Source: Lytechinus pictus
Lineage: Eukaryota
Assembly: GCF_037042905.1 (NCBI RefSeq)
Contig: NC_087254.1
Coordinates: forward strand, 19,592,001 to 19,656,000
DNA: 64,000 nucleotides
Direction of reading: 5' to 3'
In this document: positions 1 through 64,000 of the stretch, piece after piece
Numbering within the stretch: the first letter of the stretch is position 1
Layout of the letters: the number at the start of each line of letters is the position of its first letter
Made by a program: the position numbers and the translations under genes
Notes under the pieces: generated by a model
What the model was told of the DNA's origin: nothing
The model's input: only the letters and a program-made list of their open reading frames with translations
The model's database searches: none

Positions 1-900
1 ATCGCCACCATATTAACCATCATCATCACCGTCGTCGTCATTGTTATTGTCAACTTTATTTTCATCAACTTNNNNNNNNNNNNNNNNNNNNNNNNNNNNN
101 NNNNNNNNNNNNNNNNNNNNNNNNNNNNNNNNNNNNNNNNNNNNNNNNNNNNNNNNNNNNNNNNNNNNNNNNNNNNNNNNNNNNNNNNNNNNNNNNNNNN
201 NNNNNNNNNNNNNNNNNNNNNNNNNNNNNNNNNNNNNNNNNNNNNNNNNNNNNNNNNNNNNNNNNNNNNNNNNNNNNNNNNNNNNNNNNNNNNNNNNNNN
301 NNNNNNNNNNNNNNNNNNNNNNNNNNNNNNNNNNNNNNNNNNNNNNNNNNNTAACCATCATCATCACCGTCGTCGTCATTGTTATTGTCAACTTTATTTT
401 CATCAACTTCACATTAAATTCATCTTTTTCATCATCATCATCACCACCATCATCACCGTCATAATTATCACCATTACCATCCTCATCACCATCATCATCA
501 CTGTAATCATCACCATNNNNNNNNNNNNNNNNNNNNNNNNNNNNNNNNNNNNNNNNNNNNNNNNNNNNNNNNNNNNNNNNNNNNNNNNNNNNNNNNNNNN
601 NNNNNNNNNNNNNNNNNNNNNNNNNNNNNNNNNNNNNNNNNNNNNNNNNNNNNNNNNNNNNNNNNNNNNNCATCATCGCCACCATCATCACCATCATCAC
701 CATCGTCACCATCATCACTACCACCATCATCAACATCATCCCCATCATCACCATATTAACCANNNNNNNNNNNNNNNNNNNNNNNNNNNNNNNNNNNNNN
801 NNNNNNNNNNNNNNNNNNNNNNNNNNNNNNNNNNNNNNNNNNNNNNNNNNNNNNNNNNNNNNNNNNNNNNNNNNNNNNNNNNNNNNNNNNNNNNCATCAA
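1..900. repeat. Degenerate (CAT/CAC)n microsatellite interrupted by three N runs
   Basis: Trinucleotide CAT/CAC-rich tract with a recurring longer unit (caccgtcgtcgtcattgttattgtcaacttt at ~27 and ~365). The ORFs here are low-complexity or N artefacts. Confidence 0.9.
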
Positions 901-2726
901 ATTCATATATCAAACATCACATTTCAAATAAGTTGAATCTAAACATTATTTGTAACTTGATCACCAATGACTTCGTTCATGGAAATCTGTATTTCTACCA
1001 TGGTAGTTTGGCTATAATGACAATATTACCAACATACAAAAATTGCAAGAATTTAAACTAATATTTCTAAAATGGAGAGGGAAGAGAAAAGTGAAGTATC
1101 AAATAAAGATATCATTACCCATTTTATTCAAAGGAGAAAGTGTTTCCAATAGGTAATCTTGTCGCCCCCCCCCCCCCAAAAAAAAAAAAAACTGCTCTGG
1201 TACCAACCCTGAATAGGTTAATGAATCAGGCCCACTGCATACTCTCTATAATTAAATGGTAATCATGAATAAATTGCACAAGGATGACAAAATCAAATAA
1301 ACAATATGATTAAATCATTTTAATGTTATATTGAATATCAAATACATGTAAATATCTTTTCTATTATTTCTTTGTAATTTGACCTGATAGACACAATATC
1401 AGATTTGTTTACCTTTTCTGGTTTATCATTGAGATGGAAAATAATGATGCAGATGGAACATTCATTAACTTTGAACATTAATTTAGAATAATTTTATTAT
1501 CCAAATGGCAGTGCCAAACACTCCATGCTTATCCATACCATGGCATGCATGTATTAATAGCTGAATTCAAATAGTAGCAGTTACTTAATAATGCCTTGCA
1601 TCATATATTGAAAACAAATGTTCCATCAAGAATTAAAATCTATTTTGAAAGTATTTTCTGTCTCGGCAAGTAGCTGCCCAAATTAATCATTGCTATAGAT
1701 ACACCAATACAATTCTAAACAATTTCTTTCAACTTAAATCCAACTCATTGTAAGCATTAAATGAGTATATCAAATTTGCAATTTTGAGAAAGAAATTGCA
1801 TCAGATATTGCATTTACTGCAAAATTTCTTTCAAAGTACTTATCTTTTAAAGTACTAATAACAGAAGATATAATGTACATGAAAACTCCCTTTTCCAACT
1901 AATAAATTTGATTTTGGATAGCTTCCAATAACGTAAGCAATTAGACATTGATGTATTCAGACCTTTAAAAAGACATTGTTTAAATTCATCAATAAATCAA
2001 AGTATTTGAATGCTGTGACAAACAAAATGTTTTGATAACGAAATGTCGTTTAGTGAAAGTGGGGTCAGAGTCCTGCTATGTAACATGATATCACATCTTT
2101 GCATGTACAGGGGTGCTCAAAAGTTGGAGAACCCCACCAGAAAATGTACATATTTAAAGTGTTCAAGTTCTGCCATGTTTTAGATATATATTTGTGAAAT
2201 CAGGTAATAAAATATTACATTCAATAAAGTTTGTTTCTCTGGGCTTGCCAAACATTGTAGTGTTGTTGTCTACATTCAACACTCAGCATGACGGAGTGCA
2301 TTTTGTGGTAGGGTTCAATAACCTTTGAGCTCAACTGTATGTATCAACATGAGCCCAAGTGCTCTGTGGGGGTCGTAGACCAGCAATGACCATAACATGG
2401 GGGAAAACTATTCAACTACTCATCTCTGGAATATTTTTAGTAGGTTGAGAAACATGTCTTCGACGATCGGAGATCTGCAACATCAAGCTTAGTGATTGAC
2501 TGAGGGGTCGATCTTTTTTTTACAGCTGATTGCATGGATTATTGTGTATGATCAATCATAAATTTCAGTCCCATAATCAAAATAACCAATTGCTAAGCAT
2601 AACGTTTTAGAGCCCGTTGCTTGTAACTCAGTAAATGAAGCAGTAATCCTGAAAACTTCATAGTTTGTTATACAGTTAAAAGAATAAATATTTTGTGTAT
2701 GAAGAAGCTGTAATATCAACACATTA

Positions 2727-2887
2727 GGTGCCGCGGAATGGGGGGGGGGGGAGGGTTGTGTGGGCTTCAGCACCTATCCCACTTTTTCAAAAACGGTGTA
2801 CGAAAACGTAAACATTTCCATCTGATTGTGATTTTTGGCATGGTCAGCCCCCCCCCCCCCCACTTTTAGAACTGTTCCGTGGCCCCT
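2727..2887. mobile_element. Short poly-G/poly-C interspersed repeat (MITE-like); further copies at 20494-20637 and 49055-49229
   Basis: Three dispersed copies share a core (cccactttttccaaaaccgtg..aaaacgtaaa..accatatgattgtgattttt.gcatggtcagcccccc..aaaaccgttccgcggcccc) and G/C homopolymer arms. Confidence 0.7.
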
Positions 2888-3392
2888 TAACATAATATCA
2901 GACAAGGTTTCAGATACAGTGAACATGATACAGCAATCAACTGTACTTATGATTATTAAGTGAAATATGAACATCGCTATCTATACAGATTCAGAACAGG
3001 AAGGATGTAAACGTTATGTATATGGGATGGAATACCTCTTCCAGATAAAGATTAAACCTAAACAAATGACCAAAATATACTACTAAGAGTTATGAAGAGA
3101 AAGGATAATGTCAAATCAAATAACCATCATTTCAAATGAGAAAAAAAATATTAAAAGAGAGGTAAATCGTTTGAGTGCATTCTCATGGGCAAACAGTTTT
3201 TATCAGATATCCCAGTCACTTTTACTCACTGGGCCAGAAAAAACACCAGAACAACCAAGATTGGCCCCCAAGTAAAGCCTGGATAGGCCTGAAAAGAGGA
3301 GTGGTCAGGGTCTGAAATCAGTCAAAGGCCTAAAACTTACATCTCTGCTTCAATAACGGTATTATCACCATTACATATTTGTTGAACATAGT

Positions 3393-3794
3393 TTAAAGAT
3401 AAATTCCAGTTTTGGTAACGATCTAAAAATGACTTTTTACAGAATCTAATATAATGACCACCTAAGTGTCTGTTTGTATGAATAAAAAATATGTGCCGAA
3501 GGATTCTGGAAGAAATTGTGTAATTGCTGAGAAATAAGCAAAATAAGCGCGGATTCGGTCACTTCCGTCGGGTCTTTATTTTAGCAATAATAATACACTG
3601 TCCCACATGTGCCTATCTGTGTTGGTGATCTTCAGTGTGAACATTTTTCAGCGTAGATTTCAAGATTTCACAAAGTTCAGTTTATGTAACTGTACCAGAT
3701 CTAGATCCTCGATGATATACTGACAATTAAGCCTTGTTTTACAGACTTTCTCATGAAATCAGTGTTTACTGCAAATACTGGAATTTCTCTTTAA
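3393..3794. mobile_element. TTAA-flanked MITE (Kolobok/piggyBac-type); second copy at 8596-9000
   Basis: ttaa|agataaattccagt ... actggaatttctct|ttaa terminal inverted repeats. A closely similar ~400-bp copy lies at 8596-9000 in an ASPSCR1 intron. Confidence 0.8.
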
Positions 3795-4168
3795 GCATTT
3801 GATTTTGGTACCACCATTGCCTTTAATAGGTATAATTATGATCATCCATTGGTGCTGCATCTCTTACTTGAGCCTGGTGTAAATTAATTCAAACTTAATA
3901 TCAATAGCAGCTCTGTGATGAATAAAGTGATTTGTGAATGCCTCGTATTCAATCTTTATCAATTCAACTCACATAAAACAATAAATTCTCCAAAACAGAG
4001 AGAAGGTCGATGGCTTATCCAATGACACAAAAGGTACAATCACTTGACCGCTTAGGCAAAAATGTAATATAATGATAGAAATTAAAAAGTTACTATCGTT
4101 TGTAAACACTGATTGTATCTTCTCACGTTACTGCAACCAGATCCCACTTTGAAGAATGAAAAAGCGTA

Positions 4169-7100
4169 TCACCTTTTGCCTGTTAAGAAACAGATAAAAC
4201 AAAAGAAAACAAAATAAAAGTGATAAATCTTTGGTCTTAGCATGGCACAGGCATGGATTGAGGGGAGGGGGGGATGGGGGTGCCTGCGATGATTAGTGTT
4301 CCCCTTTCATACTTCCTCCACTCCCTTTGGAAGGAAATCAGTCCATTCTTTGTTATTTTTTTGCTTGTCAATATTTTTGGGGTTATGATATTTTTTTAAA
4401 TGGTATCCTTTTTTTTTGGGGGGGAGGGGTGGGGTCATTGGATATATTTAGGAATTCATTGCCTTTTTTTTGTTTCTTTCTTTGATGCTATGCAACATAG
4501 ATCTGTTTTCTGTGCAACCCCCCCCCCCCCTTCAATAAAACCCTAAATCCAACCACTTATATGGTAAAGATGATGATATCTTTCTACACGATGTATCACC
4601 CACAAAGAATATATATGGTAATCATAAATTGTGTTGAGCTTATCGAGATAGGCTTGTAAGGCAGTAAGCCACTGCTTTCAAGCATTAACAACCAAGTTTT
4701 TATGTAATATTTCTATAGTGCTTCATCCAATGTTTATAAGCACTGCATATTGTACGCCTACTTAGCTTGTTGTAAGCGAGCAAATGGGAGGCTGAATGTC
4801 ACACATTCATACCGTTGCACACAAGACGTACCATCCAAAATGTACCGTTGCACGGCTTTAAGAGGTCACGTCACAATGCGCGTATAGCCCGCTGGCTAAA
4901 TGCGCAATGCTGTCCAAGATCATGTGCGCTTGTGGGATTTTGCTTTTCGCTTTCAATATTTTTGCTCCCTTTCTATAGATTACTGCAGGGAAAAACTCTT
5001 GTTTAAAAAAAATATTTTCGCTAGATTCCGAGGCGTTCTACAACACAAATAGCGAATATTCTTATTCGTGCAATGGTGCGAGATTTTGCATTCGGTGAAA
5101 GAAAGAAACGCTCTATTCAACTCAGCTAACGCCTCGTTGAATAGAGCATCTTTCTTTCACCTCATGCGAAATCTCGCACCATTGCACTCATGCCTATTCG
5201 CTATTTGTATACTATTACCCCAGCCTTAGCATGACTACCCATATTGGGCACTTAAGCATTCCATGAATTTATTCCAATCAGGTACCCATTTTACCCTTTA
5301 CTACACCTATATGGAGATCGGCGTATGTACATAAACACCTTGCGCAATGATGCGAAAGAAGGACCTACTGCCCATGGATACAAATAAAACTTACCCATCT
5401 TGAACCACTTCGGTACTTTGGTGGAGCCAATGGCCGAGTTGGATGGTGAAGCCTGCCTCTTCTGTTGAGTGGATGATGATGACCCAAGGTCCCCGGAGGT
5501 CGATGGCCGGTCTTCTATAGACGAGGATGCAGCTGAACCAGAAGTTGATGTACTTTCTGCTGATATTGATCTTGTAATGCCAGTATTCATACTGTGTATT
5601 GAATAAAAAATGAAATCACCATTAATGGATGTCTAAGCGTTCATTCAGAAATGATTACTTTCTTTTCAAAATCATTCAGAAAGCTTAGCCAGTACTCAAA
5701 TGATATAACATGAACATAAAATGTTTTAATATTTGGAATCATAATCATAGATGTAATAAAAGCCAACACCCCATTCACAAAAGACATATTTCCATCCAGT
5801 TATTTCATTCTAAAATGTACATGTATATCAAACTTGCCCAATAATATGCACACTGATTTCAAATCCATTCAGAGTTTATTACAAGTATAATAGATTTACC
5901 CTTCTCTTAACAATGTTCAGAGTCATGTCATATGTATACCAATGGAAATGTGGGTGTGGCTAGTATGACACACCCCTTCCATTCCCCTTGATATGTAAAC
6001 ATAAAGATTTTCTACACTATCTTATTGCCCATTATAATACCTACGTTTTTGCTACGACACATTCTGCTTGAAGGAGGGATGCCAAGTCACCCAGAGCATC
6101 CTCGTGGAGGTAATGATCTGGAATAGAAAAAATAAATCAGAAGTCAAGTTTGGGACCCTACCAACCATTCAGGATTGAAAATCATCTTCAGCATTGTTCA
6201 CATTACAAATATTTCAAGGTACAATTATATTCATGTATACTATGGAAGTGACACGGCTGAGTGGTCTCGGGCGCCCAACAAGATACATGAAAGTCCATGG
6301 TGTGAAACCTGGTGGGCGTTTCGTAAAGCTGTTTGTAAGATAAGAGCGACTTTAAAAACGACCGGTGATCCTGTCTTGTGGTAAAGAGTGTATTCATTGG
6401 CGATGGTTTGGCATGTAAGAAAGGTTCACCAGTCGTTCTTAAAGTCGCTCTTAACTTACGAACAGCTTTATGAAATGGCCCCCCGGTAGAGTTTCATAAA
6501 GCTGCTCGTAAAGTTATGCATGACTTTATGGATGAATGGAACATGTTCTCAGATGCTAAGTCAGCTACATAGGAATATAACATTGAGCACAAGAAAGGGT
6601 TACCAATCATGCATATAGTCATTTGTATCTTATGATCAGCTTCATGACACACCCACCAGGTCACGTCACTTCTGTCCTGGAGCAATGTGACATTGAAGAG
6701 CCATCCCGGGTGTTAACAAAATCTGATTGATAGAAATATATGTAAAAATAAAAAACTAATGTGTCACTGAGCTCTTCATAATCATTTAAAAGTAAACAGA
6801 TGCTGGACTTTTTGTGGACTGTTCAGAGCTAGTGTCGCAGCCCTGTCTGCAATTAACAACATGAGAATAATCCTTCAAATCAACATGGTTTAATCTCAAG
6901 AAAAGTCAGTTTTATAAACTTCTTACCCCTTGTAACTAGGGAACCAAAATGGACAACAGCAGCGGGAAACAGCTTTGCCTGGAAAATATAAAATATCAAC
7001 GATCTTTATGCTAAAGAAAAATATGAATCTTATTCATTTTTCTCTGATGGTACAACACACACAAGCCATTTACCAGACAGATGTTCAATGTCTTAATCTG

Positions 7101-10100
7101 TTGGAGACGAGTAAATAGCATAAATTTCTATATTCAAAATAACCCAACAGATAAATAATGCAGAAATATAATTTACCAAACTTAAAAAAAAGGGATTGTC
7201 AAGCATCTGAATGCAAATATTTTTATTTGAAGAAAAAAAATATTAGGGTAATGGGAAATTAACACCAATTATGTTAAAACAGGAGAATATTGGGCTATCT
7301 AGTTTAAAAATAGAAGTCACCAGTCATATGTATTGTCAGGTGTAACTTTCTTGAATGGGCCCTTAGTCTCAGGCCATGAAGTTCTGGCATTCCAAGATTT
7401 ACATCAACAGCACAAATTTCTTTTCTTAAAAGTGATTGTTTTAATGCTAATTTGTGTATTTATTCCATTTTCATATGTATGAGCAATAGATGGCTAACGT
7501 AAGTTTGCTTGGCTATTGTTCACAAAGCCATGTACATGTATATTGTACATTTCAATACTTTTTCAAAAATATCAATATACAGGCATACAATACCTTGAAG
7601 AGGGTCTCTGACATATCTTTCAAGACTGTTTTTGGTGGAGTTGTATCTAAAATATCAAAATATCAAAAGGGATAATGAGAAATAAATGAATAAATGCATC
7701 ATCATTTTATTCAATCAATTATACTAGAAACAAAACATAGGATTAAGTTTCAATGTTTAATTAAAAAGAAAAAGTTTGGTTAAAATTATTCTCAGTTATG
7801 ATGTATGGGTATAGCTGAAATGAAATAACATCTGTAATGGAAGTGCTGTACTTGCCAGATAAAAATACCAGTACGCAGATGCACTAAATTGAATAAAATT
7901 TTCAAGTTCAACTTATCTGAATTCAGATTTCTTTAGCACCATGATGGTATCGCTGCATCCCAATGGTCAATACGATAGTAAAATCGAATAAAGGATTTCA
8001 CAGTAATTAACATTGCATGGTAAAGTTATGATAGTACAGCTCTTACACAACAGGGCCAATGACCCTTCACAGAGTAAATTATTCTTGTCTTATATTCATA
8101 ATATCATTTTCTTCTTAATCCACAAGTACAATAAAAGATGATAGTTGATGACGTATAAGAGTGACTTACAAAGATGAAATGATTGCTCTTTGTCGGCTAA
8201 ATTAGATTTCACAAATTCCTTCACAGCTTCAACTACGGCAAACAAAAGAATAGGAAAGTATGCAAACAACAGTCAAAACATGAAATATCAGAGGAAACAT
8301 GATAGTTTTCTAAAAACTTAATTATTTTGTATCTAACATACAATTTTCAGCATTATTCACATAGAATAGGATAACATTGCAGTAACTTACATGGAAATCT
8401 TTATGTGCCGTTGAATTCAAGTTACATAGAATTAGGGAATCCCTGGCTCTTTACTATCAAAGCCTATTCTGTGATTTCAATTAATAAGACTTTGACAAAG
8501 ATAACTGCAGTCCCTACAGGTGTGAATCACTACAGAGAAACACAACATAACATAAGACAATGAACATTACTCTCCTTCCCCTTACAAAAATAGCATTAAA
8601 GATAAATGCCAGTTGTGGTAACGATCTCAAAATGATTTTTTACAGAATCCAATAGAATGACCACCCAAGTGTCTGTTTGTGTGAATAAAAAATATGTGCC
8701 AAAGGATTCTGGAAGAAATTGTGTAATTGCTGAGAAATAAGCAAAATAAGCGCGGATTCGGGCATTTCCGTCGGGTCTTTATTCCAGCGATAATAATATA
8801 AACTGTCCCACGTGTGCCTATCTGTGTTGGCGATCTTCAGTGTGATCGTTTTTCAGCTTAGATTTTATGATTTCACAAAAATCAGTTTATGTAACAACAC
8901 CAGATCTAGATCCACACTGATATAGTACTACTAAACCTTGGTTTTACAGACTTTCTCATGAAATCAGTGTTTTACTGCAACTACTTTCATTTAGCTTTCA
9001 TCCATGGAGAAGACTCATTTGTTACAAAAGTAAAATCACTGAATGAGGAAGATATATCCTCCACTTACCCGTTTCCTGAGGCCTGAAGAATCCCTGTAGA
9101 ATGATACGGTCTGGGAAGTGGATCCTAACCACAACCTACGATACAAATAACAAACCAATATCCAAATAAATGCTTTTGTCACAGCTTTGATAAAAAGTGG
9201 TTAAAATCCAAGGCCTGGTATGACTGCTTAAAAAGAAATGACTACAACAAACACCATACATGAAGAAAAGAATAGTAGAAAGACAATGAAAGATTAGATC
9301 ATAGTATTCTTGGTGAAAAAAATAAATCTTACCTTCTCATATTTCTTCATCTTCATCTTATCCTGAGCTTCTCTCATGGCCTTTGTTTCTAGTTGTTTTC
9401 CAGAATCAGCACTATAAATGGAAAAAAAAGGGAATGTCATTCAGTCCAATGTAGATTCATAAATTATGCAACAAAAGTAGTATTTGCTTTTCTTTTGGTC
9501 AGTCAAGGATTCAATTACTTGAAATAAATGCATAAATCACCTCATTCTGAACAAAAGGTTCATTTAAAATGTCACCGCATGGAAAAGTAGACTTGAATGA
9601 AAGAAAAAAGCTTTGTTATATCAGGAATTTATCATGATTCTATCAAAAGCTTCTAAAAATTTACAATAATTGAAAAAAAATATCATAATATAAAAATAGT
9701 TGGAGTTGACATCATTGCCTCCTCTTTTGCATACTGCCCTGGACATACGTATTGCTGTTTTGTGGAAATAAGCAAAACTTTGTAACACAAATACTCTTTT
9801 AATCTACAGAAGGTTCTTTTCTGGAAGAAATACAAAGTGTTTTCCAAAAGACTGATTTGTTTGAATGAAGAGTTGTGGAGAGACACGGTCAATCCTAAGC
9901 ACAATCTAAAGATATCCCTTTACTCATCAAATGTTTTGATTCCATCCCTAGATGCCAATTGGTTGATTTCAAACCTCTGCAATTCTATTATGAAGTTAAT
10001 CAACAAACCTTTGATGTCTGAGATCAGAAAGCCTCTTCCTCACATCATCCACCGTCAGATCAAAAAACTCATCAGGAACATCGCTAGATTGGTCAAATTT

Positions 10101-13100
10101 GATCTGATCCTGGTCTGGAGAAAAGACTAGTTGATTCCTCTCACAAGGCTTTGATAATAATTAAAAAAAAATCAATATTTGATTTTGCATTTTATTATTT
10201 TAGTAGTTAAATTATCAATACTAAAACCATACCAGTTGAGGCTATGGTGAGACTAATAGAGTAAATTTTTCAATATCATTTATGAAATTACTTTTGTGAT
10301 GATTAATATGATTCACAGGAGACTAAATAAAGAATAAATGAGTGATATGCATACCTTTGAACTAATGTCTTGTTTCATTTTTCCTTTGCCTTTATCAGTT
10401 TCTTCTGTGTTCTTTGGTTCTGGAAACTGATAGAATGGAAAAGTTTGTTATGAAGTGCAAATATAAATGATTATAAATGTATAAGAAAGAAGGAGAGAGA
10501 AAGATACAAATTGTAACAATATATGACTTAAAAATATAATTTGAAATTCTTATAAAACTTGAACTGCTAATGAAATGTATGTTTGTTTGGTAAGAATCTA
10601 AAGGTAATATACACCAGAGGGATTGAGGCCGTTTCAAAAAGATTTAAGAGCGACTTAAAGAGCACTTAATTTCCCAGTTGCTAATGAAATGTATGTTTGT
10701 TTTGTAAAAATGCTAAAGGTAATATACACCAGAGGGATTGAGGCTGTTTCAAAAAGATTTAAGAGTGACTTAAAGAGCACTTAACATCCCAGTTGCATAT
10801 CATATGTAACACACCAACGCACTGATCATATTATTGGTAAGTGCACACTCATTAATGCATATCTATCAACAAGATTGTGCATTAAATGAGACACACGCTA
10901 GCATTTCACGCTAAACTTTTGAAACAGCCATCATGATTTAACAACAACATTCATCCATCCACAATGTTTACCTTAAAGTCAGCAAAAGCATGAACAGGTG
11001 GTTTGGGTTCTCTCCTACGAGGAGGTTGATGGTTCATGACTCCTTGTGATTGCTGTGCCATAGAATCCATCAGAGCTTCCTCCATTGACTTCACCATCTG
11101 AACGAAAATAACAGTGAATAATTGCCAAACAATGTTCATATATCACTTTTCTTCAGCAATGCATAACATATAAACCAATTGCAATGGTTCATAAGGTAGT
11201 ATTTATTGTCCAAATAAATAATTAGAAATTTGCAGTTTTACATGGTATTGAACATACAAAACATAACATAGAAAATGAACATATTTGAAAAAGTCAAACA
11301 TTGACATGCTATATACGAATATACACGTGCATAGGATTTAGAGCGTTTTGTGCAATCAAATTGACATAAAAATTAAGATGGAAATTTGAATTTGAATTGG
11401 AATTAGAACTAATATTAGAAATTGAAATGGAATTGGAATTAAAGTCAGTAAAATAAAATAAGGCAATGGATGGACTATAATGAGATCCTTTGTAGAAAGA
11501 GACACAATCAAATGTAAAATTTCCAACTAATCAAAAGCTAGCATTTAAAAAAAATCATAATTGAAATCTATGTGAATGACAGAACATTTGCTCTTGATCT
11601 AGAAAGGTCATGTTGGCATACTTTGTAATAGTGTGACACAATTACCTGTGTTGCCATTTTCAATTTTTCAAACTGGCTAAATTAAAAAAATAACTTTACG
11701 AACTGGAAATATATTAAAGAAAATTTAGTTCTGACTTGTGACAGGTTATTGACTAACCTCTTCTTCTTTTTCAAGTAGGTTCTGTATCCTTCTCCTTGCA
11801 TATTCATCCAGAGTCATTCCTTCCTGCTTCTCAATGTCCTTTACAACTTTCTCTGTTTTCTCTTCCTTTGATATTCCTTCTTCTTTGCTTGTAGAAGGTT
11901 GGTGACTCTCTTTTGGCCTTACACTCTGATCTTGAGCTACTGTCCTTTCTTTGAGGAGTGAGTTATCACATTCAATAGCAGGAGAATCGGCCTGTTCGGA
12001 TTTCGTTTCTACCACATCAACTTCCATTACAGAATCGTCCCTATTATCAGAAGTGGTACAGTCCATGGCTGTAACGTTGGAACTAGTTTTCTGGGCAAGT
12101 TCATTAGTAGGAGGTGCATTTTCAGTCAATTGAGGTGCTGGTTTTGATTCAATACTTGTTGGCAAATGACATTCTGCCACTTGGCCACCCCTTTGTGCAT
12201 CTATGGACTGATCCGATGATGCTGAAGCTTGTGCTGTGGTGGAAGAATCCATTTGATTTGAAGGGTGAGCAGGAGTATCAGCAATTGGCATTTTCTTTGG
12301 CTGGACTTTCTTCGGTGGTGGTGGAAGTTCAACTTCTCTATGCAATAACCTAAGAAACATTAAATCATAAAATAAAAATATGTGTCTTTGTCTAATACAA
12401 TAATTCATTTCTATCTCAGCACAAAGAGTTGTATATCGTTGATGGGCTACTAAAACCTTGTATCTCTGAATTTTACATTTTATGAACAACTCAGAAAAAG
12501 TAGTACTCTATAATTAAGGCATACATTATATTCTACACTTTCAGATGAAACAACTATTCTAAATCTAATATCAAGATATATTCATTTATATCCCTTACTG
12601 AAAATTTGTTGCTATTTGATTGGTCGAGAGCCCTTTACGTGACTTATCATAATTTCACCAGAAAAAACAAAATTCATCAGAGATCACAATAGATTGTGAC
12701 GTCAGTGTAGAATAGTTTTTTTTTATACTATTTTGCGTCTGACAGCAAACCACCCGATCAGGAACCGGCTAGCAGATGATAAGCCAATTTGCTTACCGTA
12801 AATTAGAGCTAAGCCGATCTAGATTTTGTCCAGATCATGGAGATGAGCCAATTAGGACTAAATTACCAATATAATTTCACCAGAAAAAACAAAATTCATC
12901 AGAGATCACAATAGATTGTGACGTCAGTGTAGAATAGTTTTTTTTTATACTATTTTGCGTCTGACAGCAAACCACCCGATCAGGAACCGGCTAGCAGATG
13001 ATAAGCCAATTTTGCTTACCGTAAATTAGAGCTAAGCCGATCTAGATTTTGTCCAGATCATGGAGATGAGCCAATTAGGACTAAATTACCAATATTTTTC

Positions 13101-16100
13101 ATTCAAACTTTAATGTGGAAGGGATATAAAACAAATAAACCGGGCATTTCTTTCAAAAGTGTACGGGAAATATTTTATCCTCGGTTGGTCCGGCACTGTT
13201 ATTGCTGGACCAAACCCGGAATATTTGTATAAATAATGCATCTGAATCATTCATATTGCAGTTTGCATTTGACATGACCCAGGACTTGAAACAAAACCAC
13301 TCACCCTTCAAACCAGCTTAGTGGCTAACATCATTACCTTATAATAGCTCTTCCTCCCATCAGTCCAAGGCCTCTCAGTGTGGTTGCTTTCAACCATTCC
13401 TCACCAATAACCTTGAAAAAGAAACACAAAGACAACTAGGACATCAATGTTGAAATAACACCAAGTGCTGGTATAGCTCAACAACACTTTTACCATGACG
13501 CAAAAAAATGTTCATATGTAATAGTCACATTCCAAGAATGCATTCTGACCCTTGTTTTATTTCTTACTAAGGTATCACATCTTTTTGGGAGTGTCATTTA
13601 TGTATCGGCATTTATTGACTCACTGAACCTATAGCTTGTGTAATGAAAAGGAACAGGAAAATTTGATTTATTTGTGTAAATTAGAGACTGTACATGTCAT
13701 TCACTGAGCCTAAATTTTCAAATCAAAGAGGGTATTCAATACAAAATCTGCAACTCCCAAGAAATGATAAATGAATGAAATATATAAATCAGATATCAAT
13801 GAATAACTGAGCTCAGTACCTCCTCTGTCATGTAGATGCAGATTGGATGGACAGATGTTCCACTGTCAGATGGAGGACAAGTCAAAGAAGGCCTGTAAAG
13901 AATAAATATGAGACAGGAAATTACTATGCAAGCAGAATAGCTTCACATATGTTGCTTTAAGAGAAGCTTTGTTTTGCCTTAAATGATAAGCTTATATTAT
14001 ATTCAGAAGGATCATAAATTGATAAAATCATAACAATAGGTACCAATGAAAGCTGCTTGATGTGGTGGAGGAAACAAAATACTGTTCAAACATTGACACT
14101 TCAATGTATGGACAATATTGAGTACATGATATATATATCTTTTCATCTATCATGATATTGGTAACAATTGACATTTTAATGTGTTTCCGGCAGTTTAATC
14201 TGTGTTAGGTAGACATTCTTATTACTCCAGATCTCGCAATGCATTTAACTGTAAAAAAAGAATATTTCACTAAAAAAGTAGTAAAGAAATTATATTTCAG
14301 TAAGATTTTGCAGTAAAGATAACAAGAGAAATAGGAAAACCTTATTCAAACCAAGATGTCAGAATGATAAAAAATTCATATTCTTTCCTCCATTATCAGC
14401 ATAGTTGAGAAATCTGCTACTCCAATCAAAATCATCAGAGGCCATGGAGAGGGTCATAAAAAGGAAATCCCTAACCAATATTCCCTCCAGGAAGAGTTCC
14501 TTTTACGACACCCACCAAAAGTGGAGAAAAAAATATAGGCCTATATATTGGGGTTAGGGTTGCTGTCGCAAAGGAACTCTTTGCTTACCTCCATCTCCAT
14601 TCTAATCTCAGTAAACTCATTACTTTGTGAATGTTCCCTCTACTCTCACCTGTCACTGCTCTGACCATCCCAGTGCTGTAGAATATCCCAGAGGGAGGAT
14701 GAAGACTCAAAGCTATGCTGAAGCCGTTCACCCGTGAACAACTGCAACGCCACCGTGGTGGAGCCAGACCGATTGCGTGGGACATCTGATTTAACCAGCT
14801 CCAGCTTGGCATTGTTGGGTACATTGGAATATCGGAAAGGAACCTGGACATCTAGGACGGTCCTCTGGTGTCTTCAAGTCAGAGTGAAATAAAAGCAATC
14901 AACATTGGAATATCAGAGAGGAACCTGTCTTTGTGGTCAATTCATGATGAAGATTACCCGACTATGGTGCCCATTTTTGTTCTGCCAAAGATATGACTGA
15001 ATTAGCGAAGCTACTAACTAACCCCTGTGATCTTTTATTGATAAGCTTAGATCCATGATGAAATTATCCATCATATGTCAAATGTCCAAAAGATTCAATG
15101 TGTAATCATCAGGAAAACAACTAAATCAAGTCTGTCTTGGATTTTTGCATTCACATCATTCCCTATTTCAAGAACTGCAAGCTAGAAATATTGCTCTTAA
15201 AGGGTTCTTTTTCCAAGATATTCACTTTTGAGTGAAAATAATTTCAGGTACTTATCTTATTGAATGATGAACAATTTTACAACTCATTCAAAGATGATAT
15301 TTAAAAATTTTCTGAGCATCACCATTTATAAATCAAGCAATTACACTATAATGCACTTTAAGATCAATCCAAATAAAAATACATTCTTTTTCACAAAGAG
15401 ATTGATCTACTGTGCAACTAAAAGGGACAGGAGGATTTATCTCTCCTCATAAAAGAAAGTAATACAGATGCTTTTATTTTCAGACCTGTGCCACTGTACA
15501 TAGTTACATACCGGTAATTAGAATTCTTTACAATTTAAAACTTTGTGAGGATAAAGATACTTACTAGTATGGTAGGGGGCCCTAAAGCTACGCACCACTC
15601 CAATGCGCATGCAATTTCAATTGCAAAATGCGCACTCTGTGTGGAGCTAGTGACTGCAGTGTGACGAACGATTCCTATTCATTTTTTTCTATAGAGGCTG
15701 CAATAAATCGCTAAATACAGAGAAAACCAGCAACTGTTTGGAATTTTGGAGTTATATTCACTTTGATTTCATATTTTCCTATAAGAATATGAACATTATT
15801 TAGAAGTCTAGGCACAGGAAATACTTTTTCTTTGCATGATAAATTGAGTGCGTAGCTTTTAGGACCCCTTCTAATCGGGCGGCGAAATCAAGAGGTGTTC
15901 GGAAAACACGGCGGGATTTTCGTATTAGTGAGTTTTGTGATATTTTCTTTTTGGTTATGAATCTTTACAATATTTAACACAAATTTGTGAAAGATGATTT
16001 GTTAGAATATTAAAATTGGCATAGTTTTTATCGTTTGTAAACAAAGTGCGTAGCTTTAGGTCCCCCCATCATATACTATATCCAAAAATGAAAAAGATAA

Positions 16101-16911
16101 ATTGTCAGGATTCCCTAGTAGTGACAACCATTATACTAACCAATACAATTCACAAATACAGACAGATTTCATATTTGATATGCATCTACTAGACAAAATA
16201 GCCCATGACTTTCAAGACTTTGCTCACTCCCTCCCTATCTCTGAAAGACTTACTTCAAATTGTGATCATCTGCATTAAACTTCTGTTTCTGACACACTGT
16301 CTCGATGATCTGAAAATGAAAATCAATATCAATGACATATTATACAAATAATTACAGAAGCTTTATTGCAGCCATCACAAACCTTTTTTTTTTATTTGAA
16401 CAGATTAAATGCCAATCTTGTTTCTCTTTTTCATGGAAAAGAACTTGGAATCACTGCTATAATTTAAATCTAAGCTAGCTGCCTCGAATCTAACATGGAT
16501 CTTATTTCATAAATTGTGCCATAGCATAGCCATAACTTAGCCATAGGCCTAACTGTTAGTCGGACAGTGTGGGCGGCGGCAGGGCTCTTTCACACACACT
16601 ATCAGTATCACCGAGTCTTCATATACCTTCATATACACTAGCCCGGTGGTGACGGGCAAATTAGCAATAGCATAGCTGTTCGCTAAGCTGCTCTCCAATG
16701 GCAATGCGATGGATGACACAGCGCAATTTCTCACGCAGCTCAAATGAATAATTTTCAAATTTCATAAGTAAACCAAACACCTTTGCACAAACAATTTTTT
16801 TACTCACTTGAATAATAATATCAGACTTACCTCTAGGATTCTCGTATTAGGAGAAACTTTGACAATTTGTCGTCGTCCATTCGGACACAAGACGTTCACG
16901 TTGGATGCCAT
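4169..16911 (-). CDS. ASPSCR1: Tether containing UBX domain for GLUT4 (TUG/UBXD9), ~676 aa, 17 coding exons
   Basis: Exons (minus strand): 16831-16911, 16254-16309, 14650-14871, 13820-13892, 13338-13411, 11758-12349, 10972-11097, 10355-10426, 10009-10148, 9333-9411, 9069-9135, 8170-8232, 7594-7646, 6927-6978, 6045-6117, 5395-5591, 4169-4179. All introns are GT-AG with consistent phases (2031 nt total). Motifs match the TUG UBL1/UBL2/UBX architecture: MASNVNVLCPNGRRQIVKVSPN, YSNVPNNAKLELV, TTLRGLGLMGGRAIIR, VPDEFFDLTVDDVRKRL, VRIHFPDRIILQGFFRPQET, KLFPAAVVHFG, KVPKWFKMGKR*. Confidence 0.95.
6308..6486. mobile_element. Palindromic MITE; second copy at ~28711-28888
   Basis: Long inverted arms gggcgtttcgtaaagctgtttgtaagataagagcgactttaa ... 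ttaaagtcgctcttaacttacgaacagctttatgaaatggccc. The same family occurs in a GNPTG intron. Confidence 0.75.
10565..10796. repeat. Direct tandem duplication, ~115-bp unit x2 (ASPSCR1 intron)
   Basis: tgctaatgaaatgtatgtttgttt...aaggtaatatacaccagagggattgagg...aaagagcacttaa..tcccagttg occurs twice with a few substitutions. Confidence 0.85.
12649..13093. repeat. Near-perfect 222-bp tandem duplication inside a MITE-like element (inverted ends ~12586 and ~13130)
   Basis: ataatttcaccagaaaaaacaaaattcatcagagatcac... starts at 12649 and again at 12871; I saw one extra T in copy 2. Flanked by tttatatccctt / aagggatataaa inverted ends. Confidence 0.85.
15568..16079. mobile_element. MITE with TIRs in ASPSCR1 intron 2
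   Basis: tatggtagggggccctaaagctacgcac ... gtgcgtagctttaggtccccccatcata, with an internal extra TIR-like copy at ~15848. Confidence 0.7.
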
Positions 16912-17132
16912 TTTCACTCTTTACTACATGTAGTCTTTCTCGAAGCTTTTTAACAAAAACAACTTTTCGCTTGTATCATATCAAGCGCTTGAGCCATTAA
17001 GGGGGGGGGGGGGTCCGACCGTCTCCGACGGGCACACAATTTACAATTATATTACATTTCGTTGGGAAGGAGCGGGGTAAAATTCAGGTTTTGTTGAAAG
17101 TTGATGGCCTGTTATTAAATTCATTTGTAGAT

Positions 17133-17152
17133 GGGGTGGGGCCGGGCGGGGT
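17133..17152. promoter_or_regulatory. GC-box-like cluster upstream of the ASPSCR1 start codon
   Basis: ggggtggggccgggcggggtt about 230 bp upstream of the ATG (16911), in otherwise AT-rich DNA. Confidence 0.35.
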
Positions 17153-20100
17153 TATTCAAGAAGCATTGTCATGCAGTTACCAAAAACTTGTGTTATTGTT
17201 ATCATCCTACAGCTTAATCAATCCAGATTCCAAATAAATATGAGTATAATAGAGATAGAGTAAAATATTGTGCCTATTAATATAGCAAAATCCCAAAGCA
17301 GTCAAGACTTACAACTTCATGTAGAGATTGTTGTGGCAGCTGGGGGCATGCAGAGGGGCCCATCTTTGCTGGATAAACTAAAAATAAATCTTGAAAACCT
17401 AGAATATTAATCAATCTGTTTTTAGCTGAGTGTGACAGTTCATGTGGCATTGTTATACTTTTTAATGCAACATATTGCACCACATATTTTGCGAATGAAA
17501 TGCCATTAATTTAGCAGATTAAGTTCCCACCTCACTTTATCCTCATTTCTGTATAATACTAGTATTTGTTAACAGTCATATATACAGTCATAATTATTTT
17601 ACACATTTTTAATATATGGCATTTATTTGCAATTTAGGATATATGGACTTATTCTCAATTTAAAAAAATATGAATAGCCCAAGATAAAATTCCTTTAATC
17701 TTTTTCTTACATACCATTTGTCTGCCTTGCTCTCTTGACTTATTTCTTTTAACTTCATTGATTATGCAAATCTTTTTGAAGGATAATTTTAACAGTCGTC
17801 ACACAGACTAATCAAATAAATAAACCTTGAACAAAATACCTGTATGAAGAACAATTTACTTCTTTATTTCTGAACTTCCTATGGCTTATGTAACATAAAA
17901 ACTGAGCAAATATTGCTCATACAGGGTATCCTTTTTATACCAATTAAGAAAGCATTATGAATAAAAACTTGAGTCACTACTGATACACTTGTATTTTCTA
18001 AATACAAATAAATAAGAAATATAACTACTCCAAAATCCCTCTCCATACCTAAGAATATCCATCAAAATCATTATGGGCTTTATTAAACCTTGAACGAAAT
18101 TACATAAATGTACTGTATACTTTTCACTCCGAGTTCAAGATGATTTAAAGAGTTGAATTAAACAAGTAAAACACTAAAAAGTAACTGACATGAGACAAAA
18201 AATACAAAGTAATATAACTTGCTAGCATTTTGAAGCTTACGTTATGAGCCCCCCCCCCAAAAAAAAAAGGGACACTGTCCAAATGAGTGGTGTGTTGGTG
18301 CCAAAAGCCCACCTTTGTAATTTACTCTAAGAAAACATAAATATTTCACTTTTCTGCTCCAAGAAAATAAGGCTGTCACTCTGGGAACTATGGCAACAAC
18401 TTCAACTCAGGCCAATCGCATCGATCGCCATCTGAAGAGTCCTATAACAACACTGAACATCAATGTAGTACAAATGTAAAAGAAAGGTTAATCTCGATTA
18501 TGTAAAAAAAAACTTTTCATTTTAGGTAAGACATGGTTTGGCCCGTCAGTGTGTAAATTCATTGCTTCCACACAGTTACTTATGCCAAAAACAAGGAGGA
18601 GCTCATAAATCTATGAAAATGAAATATCAAAAATATTATGTACCAAAATAAAGATCTGCTGATGACATCATTAACTTACTCATTTGCCCACCATAATTTC
18701 ACAAAACAATGTAAACTTCAAAATCATAGCACTTTCTTACGTAATTTTGTTGACATTTGATTGTTACACTTGATTGTTATACTTGATTAATTCTTATTTA
18801 CTTAATTTAAATCAACTTTATCCCAAGGACACACAACTAACACTTCTTGAATCCTGTAAATTCCTACGTTTTCTATACAATTTTACTCAAAGATGACCAA
18901 TATCTTACAAAGGTATATCTGTCAAACATTTCACCCCTATAGAAACCCCTATCAAATGTGACAAAATTTTAATGGCTAGTTTACATCTAAACTTATTAAG
19001 TCTAACAAAGTACTTTTAATTTACCTTGATTTACACAAAAATCTTATATTCATTTTCAAAATAAGATTGCAATATTCTAACTATGAAATAAATTTCATGA
19101 TTAAATGATTAAATCACCATACTCCCAAGTTACATACATATTACCGCATATAATCACCACAATTAAAAAAAAAAAGAAATATGAAAAAATACACAGCTCA
19201 TAATAATGAGCGTTTCATCCATTTCAGTTAAGCAATTTTACATATTCAAAATATATATGCATTATATCACAAATAATGATTTGAAGTCTCAAACCTTCCG
19301 TATTAGTGCAGAAAGAGTTGCAATCAATCGCAACTCTACAAATCATGCGCAACTCTACAAATCATGCGCAACTTGATTTTCAACTAATCAACAGCGCGCA
19401 TATGGGACTTGCGATTGATTTTTTTACTTGCGTTTAAACGCAACTCTTTCTGCAACGGACCCCTGATAGGGCATTGGTGAATGGAAGCTCCCTTTCCAAA
19501 AGCTGACATAGAGGGCCTCCAGACTCGAAACCCAGTGCCAGGTTAGATGAGGGGATTAGCACTGGGTATGGGATTGGGAGTCGGGAGGCCCTCTATGTTA
19601 GCTTTGGGAAAAAGAGCTTCCGTACACCAACGTCCAATCTAGACTACTTCCTTATAGGATCTGGGGCACATTGCAATAAGAGTTGCAATCAAATACAACT
19701 CAAGAAATCAAACACAACTTGATTTCAAACCAATTAGAAGTGCGTATTGGGAACTGATATTGATTTTTGTTTGTGTTAAACACCCCACTCTTTCTATCAT
19801 GTGCCATAGATAAGGAAATTTGAAGCATCACATCAACACCATGAAACACATAAGGTTTATACCGCATATGAATATATTAAAAAAACAGGCGAAAACACAG
19901 AAAAAAATCCAGGATTCCAGATTAAAACATACATCCACTGCTGTGGAAAAAGATCACACAATATATTAAGTCATGAAATGGAATAAAATAAAGGGTTGAT
20001 TCTCATATTGATCTTCCACTCTGTTAGTTTGAAAATGTAAGCCTGACACCCGCTTATCACAGTCACACCTAGACTTCAAACCAATCAAAGCTAATTACTT

Positions 20101-21252
20101 TAAATGGCATATCATTAGTCCTTTTGAAGTCGGTGTGACTGTAGAATACATTACGACCTATGAAATCTCTCATTAGTATCTCCCTTAGAGTGATAAAAAA
20201 GTCATAGCACGATCTTTAGTCACCTATTTATCAAAATTGATAGTCCTTCACTAATTAATGTGTTTGGCACTGGGTTTTTTTTTAATGGTCATAATCATTC
20301 TTACTACCATGCGTATTCATGTGTTTTGCATGGTTTAGTAAAACAAGTTACATGCACCATAGGAAACATACAAGTCCAATCTCTACAGTGTACTAACAAT
20401 ATACTTCGTTAGGTATTATTGCCTTAAAGTATAGCACACAAGTTATCTCAATGAATTCTGATGACTTGTGAATTCAAAAACTATAATGGTACCAGGTGCC
20501 GCGGAACGGTTTTCAAAGTGGGGGGGCTGACCATGCTGAAAATTACAATCATATGGTAAATTTTACATTTTGGACACGGTTTTGGAAAAAAGTGGGGGGC
20601 TGAAGCCCCCCCCCCCCCCCCGGTTCCGCGGCCCCTGTAGAACATTTTGCAGAAACAAGTGCAATCATTGGACTTTTTAAATTGTACGAGTGAGCTGGAT
20701 CAAATGCATTTATACCATAGAACCTGTACATCTCATGGATTAAGAAAAGTTAACAAATCTTTGTGAATTCTGGCCTATAAGAGGATTATTTGATGTGTCT
20801 GACTTATCTTACATCAAGTATTAAAGCAAGTTTGACTTTTTACTTATCTCTAAATACAAAATATCAATGGCAATTGTCTGGCCGAAGATGAACTTTCATA
20901 ACTTATGAACTAAAACTATAATTTTGTTTGAGTTTCATCACAAACACACACATTAAGCTGCTTTTCAAAATTATATTGTACATAGACCAAGATGAAACTT
21001 GTTCATCTAAATCAACCTACCATGGTATAAAGTTCTCAAAACAATTAAGACCATTCCAATGTACAATAAATATGACATAAAGTAATGAAAGCCCACTCAC
21101 TGCTATTCGAATGACAACAAAATAGCAATGCATTAGAAAATCCACAAAAGTAAATATGCAAGATCTTTCTGCCCACCAGTGATATACAGCATGATGAGTC
21201 TTCTTGTGGTAAAATGTACCAGGGAGATCCACAAAAGGGATATAATATATCT

Positions 21253-21799
21253 GGGCCCCCGTCTTAGAAAGAGTTGTGATTGATCCGATTAACCACAACT
21301 ATAGAAAGTCAGCCATGTCAACATCTACAATGCATGTTTGTTCAAAATGTTTTCTAGATATGATGTGTGTTCATACATTCATTGTTGTCTTAAAAATATG
21401 ATGTACTCCACTTTGTTTACAAAAGGACTTTGTGCAAAATTTCGGTAGGAAAATTATGACGATGGATTTCCATATAGTAGAGGTAGATTGGATCAATCGT
21501 AACTCTTTGTAAGATGGAGCCCAGGGGCCCGTCTTACAAAGAGTTATGATTGATCCAATCAATCGTAACTCTATGGAAATCCATCAGTGTCACAATTTTT
21601 TCTACAGGAAATTTGCAAAAATGTCCTTTGTAACCAAAGGAGATCACACCAAATTGTCAAGAAATCAATGAATTTATGGATATACATTCATATCTAGAAT
21701 TTTTTTAAAACAAACATGCATTTCATATGTTGACTTTGCTGGCTTTCCAAAGTTGCGATTGATCGGATCAATTGCAACTCTTTATAAGGTGGAGCCCTG
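21253..21799. mobile_element. Two adjacent copies of one MITE family (arms gggccccgtcttacaaagagtt)
   Basis: Copies at ~21253-21523 and ~21524-21799, each bounded by cgtctta.aaagagtt ... aactcttt.taag inverted repeats. The internal sequences are in opposite orientation. Confidence 0.65.
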
Positions 21800-21968
21800 A
21801 TCTCATCTTATCATTTGGTCTCTCTTTTGAGGACCAATCTGTTGAAGACTGGACATTTACATAAAAAGATCTGACTTCAAATTTCATTTTTTCTTCACAT
21901 GTTGAAACTAACGGATCGATTGTCATTTTTTGTAAATAATCCTCATCTTACAGGAAACTCTTGGCCTT

Positions 21969-24900
21969 CTACAGGTCATCATAGAGATCATACTTGTCTT
22001 TCTCGTAATCATGGACCGACATACCAGCTCCTGGAGAGGGAAATTGAAAGAAAAATGAGAGATTTTTCAAACTGCAAGAAAGACATTAGTTGATAAGCCA
22101 GTTACTTATAAATATATGGATCCAAAGGGGATTTGCAACCACAGTTAAATTGTAAGTTGCAAAGTGCCCCTGTAAGTTTCTATTGCATTACATAATGCAA
22201 TCTAGAATAGGTAGGGAAGGGAATAAGAGCTCTCATTCAGAAACAATAGTAAAACATCAGAATTACACTACGTGTATGACAACTTGAATCCCTCCACAAC
22301 CCACAGCTAATATCACACAAAGCAAATATCTACAGGTTCCATGAGCACCTGTCTAGGTGGAAAGTAGCACAATAGAAGACTTAATTTCAATCCATAATGT
22401 TATTTATTATCATTATCAAGATCATGATCTTTCTCATTATCATCATTTTGAGACAGTGTAAATATTGTGTTGCCAAAAGGGCCAAATAATTTTGCAACTT
22501 TTTTTTAATTGTGTAGAAATTTGTGGAGGCATTGTGTCTTTTGTTGCTGTTGTTTAATAATTATAATTATAAATATTCATTTAAGAGCAATTCATATATG
22601 CTCTGCTGTACTACTACATTAAAAATAGACACATTATCCATTGAATGCACATTTCAGAGATACAAAACAAAAGTTAAGAAAATAAACAAGTTGGTATGAT
22701 GGAATGACATAGGTGACCATGCAACACAAACATATGAGGAAAGGAATATTAAGTCATGCTGGAGATTTCAAATCACATTAATGAAATAAGGATAAGCTAC
22801 AGGTGTAACACATATTCCTTTTAAGCTCCCAGCTAAAAAAAAATTAACAAACGAAATATGGTTCGAGACTTCGAGTGACAAAAAATATGAAAGATAAAAT
22901 AAAATTCTTGCTGCTTGATACATATCAGGTATAAGTGGGCATGTACATCTCATAGATGGGAAATGGGCAAAATGATTCATGACTACCCAGTTTATACCAA
23001 CAATAAGTTGCAAGGCAGAGTTCTCTCTAAAGCTTTTTGTGCTTTAATTTTTTTTTAAATAGAAAATTGACTTATCTGCAAGAAAAATGTTGCTTCTACT
23101 TATTGTCAAAGTATGAAACATGCTTTTTTCTAACACCATCATATTTCCGACAGCTGTGCTTGAACTAGGCCATGTAAAGATTAGTCCTTGATCATATGGC
23201 TGATCTTTATGTTTTATTGCATTACAATAAAGAGTAGAAATCAACTGTATGATTGGTAAGCTTTGTGTAAATGGCCCGATTGTACACCTCATGTTTGAGT
23301 GAACGAACATCAAACAACAAACCAAAATTTTTCATTCAAATGTGAACCTTTCCCTGAAATCATTATCAGTTACATGGTGAAAGATGATCAATGTTGACAA
23401 ATTGTGTAATCAAATTAAAGCTTTGTGTCTGCTTTTTAAACTATGAGTACAAACAATCTTAAGAATTCATCATGTCAGGCTAATTTGGGGTTTAATCTTG
23501 GTGGTCACAACAATACCCATTTCCAATTCCCAAAATTCTGTAATTCCTATTCATACCTGATATTCTTTTTAAAAAAATTGCAAAGATTAGTGATCGATCA
23601 TTAAATGAGTTTCAACGATTGATTGCATTGATCATAATGTATAATCAATCTTTAAAATCAGGCTAACATTCAATCATTGAGTTTTGTGATATGGGGCCCA
23701 GAAGTACACTGATATTATAAAACAATTTTAAGCACTATATCCATAAAGAAGTGTTTCACAACACTGCAATTTAAAAACGTACTAGCTCTTACATTTTGAA
23801 TAAAGTGTGTACTGTGACAGTACACATTCTATTTCAAATGTAAGAGCTACACTGTAGTACACACAGTACTACTGTGTGTACTGTATTTACACCAAAACAT
23901 TAAAGAATATTGGGTATCATCTGCACCCCTTTCAAACTGCTAGTATCACTGACAAAGCACAAAACAAACATATTTAAGATTGATGAGATGTTTGTAGACC
24001 TACTTTAAGAAGTAAAATATGAAAATGAATGATGCTGATTGAGACATACACTGAAAACCATAGATACATCACTCATAATCAAGTTGAATAAATGCTTATA
24101 GCATAGAATTTCTATGGTTATCAATGATATCACAGGAAAAGAAAAAAAAATGGAATGAATATCAGGTCAAGTCCAGATTGCAAAATAGCATATGAAGGAT
24201 AAAAACAAGAGGAGGGATGCATGCATGTATGATGCACAAAACAAAGTTACTCCATGAAATAGAAAAACTTATGTGGTGTACATTAAAAAAAAATATTTCA
24301 GGGATGTCAACTCTCCTTTTTAGTTATAGAAGGCAATGAATGATCAAATATAAGCACAAGGTGAAAAGAGATTTTCTAAGCAAAAAAATGAGCAAAAAAT
24401 GAATGTCTTTGAAGAATGTCACTCAGTTCACATTGAATTTATTCAGTATTCTAATAAATATATTGTCGTTACTAGAATACTTATTATTACAATTTTTTTT
24501 TATTAAACAGTAAATAAAGGGTGATTGTAAACATCAGTATAACTTACTTCCATCATTGGACCATTTCTCTTTTTTTAAAGAAAAATAAATGAAATTTGAA
24601 TGTTTTGTTCAATGTTTGATCTGACAGCAACAGAAACATCAGTGAAAACTTCCACTTCTCACGTACCTGTTTAATAGATTTTAAGGGAAACTGTACTACC
24701 CAAAAACTAATTTTGCATTACCGGTATACAAAATGAACTGTCTTAATTTTCATGCATGCAAATATGTTGATAATTCCAATTCATCTTATTCCACACAGCT
24801 GAAAATGTCACTCTTTAAAAAATTAATACTGTACTAATGAAGGACATGTTGGAGAATGATGAAACGGCACAAGCATGGCAAAAGGGAAGAGAAGATTGAA

Positions 24901-27900
24901 GGGGGGGGGGATATCATGTTTCAAAGTCTAAATGAATGCAACACATACTGCATAACAATAACATCAACATGTATTATACCTTCAATGCATTGAAAACAAA
25001 TTGGGCTGATCACAACTACTAGTTATTTATGATATCTAAAAAAGGAAGGAAGAGAGAAAACGTTTGGAAGAAAATGAAGAGGAGTTTTTACAATTATGAA
25101 TAATTTATTGAAAGCAAAAGAATTAACAATATCATGAGTGAATATGGACAACAAGACTATGATACACTGATCATAAGAAATATAGGTATATCATAAAAAG
25201 ACTATTTAGATGATGATTGCTCATAAAATAAATTTACATTTCACCAATAAATAACTTTTATATTAGGATACTTTCTCCAGTTTGTTTCTCAAATATTATA
25301 TAAAACATGATAAATATTTTTTAATGAAAAGGATCTATGCATACTGCGCCATTTCTCTTGCATCCTATCATTCATTTAAAGTCACCAAATATTGTTCAAG
25401 ATAAACAGAAAATTTCCTAAATCAGCAAAGATATGGAAGCATCAATATCACTTTTTTAAGCAAAATGGCAGATTGCTAACTTCTTCACATTTTTTTTGTC
25501 CATCTTACTTTATTTTAAAAGATAAATGCAGCAAGGAAAGAAAGATACCGAGTGTTGCATTTGAGGAAGAGAGGTTTTAACTTAAGGCTTGGAAATTGCT
25601 GGAAATGAAAAGCCTTGATGAATGCAACAAATTGAATTGATTGTTTGAATTACAATGACTACAAGGTGGAACTTGATGTAACATACTATAATTTCACAAT
25701 TTCGAACTTGAATGACTAATGATCGGTACAGATAAAAGGTTGACAATGACAAACTGATGGATGAAACTCACTTTTGCATCTCTTTGAGTTTTCAATATCA
25801 AGACAAAACATTATCAGAGATTTTAAAAATCATACAGCCTCATTGCACAAGGTAACATCTTATCTCATTGCAATAGAAGCGTTTGAAGAAAAAAATAAAA
25901 CATTCCTCAATTAAGTTTAGGTTTTTTCCACTCATGATATAGGTTTTGAAACAGGATGGGTGTATTGAAGGTTGTATGATGATTAAAAAAAACTGATATA
26001 GTGAAAAATTGTTTGGTTTAGACAAACACAAAAGGTTAATGTTTTTCTAGAAATTGAAAAAAATGAAAAACGTTATTGTAACATGATAAAGGAGGTAAAT
26101 TCATTGGAATTGACGTCTTTGAACAATGAATAAAAAATGTAGCTTCTGGCTCAGGGACGTTTAAATAAAAACATTAAGAGTTTTAAAAAATGTAATACTG
26201 TGTGACAAAGAAAGGTTACCATCCACCCAAACGGGCCATTGCTCTAAGAGTACAATTACATGAATGAAAAGCAACACTAAAAATAAAGAACTACTAGAAA
26301 TGGTTTAGTAAACTCAGTTCTGCAGCAAACACAACAAAATTTAAGAGGGAAAATATCAAGTTATTTCTCTATACATGTCTATTTCGTATCACACAAGATC
26401 CCTTTTCTTTATATAGCAAAGATACTGATGCTATAACAATGGACAAAACATGTCTTTATCAATTTTTCACCTTTCTTTTTGATGAAGAATACTTATTTTC
26501 AAAGAATGTTCACTCGGTGTTTTACTGACAAGCTTTCTACTACCATCAGGGTTAAATAGCTAATGCACATGTATTTTTTGTTTTGCTGTTGCATATTCTA
26601 AATCTAGTGATGTTTGGTTAAAAAGAAGTTATCCCCTCTACACACATTCTGGGGAACCATCATTTCATAAGACATACAATTATGGTCATGGTAGTTTTTG
26701 CTATTATTGTAAATACCATGGAAACTTTGATTGGCTGCTAAGCCCTGTTACCATCGTAGTTGCCATGATTACCACAATTGCTAGTCTTTGTGAAACTGGG
26801 CCATGGAGAGTAAACATGACTGTAAAACTCACAAACTACAACGACCTAGTGAAAAAGAACATGAAGATATAACACAAAAAATACCTGGTTGGTTCATTCT
26901 TGAGTCCAGCTCTGTTTTCAATCGTTCGACTTCAGCATTGAGTTTTCTATATTCCTACACAAAGAAAGGAAACGGTAAACCAGTAGGAAAGTAAAAACGG
27001 GACATTTTGAAAACAACTAGAATAATCAAAATCTAAAATTCACATATTGTCTGACTACACTAATAAGTGAGCATTGAAACCGTAGCTCAAACTGTACAAA
27101 TGATCAAGCCACATATGAAACTGAAGTTGAAAATCATTTCGATAAAAATATGAAAGAGTAGAGGGGACACCTTGTTGTGAAATACTTTGTTATTGCAAAC
27201 GATTTTTAAATTACTGATGATTCTCTGTTAAATGAACTATCAAAATTAGAATAGAATTAAACAAAGTGAAAAAATCAGGCCTTTCACAAAAGTTATTGTG
27301 TAAACTTGAGTCAATGCGATCAGAGCAATGAGAGAAAATGACATCACTTACATCTTTACATGTATCAAGACTTGTGAAATCATCAGGATGCGCCTCATGA
27401 TCTTGTTTGGCAGGAATAGGCTTGAAATTAGGGCTAAGAACGAATCCTGCAGACTCAAAGATTTTATGTAACATCTTCTTATAGCCCTGCATATCACAAA
27501 GAGGGAGAGAGAGTTTTAGAAATAAAGAAATGGAAACAAAATAGATGGGGATAAAACAGAGAGAATAAGATTTATAACTATGAATAATGAATAGTACAAG
27601 TCCCATTAAAACAAGCAGATTCAACAGCGAAATTCAAATCCATGTCAAAAACCTACCTTTTTGTTAAATAGCCTTTTCCCTCGCATGTGAAGCCCCTGAA
27701 CTGTCTACAATCTACTGTGAACTATACATTTACTTTAGTTTTTTGCTGAAATTCCTTCTCTCTTTCTATTTTTTCCTAAGCGCTTAGAGACATGTTTTGT
27801 GATAAGCGCTACACAAATAATGTTAATTATTAATTATTATTGGAAATTTGCGTGTTTGCTAACAGAGATACAAATGTTTCATGGACATCTGCACTGCCCT

Positions 27901-30900
27901 CACAGGTAATTAATCTATTTTGGTCTACACATACAGTTACAGATACTAACTGACACTTCAGCCCACATCAAGTACCTATTTGATGAATTTTTTAGCAGAT
28001 TAATTGCACAACCCTGTTCAGATAGCATGTTTGGCAGACAAGAATTTCTGACTGTGACCTAAATTCCCTTACTTTATCTTACCACAACATTCAAAAGTTT
28101 ATTATAATATATATTCATAACTCTTATTATTCAGGGAAGGAGAGCATAGGAATTTACTAGTTATGTTTCTTTTTTAAACAATGAACAGCTTTATCTCTTT
28201 AACCTTGGGACACTGTTTTATGATCCATCTACTCCATGATAATATTAGCCAACATTCATAGTGATTTGCCTTTTAAATCAAGGATAGAATTCTTAACTTA
28301 ACTAGGAATTGCACATTTTCCACATCTTGAGGAGTATTTGGTCTTGTGTAAACATGTCTGGTATCAGTACCTAACTACTGATAGCATGGGTCCTACCCCA
28401 GACACAACAAAGAACAAAATTAAAAGGTACAGGGACCTGTTGCAATAGAAGTGCATTCAAACACAACTAAAAAAAAACAAGCACAAGTCGAAAATGAGTA
28501 CTTCTAACTGATTGAAAATCCAAGTTGCGTTTGATTTTTGGAGTAACATCTGATTGCAAACCTTTCTGAAATGAACCCCTGGGGCCTGTAACACATATCT
28601 TAGCGATTGATCAAAGGACTGATTTGTACGATTGGTTGTACACAATAATCAATGCAATCAATCAGAGGATTCAGCTCCATGATCAATTGCTAAGCTTTAT
28701 GTTACAAGGTCCCGGTGGGTGTTTCATTAAGCTGTCCGTAAGTTAAGAGCGACTTTAAGAACGACTGGTGATCCTTTCTTGTGGCAAATGGTAGATTCAT
28801 TGGCAATGGTTTAGAGCGTAAAAAGGATCACCAGTCGTTCTTAAAGTCGCTCCTAACTTACGAACAGCTTTATGAAACGGACCCCTGGTCTTCTTAAAAC
28901 CAAGATGTGTTTGATTTTTAGAGTAACATTTGATTGTAACCCTTTATGACATGGACCCCAGGGTCCTGTAATATATATCTTAGTAATTGATCGTGGAGCC
29001 GATTTGTACGATTGCTCATACATAATAATCAATGTAATCAATCAGTCCCACAATTGACTGCAACCCTTTCTACTACCAGACCCTAGTCTTGAGACAACCT
29101 TGAGGATGTACCTGTTGGGTGACTTCTTCTCTATACAACCTTCCTTCTAACTCATTCCACTCGGCTTGTAAGTCTTCGTCCAAATTGGGATAAACTGGAG
29201 AGAAAGGAGGAAAAAGGATACACAAACTAATTTATTAACATAAAAATCTTATGGTGTGGCCATGCTTCATTAGGGGGGTCATTGTTTGTTAGTAATCTAC
29301 TACTAGATGTTAGGCCCACACGCTGCATACCAGTAATAGTATCAAGAACATGGCAGCATTGCACACTAAACCAAAACACTTTTATTAATGTATATATCTG
29401 ATTTACAGAGAACCATAAGAGATTTTAAGGACTAATAGAAATTAAAGAAGAGCATTCTAGTCTGCCTTACTAATGGAGTGTTGCAAGAAACTTGCAACTG
29501 ATTGGAAGTCAACTTTAGATCCCCAAATCAATCATAAGTCTTGCCATTATCAAATTTGCTTTTGGTCGCTGAGCTGCTACTTGTATTAACAAGTATATAT
29601 CGATTTGTTTTAGTTGAAGTTGATCTATCACTTGTAAATATGCAACTAAAATGTACAATTGATTGCAAATATTTTCTTGCAACACCCCCTAAGAGTTGTG
29701 ATAGATTCAAATCAATATCAAATTGTTTCTGAACTAAAATTCCTATTTCTCAACTACCCATATTCTTTGAAAGATGAGCCAAAGCAAGTCTTTGAATGGA
29801 CTTTGATTAATACTTTGTGGAAAGGATTGCTCTATGCGGTGACAATTAAGTGTATTACAGGGCCTTTGCAATGAAACAGAAACAGCTATTTTAAACTATC
29901 CATAGAATTGCTGGTGCACTTATATTTCTTATTTCCATGAAACTAATAATGCACATTCAAATGGGCAGAGATAAACTTTTGCTCATCTTATCATGTAATA
30001 ATGATAATAATAGTCAGTTTTATGAAGCGCATTTATCACATGATATAACTTTGTCTCTATGCACTTCAGAATATAAAGGAAAGAATCAGATATGCTGCTC
30101 AGTTCACTTTGTTGAATTGAGGTACAATTTGATTAAGAACTGTTTTAAATTAATCTTCTGCATCAATGCATTTGGTACTGTTATAATGGCTCTGCATCAT
30201 AATTAATTGGGTAAAACCATAATATATGGATGGAGCTACTGTCATGAAAGAGAAGGGGAATGATATCATGAAACTTACCAAGCATTGAGTGTTCATGGCA
30301 AACCAGTGGCGTAAGGAAAGTCATGGCATATTCACACGTAACAGGTTCCCCAACGGAGTCAATCTCATTCTTTGAACCACATTTCAGTTGTACCTATCAA
30401 AGAGAGAAAAGGGCATTCCAGAAAACAATGTATAACAACACTGGGAAATAGAAATATCAGTAATTCTCAATTGATAACTACCACAGTATCATGATTTATA
30501 ATAATAATAATAAATTGGTACTTATATAGCACATAATCAATTAAAATTGCTCTATGCGCTTTATACAAATTGCTCTCCAATATTACAATTACAATTACAC
30601 TTCAACAAAAATAAGTATGTTTTCAAATGTTATCCAATTATTATGTTCAGAGGGTTGTGGGTATTAATCCCAGTTAAGGCACGATTTCTTTCAACAAGAA
30701 ATCAATCCACACTCTGCTTTTAACCCAGGAGAAGTAAATGGGGACTGGCAGGAATCTACTCCTTGAAACATAGAAGAAGCATGGAACAGCTGCTATGCTA
30801 AGCCAGGATAATTATGCTGCATCACTGAAGATAGCTTGAAGACTTCAGATACAGTGAGCGCTTTATAAGCAAAGTATAATGCTCAAATGTGAGTATTTGA

Positions 30901-33900
30901 AAGGCATTTAGACAAAGAAGGCCACTCATAAATCCCATGCTCGCTGGGATGGCAGTACAAATTTCAACAACCATTCAACTCATATTTCTAATGAACATTA
31001 ACAAAGCCTGAATTATGACAAGTTTGAAAGACAGAGTCTAATATAGTCTTGTCCCTGAAAATATGTAAATTTATCAATTAAATAAGGTACTCACTTTAAT
31101 TTGTCTAGTTTTTTCTCCGCAATCATCACCGTCTTTAAATACCATGGCATGGAATGTGTTATTAACTATTTCCCATTCTTCATAGATCCTGTATAAAAAT
31201 AAAAAGAAATGCTATACTTCTAGTATCTTTAGATCACATTATCCCAGCATAACTACCCACAGGATGTCAAAGAATATAAGAGGAAAAAAATGGAGGAATC
31301 AACTTTAATGAGCGATGCAGGTCAATCATTCATCTTAAGATCATTGAGTAAGAAAAAAAAAGACTTAAAACTTTGGAAAATATAAATGGTTAAATCAACT
31401 ATAACACAGACCTCCCCCTCGAAACTAAACTAAAAGGTAATTATAACCAATCAGATACACCTTTGTCTTTGCTTGTACAAGAAAATGTCAACATGATTTT
31501 ATAATTCCTCAAAATAAAACTCTTCATGGTTTATTTTCGGAAAAGTACAATGATGTTTATCCCCCCCCCCAAAAAAAAAAAAAGATTAAGATTAAAATAG
31601 TATAGACTTACCCTAGAATTCCACTGTATGGATTCCATCTTAAACTCTGCTCATGTTGCGTAACATTTTGAAAAGGACATAATTCATACTTGTAACTATA
31701 ATGTAAAACAAAAAAGAGAAGAGGGAAAAAAACACATTGGAAATGAATATATACAAACAATAACATCTTTAGATAGAAGATCATATTCTCACAGTATACA
31801 TAGTATTATCTCATCACACCTAAGGCTATTCTGTGTAAGAGTAACAGGTTTAAAAATGATTTATTGAACCAACTAAAATTATATTTATATTTGGTTCAGA
31901 ATGATTACAAAAAATATTTAAGAGAATTAGTAAGAAACCAATGATGTATGGTTGCATGATATCCCCATAATTTAGAAATATTTTCACAAGAAAACTTCTT
32001 ACATAATGCTCTTGGGTTTCAAAAATGAGGCAAACACATACACTCATCTACAAAACATATTTTTGATACTTCATTCAGCACTTTGCATCAATAGAAATCA
32101 ACTTGAACCTTGATTGCAGGGGTCCTTTAAATAAAAAAAAAACATTCTGGAGCTTGGGTTGTTCAAGTGCAACTCTTTATCACCTCTACATCCATAAATG
32201 CTACAGGTCACAGAGCAAAAAGACACTTATCATAATGACTACTGGTCAGATATTCAAATGGTGAAAGGCCCAGATCACATTATGACAACACATATACTCA
32301 CTCATTTTGTACAAATGAAAAGCATTTTCCTTTTAATCTCTGTAAATGTGGCGGACCTGCAAAATAATTATAGGATAAATATATGTAATATGTATAATTC
32401 AGAAGTAGAACTTGGTCACATTTCATAAAGATTTGTTATAGTGATTTTACATGCACAATTTCTACAACAAATTTACTATTGTCCAATCAGATTGAAGTAT
32501 TTCAGTAGCTTTTAATTGTTCAAGGAAATTCCTTATCATAACAAGTTATATGAACTGGCCACTGTATTTTTATCAACTTATACTGCCTGAATTAAATGAG
32601 ATTCTTTAAAATTTTCTTCCAATGAAATGATATGACAGTAATACAAAAAAAATATAAAACCAAAATTGGCAAAAGTCGAAGTGTAAACTCATATCACTCT
32701 TCAGAGGGAAATATCTCACATTTCAAATAATTGAGGCATAGTATTTTCAGTGTTCAATGGGCATACATTCTCTACCTGTTTTTATTTTTATTCTTTTACT
32801 TGCGCATTCAATCTAAGATCAGAGTAGAATATCTCTGTCTTCCATACCTGAAAAATTTGAAAACTGAACTTTTGGAACAAGTGTTTTAGGCTGGGATGGT
32901 GCATTCCATTGTTGATTTCTGATGAGAGAAAATAATGAAAACACGATTTGTATTAGATGCAAAAAAAAATTATGATTATAAAATAGGTAACCAGTGGCAA
33001 AATGATAATGGTAATCCTGGTCAAGAACCATATATGTAGTTCTAAACAAAATACTTCATCATAAATATTTATTAATTGGGAGTATGAGAAGAGTCATTTA
33101 TGCAGTGAGTGATGATATACTTATGGAAAGTCACAGTAACCATATACAGTAGTGATATATTTGAATCAAGGGAAAATTTTGAATCAGTAAACTGTATTTT
33201 TACAGAACAATTGTTAACATGATCAATAATATTTTAGATGAAGTACTGCGCATTGCTGCACAAATGAATATCTACTAGCTGGTCATTAGTATAAATGCAG
33301 AGAATACTTTTGTTGCTGAATATTATAATTAAGAAAGTCAAATCCATGCTACAATGTATGTACAAAACAGTTTGTAAGTTTTCTGCCCAAACCAACCAAT
33401 GACAGGCTATCTCACTTCCATCAATATAAGTTCATAAGCAATTACTAATCAAAAGCTAATTCAAGATACACTAACAGTCACAATTCTTTGACTTCCTGTT
33501 TCAACCAGAAAACAATAGATTTGGTCCACTGAATCTATTGTTCTCTGGTTCAAACAGGTAAAGAGGTAGTAGTCAAAGAATTGTGACTGGTACTGTACTT
33601 TCAGTAACTTACCCTAGGTTTATTGGCTCCTCAACAAGTCTCATCCGAACCTCTTCACTGGAAACTGATCCTAGTATTTAATAACATTTAAAAGAATATT
33701 TTTTTAATAAAATAAAAATAAAACACTGGCAGACAGTTTAACAAACAGGATTGTGTATAATCTTAAAAATTATTCATTACTCAACTTCCACTTATAATGA
33801 AATAGTGCAGAGGTCTGCTTCACATTAAACCGATTTTTCTCCAAGGGACCAACCAGTTTCTGCAGGAAATGGTTGAAATACCACAGCTTTATGTTTTTCT

Positions 33901-36900
33901 GATTACTTGTTTATTCTATTATCTTTCAAAGCCATCTAAGCATGACAAAATGTTACTCTTCTCATTCTTCTGCGCGATTTGCGTGCTGTCGCCAAGCGAA
34001 AGACAACGAAATCAAGATGGCGACGTAAACACTGTGGCAACTTCTTCCTGACTTTTCATAACATTTTTCTGTTTTTTTAAATGAATTCTTGTTCAACAAT
34101 GAAATCAATATCATAGAAATGTCGGAAATGAAGTTATATCCCATGTATATGATTTAGGGCTAGATCTTTTAGAAGTAATATAGTATTTGGAAAAAGGTCG
34201 GATTTTTCCTTTAAGATTTACTTACAAGAGTTGGACGAAGAGGGTGTAAAGTGTTGTCTTATCACAACATTGAAATGTACATCTCAGAACAAATAGTTCA
34301 ATTTTTGTAAAGTTATTATATTGAATATGGACTGTTATTAGAAATGAAAATTATATATAATTATGTAAATTGCTTGGGATAAAGTATACTTCCTTTTTTA
34401 TGAAATTATATTACGGAATGGTGTTATAACTTAGTAAAGAGGAAGGATCTTGTGAAAGTGATTATGTTACACGGGAAGAAAACCCGCTTGGTCAGTAGAG
34501 ATCGATTGTTTTGAGGTCATTGGTCAAGCTACTCAGTGAGGAGAGCGATCAGTCAGAGAGTCCTGTAGGATCCAGATAATTTAGATCTCAATCCTGTCGA
34601 GGTATGTTGATTGATATGTGCTATTTTATAAGAGAAGAATATCTATGTTTTGGAATATATCATCTCTAAATCATGAACTAGAATTAGAGCATTGAATCGT
34701 AATTTTTCTGTTATGTCAAGGATACCTACTACGTGGCATGTTACGTAACAATGAATGTGTGTATATATGTATCGGGTACCTATCGATTCAAGATGGTATC
34801 ACTCTTTCCTTTTTGTCTTGGAATTGCCGAATTGGAGGACTATATTTATGTAGTTGTATTTCTTTAACGTGTATTTAAATAGACGATGAGTAGAATTTAT
34901 CAATGTGAATAATTCGTAAACCGGGAGATTTGGTAAATGGTAGCCTCAAGGTTAGGCAAGGTCAAATCGTTTCGTACTGATGGTTTCGATTAATTATCGA
35001 TTTAACTTAATATTTTCGCCAGTTCAGTTATATATTTTAAAATGATACGTGATCAATTGATATTATACAATCATATATATTAAGGATTGGTGTATCGTTT
35101 ATTTATTTAGGAGTTCGAATGTTCATTTGTTGATGGAACTAGCTGGATTGTGATGATTTCTGGGTTTTCTACGAAGGTACGAAAAGTTATGAATTTTCCT
35201 TGTAATTTAATGACTGTGTTGTTCGAAGTGATATCTTATAATATTAGGATAAGAATGATTGGTGAATTTGATTTTTTTCCTTCGAGCATTGAAGGCTTTA
35301 ATGATAACTTTTTCATTAGATCACGGTGTTTGAATTAATAATTCTATTTTTTGTCAATATGATGTTAAGAACATTTACAGTTAATCGATTCTAATTTCCC
35401 TGTAAGATGTATAGAAACCTAAAAGGTATTATGATATAGTTGAATAGTTACTCATGCAAATGTATGTTATTATTTATTTTAGATTGCAGTGTTGGGTACC
35501 GGAATCTGACCCTAGAAAGTGATTGTTTTGGTCCTTGGTATGGTTTTTAACCTGTATCTGCCCTAGTCGGGTGAGTCAAGATGGCCGTACTTAAAAGATT
35601 GATACGTGCAGCATTTTTTACCAAAATTAACGGTGTTTTGTGATCGATTACGAAAGTTTGAATTTGTTGACATATATAAAAGATTGATATATTTGGAAGA
35701 ATGTTTCCAAAGTTTGCTATATAAATTGTGAATTCATATATTTTACAATGAAAGAAACTATTGCAAAAGAGGTCGATTCAAGCTTAGAAACATATAATAT
35801 CTATGATATTTGTGACTATTTAATTATCGATAGTTGTATTAATAACTTGTTATAAATATTATTACTTTTCGCATATTATCGAGCGCAGACTGATATCTAG
35901 TTATATAATTGCAGATCATTAAAAAAATAAAAATAAACGCAATGTAGTGGCCTGCTCAGTGATCGACAGGTGTACTCGTAATATTAAGAGTTTATATTCT
36001 GTCTTGACATGTAAATGCTTTATTCATGCTGTAATGATATTTTGAACATTATACTCATGTTCTTTATTGTTTCTCTCTTTTCTGCTTGCAGAGGTTTTTT
36101 TTCCAATTTGTTATATACTGAACAACTGTTGTGCTCAAGTGGGAAATTAAATTCCGCTCACAACCTACAACTCTCGTCGTATCGTGTCTTGTGTTCTGGA
36201 GTGTCCTGACAACTTCCCCCAAAACCCAGAATACTACAAGTGGTGTCAGAAGTGGGATAGAACTTGAGCATCGATAGACGGCAACTAAGAAGCAAGAAAA
36301 GAAGAACATCATTAGACGGAAACCAAGAAGCAAGAAAGAAAACCTCCGACTTTGGTTGTATGGTAAACGTAGTGTAATTTTACTGTGGAAGAAAATACTA
36401 CTTTTGAAACAAATGCCATAGTTTTTTTTCCTAATTGTAGACAGCAGGTTCCATTTGTTTGAATCATACTTACTGAGTGAGGATGCCAAGGAACACTAAC
36501 TCAGAGGATGATGCTCCAAGGGGAGCTACGGCCCAGCCCTTAGCTCCAGGTCTAGCTGAAATGATGGCAGCATTGACGGGGGCTTTCCAAAGTCTGCAAT
36601 CACCGAGGGGTTTACCAGCGGTAAAGCTGAGTAAGTTTGGTGGGTTCCCCCGGAAACATGGAGACCCGACAATCAATGAATGGCTCCAAGAATTTGATGA
36701 ATATTGTAGCTATTATCAACTGAAGAGGAAAGAAGAGGCTCAGGTACTATTGACTCATCTGACAGATTCGGCCAAAGACGAAGCGAGGCTGTATGACTCT
36801 ACGGTCAGGGAGGACAGTACGGCATTGAAGCAGGCTTTGAAGTCTCGTTATGGCCTAAAGGAGACTGTACAACCATTGACCACGGAATTACATGCCAGAG

Positions 36901-39900
36901 TACAAAGGCCAGGTGAAACGTTGGCAGATTTCAGTAGTGCACTTATTCGCTTGCACGATCGAATGGAAGCTGCAGCGACAGGTGATGAGCGATCAGCATT
37001 GATCATGCTGAGGAACAATACATTGAAAGAACGGTTTGTAACTGGTGTGAGAGACAAACAGATTCAGAGGGAGATTCGACGTATCATGTTTAGCACTGAG
37101 GATAAATCCTTTATTGATATGCGAAGAGAAGTTCTGCGAATGTTCCAGGATGAGGACACAGTTTCTCCTAAAGCTAGTATTAGGGAATGTGAAGTAGAGG
37201 CGGCGAGAGCATCGGTAAATACTGAGGATCAGACAATTCAAAACATGAAAAGTGAGATCACCGAGTTAAAGGAGACTTTGAAAGAGGTTGTTCAAGTGAT
37301 GAAAGGCATGAAAAGCAATCCTAAACAAAACTCACCACCTTTTTGCTACAACTGTAATAAGAAAGGACACTTGAAAAGAGAATGTCGCTCACCTCCTCTC
37401 TGCTATGGATGTAAGCAAGTAGGTCACATGAGAAAGGACTGCCCCAATGGGTCAGGTACACGACAAAATCCAAGAAGTCCTCAAGGAGCAGACATGATGC
37501 CTCAAGAAGAACAAGTTCAAGGAAATGTCAGAAGCTTGTCAGCTGGTGGGAATGAGAAAACACTCAGCTTGGTATCATCGTGTCCAAAGTCAGTAGTTGG
37601 AATAGCAGGGATACCCACAGGCTGTATTCTAGACACAGGAGCAGAAGCTAGTCTTATTCCGGTATCCTACTATGAAGGGAAACTGAGGGAAGTTATTGGT
37701 CCTCTTGATGGTAGTGGCGATGGTATTAGAGTTGTTGGGATCCATGATAGCGTAGTACCGGTGGTAGGATACATCCATACCACCATGACCCTGAATGGCG
37801 AATCCTTTGAAGTAGGTTTTCTGGTTGTTAATGACGAGTTGCAAACCAAGAAGAAGACAGACTATCCTGTTCTCCTCGGCTGCAATGCACTTTGGCCAGT
37901 AGTCAAGAAGAAAGTCTACAAAGATGATGATGAGAACTGGAAACTTGTTGAGGTGGCTCTCAAGTTGTCACGTGAGAACCAAGAGGTTGCTACCCCAAAC
38001 ACTCTCTTGACCTCCAAAGAAAGGAGAATCCTCCCGCCGTTGACAGTTCATCGAGTAGAATGCCAGATGAATGATGCACCTTCCTTTGAGTATACTGAGA
38101 AGAGTATTCTGATAGGCACAGACTGTCAGGTCAACAACATCAATCCTCTAGTAGGGAAAGGACTGGATGTCTATGACACTTGTTTGGAAGCTGACGGACA
38201 AGAACTTCAAGTAACTGTTGCAAATAGGTCCACTCAACAATTAGAGATCACTCAGGGCATGGTTCTTGCATCGGCTACTCAAGTGAAGGAGCGTGATGAA
38301 ATAATTATGCAGGAGAAAAACGGACTTATCGAAGTTGACATCATGAAGGTGATGGTTGAGGCAGGAGCCAATGTAGCTGTCATTGAGAGAGATACTCAAA
38401 TCCAATCTCATCAAGAAGGTGTTGATCACCTTTGCATGGATGGGAAGAGTGTGAAATTACCAGTTGGAGTGAAGATTGAACATCTCTCAGGTGAAGAAGC
38501 TGATACTATTGCTAACCTCCTGTCGAATCATAAGTCAACTTTTGCCGAGAGTGATATGGATCTTGGAAACTGTACCGCAATACCACATCAGATCCGGACA
38601 TCAGAAGGACCACCAATCCGACTGCCCTATCGTCGAATCCCCCCAAACCATATCCCAGAGTTAAAGGCACTCCTTCAAGAAATGTTGGATAAAGGAATTA
38701 TCCAACAATCGACCAGCCCTTATGCGAGCCCGGTGGTGCCAGTCCGCAAGAAAGATGGGACGATGAGAGTTTGCATTGACTATCGTCAGCTGAACGCCAG
38801 GACGGTTCGGGACTCATTCCCCTTGCCAAGAATAGATGAAACACTGGAAGTCCTCGGAGGAGCTAAGTTCTTTAGCTCTCTTGACCTTGCTAACGGCTAT
38901 TTTCAGATAGCAATGGATGAACGTTCGATCGAGAAGACAGCTTTTAGAGTCCCCTGGGGCTTGTTTGAATTTCTACGTATGCCCCAAGGCTTGGTGAATA
39001 GCCCAAGTACGTTCCAGAGAGTCATGGAGCTGGTGTTAGGCGATCTAAATTTATCCCAGTTAGTGATTTACCTTGATGACATACTTGTTTTCTCAAGTAC
39101 CCTGGAAGAACATTTAACCAGATTGGAAGCAGTCTTCAGACGTCTAACAGAGTATGGCCTGAAATTAAAGGGAAAGAAATGTCAGTTCCTTCAACGAAAA
39201 GTCCACCATCTTGGACATGTTGTCACTGCCTCAGGAATATCAGTCGACCCAAAGAAGATTGACACAATCAAAACCTGGTCTGTACCGAAGACTGCCACTG
39301 AGTTGAGGTCTTTCCTTGGACTGGCCTCATATTATCGCCGGTTTGTTCTGGGATTCGCAAGCATTGCTGCTCCCTTGCATGCTTTGCTTGGTAATTGTCT
39401 TCCACCTTCTAAGAAATCAAAGAAGAGACATGGCAACATGGCTGGTAGACTGAAAGAATTTGTCTGGTCAGAGAAGGCAGACGAGGCATTCCGTAAGCTT
39501 AAAGACGCCTTGACGTCTACACCTGTTCTTGGATATCCACAGTTTGGAAAGAAATTTGTAGTTGAGATTGACGCCTCGCTAAAAGGACTGGGTGCTTGCC
39601 TTTCTCAACATGGAGATGATGGGAAACTTCACCCTGTGGTGTACGCAAGTCGGGGGCTACGCAATGCAGAAAGAAGTTATCCCGATTACTCTAGCTTCAA
39701 GTTAGAGCTACTGGGCTTGAAATGGGCGATTGCTGACAAATTCCGGGAATATCTCATAGGAAGCCAAGTTGAAGTTCTCACAGATCACAACCCATTGGCT
39801 CATCTGGAAACAGCAAAACTAGGGGCAACCGAACAGAGATGGGTCGCTCAACTAGCCCCGTTCGACCTCCAGATTAAGTATAGACCAGGAAGAACCAATA

Positions 39901-42900
39901 AGTGTGCAGACGCTCTCAGTCGTCGACCTATGGTTTGTGATGCCATGGACACCTTACAGCCCGTTGTTGAACAAGTACTTCAGTGTTCAGTAATGCCAAT
40001 AGAAGTAGAGCAAGAAATAAACGTCAATCGATTGGACATGGATGTAATGGCACCTGGTGTGTTCCCTTCCTACGATCTTAAACAGTTATCAGATCTGCAA
40101 CAGAATGACAATGGTTTGAGTGTCATCTTCAAGATGCGGAAAGCTGGATGGAAACCAGGAGAACCAACACCAGATGACAGTCCTGAAGTAAAGAGTTGGC
40201 TTCGAGAGTGGAAACAACTCGTAGAGAAGGATCAAGTGCTATTTCGCCGAATCGAGGTGCAGGGGGATGTTGTTGACCAACTTCTCATTCCAGCTAGCAT
40301 CAGGCATACTATCCTACAGGCTACACATGAAGGATGGGGCCATCAAGGTGTGACTCGGACACTCGGATTGTTACGCACAAGATGCTTTTGGCCTGGTCTT
40401 CAAGAGGACGTTCGACGACATATAAAGAAATGCTTCAACTGCACAGTGGTAAAGGCGCCTACTCCTACAGTGAAGACGCCGATGAGACACCTTCTTGCCT
40501 TCAGACCTTTAGAAGTCCTTGCAATTGATTTCCTTAAGATGGATCGTGGAAAAGGAGGCTACGAGGACATACTCGTCATGTCAGATGTGTACACCAAGTA
40601 TGCTCAAGCGATCCCATGCAAAGACCAAACTGCCCAGACGGTAGCAAGAGCCCTCAGAGACAACTGGTTTGTCCACCATGGAATACCCCACAGACTCCAT
40701 TCGGACCAAGGAAGAGATTTCGAAGGAAACCTTGTCCAAGAACTATGTCGGTTGTATGGTGTCAAGAAGTCAAGGACCACCCCATACCACCCAGAGGGGA
40801 ATGGACAGGTTGAACGTTTTAATAGAACGTTGTGTAGCATGATTCGATCGATGGATCCCTCAGAGAGAAGAAAATGGCCAGAGACAATATCTCATCTAGT
40901 GTTCAATTATAACACTACTCCACATCGATCGACTGGATTCTCCCCATACAGGTTGATGTATGGAAGGGAACCATCTCTACCCCTCGATCAGCTGTTGTCT
41001 CGTACCCGACGGTCATGGGATGAGGATTTCGTAGAGACGCAAGCTGCTGCTCTAAGCAAGATGAACGATCTCGTTGAGAAGAATCTCAAGGCCCAAGCAG
41101 AGGAGAATAAAGCCAAGCATGATAGACGGGTACAGTCCTCTCCCCTTGTAATTGGGCAGAGCGTATTGCTGAAGAGGATGGCATTCTCAACAAGACATAA
41201 GTTGAAAGATAAATACTTTAGGGAACCTTATGTCGTTGTTGACATCAACAATGAAGGCGACGTCTACAGTATCCGTCCACTCCATGGAGGAACACTCAAG
41301 ACTGTTAACCGAAAACTACTGATAGCTGATCCACGGACCCAGGAGCTCTGTGACTTGGCAGATAGCCATCCTAATCACATTCGTCAGTCAAGTGATGAAA
41401 CTGGAAGTCTTTCCTCGGAGAGTGAAACTGGTGAATGCAATAGTGATGATGACGGGGACGATTGGTTCCAATACCATCCTCCATCTTTCAATACTGAAGA
41501 GAATGCACGACCAGAAAACTCTCAGAATCTACGTCGGTCAAGTAGAGTTACTAAGGGCGTCCATAGAAATCCTTATCACTTACCGAGATCAACACTCTCG
41601 AATTGAAAAAGAAATATATAAATACACATGCGTATCTCAGATGAGTTGTTGTCATTTTTCTATTTTTTTCTTGTATATGAAGCCTTGTCAGCATTTTTCT
41701 ATTCACCTCCTAATTGATATTTTATTCAAACTTAGTGGAAGCTATTGAATATTTATAACTTATGTGTCAAAGTATTATAATTCAATTGCTGATATCATTG
41801 AGGACAATAAAGTATACTTCCTTTTTTATGAAATTATATTACGGAATGGTGTTATAACTTAGTAAAGAGGAAGGATCTTGTGAAAGTGATTATGTTACGC
41901 GGGAAGAAAACCCGCTTGGTCAGTAGAGATCGATTGTTTTGAGGTCATTGGTCAAGCTACTCAGTGAGGAGAGCGATCAGTCAGAGAGTCCTGTAGGATC
42001 CAGATAATTTAGATCTCAATCCTGTCGAGGTATGTTGATTGATATGTGCTATTTTATAAGAGAAGAATATCTATGTTTTGGAATATATCATCTCTAAATC
42101 ATGAACTAGAATTAGAGCATTGAATCGTAATTTTTCTGTTATGTCAAGGATACCTACTACGTGGCATGTTACGTAACAATGAATGTGTGTATATATGTAT
42201 CGGGTACCTATCGATTCAAGATGGTATCACTCTTTCCTTTTTGTCTTGGAATTGCCGAATTGGAGGACTATATTTATGTAGTTGTATTTCTTTAACGTGT
42301 ATTTAAATAGACGATGAGTAGAATTTATCAATGTGAATAATTCGTAAACCGGGAGATTTGGTAAATGGTAGCCTCAAGGTTAGGCAAGGTCAAATCGTTT
42401 CGTACTGATGGTTTCGATTAATTATCGATTTAACTTAATATTTTCGCCAGTTCAGTTATATATTTTAGATTTTAAAATGATACGTGATCAATTGATATTA
42501 TACAATCATATATATTAAGGATTGGTGTATCGTTTATTTATTTAGGAGTTCGAATGTTCATTTGTTGATGGAACTAGCTGGATTGTGATGATTTCTGGGT
42601 TTTCTACGAAGGTACGAAAAGTTATGAATTTTCCTTGTAATTTAATGACTGTGTTGTTCGAAGTGATATCTTATAATATTAGGATAAGAATGATTGGTGA
42701 ATTTGATTTTTTTCCTTCGAGCATTGAAGGCTTTAATGATAACTTTTTCATTAGATCACGGTGTTTGAATTAATAATTCTATTTTTTGTCAATATGATGT
42801 TAAGAACATTTACAGTTAATCGATTCTAATTTCCCTGTAAGATGTATAGAAACCTAAAAGGTATTATGATATAGTTGAATAGTTACTCATGCAAATGTAT

Positions 42901-45900
42901 GTTATTATTTATTTTAGATTGCAGTGTTGGGTACCGGAATCTGACCCTAGAAAGTGATTGTTTTGGTCCTTGGTATGGTTTTTAACCTGTATCTGCCCTA
43001 GTCGGGTGAGTCAAGATGGCCGTACTTAAAAGATTGATACGTGCAGCATTTTTTACCAAAATTAACGGTGTTTTGTGATCGATTACGAAAGTTTGAATTT
43101 GTTGACATATATAAAAGATTGATATATTTGGAAGAATGTTTCCAAAGTTTGCTATATAAATTGTGAATTCATATATTTTACAATGAAAGAAACTATTGCA
43201 AAAGAGGTCGATTTAAGCTTAGAAACATATAATATCTATGATATTTGTGACTATTTAATTATCGATAGTTGTATTAATAACTTGTTATAAATATTATTAC
43301 TTTTCGCATATTATCGAGCGCAGACTGATATCTAGTTATATAATTGCAGATCATTAAAAAAATAAAAATAAACGCAATGTAGTGGCCTGCTCAGTGATCG
43401 ACAGGTGTACTCGTAATATTAAGAGTTTATATTCTGTCTTGACATGTAAATGCTTTATTCATGCTGTAATGATATTTTGAACATTATACTCATGTTCTTT
43501 ATTGTTTCTCTCTTTTCTGCTTGCAGAGGTTTTTTTTCCAATTTGTTATATACTGAACAACTGTTGTGCTCAAGTGGGAAATTAAATTCCGCTCACAACC
43601 TACAACTCTCGTCGTATCGTGTCTTGTGTTCTGGAGTGTCCTGACAACTTCCCCCAAAACCCAGAATACTACAAGTGGTGTCAGAAGTGGGATAGAACTT
43701 GAGCATCGATAGACGGCAACTAAGAAGCAAGAAAAGAAGAACATCATTAGACGGAAACCAAGAAGCAAGAAAGAAAACCTCCGACTTTGGTTGTATGGTA
43801 AACGTAGTGTAATTTTACTGTGGAAGAAAATACTACTTTTGAAACAAATGCCATAGTTTTTTTTCCTAATTGTAGACAGCAGGTTCCATTTGTTTGAATC
43901 ATACTTACTGAGTGAGGATGCCAAGGAACACTAACTCAGAGGATGATGCTCCAAGGGGAGCTACGGCCCAGCCCTTAGCTCCAGGTCTAGCTGAAATGAT
44001 GGCAGCATTGACGGGGGCTTTCCAAAGTCTGCAATCACCGAGGGGTTTACCAGCGGTAAAGCTGAGTAAGTTTGGTGGGTTCCCCCGGAAACATGGAGAC
44101 CCGACAATCAATGAATGGCTCCAAGAATTTGATGAATATTGTAGCTATTATCAACTGAAGAGGAAAGAAGAGGCTCAGGTACTATTGACTCATCTGACAG
44201 ATTCGGCCAAAGACGAAGCGAGGCTGTATGACTCTACGGTCAGGGAGGACAGTACGGCATTGAAGCAGGCTTTGAAGTCTCGTTATGGCCTAAAGGAGAC
44301 TGTACAACCATTGACCACGGAATTACATGCCAGAGTACAAAGGCCAGGTGAAACGTTGGCAGATTTCAGTAGTGCACTTATTCGCTTGCACGATCGAATG
44401 GAAGCTGCAGCGACAGGTGATGAGCGATCAGCATTGATCATGCTGAGGAACAATACATTGAAAGAACGGTTTGTAACTGGTGTGAGAGACAAACAGATTC
44501 AGAGGGAGATTCGACGTATCATGTTTAGCACTGAGGATAAATCCTTTATTGATATGCGAAGAGAAGTTCTGCGAATGTTCCAGGATGAGGACACAGTTTC
44601 TCCTAAAGCTAGTATTAGGGAATGTGAAGTAGAGGCGGCGAGAGCATCGGTAAATACTGAGGATCAGACAATTCAAAACATGAAAAGTGAGATCACCGAG
44701 TTAAAGGAGACTTTGAAAGAGGTTGTTCAAGTGATGAAAGGCATGAAAAGCAATCCTAAACAAAACTCACCACCTTTTTGCTACAACTGTAATAAGAAAG
44801 GACACTTGAAAAGAGAATGTCGCTCACCTCCTCTCTGCTATGGATGTAAGCAAGTAGGTCACATGAGAAAGGACTGCCCCAATGGGTCAGGTACACGACA
44901 AAATCCAAGAAGTCCTCAAGGAGCAGACATGATGCCTCAAGAAGAACAAGTTCAAGGAAATGTCAGAAGCTTGTCAGCTGGTGGGAATGAGAAAACACTC
45001 AGCTTGGTATCATCGTGTCCAAAGTCAGTAGTTGGAATAGCAGGGGTACCCACAGGCTGTATTCTAGACACAGGAGCAGAAGCTAGTCTTATTCCGGTAT
45101 CCTACTATGAAGGGAAACTGAGGGAAGTTATTGGTCCTCTTGATGGTAGTGGCGATGGTATTAGAGTTGTTGGGATCCATGATAGCGTAGTACCGGTGGT
45201 AGGATACATCCATACCACCATGACCCTGAATGGCGAATCCTTTGAAGTAGGTTTTCTGGTTGTTAATGACGAGTTGCAAACCAAGAAGAAGACAGACTAT
45301 CCTGTTCTCCTCGGCTGCAATGCACTTTGGCCAGTAGTCAAGAAGAAAGTCTACAAAGATGATGATGAGAACTGGAAACTTGTTGAGGTGGCTCTCAAGT
45401 TGTCACGTGAGAACCGAGAGGTTGCTACCCCAAACACTCTCTTGACCTCCAAAGAAAGGAGAATCCTCCCGCCGTTGACAGTTCATCGAGTAGAATACCA
45501 GATGAATGATGCACCTTCCTTTGAGTATACTGAGAAGAGTATTCTGATAGGCACAGACTGTCAGGTCAACAACATCAATCCTCTAGTAGGGAAAGGACTG
45601 GATGTCTATGACACTTGTTTGGAAGCTGACGGACAAGAACTTCAAGTAACTGTTGCAAATAGGTCCACTCAACAATTAGAGATCACTCAGGGCATGGTTC
45701 TTGCATCGGCTACCCAAAGCTAAGTTCAAACCCCGGGGTTCAAACACCAAACACAAAATGAAACGGGTGGGACTAGTCTTTGCTGTGTTGGCAGGCAGGA
45801 TCAGGATCGATCGCCAATCAAATTGGTAAGTGCTACATACTCGTTCCGATTTCCCCTGTAAATCAAAGCCAGGAAATTGGCCATTATTTTTCATACGTTA

Positions 45901-45994
45901 ATCTACGAATCATTAAAATACACATACCTTTGTCTAACAGCAAAACAGCTTGAATGAAATAAAACAAAATTTTCTGGGCACAGTGCGCGGCCAT
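21969..45994 (-). CDS. GNPTG: N-acetylglucosamine-1-phosphotransferase subunit gamma (MRH domain), ~297 aa, 11 exons
   Basis: Exons (minus strand): 45928-45994 (signal peptide [22 protein letters not shown]), 33613-33670 (RMRLVEEP), 32848-32918, 32302-32356 ([14 protein letters not shown]), 31612-31695 ([28 protein letters not shown]), 31095-31188 ([17 protein letters not shown]), 30279-30393 ([18 protein letters not shown]), 29112-29194, 27352-27486 ([15 protein letters not shown]), 26885-26954, 21969-22030. GT-AG introns, consistent phases, 894 nt. The first and last exons rest on phase and splice-site fit rather than strong homology. Confidence 0.93.
33476..33589. repeat. Imperfect fold-back / mini-MITE
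   Basis: cagtcacaattctttgact..cctgtttcaaccagaaaacaatagatt / aatctattgttctctggttcaaacagg..agtcaaagaattgtgactg inverted arms. Confidence 0.7.
34245..36238 (+). repeat. LTR 1 (~2 kb) of the Gypsy array
   Basis: Ends ...ATACTACA two bases before the PBS. Homologous to 41807-43673 from position 34379 onward. The 5' end (TGTAAAG at 34245) is inferred; TGTGAAAG at 34451 is an alternative. Confidence 0.75.
36241..36258 (+). other. Primer-binding site complementary to the tRNA-Leu 3' end (second copy 43676-43693)
   Basis: TGGTGTCAGAAGTGGGAT is the reverse complement of ATCCCACTTCTGACA-CCA, the 3' end of metazoan tRNA-Leu(CAA/CAG). Confidence 0.9.
36483..41606 (+). CDS. Single-ORF Gag-Pol polyprotein (capsid, 2x CCHC, aspartic protease, spacer domain, RT, RNase H, integrase)
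   Basis: First ATG at 36483 (ORF track starts at GTG 36477). [14 protein letters not shown] and [14 protein letters not shown] zinc knuckles; protease ILDTGAEAS; RT with [20 protein letters not shown]; RNase H DAS/ELLG/TDH/ADALSR; integrase H..GHQG..C..C, AIDF, HSDQG, QVERFN; C-terminal LRRSSR..H.NP.HLP motif. PR-RT-RH-IN order indicates Ty3/Gypsy. No stops or frameshifts. Confidence 0.96.
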   Translation: MPRNTNSEDDAPRGATAQPLAPGLAEMMAALTGAFQSLQSPRGLPAVKLSKFGGFPRKHGDPTINEWLQEFDEYCSYYQLKRKEEAQVLLTHLTDSAKDEARLYDSTVREDSTALKQALKSRYGLKETVQPLTTELHARVQRPGETLADFSSALIRLHDRMEAAATGDERSALIMLRNNTLKERFVTGVRDKQIQREIRRIMFSTEDKSFIDMRREVLRMFQDEDTVSPKASIRECEVEAARASVNTEDQTIQNMKSEITELKETLKEVVQVMKGMKSNPKQNSPPFCYNCNKKGHLKRECRSPPLCYGCKQVGHMRKDCPNGSGTRQNPRSPQGADMMPQEEQVQGNVRSLSAGGNEKTLSLVSSCPKSVVGIAGIPTGCILDTGAEASLIPVSYYEGKLREVIGPLDGSGDGIRVVGIHDSVVPVVGYIHTTMTLNGESFEVGFLVVNDELQTKKKTDYPVLLGCNALWPVVKKKVYKDDDENWKLVEVALKLSRENQEVATPNTLLTSKERRILPPLTVHRVECQMNDAPSFEYTEKSILIGTDCQVNNINPLVGKGLDVYDTCLEADGQELQVTVANRSTQQLEITQGMVLASATQVKERDEIIMQEKNGLIEVDIMKVMVEAGANVAVIERDTQIQSHQEGVDHLCMDGKSVKLPVGVKIEHLSGEEADTIANLLSNHKSTFAESDMDLGNCTAIPHQIRTSEGPPIRLPYRRIPPNHIPELKALLQEMLDKGIIQQSTSPYASPVVPVRKKDGTMRVCIDYRQLNARTVRDSFPLPRIDETLEVLGGAKFFSSLDLANGYFQIAMDERSIEKTAFRVPWGLFEFLRMPQGLVNSPSTFQRVMELVLGDLNLSQLVIYLDDILVFSSTLEEHLTRLEAVFRRLTEYGLKLKGKKCQFLQRKVHHLGHVVTASGISVDPKKIDTIKTWSVPKTATELRSFLGLASYYRRFVLGFASIAAPLHALLGNCLPPSKKSKKRHGNMAGRLKEFVWSEKADEAFRKLKDALTSTPVLGYPQFGKKFVVEIDASLKGLGACLSQHGDDGKLHPVVYASRGLRNAERSYPDYSSFKLELLGLKWAIADKFREYLIGSQVEVLTDHNPLAHLETAKLGATEQRWVAQLAPFDLQIKYRPGRTNKCADALSRRPMVCDAMDTLQPVVEQVLQCSVMPIEVEQEINVNRLDMDVMAPGVFPSYDLKQLSDLQQNDNGLSVIFKMRKAGWKPGEPTPDDSPEVKSWLREWKQLVEKDQVLFRRIEVQGDVVDQLLIPASIRHTILQATHEGWGHQGVTRTLGLLRTRCFWPGLQEDVRRHIKKCFNCTVVKAPTPTVKTPMRHLLAFRPLEVLAIDFLKMDRGKGGYEDILVMSDVYTKYAQAIPCKDQTAQTVARALRDNWFVHHGIPHRLHSDQGRDFEGNLVQELCRLYGVKKSRTTPYHPEGNGQVERFNRTLCSMIRSMDPSERRKWPETISHLVFNYNTTPHRSTGFSPYRLMYGREPSLPLDQLLSRTRRSWDEDFVETQAAALSKMNDLVEKNLKAQAEENKAKHDRRVQSSPLVIGQSVLLKRMAFSTRHKLKDKYFREPYVVVDINNEGDVYSIRPLHGGTLKTVNRKLLIADPRTQELCDLADSHPNHIRQSSDETGSLSSESETGECNSDDDGDDWFQYHPPSFNTEENARPENSQNLRRSSRVTKGVHRNPYHLPRSTLSN
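41807..43673 (+). repeat. LTR 2 (shared middle LTR), lacking the 34245-34378 segment present before copy 1
   Basis: Near-identical to 34379-36238. Differences seen: a>g at ~41899, a 7-bp duplication at ~42468, c>t at ~43214. Confidence 0.85.
43918..45723 (+). CDS. 3'-truncated second copy: complete Gag plus protease plus spacer, ~600 aa
   Basis: Matches the first ~600 aa of the full ORF except I>V, Q>R and C>Y. Homology breaks at ...GCATCGGCTAC|CCAAAGCTAA (45713) and the frame stops in flanking DNA. Confidence 0.8.
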   Translation: MPRNTNSEDDAPRGATAQPLAPGLAEMMAALTGAFQSLQSPRGLPAVKLSKFGGFPRKHGDPTINEWLQEFDEYCSYYQLKRKEEAQVLLTHLTDSAKDEARLYDSTVREDSTALKQALKSRYGLKETVQPLTTELHARVQRPGETLADFSSALIRLHDRMEAAATGDERSALIMLRNNTLKERFVTGVRDKQIQREIRRIMFSTEDKSFIDMRREVLRMFQDEDTVSPKASIRECEVEAARASVNTEDQTIQNMKSEITELKETLKEVVQVMKGMKSNPKQNSPPFCYNCNKKGHLKRECRSPPLCYGCKQVGHMRKDCPNGSGTRQNPRSPQGADMMPQEEQVQGNVRSLSAGGNEKTLSLVSSCPKSVVGIAGVPTGCILDTGAEASLIPVSYYEGKLREVIGPLDGSGDGIRVVGIHDSVVPVVGYIHTTMTLNGESFEVGFLVVNDELQTKKKTDYPVLLGCNALWPVVKKKVYKDDDENWKLVEVALKLSRENREVATPNTLLTSKERRILPPLTVHRVEYQMNDAPSFEYTEKSILIGTDCQVNNINPLVGKGLDVYDTCLEADGQELQVTVANRSTQQLEITQGMVLASATQS

Positions 45995-46091
45995 CTTGAC
46001 TCGTCACATGCACACTCCATGAAATATTCCCGGATGTTATTTTTTGTTTGTAAACATGAAGGTCAATGCACTTTTTCCCCTCATAAAACGG

Positions 46092-47203
46092 TAGGGGAAG
46101 GCGGGGTAAGTTGTGACACTTTTTGCATTTTTCATGTTAGAATTGATATGAATAATAATATTGTAGAAATAAGTACCTTGCCTTTAAATTTGATTCTTGG
46201 GAAATATTTTTCACACATATATATAAGCGCGGTAGCTCAGTCGGTAGAGCGGGGGTTTCGGATTCCGGTGACCCGGGTTCGATTCCCAAGTGGTGCGCTA
46301 GTGCCCTTTGGTAAGGCATTTATCCTTATTACCAGGTCCCTCGGAGAGGACCTTAAGCCGTCGGTCCCCTGGTTGCTTGCTCACAGGCATTCGTGCTTTC
46401 TTAGCAGTCAGGTAAAAACCTCGATATAACATAACATAACTGTCTACCCCCCCCCCCCCCCCACTGAAAGCCATTAATTGTGACCTTTGAAAAAATCCGA
46501 TGTCAAATGGCTCAACTTGTCCCATCTGTGGGGTTAGTTGTGCCACCTTCTGGGGTAAGTTGAGCCACAAAAACTATGTACAAAATGTATGCGGGAAAAA
46601 CCAACATGCCAATTTTTTATTAAAAGTCTTTTCATGCACTTGCTAATTCTTTCTATATACAAACATCCTCTAAAAGTAAAATAACTGTCATGTGGTTTTG
46701 CTTTCTGCCTGCATATCAATGGCTTTTTAAAGATATTTTTTCTATTATACATTACCATAAGAATTACCATGGCTCGATCAACTTGCCCCATGTTGGCTGG
46801 CTCAACTTACCCCAGTCCGAACTTCATGCGATATTTTCACATCCACACATTTCCTATGCTTCCATCATGTAAAAGACTATGACAAGACTGAGAATCCATA
46901 TAACTGGACTAACAATATTGTTCTTATTTCTTTATTATATTTAAATACGTGTGTGGGTAAAAAGCACTGATCTATTTCACACCCTTTTCTACTTTTTGGG
47001 CTGAAATTTGTATTTTAATTTCCCTCTAAAAAAGTACTTTTTGTTTCAAAGTTGAAAACAATGTGGTGGGGTTAGTGCTGGTTATGCAATGGGTCATCAT
47101 GATCAATACATGACATCACCACAATGTCTGACCCATTCATTATTGGCCTGGGGCTGGTAGCTCAACTTGCCCCTATATGCTCAACTTACCCCGCCTTCCC
47201 CTA
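46092..47203. mobile_element. Non-autonomous DNA transposon (TA-flanked, pogo/Tigger-like TIRs) about 100 bp upstream of the GNPTG ATG
   Basis: TAGGGGAAGGCGGGGTAAGTTG (46092) ... CAACTTACCCCGCCTTCCCCTA (47203) form perfect 22-bp inverted ends. Several internal (g)ctcaactt(g/a)ccc sub-terminal motifs. Confidence 0.85.
46227..46440 (+). mobile_element. tRNA-derived SINE (Meta-domain-like core) nested in the MITE
   Basis: tRNA-like head with A box TAGCTCAGTCGGTAG and B box GGTTCGATTCC. It is followed by gtgccctttggtaaggcattt and ggagaggaccttaagccgtcggtccc (resembles the MetaSINE core, from memory), then an (ATAAC)n tail. Confidence 0.8.
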
Positions 47204-47206
47204 TAG

Positions 47207-47318
47207 TTGAAGAAAGGTGCAGAATAAAGGCTTCGGGAATAAGCTATAGCTTTATTTTGCACCTTTCTTCAAGGTAGCTAGCTTATTCCCGAAGCCTTTA
47301 TTCTGCACCTTTCTTCAA
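47207..47318. repeat. Perfect ~40-bp fold-back with an internal partial third arm
   Basis: ttgaagaaaggtgcagaataaaggcttcgggaataagcta ... tagcttattcccgaagcctttattctgcacctttcttcaa; the spacer contains ctttattttgcacctttcttcaa. Confidence 0.85.
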
Positions 47319-49484
47319 AGATGATTCGGGGGGGGGAAGAAAATATTGAAATAAAAAAAAAGATGTACAATCGCAAAAAGAAGATCGAGGAATAGAAGAG
47401 AAAAAGGGAGGAGGAAGAAGAGCCTGATGAGGCGAAGGGGGGGGGGTCGCCGTGGGAGAATAGTCATGCATGTACGAGAAAATGGAAAGAGGAACGAAGT
47501 AAGCAAGTATAGCATGAGAGGAGAGATAGGTTATATAGAGGGTGGAATTAGAGGAGAAAGAGGAGGAGGAACTATTATGATCGAGAGAAGAAAAGAAAAC
47601 AGAGATTAGATCGTACGGTTGTAATTTTCATACGTTTTTTGTTTTGTTTTTTGTTGTTGTTGAACGAGAGAAAAAAATGGAACTATAAAATTTAGACTTG
47701 AAACTGAAGCTCCAACCACAATTACTCCGTTTTCATGATGACGTTATTGTTATAATTCAAATAAATAACAGTCCATTTACTGAGTCTTTGCAAAAGTAAT
47801 ATTATAATCAGCGGGTTAGAAGTGAAATTGTATGAAACTGAAACTATAGTGTATTCGATACCACTCAACTTTTATCATGAAGGTATTTATAGGCTGGAAG
47901 TTCATATATCAAATGCTATATAGTACATTTTTTCCGAGATCGGATCGCAAACGAAACGTTGAAAGTGCACCGGGCTGTATCAGTTTTACCTTAATTTTAA
48001 TCATTCGTATTTTCACTTCAGCCAGCGGTGACACCGGGGGTGGGGGGCATGGGGATGTCCCCCCGATCCCATTTGATGGAACCCCATAAATTTGAAACAA
48101 TGGAGAAAGTAGAGTATAATCTGCCTTTACCCCAAACATGTTCTTTGTCCCCACTACCCCCTAAAAAAATCGTGGTGCCATATACCCTGCATGTGGTAGA
48201 AAAAGGAGGCAGGGGATTTGGGTGTCAGTATATTCGGGGGGTTTCATCACCCCCCCTCCCCTCCAATATGATTGTGAAAATCAGACTACTTCATTTCAGA
48301 AATGAAGGAACAGAGAGCATAGGATCTGTGTAAAGGTCATGATCACGATCATCGTCAACAAAAGAAAACAGTAGGCCAAAACATGTCGATAATACAAAAA
48401 TGTATTTTATTCAGTCTTTTGATAAGAACAATTCCTTATGGCGTAAATTCATGAATACTTTCTTTTTTTTAAAGTAAATAACAAAAGTTTGATCACAATT
48501 GAATGATTAACACAACGCAATAACAATTTTGAAATAATTCAATCATCAAGTTACAAATATTTCCCGACAACAAATGGATATCAAATTGCAAAACAAAATA
48601 AAATATATGTATAATAAAATGTAATCAATTTTACAGTCAAGTTTGAGATTTGTTTTGTTCACATCAACAATCATGAATAATTCTGAATACATGAATCAAA
48701 ATGAAATATACAATAACGTAGATTTTTTTTTCATAATATTATTATAATTACAAGGTATAACAAATGGCATGAATTATTTTGCAGGGTGGATTGAAAAAGT
48801 TTGAGTGAATAAAAATGACTGGAAAAGATTTCAGAAATAAATATACAAAATGAAAAATAACGGTTAACGTTTTTTTTTAAGTCGATCTAGGCTGGTATAC
48901 TACCGAGTTGCGAGGCGTTGGAGAATATCATCTCGCATACCCCGGGCTTAATACACGTGACTCGACACAAGAGGTCGAGGCCAGGATCGGCAATATGTGG
49001 CGACGAGGCCGGCCTCGACTGCGTCCCTGCTAAAGTATTAAGGGTGATTTTAGACAGGGGCGGGGGGGGGGGGGGGCTGGGGGCTTCATCCCCCACTTTT
49101 TTCCAAAACCGTGTACAAAAACGTAAAAATGACCATATGATTGTGATTTTTTGCATGGTCAGCTCCCCCCCCCCCCCACACACACTTGTGGCTCAGCCCC
49201 CCACTTTGAAAACCGTTCCGCGGCCCCTGTTAGATGCGGTAAGAAAGGAGAACGAAGAAAATTAGAATACATTTGTAGAAAATGAAAATAACACTGTATA
49301 TGAGCTTGTTACGCAAATGTCATAGAAATGTTATAACAGTCAACCCCCAAAATGAGAAAAATTACGTCACCTTAATGCCATCATCTTACCCCAACTCTTT
49401 TATTAAGCGCTGGAACTATCCTTCAATATAATTTAAATGTGGTAAATTAAGGTCTTTCATCTACAATAAAGTTTTCTATAATCA

Positions 49485-52400
49485 TTAAAGTTCATCCTTC
49501 TCCTCTGCCTTCTTCTTTGATTCAGACTTTGATGATTTTTTGCTCGACTTCTTTTTATCTTTCTTCTCATCTTTGGCTTCTTCCTTCTTCTCGGCCGGTG
49601 GTTCGTCGACGGCCTCGTCGACAGTCTCGTCAGCAGTCTCTTCTTTACTAGCTTTTGTCGCGGCCAATATTTTTCGTTTGCTCTGCATGGTTAGGAAGGA
49701 AAAACAACTAAAACTGTAAAATCGAACGAGGCGGAGATTGAGAAGGAGGAGGAGCATATACAAAGACAGTAATATACAAATTTACCAAATAGGAAACGGA
49801 GTTCAAATATCTTTCCTTTTTTTTCAATTTTAAAGGAAAGTGTTTTGTCCACCTTTCTGATTCGTGACATTGAAATCCAAAATATCCCCCGACTGAACCT
49901 TTCCTATTATTTTGTCAGTGCGAATTAGACTATATTATACTAACCGGTCCTTCATATTTATTTATTCTGAAATTAGAACGATCGACGCCTCGACAGATAT
50001 CGGTGGTGATCCAACAGAGTTCGATTTCCTGCTCGTCTTCAGGAAGACCATTCATCAGAGCAGCTTTGATCTCGGTTTTATAATTATCTGTAAAGCGAGG
50101 AGGTGGGGGGGGGGGTGGGGGGGTATTTAGGAAAAGAGAGCAAAGATACCAAGTATGTAAAATCGAAAATGTGAATAAGATTATGATGAAGGCACGAGTC
50201 ATTACTATATGCATATCTTAATAGTTGTGGGCCTGAGACGTGTCTTCTATATGATTAGTGAGTTTTAGGCTATACTCTAAATATTTGATTTGATTTGATT
50301 TGAATTATTTTATTTTATTTAAACACGTTAAAAATCCCTCCATACCAATAATATTAGACTTTCGACACTCTTTTAAATGCCTCTCTGATGAGATAGCGAT
50401 TCAACTTTGAGTAGATTGTTTCTATGTAAAAACAAAACATAAAAGACATGAAAGCGAAACTTCGAGGGATAATATAGGCGAAATAAGAATTCCATCGGTT
50501 GATATATGCAAACAGTAATGTCAATTATTGAATCACATTTTTCATATTTTTCTTTATCTTCCTAACTTTCACCAACATTTTTTCGTCGTCGTCATTAACA
50601 TCCCAGTCATAATTATCATCATCATCATCGTCATTATCATATTATCATCATCATCATCGCCGTCGTCATTATCACCACCACCATCATCATCATCATCATC
50701 AATATCATTATTATCATCATCATTATCAACATCATCATCATAATCATCATCATTATCGACATCATCAGCATCACCATCATCAACATCATCAACAACATCA
50801 TCATCATCATATTATCATCATCATCATCATCATCCTTCCCCTCAACATTAACGGTGTCGTCATCAATCCTCTCCTTCCCCCTCCCTCCTCTTAGTTACCC
50901 CCTGATCCGATCCTATATAGCCCTACTAATCCCCGCCCATCTCGTTCTATCTCTCTCCTCATCTTACCTGTCCAATAATCACAAACTTTCTTCATTGTAG
51001 GTGGACTAAACTCGTATTGATTTAACCTCTGTGCCTCACAGATCCCTCGCATTGAATTTGTCACTGTCTTTTCTGTTCTTTTCCCCTTCCCGAGGATCTT
51101 GTTCGTCTCTTTATTCATTCAAACAACAATGGAAAGATCAAATATAGCTTTTAATGATATTTGTTGGATATTCTATTCCTGTTTTTTTTTTCTTTTAGAG
51201 AGTAAATATTTCGTTATTTTCATATATCACACAAGTTCAAATAAGAACTATTTTCATAAACAAACAACAATATAAATCACCTTCCTTGGAAATATATCAT
51301 ACAAGGAAAACCTTTTACTCAGAATAAAACCAGTTATCATAAGTATAATAATCCATACTAAATAAATCGTACTTATATAGCATCGTTTCAATGAAAACAT
51401 TAAAATATAAAATTACGGTAACAAAATTCAAGCTAAATAAGCATCAAACATCAAAATTATGAAGAATCAGAATATGAAAACGTGAATCATGAAATAATTT
51501 ATTTCAGTTGAATATTGTGTACCGTAAATTTTTCTATTTTTTTTTCATTATTATTCATGCTGATGTTGCTGTTGATTATTAATATATTCATTCATTCTAA
51601 AGTTATTTTTTATAAACACACGGTGACAATCATGAACCATAAAAACATATCTTACTCGGCATTCAATGTATTTGCAAAGACATATAGGCCTAGTATATCA
51701 TAAGCCTATTACAATAAAATTAAAATCATCCTCAGCATTTCAATATAACAAGTAACTTTCTTACCTGCTATTACAGCATGACAGCCTTCACAAACAACCT
51801 CTGTAAGTAAAAAAAAAAATAGATTTCTATATTTGAGTCTGTGTAATATCAAAGAAAAAAGATCGAGCCGCAAATTATACAGTGCGTCCCACAAAAAACG
51901 AAACCGAGATTTATCGATGATTTATCATAACTTAATCGCAAATACAATAGACAAATGACCTACCATTTTAAAGCTTAGAATCTCCTCTTTCGTCTGAAAT
52001 TACTTAGATTATTTCATATTCACGCATGAGTGAGCAAAAACAATTTGAAAAGGGGATACCAAAAAGTCACTTGGCGGGCCGTATCTGGGTTTTAAAAAGA
52101 AAACCACATTTTTAAAAGGTTCAATATCTGCTCTTTAATTTGATACCTCAATTACAGAAAATGGTCAAGAAATAACAAAGTTCTGGTTATTTGAAATAAG
52201 GCTTGAATTTCAATAATTTCATAAAATGAAAAGGTTTTACAGGCTAGCGTTCAAACTCACTCGACACTCCGTTTTGTTGATGATCAGCCATGCATTAAGT
52301 CTTTTGTTACCGTGCGATAGCTTCAGTGGGAAACCGGTGAAAACACGTTTATTTAATGAAATTATGGAAATACAAGCATTGTTTCGAGGGATCATAACTT

Positions 52401-53112
52401 TTTTTACTACTTGACCATTTTCTGTGATTTAGGTATCAAAGAAAAGAGAAGATATTGAACTTTTTAGTCATGTGATTTATTTTTTGAAATTCAGATACCC
52501 CCCGCCAAATGAGTTTTTGGCATCCTCTCTTCGAATTGTTTTTGCTCAATCATGCGTGAATGAGGAATAATCTAAGTAATACCAGATGAAAGAGGAGATT
52601 CTAAGCTTTACATTGGTAGGTCATTTGTCTATTTTATATATGATTAAGTTATGATAAATCATCGCTAAATCTCGGTTTCGTTTTTTCTGGGACGCACTGT
52701 AGATGTAGCTCGTTCCCATGTTTACCTCATTTCCACAATTTGCTAATAATCTCGTCTGTTCATCTAATAACATTTTACGATACTTGTTACATCAACTTTA
52801 TAACTCTTTCTCTAAATTAACTCGTTCCAGACCTAATACTAACTAACTTAATTGTTTCCACATGCAAGACTTGACTTCTTCCCTAAAACTGTGAGTTAAA
52901 GTTGTGGTAGAGCTATATAATTTTGTTATGAATTTGTCTATCATACTTTCTATCATACATCTATCATACATTAAAGATTCATTAAATTTTGTTATCGGTT
53001 TCTTACCTTTAGCAAATTTGGTTGGTTTCATCTCACCGTGAACGAAGTCAACAGCCAACAGGATGACGACCAAGGTCGAAAGTAAAGATGGAAGCGAGAA
53101 GCTCATCATCAT
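49485..53112 (-). CDS. Secreted-pathway saposin-B-type (Canopy/Seele-like) protein with C-terminal KDEL, ~207 aa, 5 coding exons
   Basis: Exons: 53007-53112 (signal peptide MMMSFSLPSLLSTLVVILLAVDFVHG), 51765-51800 (EVVCEGCHAVIA), 50968-51108 (..MRGICEAQRLNQYEFSPPTMKKVCDYWT), 49945-50087 (DNYKTEIKAAL..ELCWITTDICRG), 49485-49682 (E/K-rich tail ..AEEKDEL*). GT-AG introns, consistent phases, 624 nt, six Cys in a saposin-like pattern. Confidence 0.85.
50580..50870. repeat. (CAT)n-type microsatellite in an intron
   Basis: Degenerate atc/cat repeats. Confidence 0.9.
51878..52701. mobile_element. Tc1/mariner-type MITE with long TIRs and TA target site duplication
   Basis: ta|cagtgcgtcccacaaaaaacgaaaccgagattta ... 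taaatctcggtttcgttttttctgggacgcactg|ta; imperfect inverted arms extend several hundred bp. Confidence 0.88.
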
Positions 53113-53514
53113 TGTAAATGTTAAGGCTGTATACAGTTAAAAAAAGTTTGAAATTGAAAATGTCTCTTTTAATATAGCAAATTATATCCCGAGACCCGTT
53201 CGACCGTCACAGCTTAATTATTTGGTGAATAACTGTTGTTTAACAACACAGGCTTAATTAATTGTAATGATCGATGAGGGATAATTGATAAATATAATTC
53301 AAAGAGAGGCGAGGCAGAGAAAGATATGAACGGAAGAGCTGGTATGGAAAGGGGAAAAAAGAGGTGAAGAAAGAAAAGAGAGAAAGAAATGGAGATGGAG
53401 GGGGGGGGTGAGAGAAAGAGGAAGCTATAGAGCTGTATGCAGCAGTCGAAAAAAAAGTTCCAGAACTGTTAGTAAGAATGCATGCGAGCTGAAAATTCGT
53501 ACCTGATCGACGTT

Positions 53515-54119
53515 TTAAAGGGGAATCCAACCCAAATAAAAACTTGTCTTTATAAGAAAAAGAAAAATCAGACAAGTTGATAGGTGAAAGTTTGAACAAT
53601 ATTGGACGAACAACAAGAAAGTTATGATTTTTTAAAAGTTGTAAATATTGGTAATCACTATACCCATGGAGACTTCAAATTGGCCGCATATGGGATGTCA
53701 TAGTGATGTAAGGCAAGGACTACTCTTCCATATGTTCTCCAATACATATTATGGCTAAAATGTCATTTTCCCAAAAAGTTTTATTTCAAATTATATTTTT
53801 CTTTCATCATGAGGACATAAAACAATATACCTGGATTATATTTAGATTACTGCCCCAGGGGGATGGGTACTTAGGAGAAAACCACGAATCCCTGATAATA
53901 AAGTACATGGCCTATGGGAAAGTTGTCCTTGCCCCTTGCCATAATTTACTTACCCAGTTGCCAATTTGAAATCTACATACTATTAGTGATCTCAATTTAA
54001 AAGCAGCTATAACTTTCTTATCCCTTCTCCGATTTCTTTCAAACTTTCGCCATTCTGTTTAATTTATTTTTCTCCTTCCCAACACAACATTTTATGTCAA
54101 AGGCTGGATTCCCCTTTAA
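53515..54119. mobile_element. TTAA-flanked MITE (Kolobok-like AG...CT ends)
   Basis: ttaa|aggggaatccaaccc ... ggctggattcccct|ttaa. Confidence 0.8.
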
Positions 54120-54542
54120 TCATTTTCAATTGAATTAATTAATTAACAAAATTAGCTCGCGCGCATTTCGAGCTCGATCGCATTATTTTATTTAATGAGA
54201 GATTTCCTGTAGTATATTACATGTCATTTTTTAACATCTACTCGCGCTTCGCAATCGAATTATTTGCTTAAGAGATTTTTATCCTCTTCCTGAATTCAAA
54301 TGGTGCATAGAATTATTGAGTCGATCCCTTATGCATGCAAGTCAGTATTTCAAAATATTTCAGCCCGCGCGCTTCGCGCTCACATCTTCTTTTAAAAGTA
54401 AATGCTTACATTGTTTCTAGATAAAATCAGTCTTAGGACTAACCTAAATCAGCTTTTAAATGTGCACGGATGACGCCCCCCCCCCCCCTCCCCATCTACA
54501 TCGCTGGATTCGCAGCAGGACGATATCATTTCCCGATGAGTA

Positions 54543-55407
54543 TTTAGGAAATTGGCAAAGCCGATCTCCTAATATTTATATAAAAGTTAGGTCCTACCTT
54601 AATTCTTGCTCGCCAGAAGATAGAATGGGGTCCAGCCGCTCAGATAAATTGCACAAATCCGTGAATAGAAATATATACACTTCACAATTTCAAATACAGT
54701 AGATAAAGGGACAGATGTCACAAAATGTCTCGCGAAGTAATGAGCTCATTAAATATGCAGAGAATATAGACTTCGAATGAGTGGAAGTGACGGTAAGGAA
54801 TAAGATTGGAAAATGCAGAGAAATAATTAAGTATAAGTTGATCCTCCACAAGATTTGATTCAATCCTCACTAGCAGCTGGATGAGATGGTCAGCATGAGT
54901 GGACAGGACGAAGGCAGAGAGTAGAGTGATGATGTGGTAGAGAAAACAAGTTGTTTTTACCAACATCAGAAAAGATGAGACAAAGAAATAAGCGTCAAAA
55001 AGGGAGGCAAAACAAAGTTGAAAAGAACAAAGAAGAGAGAAGCAGACTGTGAGAAAAACAAACATGCCAGCATCTCTGTAGTGATGTTATATACCTGCAA
55101 GTTCATTGCAATAAACAAGGGACAATGAAAGGATGTTTGCTCCAAGTCTAAGAACAAAAGAAAGGTTGTTTCTCAATATAAGAATGTGTTTGCCAAGTAG
55201 ATTTGGACAGAAAATGAGTTGGCTTGCTCTGTGAATGTACAGTATTGTAGTACATACACATGGCGTGAACAAGTGAGAATATATGAAATTGGAAATAAAA
55301 GAAAGAATTTATATACATATACAGAATGTTGAAATATAAATGAAAATATATACAAGGAAAGAATATATAGATGTAGATATATAAAAAGATATAGTCAAGT
55401 CACTACA
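54543..55407 (-). repeat. 3' LTR of the CsRn1-like element
   Basis: Begins TGTAGTGAC on the minus strand, just after the PPT AGGGGGGAG (55412-55420). Confidence 0.9.
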
Positions 55408-55538
55408 GTAGCTCCCCCCTAGATTTGTACCGAATAGAAATGTAGTAACAAATCGACAAGGGAAAGTAAAAGGGAACTTGGCTATATAAAACAAGCAAAT
55501 AAAAGGAGTGGAAACATCAGTGAATTTTGAGAAATGTT

Positions 55539-58500
55539 TCAACCGTCTCCGAAAAATTGAACGTACTTGGCAGGAAACCTGACATGGCGACCAGAACGGG
55601 TCTTACGAATTTCGGGAGGCATATGCTTGTCATCAGGATCCCCTGCCAAGTCCGTGGAGTTGGATTGTTGATGAACTTGGTCGGGTGGATCTTGATGATG
55701 AAATGGAGTGGTAGCCTCCTGCTCGATGAAAGCCGGTTTCAGTCTGTCGACACTGACATTTTCATGTTTACCATTATAATCTATGGTAAAATACTTGTCA
55801 GTGCGACGGATGACTCGGAAGGGTCCTCTGTATGGAGGCTGCAGTGGCTTTTTAACAGCATCATCTCTTAGAAAGATGTGAGATGAAGAATGCAGTTCAG
55901 GATGTACCTGCGTTCGAGTTTGCTGTTTTCTAGTAGGAGTGGGATGTAATTCCCGCATCATTCTCTTTAGTCTGTGGGCATAGTTAGATGGGTCATCGGC
56001 AGAATCAATTTGTGAAGGAGCTACAAACTGTGCAGGTAGAGTGACAGTAGTCCCAAACACAAGTTCTGCAGCAGAGCATCCAATGTCCGCCTTGATTGCT
56101 GTGCGTATACCTAGCAAGACTAAAGGGAGTGACTCAGTCCAACGGACCTTGTTATGAGCTTTGAGAGAGGCTTTAAGTTGGCGATGAAAACGCTCCACTA
56201 AACCATTTGCGGCAGGATGGTATGCTGTTGTGCGGATGCGTTTAGTGCCAAGGAGGTTGGTGAGTGAAAGGAAAAGTGCTGACTCAAATTGCCTACCTTT
56301 GTCTGTTGTGATGGTAGTAGGTGCGCCAAACACTGCTACCCATCTGGCCACAAATGCTCGTGCTACCGTCTCCGCAGTGATGTCTGGGATAGGAATAGCT
56401 TCTGGCCATCTGGTGTAGCGATCAACACAAGTAAGAAGATAATTGTTACCCTCTGATGAAGGAAGCGGGCCAACAAGATCAATGTGCACATGAGAGAAGC
56501 GTGCATCAGGTGAAGTGAAAGTACCAAGTGGTGCTTTGGTGTGCCGATGTACTTTACACTTTTGACATTCGAGGCATGTTTTGGCCCATTTTCTTACATC
56601 AGCGTTGATGCTAGGCCAAACAAAGCGCTCTGTAATGAGCTTTTGAGTAGCTCTGATTCCTGGATGAGAAAGTCCATGAAGGGAATCAAAGATAGCTCTT
56701 CTATGTTTGACTGGTACCAAAGGCCTGGCAGTACCAGTTGATATATCGCACAGAATGGTAGTGGTAGAACCTGGGAGAGCAATTGACTTGAGTTGAAGTG
56801 AGGAGTCTTTCACCTCAGTTTCATCTTCCTGATCTTTTGCAATGGCCGCAAAGTCTATGATTGAGGAAGAATCAACTCTGTCAATATACAGACGAGAGAG
56901 GGCGTCTGCTGCTGTGTTCTCCTTACCTGAAATGTGCTGTATATCAGAAGTGAACTGTGAAATGAAATCGAGTTGTCGGATTTCACGTGGCGAATGCCTA
57001 TCCGGTTTCGATTTGAGTGCATGTGTAAGAGGTTTGTGGTCAGTGTAGATAGTAAATGACCTACCTTCAAGAAGATGGCGAAAGTGCTTGATACCCAGAT
57101 ATGCTGCAAGCAACTCCCTACCAAAAGTGCTGTATTTGGTTTCAGCGGGTTGTAACCTCTTAGAGAAGAAAGCCAGAGGTTGCCAAACTCCATCTACTCG
57201 TTGTTGGATAGCTCCCCCAACTCCGACGTCAGAAGCGTCGACTAGTAGGCACAAGGGAACATCAGTGCGAGGGTGCACAAGAACAGTAGAGTTAGCCAAT
57301 TGATCTTTAGCATGATTGAAAGCAAGAAGCTCTTTCTCTCCAAGATCAATTGGCATGTTCTTTTTTGTTCTGTTTTTCAACAGATCAGTCAGTGGTTGCA
57401 GCACCTCTGCACAACGAGGAATGAATCGCCTGTAGAAGTTTATCAATCCCAGGAATTCTCGAAGTTTGGTGAGTGACGTAGGCGCGGGAAAATCACGGAT
57501 GATTTTCACTTTGTCGCTAAGAGGGCGGATTCCGGTGTTGTCCACCATATGTCCGAGAAAAGATAGCGATGAAGCACCAAACTGACATTTCGAGGGATTG
57601 ACGATGATGCCATACTCCTGCAGGCGATCGAAAAGCTGACGGAGATGTGTCACATGTTCATCCTTAGAGGAACTGGCTACCAGTATATCATCCAGATAAA
57701 CATAGACAAATGGGAGGCCGCGAATGACGGTGTCCATCAATCGCTGGAATGTTTGTGCTGCATTCCTAAGGCCGAATGGCATTCGAACAAATTCGAATAA
57801 GCCGAATGGAGTGGTCACGGCAGTCTTGTGAATGTCGCTAGGCTCGACTGGGATCTGATGATATGCCCTAACGAGATCAATTTTAGAAAAAATTGTCTTA
57901 CCTGCAAGAGTTAAAGAGAAATCTTGCAAGTGTGGGATAGGGTATCGATCCGGGACTGTGCGAGCGTTGAGCAAGCGATAATCACCACAAGGCCGCCAGT
58001 CCCCTGGCGTTTTCTTGGGAACCATGTGCAATGGACTTGACCAGTTGCTCTCAGATTGTCGGATAATGCCAAGTTCAAGCATGTGCTCGAACTCTGCCTG
58101 GGCAATTCTCTGACGATCTGGGGCAAGTCGACGAGGGCGCGCTGCCGCGGGCGGGCCTCGAGTTGGGATGTGATGCGTGGTAGTATGTTTCACTTCTGAG
58201 TGCTTGTAAACCGGTCGTGTGATATCCGGATACTGACGGAGAATGGAGTGAAATCGCTCCGATATGTCATGTTGAACATACATCGGGCTAATAGTACCTG
58301 TAAATGAACCACATCCCTGGACTGTTAGAGTGGTTTTGGTGTCTATCAATCGGCGGTGTTTGATATCCACCAACAGTCCAAATTGGTCAAGAAAATCGGC
58401 ACCCAAAATCGGCGTAGGTATGTCTGTCACAACAAATATCCAGCGGAAAACACGCCGTAAACCGAGATCAAGTGTGAAAGACTTTTGTCCGAGAGTCTTG

Positions 58501-58712
58501 ATTGGTGATCGATTTACAGCCTGTAGTTGGATATTTGTCGCGTCAACCCTAGCCGGTTTTCCCAATTTTGAATGAGGGAAAATGCTCACCTCAGCACCTG
58601 TGTCGACGAGATAGCGTGTACCAGTGTACTTATCGTTGACAAAGAAAAGGCGACTGGGTTGGGTGCTGCCAAGGGGGTTAGTCGCCGCTATTCCTTGGCG
58701 GGGTCGTTTCCC
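55539..58712 (-). CDS. Pol polyprotein (protease-RT-RNase H-integrase with GPY/F module), expressed by -1 frameshift from gag
   Basis: LVDTGAEVS; [23 protein letters not shown]; RNase H DAS/ELLA/TDH/ADALSR; integrase H..SHPG..C..C, HIDLVGP, TTDKG, VERFH; PYRGPF. No in-frame ATG at the start; overlaps the gag end in the -1 frame. Confidence 0.93.
58649..58712 (-). promoter_or_regulatory. -1 programmed ribosomal frameshift signal: G GGA AAC plus H-type pseudoknot
   Basis: Minus strand reads GGGAAAC-GACCCC-[GCCAAGG]-AATAGC-{GGCGACT}-AACCC-[CCTTGGC]-AGCACCCAACCC-{AGTCGCC}: two interleaved perfect 7-bp stems. The heptamer is in the gag reading frame. Confidence 0.88.
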
Positions 58713-59584
58713 TGGGCCTGTCCTGCTGAGAAAGAGCAAGGACTAATGCACTTTTGAGCACTGCTCCCATATTTCCAGTGATACCAGCACTGGGCACCTG
58801 CATGCTGTTCACTGCGATGCGGGCTGCGCGAAACTGATTGTGGGCGCTTAATCGAGTCCTTCGACTTGCGCTGTCGACTGCGACCTCTCTCGCGGTTATC
58901 CAGCATGGAGCAGGTTAATGCTCGAACTTGCATTGTGAGCTGGTCCACCTGTGCAGAGAGCTGGTCGACTTTAGTTTCGTGCGTGGGGAGTGGAGGGGGT
59001 TGTGATGGCGCCAACTTAGATTGAATGTTGGATATAGTTGGGCCGGCAACTTCAACAATTTTGTCCGCAAGCGCCGCTAAGTCCACCAAACTCACCCCAT
59101 CGCTTGATGCGGCTAGGATGACCTGCACGTTGGTGGGCAAGCGTTGCAAAAATAATTGCCGAAAAATTGAATCCTCCATTGTGCTCGTCCCCATCAATTG
59201 CTGCATCCGCCGGAGGAGTTGCGACGGCGACTTGTCTCCGAGCTCCTCTCCTGACAGCAGCCGATTGAGGCGCGTCTGCTCGGAGACGGTCGTTCGCTTG
59301 ACCAGTGCAGCTTTTAATTTTTGATAGGGGTTGTCACCCGGGATAGCAGTAATGATATCCCTCACCTCCATAGCTACCTCTTGTTGTAGTGAGGCAACTA
59401 CATAATTGAATTTAGTGATTTCGGCGGTAATACCCTTTGTGTGAAATTGGGCCTCCACCTGAACGAACCAAATTTCTGGGTCATTTGCCCAGAATGGTGG
59501 GAGCTTAATGCTCACCGGAGCAATAGAGGGTGATACTGGAGAAAGATTAGATTCAGGAGTAGAGGAAACATTAGGAGTAGTCAT
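58688..59584 (-). CDS. Gag protein, CsRn1-type, 298 aa
   Basis: [23 protein letters not shown]-terminal motif, [13 protein letters not shown], and a CHCC finger CWYH-x9-C-x3-C. Confidence 0.92.
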
Positions 59585-59705
59585 GTTGTAGAGTAAAGAA
59601 AAAAAATTGAGAAGTAGAAAGGAAACAAAAATAGTGAAGTGAGAAGCAAAAATAGCGAAGTGAGAGAAATGAATAAAGGGCGATAAAAGAAAATTAAGGA
59701 TTCAG

Positions 59706-59724
59706 AATCACGTCGGGGTCACCA
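59706..59724 (-). other. Primer-binding site complementary to tRNA-Trp
   Basis: Minus strand TGGTGACCCCGACGTGATT is complementary to the tRNA-Trp 3' end AATCACGTCGGGGTCA-CCA. Confidence 0.92.
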
Positions 59725-59725
59725 G

Positions 59726-60590
59726 TTTAGGAAATTGGCAAAGCCGATCTCCTAATATTTATATAAAAGTTAGGTCCTACCTTAATTCTTGCTCGCCAGA
59801 AGATAGAATGGGGTCCAGCCGCTCAGATAAATTGCACAAATCCGTGAATAGAAATATATACACTTCACAATTTCAAATACAGTAGATAAAGGGACAGATG
59901 TCACAAAATGTCTCGCGAAGTAATGAGCTCATTAAATATGCAGAGAATATAGACTTCGAATGAGTGGAAGTGACGGTAAGGAATAAGATTGGAAAATGCA
60001 GAGAAATAATTAAGTATAAGTTGATCCTCCACAAGATTTGATTCAATCCTCACTAGCAGCTGGATGAGATGGTCAGCATGAGTGGACAGGACGAAGGCAG
60101 AGAGTAGAGTGATGATGTGGTAGAGAAAACAAGTTGTTTTTACCAACATCAGAAAAGATGAGACAAAGAAATAAGCGTCAAAAAGGGAGGCAAAACAAAG
60201 TTGAAAAGAACAAAGAAGAGAGAAGCAGACTGTGAGAAAAACAAACATGCCAGCATCTCTGTAGTGATGTTATATACCTGCAAGTTCATTGCAATAAACA
60301 AGGGACAATGAAAGGATGTTTGCTCCAAGTCTAAGAACAAAAGAAAGGTTGTTTCTCAATATAAGAATGTGTTTGCCAAGTAGATTTGGACAGAAAATGA
60401 GTTGGCTTGCTCTGTGAATGTACAGTATTGTAGTACATACACATGGCGTGAACAAGTGAGAATATATGAAATTGGAAATAAAAGAAAGAATTTATATACA
60501 TATACAGAATGTTGAAATATAAATGAAAATATATAAAAGGAAAGAATATATAGATGTAGATATATAAAAAGATATAGTCAAGTCACTACA
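59726..60590 (-). repeat. 5' LTR of the CsRn1-like element
   Basis: TGTAGTGAC...TTTCCTAAA, then 1 nt, then the PBS. Candidate TATA box (TATATAA) at ~60270-60276. Confidence 0.9.
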
Positions 60591-63500
60591 AGTATATAGG
60601 CCTCAATAAATGCAGAATTATATAGCACAGCAGCTAGCCAGAGACCCGGTGACTCGGTGAGTATACTAGCTGCATGACCTTGTACACCAACACGTGGTTG
60701 ACAAATCAAGAGACACGCCTCCTAACCATCACAATACAATATGTACAATACTCGTATTATGTTCACAATAAATATAATACGGAGCTCGCTCCATGGCTTT
60801 AACCAATCAACTTGATATCTCGACATATACCAAATCCGATATGCTCGTAACATATAATCATACACATGAGTTTAAATTAGGCCGAATGTACAACTGTACA
60901 ATGGGATATACTCATGACTTATCATAGACTGTATACAAAAGTATTACATAATTATACTATATTTTAAAACATATATCAATTAGAAGTAAATGATATACTT
61001 ACCAATGCTGCGGGATCAATTACAGCACCGGTTTAGCACTGCTCACCTTCTTGTGCAACTCCATGCAACGTACTACTGATCAGAACTACGTCTTATTTGA
61101 GGAACACGGTTACAAGTTCGAATTCTTGCTAGAAATCACTGCAGATCTGTACACACGAGAATGACCTTTGAGATCATAAAGGTCAATTGAGGTAGCTTGA
61201 GCAATGTCATAAAAGAAGGAGTGAACTTTGATCCGAGCTGTTATCCATTTCTGAGGCGCAAACAATTAAGATTTAGGGAGCCAGCCGGTGTGGTATTATA
61301 CCAACAATAAGAGGTAATCAAACATTGTTTATTATTTCAAGTAAAATGTATTTTATCCCAAACTTATTAACTGAAAGCAAATTACTTTAGCTGCAGTGTT
61401 TATATTATATCGCTCATAATGTTTGCGGTTCATAATTTATTTAAGCTATATATTACAAATATGAGCTAGGATCTTCATTATGATTTTGAATGTTAATTTC
61501 GTCTTGTTAGCATGATATTCAAATAACAATTAACTAGGGCAACAGATGGTGAACATTTGTAGTATAGTCGATCATTGCAGTTATTCAATGGTAAACTCGA
61601 TCCCTTTAACTCGATCGTGATATTGTGAAGTTACATTTACCGATTGATCGATACCATGCACCCCATATCGCTTCCTCCCTCCACCAGCAAAAAAAAGGTC
61701 GTCACGGCACACCCCTCTTTTGTGTGGGGCAGTCCGGGGGGGGGGCAGTATTTTTTTTCCATTATTATCATTATTGTTATTTTATATTCTAATCATTTTT
61801 CTCTCCCAAAATTTAAGCATCCTACAGGGTAAGGGGCGCCCCGATCTAGTCTGCAGGCACAAACCCCCAGACCGTGATTGAAACTTTGATCAACAAGTGC
61901 GTCTCCACGCAAAGAATATCACATACAAAACTTGATGTTAGCAAAAGGGTCTTCAGTACACTAAGTATGAGTAGGCTGCACAGACCCATAACTCGAGTGA
62001 AGGGTTTGCCCAGCAAACTACCACCGATCCGAAACTGACGAAATTCTACTTTTAAATCAAAATTACCCTTCTCGTCTAAGCACATATCTAGTTGCAATTC
62101 CGGCATCTAAATATTAAAATGAATAAATAAATTGTGACCGTTTTTCAATTCAATTTAGAGATGAAGAAGAGTCTTGAAGACAGGCCAATAAAGGTAAACA
62201 CAAGCTTTGTCTGGTACGTTTGCTTGATACAAGCTAGCAACTAACAAATTATAGCTATTCTTGTTTGCTCTTTGAAATTTTGAACCAACGGATGAACGCC
62301 AAGTTTACACCAGAAAACCAATGAAAGAATGCCGCGATAATGATGAATGAAATAAAGATCAAAGTTCAACTAGTAATATTTTAGTTTAATTCATACTATT
62401 ATTCCCAAAGTATATTCAACTTTATATCGAACACGTGTATAAAGGAGAAGGGATAGGCCTCGCTATATGGCGAAAAGGGGAGAAATCAACTGATCTCTTT
62501 TTACTTGAGATGGCCATTCAATTTGGTAATTTACGACGAATCTTAAAAGTTGGAACAAATAAAAGGTTCAATAGAGGTTCAAATAGAGAATTTGTACGTA
62601 TTGTGAATGGGCTTAAATACAAATGAAATTTTCAACAAAACGACATAAGAATCAAACCACCTCAAAAGTTCCCAATTTAATAAAGAAAATCGTCATAAAG
62701 ACACACATCTTCTCCCACATAATTTGATACCGTTTTCTGTGGTATATGCTTACGCTTTTACAATCAGGAGGTATTCATTGCTTTGATGTAAAATTTGATG
62801 TCACATGAAGACATTATTGTAAAATACCTTTCTAGTTAAATTAACTTTTCGACAAACACTGTATGTTAACTCTCATTGACATGTTACAAATAACTAGTCT
62901 TGAAATGAACCTTTTGCGATATTATGTATTAATACAGAGAATAAATTAGAATATTTATAATTCTACTTGTGTAGAGAAACTAAAATGTTTTGGAGAGGTA
63001 AGTACCTGGTTTACTGCTACTTGTTGACAAAATTATTGCAAAATGTATTATTGAATAATGAATTAGTGCCTAATATTATTCCATTGAGCCTATATTACAA
63101 GACTACACTGTTGTTTTTTATTCTTAATCATATAAAGATGATTGGAATACCTTTTCCTGATTGGAATACCTTCCCCCCCCCCCCCCCAATAATGCTTGCA
63201 CACAATTTGAAAAAGAGGTCATCACAATAACACAGCAACAACAAAATGCAAATTTCTCTGATAATGTTCTGTGCATCCATTCAGTTTTTAATGACTCGAA
63301 TTTGCAGATGAACAGTTTGCAAACAATGAACACGTATACAAGTCATTAAGTGCTACCGATTCGCTGAACACACAAATACAAGTAGCTTATTAAAGTTGAG
63401 ACTCGTGATGTCAACATGAATGCCAATCAACTATAGATTTGATGTCTAAAGCACCACTGAAACAGTTTGAAGCTAGTAACTCACGAGAATTGGGAAAATG

Positions 63501-63591
63501 GGTGTAAATATCGGTAGGGAAAACTCAACATTCAATAAGATCGATCTTGTGAGTTCTGACCGAGGCAATATTTTGACGGTTCCATGACATG

Positions 63592-63778
63592 TGCTTCGGC
63601 GACAATTGCTCCGATGGAAAATCTGCACGTTAAGCCAAACATAAAACCTAATCTCCAAAACTAAATAAACCCTAATCCTTATCTTTACATTATTCTGAAC
63701 CAAAAACTCTATTACAATCCTAACTCTAACCCTATGCCTTCTGAGATATTAAAACCGGAGCAATTGTCGCAGGAGCAT
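63592..63778. mobile_element. Small MITE with a degenerate (TAACCC)-like spacer
   Basis: tgcttcggcgacaattgctccg ... cggagcaattgtcgcaggagca inverted arms around aaaccctaatcc/taactctaacccta hexamer-like repeats. Confidence 0.6.
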
Positions 63779-64000
63779 ATGTTGTGTCACCATTTTGACT
63801 TGTGAGAGATCGTATCATGCATGGTTTGCAATGTAAATCATTCTTACGAAAGAATAAATAACTAAATGAGGTGGTTATTGTTCAAAGCTTCCATTGCAAT
63901 ACTCTGACGGGATGCATCTGATTTCTTTTTTCCATAACCAAGCAAGCCCAGAAACTGTTTTGAAGACTTTGAAATGGATTATACCTGTATGACTTAACAT

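Follow-up and report, generated by a model that had tools for sequence, protein, structure and literature searches.

Three spliceosomal introns in the long terminal repeat of a sea-urchin Ty3/Gypsy element, and their recurrent loss in related families

The window, by which we mean the whole stretch of 64,000 nt from Lytechinus pictus that was analysed (NC_087254.1, positions 19,592,001 to 19,656,000), contains a Ty3/Gypsy retrotransposon whose long terminal repeat (LTR) carries three spliceosomal introns that are removed by host splicing. We use “window family” for the Ty3/Gypsy family of the element with its 5′ LTR at 34179-36238, which has the following features:

34179-36238 (+): 5′ LTR, 2060 nt, termini TATAGTA...TACTACA; identical ends are found in full copies elsewhere, with 4-bp target duplications
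34179-34601 (+): first part of the LTR, likely the U3 promoter and the start of R (exon 1); present in the intron-less copy, and where we infer the U3/R boundary
34492-34496 (+): TCAGT, which we read as initiator-like, the candidate transcription start; two contigs of run X7 that align from 34491 give a weak hint
34602-35110 (+): intron 1, 509 nt, GTATGT...TAG; exactly missing from both LTRs of an element on contig C16, retained in X1 and X7 contigs
35111-35176 (+): exon 2, 66 nt, non-coding; from the sequence and the comparison with C16
35177-35482 (+): intron 2, 306 nt, GTACGA...TAG; exactly missing from C16, GT..AG joint in an X1 contig of depth 237
35483-35570 (+): exon 3, 88 nt, non-coding; from the sequence and the comparison with C16
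35571-36091 (+): intron 3, 521 nt, GTGAGT...CAG; exactly missing from C16, X1 contig joint of depth 263, two raw X19 reads, a loose end in X7
36092-36238 (+): last exon with ATTAAA (36146-36151), CA sites and a GU-rich tract, likely the end of R and U5; signal in 29/29 copies reaching it
36241-36258 (+): primer-binding site (PBS), 2 nt past the LTR, from the sequence; we take it to match tRNA-Leu
36483-41606 (+): single gag-pol frame with zinc knuckles, protease motif, reverse transcriptase (RT), RNase H and integrase; open from 36477, 1709 aa
41807-43673 (+): second LTR, with introns at 42030-42545, 42612-42917 and 43006-43526, and without the first 200 nt and the polypurine tract
43674-45717 (+): second internal copy, truncated (tandem element); 2044 nt aligned, 4 mismatches

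The domains that Pfam identifies in the gag-pol product (zf-CCHC at 290-304, RVT_1 at 756-915, RNase H at 997-1129 and integrase at 1271-1487), together with a protease motif, LDTG, found by reading, follow the Ty3/Gypsy order of Gag, protease, RT, RNase H and integrase. The structural marks of the group are also present, namely direct LTRs, a PBS, a purine-rich tract and, in other copies, a 4-bp target-site duplication. The closest named protein is XP_011664529.1 of S. purpuratus (90% across residues 720-1150, the RT region), with further relatives in sea cucumber (66%) and in fish and frogs (48-56%). Instead of TG...CA, the termini of the window family are TA...CA in 28/28 loci that have the 5′ end (30 loci in all), while the LTRs of most sister families start with TG; the TA...CA ends are a variant and do not exclude the family from Ty3/Gypsy. 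Membership of the Penelope-like elements, which have a GIY-YIG endonuclease and a pseudo-LTR, does not fit, as integrase and true LTRs are present. The window copy is truncated at its far end, and its second LTR, which differs from the first by 2 substitutions and one 7-nt indel, has lost the polypurine tract: at 41790-41810 the internal region and the second LTR are joined at a 3-nt microhomology, with the tract and the first 200 LTR nucleotides gone (~220 nt). Further along the window, at 54543-60025, another direct-repeat pair encloses minus-strand frames of 1067 and 337 aa and is probably a second retroelement.

A sequence-only reading of this DNA had proposed a multi-exon spliced unit within an LTR of ~2 kb. 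The LTR is 2060 nt long, and its start, given as 34491, is in fact at 34179, 312 nt earlier. The splice motifs lie where they had been placed (GAG/GTATGT at 34602, AG at 35110, the 66-nt exon 35111-35176 followed by AAG/GTACGA, and AG at 35482 and 36091, the slash marking the exon end), as does the ATTAAA at 36146-36151, and all the motifs, ATTAAA included, are kept in the second LTR at +7428/+7435. The exons are also GC-richer than the introns, as it had noted (42.7% over 412 nt, counted from 34491, vs 28.9% over 1336 nt; Fisher p=3e-7). For intron 3 its alternative donor, CGG/GTGAGT (35571), proved correct, and its main choice, TTG/GTATGG (35538), is retained in the spliced C16 copy and hence unused. 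The AATAAA near 35926, offered as an alternative poly(A) signal, fails for want of conservation: it occurs in 5/30 LTR copies within ~320 nt of the LTR end, compared to the invariable ATTAAA of the last exon. Scoring of the splice sites with matrices from 13 introns of other families gave a divided answer, with the best donor reached by just 3/500 shuffles and the best acceptor by 94/500; acceptor 1 (35110) has a poor score. Since only the best donor beats the shuffles, motif strength alone is insufficient, and the proof of the introns is the genomic intron-less copy.

The window LTR found 45 candidates in the genome, of which 40, the ceiling for each of our genome searches, were scored and yielded 48 matches; two of the places, both on C16, match just four pieces of the LTR. 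In the C16 element introns 34602-35110, 35177-35482 and 35571-36091 are gone to the base from both LTRs (3/3), which is the GT...AG removal expected of spliceosomal (U2-type) introns. The two LTRs are 728 nt each with 1 differing site, and the element is flanked by a 4-bp target duplication, TTTC; this duplication of its own, together with 78 mismatches to the window copy in the internal region, makes it a separate insertion. No internal gap exceeds 1 nt, and the loss is therefore limited to the LTR. The coding frame of the C16 element is split in two, and its LTR, a natural intron-less one, contains frames of only 4-36 codons downstream of the candidate start. We also considered a fourth intron in the leader after the PBS (36363-36440, 78 nt), the motifs of which are found in 5/5 copies, and rejected it as the segment is present in the C16 copy; in four other intron-less elements the leader gaps are all <=12 nt. 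Over the window family, 1/16 informative insertions is intron-less, counting as one the 12 segmental duplicates of a single solo LTR (L002-L013, with identical flanks, on C10, C12, C14, C16 and three small contigs).

RNA evidence comes from X1, a set of contigs from a presumed RNA run, from the raw RNA runs X19, X20 and X21, of which ~6% each was read, and from X5, X6, X7 and X12, which belong to a second species; the RNA joints have 23-30 letters on the short side, below the 31 of the alignment tool. X1 contains the GT..AG joint over intron 2 with 28 letters on the short side (depth 237) and a joint over intron 3 with 23 letters (depth 263), alongside intron-retaining contigs with depths of 104 and 90; intron 1 is retained. 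The X1 variants match an intron-bearing solo LTR at 20/20 sites tested (20 of the 25 LTR rows listed, those outside an A-rich stretch), and the letters past junction 3 likewise fit the intron-bearing solo LTR allele and not C16. The joints therefore reflect splicing and not transcription of an intron-less copy. The transcript enters this solo LTR by read-through from the upstream flank and not from the element's own promoter, and where the LTR ends its depth is 572, then 91, then 6; one X1 contig exits the solo LTR at the GT after 34243. Among the raw runs, junction 3 is crossed by 2/76 X19 reads, exon 2 is joined to exon 3 in 2/10 X20 reads, with some letters differing, and no joint was seen in the 44 X21 reads. 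In the second species a loose end of one X7 contig runs from the last base of exon 3 (35570) into the beginning of exon 4, and X5, X6 and X12 gave no exon 3-exon 4 joint among the matches listed. Two of the proposed junctions, 35176^35483 and 35570^36092, are thus seen in RNA, in few reads and with short sides, and none was seen for 34601^35111 among the matches listed in 8 runs, with intron 1 retained in X7 contigs as well as in X1. The runs showed no pile-up of starts or ends in the LTR and no poly(A) ends. Two other features of the runs deserve mention. Contigs from X6, X7 and X12 begin at 35405-35407, as the X5 variant table implies for that run, where a pyrimidine tract and AG immediately precede and might serve as another acceptor, lengthening exon 3. 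At 34334-34684, X21 reads occur in both mate orientations, more of them opposite to the junction reads, possibly owing to antisense transcription of some copy.

To see how far LTR introns extend, we fetched 40 of 100 RT matches, representing ~21 further families. The search for precisely intron-less LTR copies that the sequence-only reading had recommended succeeded in the window family and also in seven sister families (F2, F3, F4, F5, F6, F7 and F101), where exact or near-exact GT-AG losses are found; in a few of them one or two letters differ in a G/T run at the last junction. Intron-less copies account for 2/10 informative insertions in F2, 5/14 in F5 and 10/29 in F7, and, among fetched elements only, for 1/3 in F3, 1/2 in F6 and 11/18 in F4, the last figure being biased by an intron-less query; F101 has 2 clear and 1 probable among 8 insertions. 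Large deletions without GT-AG ends also occur in F7 (49, 870 and 1264 nt). Twelve families could be judged, either through a search for copies or because they showed two LTR forms: 8 proved positive, with F8 a probable case and F107 an ambiguous one. The other two yielded nothing clear, with 0 intron-less copies among 6 matches for L099 and no clear one among 38 candidates for L115, where two split copies lay outside the comparison. F8 was not counted because two letters differ at the junction, and F107 because its short LTRs are equally explained by a 66-nt repeat. In F107 (L107, L142, L143) one copy of the repeat ends at a GTAAGC donor and the other close to the end of the LTR, and the 226-nt LTRs are without everything between the two repeat copies.

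The sister families are 55-74% identical in RT. In an RT tree of 41 rows, all from the genome of the window, seven of the eight positive families fall in one clade (100/97) together with F8, and F101 (55% RT identity) lies outside. Together the eight families have 16 introns of 254-1396 nt, 1-3 per LTR, and the last exon, of 68-147 nt, carries a poly(A) signal A(A/T)TAAA in 8/8. Leave-one-family-out scoring puts 14/16 true donors among the three best of 68-147 GT sites. The similar contexts of the last junction across families suggest one ancestral intron. Several ideas of how the arrangement might work were tried and set aside. Regeneration of an intron from an exon copy, i.e. an intron ending in a copy of the preceding exon, is contradicted by identical runs of 0-2 nt and no internal repeats in 8/8 families, a 66-nt repeat of this kind being found only in the distant F107. 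A hairpin hiding the poly(A) signal is contradicted by folding z-scores of +0.4 to +1.4 in 7/8 folds and -0.9 in one, with the signal mostly unpaired in 7/8. No promoter motif is common to all eight families: one that we take to be E2F-like matched only F2 and F3, reversed in F4, and the other allele of the window family. Mosaic breakpoints as a guide to the U3/R boundary offered too few sites.

Loss of the introns is all or none. In the multi-intron families every intron is lost in 31/31 intron-less insertions, as judged by alignment or, for the most diverged copies, by LTR length. One F4 element (L055/L056) shows exon skipping in both LTRs, the first donor being joined exactly to the last acceptor with removal of 767 nt, and must therefore have had an intron-bearing parent. 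In exon-only trees copies with and without introns intermingle at both old and young levels, and a single intron-less clade is rejected in 4/4 families (AU p: F7 2e-79, F4 3e-53, F5 5e-4, F2 5e-34). Since the intron-less copies are polyphyletic in all four families tested, intron loss is recurrent, with LTR recombination as a process that could contribute to the polyphyly. Several intron-less elements have long open frames, and there are small intron-less clusters (L132+L133, L187+L188, L189+L190), so intron-less copies may not be strict dead ends.

Apart from one F101 element, the two-LTR intron-less elements examined have both LTRs without the same introns, with 0-7 differences in 576-728 nt. 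The discordant F101 element (L191/L192; G000:C1:33116464-33124555) has introns in its 3′ LTR but none in its 5′ LTR, and is flanked by matching ATAT repeats. The two LTRs are identical in exon 1, all 9 exon-1 differences being common to both; their last exons differ at 3 sites, that of the spliced 5′ LTR being of another type. This fits either a transfer from one co-packaged RNA to another or conversion by spliced cDNA. For the first strand, transfer between molecules is possible, and premature transfer appears in a title cited in the same source (PMC6088434).

Several lines bear on whether the introns are maintained. In the comparison of splice sites with intron bodies that had been proposed, the cores have 0/99 lineage-shared substitutions vs 289/5422 (p=0.01). 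A general rule that exons are more conserved than introns has to be discarded, being true of the window family alone (p=2e-8) and of none of the four others tested. If the intron-less share is equated with the loss per cycle, and loss is one-way over 50 cycles, neutral retention at 6, 20 and 35% loss per cycle would be 4e-2, 1e-5 and 4e-10, respectively. As loss is frequent and one-way, long persistence of the introns would need selection.

Some new copies lose the introns in reverse transcription, and retention of the introns by the lineage is likely due to unspliced RNA being the usual template and to intron-less offspring being poor parents. The fuller account, which we think on balance probable, has a long R holding the introns, a spliced and an unspliced RNA pool of which the unspliced one usually serves as template, and selection that works against intron-less offspring. 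Transcription would start near 34492, and R, of ~1.7 kb, would run to cleavage after the ATTAAA at 36146 and contain all three introns, leaving a U5 of ~70 nt. RNA from the 5′ LTR would then be either spliced, as an LTR-contained RNA of ~340 nt or as a spliced leader on gag-pol mRNA, or left unspliced. An intron-bearing LTR could be rebuilt by copying unspliced RNA, or by early strand transfer within the last exon onto an unspliced 3′ R, and copying of fully spliced RNA would give two intron-less LTRs. By analogy, the likeliest benefit would be that promoter-proximal, host-like introns aid transcription, export or escape from silencing of intron-less DNA. Searching for the TASOR domain returned blank, as did the control search.

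We place the introns in R rather than U3 with fair confidence, given an initiator-like motif 110 nt upstream of donor 1 and, in the window family, 15/100 changes before the tract of the last acceptor vs 4/150 before donor 1. The introns may instead lie in U3, with transcription starting just past the last acceptor and only the 3′ LTR being spliced, an arrangement we think unlikely. The acceptor would then define a terminal exon and activate the 3′ poly(A) signal only, a simple answer to the problem of 5′ vs 3′ polyadenylation, and spliced offspring would lose promoter sequence in the introns. The poly(A) signal lies 18-20 nt past the last acceptor in F3, F4, F6 and F101, the all-or-none loss in 31/31 insertions fits a single spliced end, and a pooled R-vs-U3 constraint test over five families, which was null (p=0.36), is compatible with it. 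However, the region upstream of the last acceptor is the fastest changing in the window family, the initiator-like motif and weak contig starts lie near 34491, the discordant F101 element is better explained (in this one case) by a spliced R-U5 donor, and the maize analogues discussed below start upstream of their introns (PMC13192763).

A second and less probable alternative is that the LTR mainly yields a short non-coding RNA, spliced, polyadenylated and wholly contained within it, which throttles the full-length RNA or acts in trans, the introns being kept for this self-limiting role and not to raise expression. The last acceptor and the conserved ATTAAA do make a complete terminal exon, the intron-less LTR has nothing beyond its 4-36-codon frames downstream of the candidate start, X1 depth drops at the end of the solo LTR (572 to 91 to 6), and in maize 77.1% of LTR-retrotransposon transcripts are LTR-contained (PMC13192763). 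On its own, though, this leaves the failure of intron-less copies to take over unexplained, and the runs contain no poly(A) ends; in part it is compatible with the long-R account.

More doubtful again is that the splice sites are a neutral by-product, for example of captured host sequence, with a few long-lived intron-bearing masters seeding both forms without selection. Exon and intron divergence do not differ in 4/5 families and intron-less copies are common in F4 and F7, as this would have it, but it sits poorly with the invariant splice cores of the active lineage (0/99, p=0.01), with introns and similar last-junction contexts in eight families just 55-74% identical in RT, and with the presence of both forms at old and young levels of each family tree. 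Loss mainly after insertion, by conversion with spliced cDNA rather than in retrotransposition, is very improbable, for although the F101 element with its spliced 5′ and unspliced 3′ LTR between matching ATAT repeats would suit it, the near-identical LTRs of the other two-LTR elements, both missing the same introns, are the outcome of reverse-transcribing one spliced RNA.

LTR introns at the RNA level are already in print for maize, where LTR retrotransposons give spliced, three-exon, LTR-contained RNAs (Gooden et al., bioRxiv 2026 preprint; PMC13192763); the preprint, which cites Panda and Slotkin 2020, presents these as the first evidence of such introns. The likeness is close, with canonical LTR introns, often two long ones around a short middle exon, a non-coding product, and LTR-initiated RNAs with the three-exon layout of the R reading preferred here (PMC13192763). 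Maize differs in being a plant, with RNA-level evidence and mapped start sites, and the main text of the preprint has 0 matches for intronless, intron loss, lack introns or genomic copies (PMC13192763). The sea urchin offers an animal, genomic retro-copies, recurrent all-or-none loss and retention across families, with a start that is a candidate. Our literature searches, which also overlooked PMC13192763, found no report of recurrent intron-less genomic LTR copies.

A similar picture emerges for Penelope/Chlamys elements, where a 5′-UTR intron in or at the pseudo-LTR, described in the source as of unknown significance, is a terminal-repeat leader intron kept through retrotransposition, though these elements have a GIY-YIG endonuclease and no true LTR (PMC8557442). 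The sea-urchin elements, by comparison, are integrase-type LTR elements; they have a PBS and 1-3 introns (254-1396 nt), which are often lost exactly. In foamy virus the major splice donor lies upstream of the LTR poly(A) signal, at both ends, as does the splice signal here, and U1 binding suppresses 5′ polyadenylation (PMC3694450). The sea-urchin LTRs differ in holding complete introns, with the last acceptor before the poly(A) signal. Foamy virus splice acceptors are outside the LTR. Partial splicing, with separate pools for translation and copying, is a likeness shared with Ogre, where the intron lies between coding regions (PMC6317226), and BARE1, where splicing yields a Gag-only RNA (PMC3735527); neither is described in those sources as an LTR intron. 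Introners, elements that become introns of host genes, are distinct from LTR introns (PMC12130899).

New here are a three-intron LTR established by base-exact comparison of genomic copies, junctions of two of the introns in RNA, and, across eight animal families, repeated all-or-none loss alongside long retention. Introns are not expected to survive reverse transcription, and human cells recognise retroelements by their lack of introns: intron-less DNA is silenced there by HUSH, whose authors state that escape would require long non-coding introns in retroelements (PMC8770142). HUSH, being a human system, is an analogy for the benefit of introns in sea-urchin LTRs and not a tested cause (PMC8770142). 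Speculatively, a whole lineage of animal Gypsy elements may have equipped its LTR with a host-like first transcription unit of several introns and come to depend on it, with the 6-60% of intron-less offspring per round silenced or unexpressed, and with the introns, as a disguise from surveillance of intron-less cDNA, selected since the families split. LTR “subfamilies” that repeat libraries separate as long and short can be splice forms, and the X1 data suggest that host transcripts can acquire complete exons and a poly(A) signal from solo LTRs. One genome provides, in eight families, matched young elements with and without LTR introns, and the comparison of these natural copies makes testable how introns in a retroelement can survive copying through RNA and what advantage they bring to it.
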